Positions 1 to 23,501 of a DNA stretch of 23,501 nucleotides are shown one piece after another. Each line of letters opens with the position of its first letter. The first letter of the stretch is position 1. The notes under the pieces were generated by a model. That model searched no databases. It was not told the DNA's origin and worked only from the letters and a program-made list of their open reading frames with translations. The translations under genes were made by a program, and so were the position numbers. The stretch spans positions 1 through 23,501 of the forward strand of contig JAPDJW010000008.1 in assembly GCA_029258885.1 (NCBI GenBank), given 5' to 3'. This DNA is from Thermoproteota archaeon (GTDB lineage: Archaea > Thermoproteota > Thermoprotei > Thermofilales > B9-G17).

Positions 1-503
1 TCTATAAACTCATCTAAGCTTAAACCTATCTTTTCACATAGCATTATCTTATCTCTTCTAACTCTCCTAGCGAAATCCTTCTGCTTAAACTTCCTCTTAA
101 CGCTCTTCACCTTAACCTCCGCCAGTTTCTTGCTGGGCATAACTAGGGCAGTGGCAATGATAAGCCCCGATATCTGGTCAGCCGCCTTTAAAGCGTATGC
201 AAGCTTAGACTCACATTTATACCCGGTCATCTCATTATGCGCCCTAATAGCGTCGAGAGCCTCTTCAGGTAGATAATCCTTCAACATTTCAGCCGACTTC
301 AACCCATGCATGCTGAAATCGTCCTTAGTCAACTCATAGTCAATATCGTGAAGAAGCCCTACGAGACCCCAGAGATCCTCATCCTCACCGAACCTTCTAG
401 CCAAAGCCCTCATAATCGCCTCAACAGCAAGCATGTGTTTAACAAGCTTATCATTCTTAACGTTTTCAGTTACGAGTTTATACGCTTCATCCCTCGTAAT
501 CAT
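1..503 (-). CDS. HD-superfamily (HDIG-type) predicted hydrolase, 3' end truncated by the window edge
   Basis: Not in the ORF track. Manual translation from ATG at 503 is open to the edge: MITRDEAYKLVTENVKNDKLVKHMLAVEAIMRALARRFGEDEDLWGLVGLLHDIDYE...HGLKSAEML...AIRAHN...AADQISGLIIA...FKQKDFAR. It has the H...HD...D arrangement of HD domains. Confidence 0.9.
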   Translation of the reverse strand, partial: MITRDEAYKLVTENVKNDKLVKHMLAVEAIMRALARRFGEDEDLWGLVGLLHDIDYELTKDDFSMHGLKSAEMLKDYLPEEALDAIRAHNEMTGYKCESKLAYALKAADQISGLIIATALVMPSKKLAEVKVKSVKRKFKQKDFARRVRRDKIMLCEKIGLSLDEFI

Positions 504-742
504 GGTCAAAATAATAATCCTAATAGATATTTATACCCTACTGTACTGCCTAGGCATAGAACTCGGTTCATGGAATACAGATCTTACTGAAAGTAAATAC
601 GATTTATATAAAATAAAAAGGCGGTAATCCAAAGATTTTGGCTGGAGCATCATAACTATACAGCAACTACCTCTACTTAACTGTCTATGCCTATAACCGC
701 CAGCGTCCTGTCGATTCAACTAAATTATACTACATATCATTG

Positions 743-1129
743 CTAGAGAAATTCTACATGAACATCTTCCCTTAGCCTATCGATTATATCTATTATTTCT
801 CTTTTTCTAATGGCATATAGGGCGGGCACGTTTTCTACCTTCGCTGTTGCTAGCGTCCATGCATCAGATAGGCTTATCCTGTATTTACACTTGAACTGCC
901 CAGCTATGCATACCAGTTTATGGGATGGCACTAGGTTTGCTTCTTTGGCTAGTTTCTCTACATATTTTAATGCTTCCTCAACTCCCTCCATTCTACAGAT
1001 TACGTACAGTGTTTCCGATAGAGTAACAACGTTTATGTAACCTTCTCTTATGATATCGTCGAGGTTTCTCTTATAGTAGTATACTATAAGTACGCTAGTG
1101 TCCAGAGCATAGCTTCTCTGCAAACCCAA
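743..1129 (-). CDS. vapC: PIN-domain ribonuclease toxin (VapC-like)
   Basis: 128 aa with PIN motifs ALDTSVL, TLSETLY and SLSDAWTLATA. Overlaps the upstream RHH gene by 35 nt. The usual last acidic motif (T-x-D) is not obvious (LYAIRKRE). Confidence 0.85.
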   Translation of the reverse strand: MGLQRSYALDTSVLIVYYYKRNLDDIIREGYINVVTLSETLYVICRMEGVEEALKYVEKLAKEANLVPSHKLVCIAGQFKCKYRISLSDAWTLATAKVENVPALYAIRKREIIDIIDRLREDVHVEFL

Positions 1130-1367
1130 TCAACCTCTTCTCCTGTAGATTATCTAGTTCATCGACCTCTTTGAGTGGGAGATAAGCTGTTATGATCTTG
1201 AAGTCCTGCTCTATCTCATGCTTATGCCTCTCAACGTACTCCCTCAACGCGTCTCTAACGAGCTCTGATATTGAAGTGAACATCTTCTTCTCCATTAACG
1301 CTTCAAGATAGAGCCAAAGCCTACGGGGAATTCTTAAGGCTGGTATAACAACGGTCTCCTTACTCAT
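1095..1367 (-). CDS. vapB: Ribbon-helix-helix (CopG-like) antitoxin
   Basis: 90 aa. N-terminal strand (VVIPALRIP) followed by two helices (RRLWLYLEALMEK; SISELVRDALREYV). Lies directly upstream of and overlaps the PIN gene. Confidence 0.8.
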   Translation of the reverse strand: MSKETVVIPALRIPRRLWLYLEALMEKKMFTSISELVRDALREYVERHKHEIEQDFKIITAYLPLKEVDELDNLQEKRLIGFAEKLCSGH

Positions 1368-1369
1368 GC

Positions 1370-1403
1370 GTAAATAATATTTACAATTGTAATTAAACTT
1401 TAC
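1370..1403. promoter_or_regulatory. Tandem GTAA-N7-TTAC inverted-repeat boxes, candidate RHH operator
   Basis: GTAA ATAATAT TTAC AATT GTAA TTAAACT TTAC: two boxes at 1370-1384 and 1389-1403, starting 3 nt from the antitoxin start codon in the divergent intergenic region. Confidence 0.55.
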
Positions 1404-1445
1404 TTGAGAAATAAGCTTAAATTAATCCTTTCAAATAAGTCTCCT

Positions 1446-2552
1446 GTGCTGGACGTCATTATAGTTGGTGCGGGACCAGCGGGGCTGGCCACAGCCCTAG
1501 GATTATCGGGTTTTTCAACTAGAGTATACGAGGCATTAGATAAGCCGAATAAGGATAAGCTCTGTGCAGGCTTTGTCCCCATAACCGTATTCGAGGAATT
1601 CAACCTGCCCAAAAACCTCTATAGGCACGAGGTTTCGGCCTTTAGGTTCTTTAAACCCACGGGGGATAGCGTTGCTGTAGAGTTCAATTATATGGTCGGC
1701 GGGAACGTCGATAGAACAGAGTTCGCCGAATATCTAGCTAAGCTCGCCACATCACAGGGAGTAGAGCTATGCACAGGCATGAGGGTGATGGATTTCAGGG
1801 AGAGGGATGGCTATGTGGAGGTAGTTACGGGTGAAGGCGTTGAGAAGGCTAAGTTTCTAGTAATTTCATGTGGTGTTAAGGATAGATTGCCCTTTAAGGT
1901 CATTAATCCGTTTACACGCGATAGACTCGGCTTATGTATTCAAGTTGATGCTCCAAGCAAAGTAGATGCTAGAGGCGAAAACTGGATATTTTACGGGGAG
2001 AAGTATTCGCCCTTCGGCTACGCCTGGATATTTCCTAAGGATAGAGTAGCTAGCATAGGTTTAGGTGCTTTAATAAGCCATATAAAGTCCAACCTTAGGC
2101 TGTATCTGGCTAGGCTTAAAGAGTACCACGAGTTCGATTTAAACAAGGCTAGGTTTCACCCCGTCCCCCTATCCGGACCTATAAAGAATATTGCTACTAG
2201 GAGAGTTCTACTGGTCGGGGATTCAGCTGGCCACGTGTCCCCGATAACTGGTGAGGGCATAAAGTATGCTATGTCTGCTGGACGTGAGGCCGCTAAGGCT
2301 ATTTCTATGGCCCTTAGAGGCGATATCTCGGTTAAGGATGTTCGTACAGTCTACTTAAAGGGGTTGAGTAAAACAGTCTTCCCTGATTTAAGGATTGGGA
2401 GGATGCTTATGAGGATTGTTGAGAGGAGAATGCTTAAATCCAGTGGTTTATTTAAGGATAGGGAGAAGCTTAGGGCTGTGGCTGAACTCTATGCTAGCAA
2501 TATATCCCATTTTAAGGCTGCACTCAAATACCTTAAGGCGGTAGTGAGTTGA
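1446..2552 (+). CDS. Geranylgeranyl reductase family FAD-dependent oxidoreductase
   Basis: Rossmann motif DVIIVGAGPAG, then KLCAG, DRTEF, YAWIFPK and LLVGDSAGHVSPITGEGIKYAM. I prefer the GTG start at 1446 because the ORF-track extension to 1404 is AT-rich and promoter-like. Confidence 0.9.
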   Translation: MLDVIIVGAGPAGLATALGLSGFSTRVYEALDKPNKDKLCAGFVPITVFEEFNLPKNLYRHEVSAFRFFKPTGDSVAVEFNYMVGGNVDRTEFAEYLAKLATSQGVELCTGMRVMDFRERDGYVEVVTGEGVEKAKFLVISCGVKDRLPFKVINPFTRDRLGLCIQVDAPSKVDARGENWIFYGEKYSPFGYAWIFPKDRVASIGLGALISHIKSNLRLYLARLKEYHEFDLNKARFHPVPLSGPIKNIATRRVLLVGDSAGHVSPITGEGIKYAMSAGREAAKAISMALRGDISVKDVRTVYLKGLSKTVFPDLRIGRMLMRIVERRMLKSSGLFKDREKLRAVAELYASNISHFKAALKYLKAVVS

Positions 2553-2556
2553 TTAT

Positions 2557-3294
2557 ATGGAAGATTTAATAATTATTTTAATAGGATTTACTGCCGGCTT
2601 AGTCGGCTCAATGCTGGGGGTAGGCGGGGGTTTCCTCATAGTTCCCCTGCTGTGCCTCCTCCTGTATCTGCCGATGCATGTTGCGATTGGTTTAAGTTTA
2701 TCCTCCATCGTAGCAACCTCGATATTCTCCACTATAACGTATTCGAGGAAGAGAATGATAGATCTCAGGATTGGATTAACACTGGAGATAATTACGTTGA
2801 TGGGTGCTATATGTGGCTCACATATCGCCCTCCTCCTCAGCGATAAAGTTCTTAAGGCAATATTTGGAATAGCGTTGTCGTATGCCTCAATAAGGATGAT
2901 ATTTCCATCTAAAGGTGGAGAAGGTAAACGTGTAAGCCTGCCTGTAGCCCTTATGATATCCTTCATGGCAGGAATGGCCTCGGGAATGCTTGGAATAGGT
3001 GGTGGCACAATTAAGGTTCCCTTGATGGTTCTTCTATTTAATATTCCCGTGAAAACCGCTATTGCTACCAGCGCGTTTATGGTTGGTTTAACGGCCTCCA
3101 CCGCGGCGATAACGTATCAGTTGAACGGTCTTGTAGATCCAATGTATGTCGTAAGAATAATTATTGGAATATTTGCTGGAGTAAATGTTGGATGTAGGCT
3201 GGCTTTAAAGGCGAAGCCCATGATATTGAGGAGGGCATTTGGCGTCATACTCCTAACTTTAGCTCTAAGAATGCTCTTGGAGGGGATTATGTAG
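2557..3294 (+). CDS. Sulfite exporter TauE/SafE (TSUP) family membrane protein
   Basis: Highly hydrophobic with two internal repeats carrying the family motifs GSMLGVGGGFLIVP and SGMLGIGGGTIKVP. Confidence 0.9.
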   Translation: MEDLIIILIGFTAGLVGSMLGVGGGFLIVPLLCLLLYLPMHVAIGLSLSSIVATSIFSTITYSRKRMIDLRIGLTLEIITLMGAICGSHIALLLSDKVLKAIFGIALSYASIRMIFPSKGGEGKRVSLPVALMISFMAGMASGMLGIGGGTIKVPLMVLLFNIPVKTAIATSAFMVGLTASTAAITYQLNGLVDPMYVVRIIIGIFAGVNVGCRLALKAKPMILRRAFGVILLTLALRMLLEGIM

Positions 3295-3557
3295 TGGACG
3301 TACAGGTGAAGTACTCGAAGCTACTTAAAGTGCTATCCTGCATTACACTGCTTATGGCAGTAGTTGGAATAGGGTTAAATAATAGAAATATGGCTTGGAT
3401 AGGTGTTATTACTCTTAACATAACCCCAATAGCTGGTATAGTCTACTTAACGTTATCGCTGGTGAAGACCGATAGGAAAACATTCTACTTAGCCCTAGCA
3501 ATACTCTTACTACTAGTGGCTAACATACTAGTTAATGTATTATTTTCCAAAATATAG
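3294..3557 (+). CDS. Small membrane protein with about 3 TM helices (DUF1634-like TSUP partner)
   Basis: 87 aa, hydrophobic, with a LNITP motif. The GTG start overlaps the TauE stop by 1 nt. DUF1634-type genes commonly follow TSUP genes; that family call is from recall. Confidence 0.65.
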   Translation: MDVQVKYSKLLKVLSCITLLMAVVGIGLNNRNMAWIGVITLNITPIAGIVYLTLSLVKTDRKTFYLALAILLLLVANILVNVLFSKI

Positions 3558-3580
3558 CCACCTACGTCTGCCTTAAATCC

Positions 3581-5278
3581 TCACATTCTCTCAGGAGCTT
3601 CTAGGGATAGTATATTTAGAGCCTTCTCCATAACTTGGGCTATCGCTGATATGAGCGTTAACCTGTAGGATCTTATTTCAACGTCGTTCGCCAGTATCCT
3701 ATGTCTATGATAGTAGTTTGAAAACTGTTTAGCTAGATCGTAGGCGTACAGCGCTATGGGTAATGTGGATAACTCTTCAACAGCCCTCTCAACTTCCAGC
3801 CTGAATAGTAGAAGCTTCTTTAGTAGCATTTTCTCCTCATCGCTTAGGTTACTAATGGTATATCTGTATTCGAAACTTCCAGCCTTCCTCAGTATGCTTT
3901 TAATCCTAACCATTGTGTAGAGGAGGTATGGTCCACTAAATCCCTCAAACTTTAGGATTTTACCCCAGTCGAACTTTATGTCTTTTTCATTTTCAACGCT
4001 CAGAATAGCGTACTTTACGGCGCCTATACCGACCTTTCTTGCTATATCCTTAAGCTCGTCCCCAGATATATCGGGGTTCCTTTTAAGCACTTCCTTCTCT
4101 GCCATGCCTATCCCCTTCTCCAGCACATCCTTTAGGAATATTACCCTGCCCTCTCTGGTTGACATTTTGCCCTCCTTTAGCTGTATTAGACCGAATGGTA
4201 CGTGGATGCACCGCCTAGCGTAGTCGTATCCTAGGAGCTCCATTATTTTAAATAGTTGCTTGAAGTGGAGCTTTTGCTCGCTTCCCGTAACGTATATGGC
4301 TCTATCAAACCTGTGTTTATTGAACCTGTACTTCATTAAGCCGAAGTCGCTGGTAATGTAGAGGGATGTTCCATCCGACCTCAAGATAACGCAGTTTGGC
4401 AGCCCGTGTGGCTTTAAATTGGCTACAACCTCCCCGTTCTCCCCTACGAATGCTATGCCCTTATCTAAGGCTTCCTTAACGATCTCCTTGCCGAGCATGA
4501 AGACTTCCGTCTCCCTGACAACTTCATCGAATCTGACGTCTAGGAGATCGTATATTCTGCTGAAACCCTTCCAGCTTGCCTTAAATATCCTGTTAAGCAT
4601 CTCTAGTGCCTTGGGATCCCTCATATCTATTCTCCTAACCCACTCCCTAGCCTTCTCAATGAGCTTAGGGTCTTCCTCGGAGGCCTTGTGGAACCTTACG
4701 TAGAGGTCCATCAGCGCCTTCTCGGGATCCTCTATTTCATCGAGCGGTGGGAGCCCCCAGAGCTCGATGGCTGCAATGAGCTTGCCCATGTGAAGCCCTC
4801 TATCGTTCATGTAGTTGCTCCTCACAACATTGAATCCCGTGAATTCAAGTAACCTGGATAATGCCTCGCCTATAATCGTTGACCTTATATGGCCTAAATG
4901 CATTGGCTTACCGGGATTTGGACACGAGTAGTCTACGACAACTTTAGCACCATGCCCTAGGTCTATGTCAAAGAATCTTCCGGAGATAATCTCACGCAAC
5001 AATATATCGGATAGCTTCTCATAGTTATAGTAGAAGTTTAGGTATCCCCTGACAGCCTCTACCCTAGAGAATATATCCGGGGGCTTCAGCTTAGAACATA
5101 ACTCTTCAGCGATTTCTACGGGGCTTCTCCTGAGCTCTCTAGATAATTTAAACGCCGCTATACATGCAACGTCGGCTACATCACTTTTAAAGATAATCCA
5201 GTCATCGCCGACGGTTAATCCTATATCTGTGAATGCCTTCTTAATTAAATCCCTTATGTACTCGAGCATATTGGGCAC
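3581..5278 (-). CDS. argS: Arginine--tRNA ligase
   Basis: Class I motifs: VDYSCPNPGKPMHLGHIRS (HIGH), NDRG, RSDGTSLY, KMSTREG (KMSKS) and EGFSGPYLLY. The true start may be ATG at 5269. Confidence 0.97.
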   Translation of the reverse strand: MPNMLEYIRDLIKKAFTDIGLTVGDDWIIFKSDVADVACIAAFKLSRELRRSPVEIAEELCSKLKPPDIFSRVEAVRGYLNFYYNYEKLSDILLREIISGRFFDIDLGHGAKVVVDYSCPNPGKPMHLGHIRSTIIGEALSRLLEFTGFNVVRSNYMNDRGLHMGKLIAAIELWGLPPLDEIEDPEKALMDLYVRFHKASEEDPKLIEKAREWVRRIDMRDPKALEMLNRIFKASWKGFSRIYDLLDVRFDEVVRETEVFMLGKEIVKEALDKGIAFVGENGEVVANLKPHGLPNCVILRSDGTSLYITSDFGLMKYRFNKHRFDRAIYVTGSEQKLHFKQLFKIMELLGYDYARRCIHVPFGLIQLKEGKMSTREGRVIFLKDVLEKGIGMAEKEVLKRNPDISGDELKDIARKVGIGAVKYAILSVENEKDIKFDWGKILKFEGFSGPYLLYTMVRIKSILRKAGSFEYRYTISNLSDEEKMLLKKLLLFRLEVERAVEELSTLPIALYAYDLAKQFSNYYHRHRILANDVEIRSYRLTLISAIAQVMEKALNILSLEAPERM

Positions 5279-5335
5279 TTCCAGCCTTTAACTAGAATAC
5301 CGATTAAACACTGTAATATTTTTTCCGACGTTAGC

Positions 5336-6280
5336 CTACATTCTAGCTACCTCCACTACTACTGGCACGGTGAAGGTGTAGCCTCTCCTCATAACGGTTA
5401 GCATCGCCTGCTCTCCAGGCATCTTAGTCCTAATGGCTCTCCTCAGATCCCTGAGAGTTTTCACCCTATAGCTGTCGAAATATGTTATCACATCGCCCCT
5501 TACAAGCCCAGCTCTCTGGGCAGGAGATCCCGGCGCCACATCTATGACGACAACTCCTTCAACATAGGGGATATTCATCTGGGATGCCATTATCTTATCG
5601 AGAGTATATCCGTATATCCCTATCCACGGCCGCACTATTCTCCCGTACCTGAGTAGCTGATAGTATAGGAACTTTACCTCGTTTACGGGGATAGCGAAGC
5701 CTATCCCCTGAGCATAGGGGATCATCGCCGTATTTACTCCGACAACCTCGCCCCTAAGGTTAAGTAGGGGTCCCCCACTATTTCCCGGGTTTATAGCTGC
5801 ATCCGTCTGAATTAAATCCTCAAAGAACCTGTTGCCTACCTTTATGCTCCTATTTAATCCGCTTACTACACCGAATGTTACCGATATTCCGCCGACTATA
5901 TGGCTGAATGGGCTGCCAACAGCTATGACGAATTGCCCTACTTTAAGCTTATCTGAATCACCTAAAACCAGCGGTCTTAAATCCCTCCTCTCAACCTTTA
6001 GGAAGGCTATATCAGACCACCTATCTAAATCAACTATCTTAGCATTCTCAACTTCACCGTCCTGAAAAGTGACCTGAATCTCCCTAGCCCCCTCAACTAC
6101 ATGAGCGTTTGTAATTAGGATACCATTGCTATCCATTACAAAGCCAGCGCCAATGCCCTTCACCGACTCTACTAGGAAGAATAGGTCTAGAAGCCTCACA
6201 GTAGTTATGCTAACTACGCTATCCTTAACCATCTCATAGACCGATACCACTGACTCCTCCAAATCCATTAACAATAACAC
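5336..6280 (-). CDS. htrA: HtrA/DegP-family trypsin-like serine protease with one C-terminal PDZ domain
   Basis: Catalytic triad motifs TNAHVV, DIAFLKV and TDAAINPGNSGGPL, then PDZ (RPWIGI...GSPAQRAGLVRGDVI). No signal peptide or TM segment is visible. The start may be ATG at 6268. Confidence 0.93.
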   Translation of the reverse strand: MLLLMDLEESVVSVYEMVKDSVVSITTVRLLDLFFLVESVKGIGAGFVMDSNGILITNAHVVEGAREIQVTFQDGEVENAKIVDLDRWSDIAFLKVERRDLRPLVLGDSDKLKVGQFVIAVGSPFSHIVGGISVTFGVVSGLNRSIKVGNRFFEDLIQTDAAINPGNSGGPLLNLRGEVVGVNTAMIPYAQGIGFAIPVNEVKFLYYQLLRYGRIVRPWIGIYGYTLDKIMASQMNIPYVEGVVVIDVAPGSPAQRAGLVRGDVITYFDSYRVKTLRDLRRAIRTKMPGEQAMLTVMRRGYTFTVPVVVEVARM

Positions 6281-6326
6281 CTAATCATTCATAATGCCTA
6301 CCTACAACAGATTAGACAAGAAGGTA

Positions 6327-6683
6327 CTATAATAAATTCTTATGGGAATCTTCGAGTATTTTTAAATTAAGGTCTGCCTCAACCTCCCTAATAATCCTAA
6401 AGTGATTGTCTGCTGTTATAAGCCGAAGTCTATGGTTTATAGCTATGGATGCAACCAGTATATCAATAGCAGGGATAGTCTTTCCGCGTTCAAGCAGTTT
6501 AACCGAAATCTCCAAGGCTAGCCTAAAGTCCTCCTTACTAGGGTAGATAACTTTCAGTTCACTAAATTCTAAGACTTTAGGAAATTCTATAATATTGAAA
6601 ATAGTGGTATAGCCGGAGATGTTAATTTTCCTCTCCCTATATAATTCAATTAAGACGTTGGTATCGTAGAGATTCTCTTCCAT
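6327..6683 (-). CDS. vapC: PIN-domain ribonuclease toxin (VapC-like)
   Basis: 118 aa with all four acidic PIN motifs: YDTNVL, IIEFP, AIDILVASIA and LITADNHF. Overlaps the upstream antitoxin by 34 nt. Confidence 0.9.
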   Translation of the reverse strand: MEENLYDTNVLIELYRERKINISGYTTIFNIIEFPKVLEFSELKVIYPSKEDFRLALEISVKLLERGKTIPAIDILVASIAINHRLRLITADNHFRIIREVEADLNLKILEDSHKNLL

Positions 6684-6919
6684 TCCTTATCCCTCATACC
6701 CTTGTAATACTCGACCGCTTTTTCGAAGCTGATTTTGGAAAGTCTCTCCTCAAAATCTCTCCCTAAATCTTTCAGGATCTCGCCACACGTGGTAATATTC
6801 TCAAGTCTATTTAAATACTCTATAATAGCCTTTCTAGCGATTTCACTCCATTTAATCTCCGGGTGCTTCTTCATTTTCCTATAGATTTCGTCGGGAATGG
6901 ACAGAGTAATATTGGCCAT
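6650..6919 (-). CDS. vapB: VapB-type antitoxin (RHH-like)
   Basis: MANITLSIPDEIYRKMKKHPEIKWSEIARKAI is the typical archaeal antitoxin N-terminus. Start placed at ATG 6919 rather than the ORF-track 6940. Confidence 0.85.
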   Translation of the reverse strand: MANITLSIPDEIYRKMKKHPEIKWSEIARKAIIEYLNRLENITTCGEILKDLGRDFEERLSKISFEKAVEYYKGMRDKEWKRISTIPTS

Positions 6920-6926
6920 AATTAAA

Positions 6927-6944
6927 ATATGTGAATACACATAT
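6927..6944. promoter_or_regulatory. Inverted repeat ATATGTG-AATA-CACATAT, candidate antitoxin operator
   Basis: Perfect 7-bp arms beginning 8 nt upstream of the antitoxin ATG, adjacent to an AT-rich TATA-like stretch. Confidence 0.5.
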
Positions 6945-7025
6945 ATATTTATATTGTGTGAAAACTATTTAAATGCTTCATCGGCTTGCCTCGATAGCAA
7001 TTGAGGGAGGAGCATAAGGACAAGT

Positions 7026-7673
7026 CTAATCGATACGTATTATCCTTCTAATACAGCTTGGAGGCACGTAATCGGTAACGTATACGTCTCTAGATGCCCT
7101 ATAAACCTTATGTCTAAGCCGCACCAGCTTCTTTACATCGATTTCAAGAACTACGTGTCTACCCTTCTTCCTCAACGCATTAATTTTGGCGGCCTCAAAG
7201 CTACCGGATAAATGGACCATCAGCCTCTTCATCGGAAGTATCCCCTTCCTCCTAATGCCCTTCAAGGCTTCAACCGTCGTGCCGTGATAGAGAACTCCCT
7301 CATGGACCTCCTCATTGAACTCCAGCTTAACCTTAACGCTATGCCCATACCTAGCCCTAATTAAGCCGTCCTTCAGCTCGAACCTACCTTTAGGATCCAG
7401 CATCACGATGGCGATCACGTGTTCAGCTGTAAGCCAGCTATACCCCCTCATCCTTATACCCTCAACTAAATCGTCTATTCTAGCGTAGCCCCCGGAATCC
7501 AGCTTAACTCCGTACTGTTCAGGAAAATGCCTTAGTATACCGGAAATTAGCTTGCTTAGTTTAAGCCTAAGGTTGGCGGGCAGGAGGAGGACTGTTTCAC
7601 GCCCGCAGTGCCTATACTCCTCCGTATATCCTCCGCATACCCTACATTTCCTAATGTCTCTGAGAAAAGCCAC
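7026..7673 (-). CDS. kptA: RNA 2'-phosphotransferase (KptA/Tpt1)
   Basis: LSKLISGILRHFP, DPKGRFE, IRARYGHS, LYHGT and VHLS motifs, plus an N-terminal CxxC...HC zinc-ribbon-like segment. GGTGA RBS at 7683-7687 before the GTG. Confidence 0.95.
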   Translation of the reverse strand: MAFLRDIRKCRVCGGYTEEYRHCGRETVLLLPANLRLKLSKLISGILRHFPEQYGVKLDSGGYARIDDLVEGIRMRGYSWLTAEHVIAIVMLDPKGRFELKDGLIRARYGHSVKVKLEFNEEVHEGVLYHGTTVEALKGIRRKGILPMKRLMVHLSGSFEAAKINALRKKGRHVVLEIDVKKLVRLRHKVYRASRDVYVTDYVPPSCIRRIIRID

Positions 7674-7714
7674 TGGCTCTACTCACCTTTAAAAGATAAA
7701 ATAAAATATAACTT

Positions 7715-8029
7715 TTAATCTTTATACAAAACAACGTATCTAAAGTTTCTTTTATTCTCGATTTTTACCTTAAAATTCCTCCGCAGGACGTCCTCAACGT
7801 CCCTGTAGAAGTACTGGTTTGTGAGTCTTGAGGGAGGCCTAATTCTGGGCACGAGCCCCCTAATAGTGCTTAGATTCACGGTCTTACGTACATAGGATAT
7901 ATAGGCATACCTGAGGAGTGTTCTAAGTTTAATGGAGATCTTTTTAGATTTCGTATCCTTAAGAAGCTGTCCGGTGACTAAGAGAACATGGTCGAGAATT
8001 TTCCTCTTATCAGGAACCTTTTCCCTCAT
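7715..8029 (-). CDS. Hypothetical strongly basic protein (104 aa)
   Basis: ATG at 8029 preceded by a GGTGG RBS-like sequence. 27 K/R versus 9 D/E. Fills the gap on the same strand as kptA. Confidence 0.75.
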   Translation of the reverse strand: MREKVPDKRKILDHVLLVTGQLLKDTKSKKISIKLRTLLRYAYISYVRKTVNLSTIRGLVPRIRPPSRLTNQYFYRDVEDVLRRNFKVKIENKRNFRYVVLYKD

Positions 8030-8280
8030 TATTCCACCAAACCCTATATGCGGGGAGATGCAGTTAATATATATTAGCACGATAAACTATAAAAATCTAC
8101 CTAAATACCTTTAAGCCATTAGCTGGCAGGGGCTGAATATGGACATTTATTTTAAGTATTGATATAGCTAAAAGACTGGAGAATAAGCCTATATCACTTT
8201 ATACACACAGCGGTATTACTTAATAAAGTTTAATGTTTATATATGAGCAGCTACGTAAATTTTAGTACAGAAAAATATCG

Positions 8281-8745
8281 GTGAATATTTTGAACTCTAA
8301 GCGGCTCGATGAAATAGATATGAAATTGCTGAAAATCCTCCAGGAAAATGCGAAAACCTCATACTCTAAGATATCAAAGATGCTGGGGGTGAGTGAGGCA
8401 ACAGTACATCTAAGAATTAAGAAGCTTAAGGATATGGGTATAATTAAGAAGTTTCAGGCAATAATAGATCCCGAGAAGGTAGGTAAGGGAGTTATGGCCA
8501 TAATAGCAATAACAGCCGAACCTAAGAAATTCGATAGGGTTCTTGCAAGCCTGGCTAAGATCGACGATATATATGAAATCTACGACGTAACTGGTGAATA
8601 CTATGCCATACTGAAAGTTAGGGTTAGGAGTAGGGAGGAGCTTGCAAGGGTTCTTGATACAATAGGAAATATAGATGGTATTCTTTCGACGAAAACAATG
8701 TATGTGCTTAGAGTTATTAAGGAGGATACGGTAATCAAAATATAG
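8281..8745 (+). CDS. Lrp/AsnC family transcriptional regulator
   Basis: LDEIDMKLLKILQENAKTSYSKISKMLGVSEATVHLRIKKL HTH, then a RAM domain (IYDVTGEYYAILKV). Confidence 0.95.
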   Translation: MNILNSKRLDEIDMKLLKILQENAKTSYSKISKMLGVSEATVHLRIKKLKDMGIIKKFQAIIDPEKVGKGVMAIIAITAEPKKFDRVLASLAKIDDIYEIYDVTGEYYAILKVRVRSREELARVLDTIGNIDGILSTKTMYVLRVIKEDTVIKI

Positions 8746-8765
8746 AGATGGATTAGATAGGGATA

Positions 8766-10628
8766 ATGTCATTCAACCTTGAAGAATACCTACCATATGG
8801 CAGGTGGAGGAGGGGTCAGAGAAACCTAGCTAAAGAGGTTTTTAGGACAGTTGTTAATGGAGAATTGCTTTTAGCCGAATATCCCACTGGTGCTGGGAAA
8901 ACTATTGCATCGATAATTGGCGTACTTAAGGCTATCAGGGAACTTGGCGGCGGATATAAGGTTTTCTATCTAGCTAAAACTAAGAACCAGGCTCTTCAGC
9001 CGTTTAAGGAGCTTAAGAAGCTCAGAAATAAGGGTATAGACGTTAACTTCATCTTCTTTAGGAATAAGAAGGACATGTGCGGCTTTAAACATAGGATGAG
9101 CTATGATGAATTCATCTATACATGTAACATCTATAGGAAGGAGGGGCTCTGTAGCTTCTACAAGAAGACACTTAAAGAGGATAGTGAGCACTTCAAGGCT
9201 CTGCTTGATACAGCCGAGGATCCAATGCATTTTATATCGTTGACTAGGGAGAATGGATTATGCCCCTACGAGGTTGCCAGAGCCCTAGCGGGGGACGCGG
9301 AGTTTATTATAGGCGCCTACCAATACATCTTTAACCACGAGATAAGGGACGTTTTCCTCGGGAGCCTTAACTTGGATTTAAACGATATAGTATTGATTAT
9401 AGATGAAGCCCACAATCTCCCAGACATACTCTCGGACATGTATAGCTACTCCATAAACGAGATAACTATAAGGGCAGCTAAGAAGGAGGTACGCAAATAC
9501 GGCGGATGGAGGGAATCGCTGGACTTTCTAACCAAGCTATTATCCCTCATTCAGGGCTTTAAAGTTCAGACTAAGAGGCTCGGCTGGATTGAGGTAAATC
9601 CTTCCCTTCTGCTATCAATAGCGCCTGAAACTGAGGTACTTAACGAGACACTGCTTAATATACTTAGGCAGAAAGGCTTTGAAGCTCCCTCGAAGTCCTA
9701 CTTCTACAGGATACATAAATTCATTTTAAAGCTTAAAGCATATAACCTAGGCTATACTTTGGTTATTCGATCAAGAGAGGATATACTTACGCTGGATTTA
9801 ATATGCTTCGACGTGTCTAGAGAAGTATCAAGGATCTTTAATAATGTGCATTCAGCAGTACTCATGAGTGGAACGCTTCAACCAAGGGAATACATTTCCA
9901 GCATACTAGGTATAAATCCAAATAAAATAAGAGAGTTTAGGATTCCCAGAATATTTCCTGTTGAGAACTGGCTTGTTTACGTGGCTACAGACGTAACCTC
10001 AAAGTATAGTGAGCGGGGGGATTATATGTATAGGAAGATTGCGGAGTATATTAACGTCATTGATAGAGGAGTAGGTGAGAAGTGTGTTAGGTTGGTTGTT
10101 TTTCCATCCTATGATCTAATGAAAGCTATAATGCCGTACATCGAATCTAGGGAAATGATAATTGAACGTGAGGATACGAGTATATCGGAAGTTATTAGGA
10201 AAATTAGGGATATGGATAGACCGTTAATCCTCTCTGTTGCCGGCGGGAAATTGATGGAGGGCATAGAAATAAGGCATGGAAGAAGGAGCTTGATAAGAGT
10301 TGTTGTAGTAGCTGGTCTGCCTTTCCCTGAACCAAGCATATATAGTAGCAAACTTATAGACGTTCTTGCGGCTAGGCTTAAAAGTAAGGATAAAGCCTGG
10401 CAGTTTGTCTTTGTTGTTCCAGCTGTAATTAGGGTTAGACAATCGGCTGGTCGTGCGGTTAGGTCTGATAAAGATAGGGTAGTAGTATTTGTCTTAGATA
10501 AGCGTATGCTTAATGAGAAAGTACGTAAGTACCTTAGCTTGGAGTTTTCCAATCCGAGGATAGTTAATGGGATTCAAAACTTGGAGAGAGAGTTTGCTTT
10601 TATTAACGAGTTTTTATCGCACAACTAG
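8766..10628 (+). CDS. xpd: XPD/Rad3/DinG-family Fe-S SF2 DNA helicase
   Basis: Q motif (RRGQ), Walker A PTGAGKT, four Fe-S cysteines (DMC, YTC, GLCSF, GLCPY), DEAH, SGT, EGIE, GLPFP and QSAGRAVR. Confidence 0.93.
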   Translation: MSFNLEEYLPYGRWRRGQRNLAKEVFRTVVNGELLLAEYPTGAGKTIASIIGVLKAIRELGGGYKVFYLAKTKNQALQPFKELKKLRNKGIDVNFIFFRNKKDMCGFKHRMSYDEFIYTCNIYRKEGLCSFYKKTLKEDSEHFKALLDTAEDPMHFISLTRENGLCPYEVARALAGDAEFIIGAYQYIFNHEIRDVFLGSLNLDLNDIVLIIDEAHNLPDILSDMYSYSINEITIRAAKKEVRKYGGWRESLDFLTKLLSLIQGFKVQTKRLGWIEVNPSLLLSIAPETEVLNETLLNILRQKGFEAPSKSYFYRIHKFILKLKAYNLGYTLVIRSREDILTLDLICFDVSREVSRIFNNVHSAVLMSGTLQPREYISSILGINPNKIREFRIPRIFPVENWLVYVATDVTSKYSERGDYMYRKIAEYINVIDRGVGEKCVRLVVFPSYDLMKAIMPYIESREMIIEREDTSISEVIRKIRDMDRPLILSVAGGKLMEGIEIRHGRRSLIRVVVVAGLPFPEPSIYSSKLIDVLAARLKSKDKAWQFVFVVPAVIRVRQSAGRAVRSDKDRVVVFVLDKRMLNEKVRKYLSLEFSNPRIVNGIQNLEREFAFINEFLSHN

Positions 10629-10670
10629 CCATTTTTAATAATCAAAATTGCATTTTTCATTTATTGATAA

Positions 10671-10689
10671 TGATAAAGTATATTTATCA
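10671..10689. promoter_or_regulatory. Inverted repeat TGATAAA-GTATA-TTTATCA, candidate operator
   Basis: Perfect 7-bp arms with a 5-bp spacer, ending 42 nt upstream of the wHTH gene ATG and overlapping the TATA-like AT tract. Confidence 0.5.
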
Positions 10690-10731
10690 CAACATCGTTA
10701 TTTACATCAGTTAATTTAGCGGGGTGATGGA

Positions 10732-11001
10732 ATGGGAAGGAAAAGGACTAAGGAAATGATTGAACGTGCAAAGCTGGTGTACAGTGTCCTAATGGAGAAT
10801 AAGGGCAGGGATATTCCAACGAAGGATCTGCTGTTCAGGATTATAAAGATAGACCCCGCTATTGACTACTCAATGCTCTATCAAGCCCTAAGAATACTTA
10901 GGGATAAAGGATTCATAATGCAGAAATATAGGGGGAAAGTGTCGTGCTGGACTATCGCTAAAGAGGCATCAGTATCTGAGCTGGAGATGAAGCTATCCTA
11001 G
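10732..11001 (+). CDS. Small winged helix-turn-helix protein
   Basis: 89 aa. Helix-helix-helix (YSMLYQALRILRDKGFI) followed by a beta-hairpin wing ending in CWTI. GGTGA RBS at 10723-10727. Confidence 0.75.
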   Translation: MGRKRTKEMIERAKLVYSVLMENKGRDIPTKDLLFRIIKIDPAIDYSMLYQALRILRDKGFIMQKYRGKVSCWTIAKEASVSELEMKLS

Positions 11002-11006
11002 GGCTT

Positions 11007-11612
11007 CTAGGGCATTTCAATATTCGCATGTCTATCCTCAAGTTCTTTTTCACTTATTCCCATTCTCTTCATCAATAATACTATTAGGCTATCTAGGAAA
11101 GCCATAGCCGTATTCTCAAATAATGTTCCCAAAGGCGCCAGTGGCTCATGCAGGCCCATTATCTGCCTAGCTATAAAGTCCGACTCCTTTGATACCTTCG
11201 TACGTCCAGGAATGTAGACCACGTGATCAGCCATTCTGCCTAACGGTGAGTCCGGATATGAGGTTACGGCTATAACCTTAGCCCCAAGCTTCTTAGCGAC
11301 TTCAGCTGCAACGACCACCAGGTGTGTTCTGCCTGAACCCGATATCGCTATTATGACGTCGCCCTCCCTTATAGGAGGAGTAATTGTCTCGCCCACTACG
11401 TAAACTGTAAATCCTAGGTGCATTAGCCTCATAGCAAAGGCTCTGCCGACGAGACCTGATCTTCCAGCCCCAAGTATTAGTATTTTTCTCCCAGTTTTCT
11501 TCGCATTTATCAGGATATCTATCATTCTCTCAACTTGCTCTCCGCTTAGAATATTCGATACATGGACTATGTATTCTCCGAGCTCCTTCATCACCTTGTT
11601 GATTTCACTCAA
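11007..11612 (-). CDS. hxlB: 6-phospho-3-hexuloisomerase (SIS domain)
   Basis: ILILGAGRSGLVGRAFAMRLMHLG, VGETITP, AISGSGRT, APLGTLFE and HANIE. GGTGA RBS at 11617-11621 before the TTG. Confidence 0.95.
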   Translation of the reverse strand: MSEINKVMKELGEYIVHVSNILSGEQVERMIDILINAKKTGRKILILGAGRSGLVGRAFAMRLMHLGFTVYVVGETITPPIREGDVIIAISGSGRTHLVVVAAEVAKKLGAKVIAVTSYPDSPLGRMADHVVYIPGRTKVSKESDFIARQIMGLHEPLAPLGTLFENTAMAFLDSLIVLLMKRMGISEKELEDRHANIEMP

Positions 11613-11728
11613 GCAATCACCAATTTAGAAATCGAGGATATAAAATATATTGGTTTTCCTGATAATATATAGTGAGCACAACATTATATATCGCTAAAAA
11701 GAGTTCTATAAATAATTAAGGGGGAACA

Positions 11729-12034
11729 ATGGATCCGGTACATAAGCTCTTCCGTAAGGCCGAGAGAATTATAAGTGAAGGCAGGGTAGTTAGAATAAGC
11801 CCCTACATGTTCTACGTTATAGGCGACCACGGCAAATACTTCGTCTACGTCGATAAATCGAAAGTTAAATGCCTGTGTCCAGGCTATAGGAAAAGAGGTT
11901 ACTGCTCCCACTCAATTTCTGTCCTACTGATTCTGCTTAGAAAAGAGTATAGAGAAGCCCTAGAGAAAGGGCTTAGGGATAGGCTTGAACACCAACTCGA
12001 ACTGATTAAGGCCGGTAGGATACATCCAAGATGA
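11729..12034 (+). CDS. SWIM zinc-finger protein
   Basis: CxC-x7-CxH motif (CLCPGYRKRGYCSH) preceded by beta strands, in 101 aa. Confidence 0.85.
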   Translation: MDPVHKLFRKAERIISEGRVVRISPYMFYVIGDHGKYFVYVDKSKVKCLCPGYRKRGYCSHSISVLLILLRKEYREALEKGLRDRLEHQLELIKAGRIHPR

Positions 12035-12831
12035 GGAAGATTATTGTTATAGCTACCCCGCACATCCCGTTCTATTACAGGTACACCGCTAGACTAGCTT
12101 TGAAATACATAGCATTAGGCTTCGACACCATATATCTGAGCTATCCAGAGGAGTTGGATGAACTTATCCCAAAGTATATCATTGGAGCACTAAACTTTAA
12201 TGAGATCATGAAGGCTATAGTGGGCAAGCTGACCGATATATACCATAAGCTTTTCCTAAGGATAAAATACTTCCTCGATGCGTTAAAGGAGGCGGGAGCA
12301 TACAACGTAGCTATTAGAGGATACCTGACAGCCGACGCCGTTATAGATCATCTTAAGGGACTCAACAAGCTTCTGCTCCTTACCGCTAGGGCGGCATCGA
12401 TAGGTAGAATTGACAACACAAGACTGATAGAAGCATTGAAGGAGTTAGAATATGCTGGTAATAGGCTAATGGATACGATAGCCGAGAATCTTTCCCACAA
12501 GCTACGTCCAAACTCCATGCTTATCCTAGATAGATCGCTTGAAGAAGTAGCTGATATAGCCTGCAGGGAATATATGGTTCAAAGGATTAAGATATCGCCC
12601 TACATCGAAACTCCTATCGAACACCTACTTAGGGCGTTCAGAGAACATGCTGATGTTGATACACTGGAGAGAATCTTCATAGAGCACGTAGAGTACATAT
12701 CGAAATACATTCTAACGTCTGGAGATCTGGACGAGGCATATTTAAGGTGGGTTAGGGATCGGTGTTTGAGGACAGGTAGGCTTGAGGAATATAAGAGGAT
12801 ACTGAAGATTTTCAATGAAGCCTGGATGTAG
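12031..12831 (+). CDS. Conserved-looking hypothetical protein (266 aa)
   Basis: ATGA overlap with the SWIM gene and normal protein composition. No motif that I can name with confidence. Confidence 0.8.
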   Translation: MRKIIVIATPHIPFYYRYTARLALKYIALGFDTIYLSYPEELDELIPKYIIGALNFNEIMKAIVGKLTDIYHKLFLRIKYFLDALKEAGAYNVAIRGYLTADAVIDHLKGLNKLLLLTARAASIGRIDNTRLIEALKELEYAGNRLMDTIAENLSHKLRPNSMLILDRSLEEVADIACREYMVQRIKISPYIETPIEHLLRAFREHADVDTLERIFIEHVEYISKYILTSGDLDEAYLRWVRDRCLRTGRLEEYKRILKIFNEAWM

Positions 12832-12838
12832 ATTCTGC

Positions 12839-12887
12839 TCAGCACCTTACCGTATCATCATTATCAGGATGAGAGGAGGCTCATCAC
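12839..12887 (-). ncRNA. Box C/D guide sRNA (2'-O-methylation guide)
   Basis: The minus strand reads C box GTGATGA, 13-nt guide GCCTCCTCTCATC, D' CTGA, TA, C' ATGATGA, 12-nt guide TACGGTAAGGTG, D CTGA. All four boxes are perfect consensus with canonical spacing, in an intergenic gap. Confidence 0.9.
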
Positions 12888-12952
12888 CATCAATTGTATT
12901 TAATGTCAAAGATATATGTTCATATATATCTCCGATTAAAACTTATTATCCG

Positions 12953-13207
12953 ATGTCTGATAAAAGTTTATTCTGAAAGTAGGATCTACACTACATCCGA
13001 GATAAGAAACTCACTAACATTGAACTCGGAGGAAAATAATTGCAGTAGTATCAGGCGATAAGTTAATCCTGAAAGCAAAGCCTACAGTATTAAGTCTATT
13101 TAAAAAAGCCCTATATCTCCCGTCCAGTATCAGTAGAGGAGATTAAGAAAAGTAGGGGAGAGATGCTGAAAATGAATGGAGAAGTAATTTTCAGTAAATA
13201 TAGCTAA
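12953..13207 (+). pseudogene. Frameshifted AbrB/MazE-type antitoxin remnant
   Basis: Three frames joined give IKVYSESRIYTTSEIRNSLTLNSE / KIIAVVSGDKLILKAKPTVLSLFK / KPYISRPVSVEEIKKSRGEMLK, which follows the AbrB pattern (KVDxKGRIxIPxEIRxxLxL...xxDKLIL). Shifts fall at A-runs near 13033 and 13102, and ATG 12953 is out of frame. Confidence 0.6.
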
Positions 13208-13289
13208 TTGGAGACAATACATTAACCTATTTAATTACGGTCACAGCCTAGAAGTTTAAACCAAAGTTGATGTAAAATAAATGGGGGTA

Positions 13290-14327
13290 TTAATGTTCTG
13301 TTCTAGGGAGCTCTATTACCGACCCACAATATTCGCAGGTTATTGAGTAGGCTTCTATAGGCCTCCTGACGGGTGCTCCACAGTATGGACACTTTATTAC
13401 TTCAGGCCTCGTAACCGCTATGGATATGCTTATCTTCTCCTGCCCTATATCGCCTCTAATTATCCTATTGATTGTCGAAATAAAACTCTTAATCTCTGCG
13501 TCCTTAAGGTCAAATATCAGCTGCCTGCCGTCTCTCAGGTTAACGTATACTCCCTTCCACTCAAACAGACCCACCCTACCCTCGCTTACTTGAGTTATCT
13601 CGCTAACAGGCACATTTACTATAAGGTTCTTCACAAGCTTCTTCTTAACTGCTATGAATAGAACTTTTTTAACGGGAACTTCCTTATGCTCCTCAAACAG
13701 CAGACGTCTATCAGTTAGGAGTATATAGCCCTTAAGCTTCTCCTCCATCATAAGCTTAGCCTTATAGCATTCAACAAGGTGCTCGCCCTCACTTAGGTTG
13801 AATGAAGCAGACTGAAGCAGATTTAGATCTCTGATTATCCGGTTGACCTCATTATTTATGCTCTCAAAACTCCTATCCAGTCCACTTAGCATCCCTTCTA
13901 CTCTTGAGATATCCTGACTTATCCTCATCTCGACTCTATTGAACTCTGACTCGAGAAAGTTAAGCTCTGAAGTAAAGTAGTCTACGCTGGAGGGATCCAC
14001 TGAATAATACACCCTATCCACCTTGCTCTTAAACGCCGCTATCTCAGGTAGGTGGCTCCCCTTAATAGCGTTTGAAATAGCTATGTATTCGTGCCTAAAC
14101 CTCATCCATTGCTCAGTTAATTTTTCGAGATCCTCCTCCAGATGCTTCTTAAAGACATAGCCCCTCCTTCTAACGTCCTTAAGCTTAAGCGGTAAGTTAA
14201 TGGAATATTCGTCAAGCTTAAGCGCAATATCCAGAACATTGTTAAGCCTAGATTCGAGGCTAATAACTCTATTCCTAAGCTCCTCAGCCCTGCGCCTAAT
14301 CTCCTCAACCCTATCTTCCTGAGACAT
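13290..14327 (-). CDS. Hypothetical protein: long helical/coiled-coil N-terminus, PH-like beta domain, C-terminal zinc ribbon
   Basis: Heptad-like helical N-half; GYILLTDRRLLFE...NVPVSEITQV...VYVNLRDGRQLIF...IKSFISTINRII resembles PH/GRAM folds; C-terminal CPYCGAP...CEYCGS. Confidence 0.75.
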   Translation of the reverse strand: MSQEDRVEEIRRRAEELRNRVISLESRLNNVLDIALKLDEYSINLPLKLKDVRRRGYVFKKHLEEDLEKLTEQWMRFRHEYIAISNAIKGSHLPEIAAFKSKVDRVYYSVDPSSVDYFTSELNFLESEFNRVEMRISQDISRVEGMLSGLDRSFESINNEVNRIIRDLNLLQSASFNLSEGEHLVECYKAKLMMEEKLKGYILLTDRRLLFEEHKEVPVKKVLFIAVKKKLVKNLIVNVPVSEITQVSEGRVGLFEWKGVYVNLRDGRQLIFDLKDAEIKSFISTINRIIRGDIGQEKISISIAVTRPEVIKCPYCGAPVRRPIEAYSITCEYCGSVIELPRTEH

Positions 14328-14447
14328 ATCTCCTCAACAATACAATATAAAACCTACAACTAATATCTTTATGTACGGAATTTAAATAATCGATCATATG
14401 ACTACACGTAGGTTAAAAGTTAAATTGTCTAAAATTATGTTTACTCT

Positions 14448-15242
14448 GTGGCGGCTGATAAATTGAGGGACGTTGAGGCTAGGATAGCTGGATGGAAGGA
14501 TTTAAGTCTAGTTGATGTAATCGATCATACATCGTTTACAGTCTGGTTTTCTGGGTGTAACTTTAGGTGCCCGTGGTGTTCGAATACTAGGATAGCTGAT
14601 GGGCTAGATTATAGGGTAGTGAAGGTTGGGGAGATAGTTGACGCCATCAAGGAAGAGGGGGGATTCGCTGAATATCTGCACGTTACTGGAGGAGAACCTA
14701 CGCTTCAGCCTGATGCCCTTAAAGCATTATTTAAGTTGAATAGGAGTGAGACTGACTTATTAAATAGTTTAAGTACGAACGGCTCAATGCCTGAGGTGAT
14801 TAGGGAGCTCTGTGTAGGTGGTTTGCTCGATCATATTGCTATAGATTTTAAGGCTCCAGCTAGAGGGGACGTGTACGGCAGGGTTATAGGACTAGAGAAC
14901 GCTGAACAATTGGTTCACAGGGTTTTGGATTCGATAAGAATTTCATGTAAATATGTGAGGTTTATAGAGATTAGAACTACATTTGTTCCGATACTCTTAG
15001 GTAGAGAAGATGTGCTTGAAATTTCGGATACTCTACGCGAGGTATGTCGTGGTTTCAGTGGCAGGCTTGTGTACGTCGTACAGCAGTATATTCCATATGA
15101 GACGGTTAGGGAGGAGCTCTACAGAAAACAGCCTAGAACAAATCCTGAAATACTGCTGGAGATAGCTAGGGAGGTACATAAAAGAAGTGGAATTGAAACC
15201 TATGTTAGGGCACTTGAACTGGGAACCGTAAGGATATCATAG
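14448..15242 (+). CDS. nrdG: Radical SAM glycyl-radical activating enzyme, anaerobic ribonucleotide reductase activase (NrdG)-like
   Basis: GWKDLSLVD, FSGCNFRCPWCSN (CxxxCxxC), TGGEPTLQ, STNGS, IAIDFKAP and EIRTTFVP. Confidence 0.8.
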   Translation: MAADKLRDVEARIAGWKDLSLVDVIDHTSFTVWFSGCNFRCPWCSNTRIADGLDYRVVKVGEIVDAIKEEGGFAEYLHVTGGEPTLQPDALKALFKLNRSETDLLNSLSTNGSMPEVIRELCVGGLLDHIAIDFKAPARGDVYGRVIGLENAEQLVHRVLDSIRISCKYVRFIEIRTTFVPILLGREDVLEISDTLREVCRGFSGRLVYVVQQYIPYETVREELYRKQPRTNPEILLEIAREVHKRSGIETYVRALELGTVRIS

Positions 15243-15300
15243 TCGAACACAACCATTATAATACCGTTTATACTACTAAATGCTGTTCAAGGTGGTGAAT

Positions 15301-18300
15301 ATGCAGGCTTACAGGCTTGTACTATTCATGCTATCGCTAGCCCTACTAGTACTCGCTGTTAAAGTTAACGCTAGGCCCAACGACGTTATCCTTGCCTACA
15401 ACTATACGTCGACTCTACAGCCGCTTCAGTCACCAGTATTTGAGACTGAACACTTCAGGTTTTACTACGACACCAACGAAGTATCTCAATCCTATGCCCT
15501 AAGCGTTGCAAACGGATTGGAAGGCGCCTGGTCGGTAATGATAGATACATACGGCTTTAGGGCTCCGCAGTCAGCCGACGGCCTGCCTAAGATAAGGGTT
15601 GAAATAAAGGATCTACCCAGCGGAATAGCCGGAAGAACCTACGCTGTCTCCGTAAACGGCCAGTGGATGGTATCTAAAATAGAAATTGATACTGGTTTAT
15701 CGGCCTCCTATATTAAATCGACTACTGCCCATGAGTTTTTCCATTGCGTGCAGGCTGCACATAATGTTATTGATGAGAACGACTGGATAGTGGAGGGCTC
15801 TGCAGTGGCGGCGGAGGAATTTACCTATAGCGATGCGGACGATTATATTTATTGGATTAACAAGTTCATGGCTGCTCCTGATGCCGATTTAACTTCGAGA
15901 AGCTATGATGCCGCTTTATTTTGGGTTTATGTCTGGGAGTTTACCGGGGGTGCAGGGAAGATGAAAGCTATTTTCTCCGCGCTTGAAACCGGGAATGGGC
16001 TTCCAGCCGTTAAATCGGCCTATGGAGGCGACTCAGGTTTTGATAACATGATAGCCGAGTTTTGTGAGACGAACTTCTTTAAGGAAAGATACCACGATGG
16101 AAGCAAATATAGTGGAATAAGCAGGATTACCGCAACCTATACTGGCTCGCTGATAAAGTGGAGCCAGAGTGTGAGCAGCTACGCCGCTGATTACTACGTC
16201 ATATATCCCAGGTTCAGCAATTTAAAGATAACTTTCGATGGTAGCGACTATGGATCATTTAAAGTGAAGGCATACCTTATCGGAGACACAGTAACCGAGG
16301 AGGATATACCTCTATTTGCTGGTAACAAAGGCAGTCTAGAGATAACTCAAGCCGATAGCTATAGTCAAATAATGATCATGATCGTCAACACATATGAGGC
16401 GAAGTTAAACTATAAACTTATGGTGGGATATTCCAAGCGCTTCACCTTAAATCCTCTAAACAATACCTCAATCAAAGTAAACATCGGCTCGGATGTTAAG
16501 TTGGCCTTCAAACTAACGAACGTTGGAAGCGAAGGAGATTGGATAAAGATATCAGCTGGAGTATCTAATAGGAACTTTAGCTTCAAGATTTACTTTAACG
16601 GGGAGCAGGTGGATCTCCCCTACGACATCTACCTGAATCCCGGAGAAGCGGCGATTTTTACCGTTGAAGTCGACACCCCCTTCAATGTGTCAATAACCAG
16701 ATTAACAGTTACCGCTACGGGCTCTGAAATGAGCAGAAGCATTAGATTTATCATAGCTTCTACGGGCCTCCTGGTTGAGGCACTGGGATATAAGCCGCTT
16801 GTGAACCTAGGGGAGGAATTAAATATGTCAATAAGGCTAGTTTACGCCCATAATAGGGAACCTATTCCTGAAGGTTCCGTGTTCATAAACGGTACAACGT
16901 ATACGTGCGATAAACATGGATGTGTGAACCTAACGCTTAGGGGCAGAGATTTTGAGACAGTATTTCTTGTAGCCTACGGTTTAAGCGATGGCGAAGAGAT
17001 AACGTATAGAGTGAATACGCTCAATTTAACGGTGTCTTGGACTAAAATGGGTTTAATGAACGTAAGCTATGGTCCGCTTACACTAAACTTCTCCACGCCA
17101 TTAACTATCAGGTTTAGGCCATACTATATGCACGACGGCACGCCGATAAGGCACGGCGTAATTCTAGTAAACGATAGCAGGATAGAGTTTAGTTTGGCGA
17201 ATGATGGCTACGCATACGTTCAATATCTACCTAAGCTCATCGGGAGGTTCCTAGTAGTATATACGCTCGTACTGGATGAGACGGGATACGTTACTCTCGG
17301 AGAAGGAGGCAATGTAACGGTTCTGTGGACCGGGATAAATATAAGCGGCATAATCGATAGGACGTTTGTAAACGTTAATGATACGGTTACGCTCAATGTG
17401 GAGGCTAGGTGGGCTCATAATGGGAGCCTAATAGCGCCGTGTACTATCGAAGTTTTATGGATAAATCGTACAACCTATACCCTCAACAACGGAACACTCA
17501 GGATAAGCCTCACGAACAATGAACCCGAGGAAGTTCAGGTTAGAGTGCTTGGCGTAAAAGCACCATACAATATAACAGAGACCATAAGGGACTTTAACCT
17601 TAAGGTGACATGGACCGGCTTCCATCTAATTCTCGAAAGCCTAAATAAGCCCGTCTACAATAGGGGCGAGGAGGCACATATAGAATACAGGCTAGTATAT
17701 GCGCATAACGGTAGCCCTGTAGGAGAGGCATACGTTAAACTGAACGTATTAAATAAGACAATTAAAGTGGTTAACGGAAGGTTTACGTTGAAACTTAAGT
17801 TTAACGATGATAGAGAGATACATATTACTCCGGAGAGTATAGAGGACAAGTATGGTATAAGAGCTATAGTAAGCTTCAGCAGGTTAGCTATTGCATGGAC
17901 TCACATGATCGTATCTCAAGTCGTGGTTGAGCCGCCTTATCCGGCTGTAAATACTACGGTTAAAATCCGTGTTAGAATAGATTATGCTCACAACAGCTCC
18001 CCAGTGCCGTATGCCATCGTATCCTTCGTGAATAGCACTGGAAAGACTGATGAGAATGGATGGGTGTCTTTCAGCATTCAGGAGAAGGACTATGGTAGCC
18101 ATGTATACGAGGTTAAGCCCTTAATAGGGCCGTATAATTTGACGGATTCAAGCCCCAGATTAATCGAGGTAGTGTGGGTTTCACCTTTAATGAAATCCCT
18201 ATATAGCGGCATTGCGTCGATAGGGCAGCAGGGCTATAACGTTACGCTCGCATTGAGAAAGTGGAGTGAAGCCTTAGCAGCTATAAACCAGAAGGATGTT

Positions 18301-18729
18301 GGGAAGGCTGAGGAGCTGGCCAAGGAAGCTTACGATATAGCTATAAAGTCCAAGAAAGCTTGGGATAAGATAGTTAAAGCCGAAAAAAGTATAGAAGATT
18401 CTAGAAGCAACGGTAGAATAGTACTCCTTCCAGTAGCCGAATACTTCCTTAACATAGCCTACTCGGAGTACATGAAGGGCAAGTATGATAGTGCATATAG
18501 CAACGCTGAACGTGCTGAGACATTTGCAATGTACTCTCCCCACTGGGCAGTTGTCTTAGTGATAGTAGTAATAACAGCTGTGATAGTGTATGTTAGGCGA
18601 CGTAGAAAAAAGCTAGAGCCTAGTCCTCCCATTCCTCCTCCTGTATCTCCTCAACTATCTCCTCTCTATCCTCCTCGCTTTCAAGTGACTCGACGTATTC
18701 CTCGGATTCTGCTGGATACTTTACTATAA
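15301..18729 (+). CDS. Membrane-anchored cell-surface protein with an N-terminal HEXXH zinc-metallopeptidase-like domain and five Ig-like repeats
   Basis: GGTGGTGA RBS before ATG 15301; signal peptide ending VNA; AHEFFH at 15727-15744 with a downstream WIVEG (Glu at 15793); repeat region; helical segment; C-terminal TM (WAVVLVIVVITAVIVYV) then RRRRKK; many NxS/T sequons. Confidence 0.85.
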   Translation: MQAYRLVLFMLSLALLVLAVKVNARPNDVILAYNYTSTLQPLQSPVFETEHFRFYYDTNEVSQSYALSVANGLEGAWSVMIDTYGFRAPQSADGLPKIRVEIKDLPSGIAGRTYAVSVNGQWMVSKIEIDTGLSASYIKSTTAHEFFHCVQAAHNVIDENDWIVEGSAVAAEEFTYSDADDYIYWINKFMAAPDADLTSRSYDAALFWVYVWEFTGGAGKMKAIFSALETGNGLPAVKSAYGGDSGFDNMIAEFCETNFFKERYHDGSKYSGISRITATYTGSLIKWSQSVSSYAADYYVIYPRFSNLKITFDGSDYGSFKVKAYLIGDTVTEEDIPLFAGNKGSLEITQADSYSQIMIMIVNTYEAKLNYKLMVGYSKRFTLNPLNNTSIKVNIGSDVKLAFKLTNVGSEGDWIKISAGVSNRNFSFKIYFNGEQVDLPYDIYLNPGEAAIFTVEVDTPFNVSITRLTVTATGSEMSRSIRFIIASTGLLVEALGYKPLVNLGEELNMSIRLVYAHNREPIPEGSVFINGTTYTCDKHGCVNLTLRGRDFETVFLVAYGLSDGEEITYRVNTLNLTVSWTKMGLMNVSYGPLTLNFSTPLTIRFRPYYMHDGTPIRHGVILVNDSRIEFSLANDGYAYVQYLPKLIGRFLVVYTLVLDETGYVTLGEGGNVTVLWTGINISGIIDRTFVNVNDTVTLNVEARWAHNGSLIAPCTIEVLWINRTTYTLNNGTLRISLTNNEPEEVQVRVLGVKAPYNITETIRDFNLKVTWTGFHLILESLNKPVYNRGEEAHIEYRLVYAHNGSPVGEAYVKLNVLNKTIKVVNGRFTLKLKFNDDREIHITPESIEDKYGIRAIVSFSRLAIAWTHMIVSQVVVEPPYPAVNTTVKIRVRIDYAHNSSPVPYAIVSFVNSTGKTDENGWVSFSIQEKDYGSHVYEVKPLIGPYNLTDSSPRLIEVVWVSPLMKSLYSGIASIGQQGYNVTLALRKWSEALAAINQKDVGKAEELAKEAYDIAIKSKKAWDKIVKAEKSIEDSRSNGRIVLLPVAEYFLNIAYSEYMKGKYDSAYSNAERAETFAMYSPHWAVVLVIVVITAVIVYVRRRRKKLEPSPPIPPPVSPQLSPLYPPRFQVTRRIPRILLDTLL
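16768..18183 (+). repeat. Five diverged 93-96 aa protein-level repeats
   Basis: Units at 16768-17046, 17047-17334, 17335-17619, 17620-17904 and 17905-18183. Each has a YAHN-like core (RLVYAHNREPI, RPYYMHDGTPI, EARWAHNGSLI, RLVYAHNGSPV, RIDYAHNSSPV) and ends in xxW[TV]x (VSWTK, VLWTG, VTWTG, IAWTH, VVWVS). Confidence 0.8.
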
Positions 18730-19852
18730 GTACGTCCCCTTTCTTCACCTTGAATGCACTGTAGGGGGGCATTATATGCCACTCATCATTCCTTCTTACA
18801 GCTAGAACCTTTATTCCCTTCTTTTCATATCCTAGCTCATCTATAGTCTTACCTTCATCGTTCTCATCCATCTCTATGACGCTTATTCTTTCGTCGGTCT
18901 CCCAGAATATATCCGTAATCAGTGGGTGGGGCTCAACCCCTCTAACGATTAGCTCGGCTAACTCGGCCGCTGCATCAGCTATCTGTTCGCTCGCAACAGC
19001 TATGTGTATAGCGCATATCTTTTCGTTTATACTTAGGTCGGGGTTTGATATGACGTCATACTCGAATTTCTCGAGCATCCTATCGACGTAGTCCTCGAGT
19101 TCAAGGGTTTTTTCAGCTATATCCTCGCTCCTAGTTATTAAGGCCGTATAGGCTAAATCGACCATGAATTGGGTAATATTCCTGAACTGTAACAGTTCCT
19201 CGCATAGGTTTATCTTAGACTCCTCTACCTCACTATTAGATATCTTCGGCAACCTTTTGCCCAGACTCTCTATAAATACCTTAACGTTCTCAATTAAACC
19301 CCTAACTATGAGGACGTCGCCACAGGAAAGCTTAAAGTCTTCCTGAGGATTGAACAGCCACCTACCAGACCTCCTGACGGCGAGAACCTCAAATACTACG
19401 CCGAGCTTATCAAAGATGTACTCCAGCGTCTTACCGCAGAACTCATGCTTATCCGGCAGAACTATATGTGTAACCACCTCATCCTTATCGTATATATTCA
19501 CTGAGGGAGGGACAAGCCTTGTACCCGAGAAGACTACTCTCGCTATATCAGCCGCTGCATCCGATATTTTGTTTGATGAGGACGCCAGCCTATAAATGCT
19601 TATCATCCTTTCTGCGCCAGATACCCCCCTCACCGCGAGGGATGACTGCAGAATAAGCAGTAGCTCCAGGTAATCCACCCTACGCTCTAGGTTAAATACC
19701 TCTTTAGCCAAGTCCCTATTGTTGTATATTATGGAGTAGTAGGCTAAATCCAGCATTAGTGTCGAGAGATCCTTCATCTCCCTCAATATGTCCTTAACAG
19801 GTATAGGGCGGTATTCGATTTCGGCGAAACTATCTGACAACTTAGCTATCAC
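18620..19852 (-). CDS. Tandem-duplicated PhoU-like + TrkA-C (RCK_C) domain protein
   Basis: Two homologous halves: LMLDLAYYS/FMVDLAYTA, KISDAAADIA/QIADAAAELA and VLAVRRSGRW...GDVLIVR/VLAVRRNDEW...GDVLIVK. Acidic C-terminal tail. The start may be TTG at 19840, since the GTG sits inside a GGTGA RBS. Confidence 0.85.
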   Translation of the reverse strand: MIAKLSDSFAEIEYRPIPVKDILREMKDLSTLMLDLAYYSIIYNNRDLAKEVFNLERRVDYLELLLILQSSLAVRGVSGAERMISIYRLASSSNKISDAAADIARVVFSGTRLVPPSVNIYDKDEVVTHIVLPDKHEFCGKTLEYIFDKLGVVFEVLAVRRSGRWLFNPQEDFKLSCGDVLIVRGLIENVKVFIESLGKRLPKISNSEVEESKINLCEELLQFRNITQFMVDLAYTALITRSEDIAEKTLELEDYVDRMLEKFEYDVISNPDLSINEKICAIHIAVASEQIADAAAELAELIVRGVEPHPLITDIFWETDERISVIEMDENDEGKTIDELGYEKKGIKVLAVRRNDEWHIMPPYSAFKVKKGDVLIVKYPAESEEYVESLESEEDREEIVEEIQEEEWED

Positions 19853-19968
19853 CTAATACCTAAATCCAACTTTAATTATATAAGGTTTTATCAGATAGCG
19901 GGCTTGGTTCAATTAGAAAATAGTCAGTAGTGTGTTTACATCCATATTGAAAATAATCGACTATGCTG

Positions 19969-20934
19969 TTAGGTATACCCCAACTCCCTCGCTATTTCGT
20001 CGAGCGCCCTCATTCTCTTAACCATGTTTGGATGAGTTGAAAACAGCTCGATGAGGTTATCCCAGAAGGTTAATTTCCTCCTCTTAATCCTCTCAACGAG
20101 CGAATATTCACCGTAGTATTCCCTCAGCTGCTCGTAGTCCCTGAGAGCACTGGATGGATCAGCTATAAGTAGGTGTCTAAAACTTGAGTAGCTGTGAACA
20201 TTAACGCCCAAGCTCACTGCTTTGCTCGTGTATGCTACTATCTTGGCTAGCGCCAGCTGAAGCTTCCTAGGACCATCCTCAACTATCAACGCACTGTGTC
20301 TATCCGCATAATACTCCCTCAGCCTACTCAAGCCAAGGACAAATAGGTTCAGTATGAAGGATGCTATAATAGAGAGTATTCCTATTAGAGCTAGCGCGCC
20401 AGCTTCCTCCCTATCGGAACGTATACCGTATACAAATATGTATCCAATGTAGTATAGGAGAGCTGGTAGGAGGGATGCAAGCATCATTATCTGTACGTCC
20501 TTGTGTACTAGATGCCCTATCTCGTGTCCCAGAACAGCCTCTATCTCACCCCTCTTCAACGTATTCAGGAGACCCCTAGTGACAGCTATCCTATTCCCGG
20601 TTAATGGGGAGCCATAGGCGAATGCATTGGGTATATCTATTTCAGCTATCATAACCTTAGGCTTACTTATACCGCTCTTAGCGGATAATCTCTCAACCAT
20701 CTCGTGGAGCCAGCCATAAGCTAGCGGCGAGGCCTCCCTAACTCCATATAATGCCTCAATAATGTAGGGTGCCGTCAGCCACTGAATTAAGTTAACTAGT
20801 ATAATCATGGCCATTATAGCTAGGATATTTGTTATTCCTGCAAGCAACATTATTGCGGCTACTATCAACGTGGATACTCCAATTATAATTGCTAGGGTAG
20901 TATACATTGCAAACTTGAGCTTCAATACACCCAT
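19969..20934 (-). CDS. htpX: Zinc metalloprotease HtpX (M48)
   Basis: TM segments, PNAFAYG, IAVTRGLL, AVLGHEIGH, SRLREYYAD and FSTHPNMVKR. Confidence 0.95.
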   Translation of the reverse strand: MGVLKLKFAMYTTLAIIIGVSTLIVAAIMLLAGITNILAIMAMIILVNLIQWLTAPYIIEALYGVREASPLAYGWLHEMVERLSAKSGISKPKVMIAEIDIPNAFAYGSPLTGNRIAVTRGLLNTLKRGEIEAVLGHEIGHLVHKDVQIMMLASLLPALLYYIGYIFVYGIRSDREEAGALALIGILSIIASFILNLFVLGLSRLREYYADRHSALIVEDGPRKLQLALAKIVAYTSKAVSLGVNVHSYSSFRHLLIADPSSALRDYEQLREYYGEYSLVERIKRRKLTFWDNLIELFSTHPNMVKRMRALDEIARELGYT

Positions 20935-20996
20935 ATCTGATACACCGGGACAAGTCCCCTAAATTATTATTGTCAGCGTAGTATCTAAATCTTTCT

Positions 20997-21311
20997 TTAT
21001 TTTATCTCAAAGATCTCCTGCTCAGATACTCTTATTAAAGCAATATTGACAGTCTTTGGATCGGTTGATGGGATATCCGAAACCTTATATGTTGAATTAA
21101 ACCTATCGTAGACAATATAGTTTCCCCTAGGCTCTTCATCTATTTCAACGTATGGTACTAGCAGGTTTCCTCCGACACCGTAAATTACCAGATATATGTG
21201 TTTACCGTTCCTCTTTAGAGTATATATCACCGGATGGCCGAGGTTGCATGTAAGCCTCAGTAGATCGTCAATAGACTTCAACTTTATCTTAAAGGTTTTA
21301 GGCATACCCAT
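20997..21311 (-). CDS. Conserved hypothetical protein, crenarchaeal-type small protein
   Basis: 104 aa with IKLKSIDDLLRL...GKHIY...NYIVY...NIALIRV, resembling a Thermoproteota-restricted family I recall. TTTATAA TATA-like element upstream. Confidence 0.65.
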   Translation of the reverse strand: MGMPKTFKIKLKSIDDLLRLTCNLGHPVIYTLKRNGKHIYLVIYGVGGNLLVPYVEIDEEPRGNYIVYDRFNSTYKVSDIPSTDPKTVNIALIRVSEQEIFEIK

Positions 21312-21443
21312 CGTTAATTATCAGTAGCTTATCCCTTATAAACTTGAGCTAAAGCTTAAGATAATTACCCATAGTCTTTTAATATAAAAAATTGTTAAAA
21401 GTAAACAATGAAAATATAAGGGAGCATTTACAAACCAAACATA

Positions 21444-21611
21444 ATGCCTGAAAAAATTTTATGTCATAGATGTTCCTTCATACTGTATCAGGGCAGGGAG
21501 CCCGTGCTCCCGGGCGATGTCGTTAAAAAATACGATCGATGCCCGAGGTGTTTAACCAAGCTATCCAGAAAACCCATTAAGGTTCTAATAGAAATTAGAG
21601 GCAAGAAGTAG
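21444..21611 (+). CDS. Small zinc-finger protein (55 aa), below the ORF-track cutoff
   Basis: MPEKILCHRCSFILYQGREPVLPGDVVKKYDRCPRCLTKLSRKPIKVLIEIRGKK*. Two CxxC pairs, and it fills an otherwise empty 360-bp gap. Confidence 0.8.
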   Translation: MPEKILCHRCSFILYQGREPVLPGDVVKKYDRCPRCLTKLSRKPIKVLIEIRGKK

Positions 21612-21620
21612 CTCCTAAGC

Positions 21621-21642
21621 AAATAAATAAATTTATTTATTT
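21621..21642. promoter_or_regulatory. Perfect 22-bp AT palindrome AAATAAATAAA/TTTATTTATTT
   Basis: Lies between the zinc-finger stop and the radical SAM start and is followed by a T-rich tract. Could be a terminator, a promoter or an operator. Confidence 0.35.
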
Positions 21643-21675
21643 CTTATTTCATCCGAAAAGTAGATGGTGTACTAA

Positions 21676-22629
21676 TTGGCTAAGTACGTATTCGGCCCTG
21701 TCCCATCTAGGAGGCTTGGAAAATCTCTAGGCATTAATAATATTCCAGGCAAGGTCTGCACATACTCCTGTATCTACTGCCAAGCAGGAAGAACCGTCAA
21801 CCTAACGGTTACCAGGAAAAGCTTCTATGATCCGCAGAAAGTAGCTGATGAAGTAGTTGAGAAGTGTCTCGAAATAGGATTCGGAAAAATCGACTATATC
21901 ACCTTTGTTCCAAACGGCGAACCTACATTGGACGTGAATCTAGGGAAAATAGTGGATAGAGTAAGGAGTAGGGTAGATGTTAAGCTAGCGATACTAACCA
22001 ACGGATCGCTTATCTGGATGAGCGATGTAGCCGACGACCTAATGCTGTTTGACTTGGTTTCAGTTAAGCTTGACTCGGGGCTAGAGGATATCTGGAGGAG
22101 GATAAATAGGCCCCATCCTAGGCTCAGCTTCAGCAACATTATAGACGGAATACTGGAATTCTCTAAGACATACAGCGGTAAATTAATTACCGAAACAATG
22201 CTCGTAAAGGAGGTAAACGACAGCCTAGAGAACGCTAGGGCAATAGCCGAAATATTATCCAAGCTAGGACCCAATAAAGCATATATTTCCGTACCCATAA
22301 GACCTCCATCCGAAAAATGGGTTAAACCACCGGATGAGAAAGCTATAGCAATGTTTTACCACGAATTCTCGAGGAAGCTAGGCGAAGATAGGGTTGAAAC
22401 CCTAACGGGCTACGAAACGGACGAGTTCATAGTGGAGGAGGATCCCAGGGAATATATAGCAAAGCTGACTAGAGTACATCCTCTCAGACTCGACTACGCC
22501 GAGGAGATCCTGCGGAGGAAAGGAATAAACCTAGACGAAATACTAGCCGAACTCGAAAACAGGTATGGAGTAGTTATCGTCGAATACTTAGGCTACAGGT
22601 TTCTGGTTAAGAGGCTGAGGCGGGAATAG
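21676..22629 (+). CDS. Radical SAM Fe-S oxidoreductase (Tyw1-related/COG0731-like)
   Basis: YVFGPVPSRRLGKSLGIN, CTYSCIYC (CxxxCxxC), TFVPNGEPTL, ILTNGS, SVKLD and TETMLV. TTG start after a GGTG RBS. Confidence 0.88.
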   Translation: MAKYVFGPVPSRRLGKSLGINNIPGKVCTYSCIYCQAGRTVNLTVTRKSFYDPQKVADEVVEKCLEIGFGKIDYITFVPNGEPTLDVNLGKIVDRVRSRVDVKLAILTNGSLIWMSDVADDLMLFDLVSVKLDSGLEDIWRRINRPHPRLSFSNIIDGILEFSKTYSGKLITETMLVKEVNDSLENARAIAEILSKLGPNKAYISVPIRPPSEKWVKPPDEKAIAMFYHEFSRKLGEDRVETLTGYETDEFIVEEDPREYIAKLTRVHPLRLDYAEEILRRKGINLDEILAELENRYGVVIVEYLGYRFLVKRLRRE

Positions 22630-22642
22630 GCAGGCGATATAT

Positions 22643-23167
22643 ATGGATACCTTTACGCATTCAATGTGTGGCCTAATATCCTACTATATTGATGAAAACA
22701 TCGGGAGAAAAAGAATACTTGAAGCTTTAATCTACATTATAGCTGCAAACATTCCAGACATAGACCACACCTACGTTTTAAATAGAATTGGATTAAACCT
22801 ACCAAACTATGCTAGAACATGGGGGCACTCAATCATAGGCCTAACAATCTTCACATTACTGTTACTGGTAATATCACGTAAAATATACGGTAAAGCAATG
22901 CCTACCCTACTAGTCCAGCCAACCTTACACGTACTAATCTTAGACGAGCTATCAACGGGCCCAATATACCTTCTATGGCCTTTCAACGAAAACAACTATA
23001 CCTACAAGGATTATCTGCTTAAGACAATAAGCACATCACTTAAGAACTTCAGCTTCAACTACACCTGCAAGGAAATAGCTCCATCAATTCATGCATTTTC
23101 AGTAATCCTATACATTACAATTATATTAACACTATCACGAATACAGAGGAAAATAGCCTCAAAGTAG
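22643..23167 (+). CDS. Membrane-bound metal-dependent hydrolase (YdjM-like)
   Basis: MDTFTH...ANIPDID...RTWGHS...HVLILD...IYLLWP, with hydrophobic segments between the His/Asp motifs. Confidence 0.8.
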   Translation: MDTFTHSMCGLISYYIDENIGRKRILEALIYIIAANIPDIDHTYVLNRIGLNLPNYARTWGHSIIGLTIFTLLLLVISRKIYGKAMPTLLVQPTLHVLILDELSTGPIYLLWPFNENNYTYKDYLLKTISTSLKNFSFNYTCKEIAPSIHAFSVILYITIILTLSRIQRKIASK

Positions 23168-23374
23168 CCAGCTAAAACAATAGACACCTGACTGCTCTGG
23201 CAGTTGCCAATATTACAGTGAGAATGAAGTACTGTCTATTTTAATATTGACATCCATTAGGTTGAAACAGTATCTAATTTTACATACACTCCCACTGGAA
23301 TTCTGGTCAAGTATTTGAAAGAAAACATATGCAAAATTAAAGTTCCTTAATAATAGGATTTCCTCCGGTATAAC

Positions 23375-23501
23375 GGTGCTGACAACTTTATGCAATATGC
23401 ATCACCTCACATACGAGCCAGCATAATCTAGCAAACTCATCCAGCGGCTTTAAGCCTAAAGGCGGAAAACCTAAGCTTAAATGAGTTCTAACGTAATTGT
23501 A
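23375..23501 (-). mobile_element. Right end of a probable IS6-family insertion sequence (truncated by the window)
   Basis: Transposase-like C-terminus plus a terminus reading inward GGTGCTGACAACTTTA (from 23375), which matches the GGnnnTG start of IS6 inverted repeats. The ORF stop lies inside this putative IR. Confidence 0.6.
23388..23501 (-). CDS. DDE transposase C-terminal fragment
   Basis: Not in the ORF track. Frame open from the edge: YNYVRTHLSLGFPPLGLKPLDEFARLCWLVCEVMHIA*. YNxxRxHxSLG is the characteristic end of integrase-core/DDE transposases. Confidence 0.65.
   Translation of the reverse strand, partial: YNYVRTHLSLGFPPLGLKPLDEFARLCWLVCEVMHIA

What the first reader, a model, noticed from the sequence alone, without database searches (positions are those of the whole stretch)
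12839..12887. Hidden dual-guide box C/D sRNA apparently targeting two neighbouring 16S rRNA sites
Seen directly: perfect C (GTGATGA), D' (CTGA), C' (ATGATGA) and D (CTGA) boxes with 13- and 12-nt guides on the minus strand, 7 nt past the stop of the convergent 266-aa gene. From recalled conserved archaeal 16S sequence: the D' guide GCCUCCUCUC(A) complements (U)GAGAGGAGGU just before GCAUGG (about E. coli 1043-1052), and the D guide CGGUAAGGU complements ACCUUACCG (about E. coli 978-986). The established +5 rule would predict 2'-O-methylation at the first A of GAGAGGAGG (about 1044-equivalent) and the first U of ACCUUACC (about 981-equivalent). The two sites flank helix 33 in the small-subunit head, the pattern expected if one sRNA also chaperones local folding (inference). 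Standard gene callers would miss this gene.
Basis: partly seen in the sequence, partly recalled or inferred. Interest (0 to 1): 0.8.

Follow-up and report, generated by a model that had tools for sequence, protein, structure and literature searches.

The report
Ordinary dual-guide archaeal C/D box sRNA
This is almost certainly a real but ordinary archaeal box C/D guide RNA gene, one of dozens in this genome, whose two guides match two nearby sites in the organism's own 16S rRNA and should direct 2'-O-methylation there.

Summary
On the minus strand, 12887-12839 reads box C, a 13-nt guide, box D', a short loop, box C', a 12-nt guide and box D, ending 7 nt past the stop of the convergent 266-aa ORF. 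Only two loci in the 2.1-Mb genome fit this strict architecture, against none in 10 shuffles.

In the host's own 16S, the D' guide forms 10 contiguous Watson-Crick pairs plus a G-U (1001-1011). Its +5 target is A1003, about E. coli 1044. The D guide forms 9 pairs (944-952) with +5 target U947, about E. coli 981. The sites lie 56 nt apart.

Fibrillarin, Nop5 and L7Ae are encoded. The same guide pair recurs, without synteny, in ten other genomes of the class.

The Rfam 16S structure places U947 in the linker before the helix-32 strand. It places A1003 in the 3-nt junction between helix 33 and helix 34, so the sites bracket the helix-33 domain.

About half of archaeal C/D sRNAs are such double guides, and the chaperone idea is already published (Dennis et al. 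2015). One nuance stands out. The host lineage's 13-nt D' spacer moves the predicted site 2 nt relative to relatives with 12-nt spacers. The scan had already noted other C/D sRNAs in this genome, but not this locus.

Verdict: a new member of a known kind, of low interest.

The parts
12839..12887 (-). Box C/D sRNA core from box C to box D (49 nt). The covariance-model match spans 12836-12890.
12881..12887 (-). Box C, GTGATGA.
   Evidence: matches the RUGAUGA consensus.
12868..12880 (-). D' guide (13 nt), antisense to host 16S 1001-1011. Predicted 2'-O-methylation target is A1003.
12864..12867 (-). Box D', CTGA.
12855..12861 (-). Box C', ATGATGA. Three nt (TAA) separate CTGA from UGAUGA, forming the K-loop.
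12843..12854 (-). D guide (12 nt), antisense to host 16S 944-952. Predicted target is U947.
12839..12842 (-). Box D, CTGA.
12911..12929 (-). AT-rich stretch 24-42 nt upstream of box C. Possible TATA-like promoter element (inference only).
   Evidence: Read directly; no tool for archaeal promoters was available.
12031..12831 (+). Convergent 266-aa ORF whose stop lies 7 nt from box D. This is context, not part of the sRNA.
   Evidence: no Pfam family; no relatives found.

Best explanation
This is a canonical archaeal double-guide box C/D sRNA gene of about 50-55 nt on the minus strand. The transcript should fold its C/D boxes into a K-turn and its C'/D' boxes into a K-loop. These bind L7Ae, a Nop5 dimer and two fibrillarins. 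Each spacer then pairs with nascent 16S rRNA, and fibrillarin methylates the 2'-OH of the nucleotide paired to the fifth spacer base upstream of D' or D. The D' guide targets A1003 (about E. coli 1044), the first base of the 3-nt helix-33/helix-34 junction. The D guide targets U947 (about E. coli 981), in the linker before helix 32. The two sites are 56 nt apart and bracket the helix-33 domain, so one RNP could hold both ends of that domain during small-subunit head folding. Shown here: the boxes, the spacing, complementarity to the host 16S, presence of the protein machinery, and conservation of the guide pair in relatives. Inferred: expression, actual methylation, and any chaperone effect.
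For: All four boxes are perfect with 13- and 12-nt spacers. The architecture occurs 2 times in the genome against 0 in 10 shuffles. The D' guide forms 10 Watson-Crick pairs plus a G-U, the D guide forms 9, each has a Watson-Crick pair at +5, and the two sites are 56 nt apart in the host 16S. Shuffled guides rarely reach this (14/20000 and 105/20000). No comparable complementarity was found in 23S or in 27 tRNAs. Fibrillarin, Nop5 and L7Ae genes are present. A model built from homologues found the same guide pair in 10 other genomes of the 120-genome class, including three of the same order (L137, L138, L140). Conservation is confined to boxes and guides, and flanks and gene context differ. In two further families the same CGGTAAGGT guide sits in the D' slot next to a guide for 16S about 925-934, some 15 nt upstream of the ACCUUACCG site, which supports that site as the target. 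Guide position 10 varies C, G or T across lineages, and the 16S base opposite varies G, C or A across the same class. Generic C/D Rfam models hit exactly this interval, though below threshold.
Against: There are no expression, RNP-association or methylation data. There is no terminal stem beyond the boxes. Rfam families score below gathering (best 21.7 bits against 45). The D' duplex has a mismatch at spacer position 2. The guide is C/U-rich, so 6.5% of shuffled versions find 10 or more pairs somewhere in the purine-rich rRNA. The D guide also fits a second 16S site (985-992, 8 pairs with one G-U). Guide-target covariation could be compared only at family level, because no genome with a homologue has the relevant 16S region assembled. 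The only other genome of the host's family gave no match.
Confidence: 0.88

Rival explanations
1. The sRNA is real, but the methylated base at the D' site is not A1003. It could be A1005 as predicted for the 12-nt-spacer relatives, or the 13-nt spacer with a position-2 mismatch could make this guide weak or act in binding only.
For: Relatives in two other families have 12-nt D' spacers whose +5 base pairs with the second A (A1005). One same-order relative points to G1004. Archaeal spacers are typically about 12 nt (PMC7229835).
Against: The site is measured from box D', and extra spacer bases loop out at the box C side (PMC7229835). The 13-nt spacer with the same register recurs in two other same-order genomes (L137, L138), which argues that it is a maintained and functional form. 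The +5 pair itself is Watson-Crick.
Confidence: 0.12
2. The sRNA is real, but the D guide acts on the second ACCUU-type site in 16S (985-992, +5 at U988). That would put both targets within about 15 nt of each other, as in Ignicoccus sR310.
For: The host 16S has ACCUUGCC at 985-992, which pairs over 8 positions with one G-U. Iho sR310 and the L130/L141 relatives carry guides that fit this site better.
Against: The 944-952 site gives 9 uninterrupted Watson-Crick pairs, against 5 flanking a wobble. The guide base opposite 952 tracks the 16S base at that position across lineages. In families f9 and f11 the same guide is partnered with a guide for 16S about 925-934, next to the 944-952 site.
Confidence: 0.07
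3. The interval is a chance cluster of box-like motifs, or part of a small protein-coding ORF or the 3' UTR of a neighbouring gene, and is not a guide RNA.
For: Short ORFs overlap the interval (12815-12976 +, 12600-12845 -). No Rfam match reaches gathering.
Against: There were 0 matches in 10 shuffled genomes. Both guides match adjacent sites in the host 16S. The same roughly 50-nt unit is conserved in ten other genomes in unrelated gene contexts.
Confidence: 0.02
4. Besides guiding methylation, read-through from the sRNA runs antisense into the 3' end of the convergent 266-aa gene and affects its expression.
For: Box D ends 7 nt from that gene's stop codon, and no obvious oligo-T terminator follows.
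Against: The homologues sit in entirely different gene contexts, so any such effect is not a conserved property. There are no transcript data.
Confidence: 0.05

Closest known systems
Archaeal 'double guide' box C/D sRNAs (Dennis, Tripp, Lui, Lowe, Randau 2015, PMC4644070)
   Same: Four boxes, spacers of about 12 nt, the +5 rule, and both targets within 100 nt in one rRNA. That paper proposes that simultaneous binding aids local folding.
   Different: This particular guide pair is not among the 489 sRNAs of the seven species listed there. The host belongs to a sparsely sampled family with only two genomes.
Ignicoccus hospitalis sR310 (supplement of PMC4644070)
   Same: It pairs a guide against the GAGGAGGUGCAU stretch at the start of helix 34 with a GGUAAGG-type guide. 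It is marked twice in the same 16S block of the supplementary alignment.
   Different: Its D' guide is shifted several nt 3' into helix 34. Its D guide fits the other ACCUU-type site just upstream of the junction. Its boxes are degenerate.
Methanopyrus kandleri sR124 (supplement of PMC4644070)
   Same: Its D guide GACTCCTCTCAG is antisense to CUGAGAGGAG, and its +5 base is the G between the two junction A residues. It is also a double guide acting on the helix-34 region.
   Different: Its partner guide targets the GUCAGCUCC stretch further 3' in 16S, not the ACCUUACC site. The methylated base is 1 nt from the host's predicted site.
Pyrobaculum sR56/sR57 superfamily (Lui et al. 2018, PMC6009581)
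   Same: Indels inside guides offset a shared core by 2 nt and shift the target by 2 nt. The same relation holds between the host-order 13-nt D' spacer and the 12-nt form in relatives.
   Different: The guides and targets are different, and no homologue of the present sRNA was found in the Pyrobaculum/Thermoproteus-like family (0 of 29 genomes).
Rfam RF00095 snoPyro_CD and Sulfolobus sR families (RF01304, RF01147 and others)
   Same: Generic C/D architecture. These models align end to end with 12836-12891.
   Different: Scores are far below gathering (21.7 against 45 bits; 18 against 40), so the locus is not a member of those genus-level families.

Membership tests
Archaeal box C/D methylation-guide sRNA | Terminal box C (RUGAUGA) and box D (CUGA) | tested here: met
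   GTGATGA at 12887-12881 and CTGA at 12842-12839.
Archaeal box C/D methylation-guide sRNA | Internal D' and C' boxes joined by a short loop (K-loop) | tested here: met
   CTGA, then TAA, then TGATGA.
Archaeal box C/D methylation-guide sRNA | Spacers of about 12 nt | tested here: met
   13 nt (D') and 12 nt (D). The 13-nt form is shared by L137 and L138.
Archaeal box C/D methylation-guide sRNA | At least 9 bp of complementarity to rRNA or tRNA, with a Watson-Crick pair at the +5 position | tested here: met
   10 and 9 Watson-Crick pairs covering +5 in the host 16S.
Archaeal box C/D methylation-guide sRNA | Host encodes L7Ae, Nop5 and fibrillarin | tested here: met
Archaeal box C/D methylation-guide sRNA | Expressed as a discrete small RNA of about 50-60 nt bound by the core proteins | not testable with these tools
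   No transcriptome or RIP data are available.
Archaeal box C/D methylation-guide sRNA | 2'-O-methylation present at the predicted nucleotides | not testable with these tools
   This needs RiboMeth-seq, primer extension or mass spectrometry.
Double-guide sRNA in the sense of Dennis et al. 2015 | Both guides target one rRNA within 100 nt | tested here: met
   U947 and A1003 are 56 nt apart. The definition is in PMC4644070.
Rfam RF00095 snoPyro_CD | Score at or above the gathering threshold (45 bits) | tested here: not met
   21.7 bits, E = 0.049 on a 701-nt search. No hit at gathering.

The most novel reading that the evidence does not exclude
Within one conserved sRNA family, indels next to box D' have walked the methylation site across all three nucleotides of the helix-33/helix-34 junction of 16S. 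The host order's 13-nt spacer points to A1003, one relative points to G1004, and the 12-nt forms point to A1005. Meanwhile the partner guide stays fixed on U947. This would be a natural series showing that the position of the methyl group within the junction is interchangeable, and that the dual tether is what selection keeps.
Probability: 0.35. Interest if true: 0.35.

Novelty: new member of a known kind. Interest (0 to 1): 0.2.

Why it matters
It adds one correctly predicted, unannotated guide RNA and two predicted 2'-O-methylation sites (16S about E. coli 981 and 1044) to the annotation of a poorly sampled thermophilic archaeal lineage. It also documents a guide pair conserved across several families of the class. 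It does not change how C/D sRNAs are understood. Double guides, methylation hotspots around helix 34, guide drift by small indels and the chaperone idea are all in the literature. The only mildly useful point for specialists is the 2-nt retargeting tied to a 13-nt spacer, which gives a simple test case for the +5 rule and for whether the exact junction base matters.

Tried and rejected
- **Relatives of the 266-aa neighbour:** the genome-collection search found none, and the exact-protein look-up found no record. The organism's name was therefore not obtained. Placement near Thermofilum-like genomes is my inference from 16S signatures and genome sizes.
- **Collection-wide pattern scan for the D' guide:** it returned mostly chance bacterial matches. 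Only the archaeal ones were sRNAs.
- **Strict dual-guide pattern in 400 sampled genomes of the phylum:** it matched only the host, which reflects sampling and guide drift rather than absence.
- **Per-genome guide-target covariation:** not possible. 16S searches in 15 genomes carrying related sRNAs found none covering the target region, and the one hit covers only model positions 4-828.
- **D' guide module in same-order genomes that do have a 16S:** the search gave only coding-region chance matches with no box C.
- **Literature search for the guide strings:** nothing relevant turned up. The supplement of Lui et al. 2018 is not held.
- **Folding the 85-nt 16S segment alone:** uninformative (z = -0.41). 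I used the Rfam SSU consensus structure instead.
- **Synteny of homologues with the window's genes:** none.
- **tRNA targets:** none, with a best run of 6 among 27 tRNAs. Intron-containing tRNAs may have been missed.

Full report
**1. What is in the sequence**

Read on the minus strand, 12887-12839 is GTGATGA, then GCCTCCTCTCATC, CTGA, TA, ATGATGA, TACGGTAAGGTG and CTGA. All four boxes match the consensus perfectly. The spacers are 13 and 12 nt, and three bases separate CTGA from the UGAUGA of box C'. Box D ends 7 nt after the stop codon of the convergent ORF at 12031-12831.

The unit lies in a 458-nt gap between that ORF and the next minus-strand gene (13290-14327). No terminal stem flanks the boxes. 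An AT-rich stretch 24-42 nt upstream of box C (12911-12929) could serve as a TATA-like element. I read that directly and could not test it.

**2. Is it more than chance?**

A strict expression for the full four-box architecture matches two places in the 2.1-Mb genome and none in ten locally shuffled genomes. A relaxed version matches 13 places against none.

Rfam gives nothing at gathering thresholds. In a permissive search, seven generic archaeal C/D families (snoPyro_CD, sR12, sR5, sR9, sR43, sR7 and sR14) align end to end with about 12836-12892, all below threshold.

**3. Targets in the host's own rRNA**

The window is a whole contig of a 26-contig assembly. The assembly has one 16S (C3:67677-69174) and one 23S.

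| Guide | 16S pairing | +5 target |
|---|---|---|
| D' (13 nt) | 10 contiguous Watson-Crick pairs at 1001-1010, a G-U at 1011, an isolated G-C at 999 and a mismatch at 1000 | A1003 |
| D (12 nt) | 9 contiguous Watson-Crick pairs at 944-952 | U947 |

The best alternatives in 23S reach 7 and 6 pairs, and in 27 tRNAs 6 and 5.

The D' guide is C/U-rich and rRNA is purine-rich, so 6.5% of shuffled D' guides find 10 or more pairs somewhere in rRNA, and 3.3% of shuffled D guides find 9 or more. Requiring the second site to lie within 100 nt of the first is far more stringent. Only 14 of 20000 shuffled D guides and 105 of 20000 shuffled D' guides pass that test.

A weaker second fit of the D guide exists at 985-992, with 8 pairs including one G-U.

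**4. Where the sites lie in 16S**

I aligned the host 16S segment to the Rfam archaeal SSU model. U947 sits in the single-stranded linker between a short hairpin (helix 31 by my reading of standard numbering) and the 5' strand of a long-range helix (helix 32).

A1003, G1004 and A1005 form the 3-nt junction between the closing strand of the helix-33 domain and the 5' strand of helix 34. The D guide covers the linker plus the first three bases of helix 32. The D' guide covers the last two bases of helix 33, the junction, and the first five or six bases of helix 34.

The E. coli equivalents (about 981 and 1044) agree with the column correspondence in the 16S alignment of the Dennis et al. supplement, combined with my recollection of E. 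coli numbering around C1054.

**5. Machinery and repertoire**

Fibrillarin and Nop5 are adjacent on contig 3, and two L7Ae-family genes are present.

A scan for box-C-like, spacer, box-D-like half units with 9 or more pairs to rRNA covering +5 lists 60 candidates; some of them will be chance matches. One is another sRNA (C1:343823-343871, minus strand) whose D guide targets 16S 941, six bases from U947.

Earlier notes of this scan also list many C/D sRNAs elsewhere in this genome. This locus is therefore one of a large set.

**6. Relatives**

The host's family holds only one other genome, and that genome gave no match.

A collection-wide scan for the D' guide core between box-like motifs returned mainly chance bacterial hits. 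It also returned several archaeal sRNAs with the same two guides. A sequence model built from five of them was run over all 120 genomes of the class. It found the guide pair in ten other genomes, several of which supplied the training sequences:
- **Same order:** three genomes (L137, L138, L140).
- **One genus of family f7:** four genomes, including two copies in one MAG.
- **Family f65:** two genomes.
- **Partial match:** one same-order genome keeps the D guide with a different D' guide (L139).

None was found in 29 genomes of the family whose 16S signature matches Pyrobaculum and Thermoproteus.

Conservation stops at the boxes, because the flanks are unrelated. None of the loci encodes a relative of the window's neighbouring proteins. 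This fits the reported mobility of archaeal sRNA genes (the review PMC7994747 has a section headed 'Genomic Context Variability'; I read only its outline).

In three genomes of two further families, the same CGGTAAGGT guide occupies the D' slot. There it is paired with a D guide antisense to AUUGGAGUCA, which in the host is 16S about 925-934, just upstream of the ACCUUACCG site. That independently supports ACCUUACCG as the site this guide module recognises.

**7. Covariation**

Across the class, the 16S base after ACCUUACC is G in the host and some same-order genera, C in others and in families f6 and f7, and A in one genus. The guide base opposite it varies as follows:

| Guide base | Lineages |
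|---|---|
| C | Host, L137, L138 |
| G | The f7 and f65 relatives, and L139 |
| T | L140 |

The f7 guides fit the C found in the f7 genomes that have a 16S. This is suggestive only. No genome with a homologue has that 16S region assembled, and a further search for homologues in genomes that do have a 16S found only chance matches.

**8. A register shift**

The D guide points to the same U in every family member. The D' guide does not:
- The host, L137 and L138 have 13-nt spacers ending CA plus two bases, so +5 pairs with the first junction A (A1003).
- L140, with a GCGA D' box, points to G1004.
- The 12-nt forms in f7 and f65 point to A1005.

Published work supports reading the site from box D'. 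The target is the fifth base upstream of D or D', position 1 is unpaired, at most 10 nt of substrate are recognised, and extra spacer loops out at the box C side (PMC7229835). A 2-nt target shift caused by guide indels is described for Pyrobaculum sR56 and sR57 (PMC6009581). M. kandleri sR124 is predicted to hit the middle G. The junction is thus a known hotspot with a drifting exact position.

**9. Comparison with the literature**

Dennis et al. 2015 define double-guide sRNAs as those with targets within 100 nt. They count 262 of 489 as such and propose that they help local rRNA folding. Their supplementary 16S alignment marks several sRNAs at both regions.

None of their listed sRNAs has this guide pair. 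The nearest are Iho sR310 and Mka sR124. The present RNA is therefore a new family member of a well-known kind, not a new mechanism.

**10. Verdict**

The gene is ordinary for a thermophilic archaeon. Expression, methylation and any chaperone role remain untested. I put the probability that this is a functional methylation guide acting at the two named 16S sites at about 0.88. Interest is about 0.2.

Noticed in passing
L007:1482-1530 (G000:C7:61706-61754, + strand): The only other locus in the genome with four perfect boxes. Its guides TTGAACTCCCCGC and GGTTTCTGGTCG each pair over 11 bp with 23S, with +5 at 699 and 880. These targets are 181 nt apart.
   Followed up: partly
G000:C1:343823-343871 (- strand; no locus fetched): An sRNA whose D guide AAAGGTTTCCGGC pairs over 12 bp with 16S (+5 at 941) and whose D' guide targets 16S 1204. 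Its duplex overlaps that of the present D guide, so the two RNPs cannot occupy the 16S 937-952 region at the same time. It resembles Pca sR47's D' guide.
   Followed up: no
L145, L146, L147 (families f9 and f11 of the same class): The same CGGTAAGGT guide occupies the D' slot of a different sRNA. Its D guide TGACTCCAAT is antisense to 16S AUUGGAGUCA, an example of a guide module re-partnered between sRNAs.
   Followed up: partly
L130:1359-1413 and L141:1501-1555 (one MAG, G445): Two copies of the sRNA sit on different contigs with near-identical 5' flanks and a few differences in box C'. Their D guide (GAAGGCAAGGTT) fits an ACCUUGCC site instead of ACCUUACC. This could be a duplication or strain heterogeneity in the bin.
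   Followed up: no
window 12031-12831 (+): The 266-aa ORF, overlapping the SWIM zinc-finger ORF at 11729-12034 by 4 nt, has no Pfam family and no relatives in the genome-collection scan.
   Followed up: no
window 12832-13289: The 458-nt intergenic gap holds only the sRNA. The rest is AT-rich, with a near-palindrome ATATATATGAACATATAT (12929-12912, minus strand). Only sub-threshold Rfam noise was found there.
   Followed up: partly
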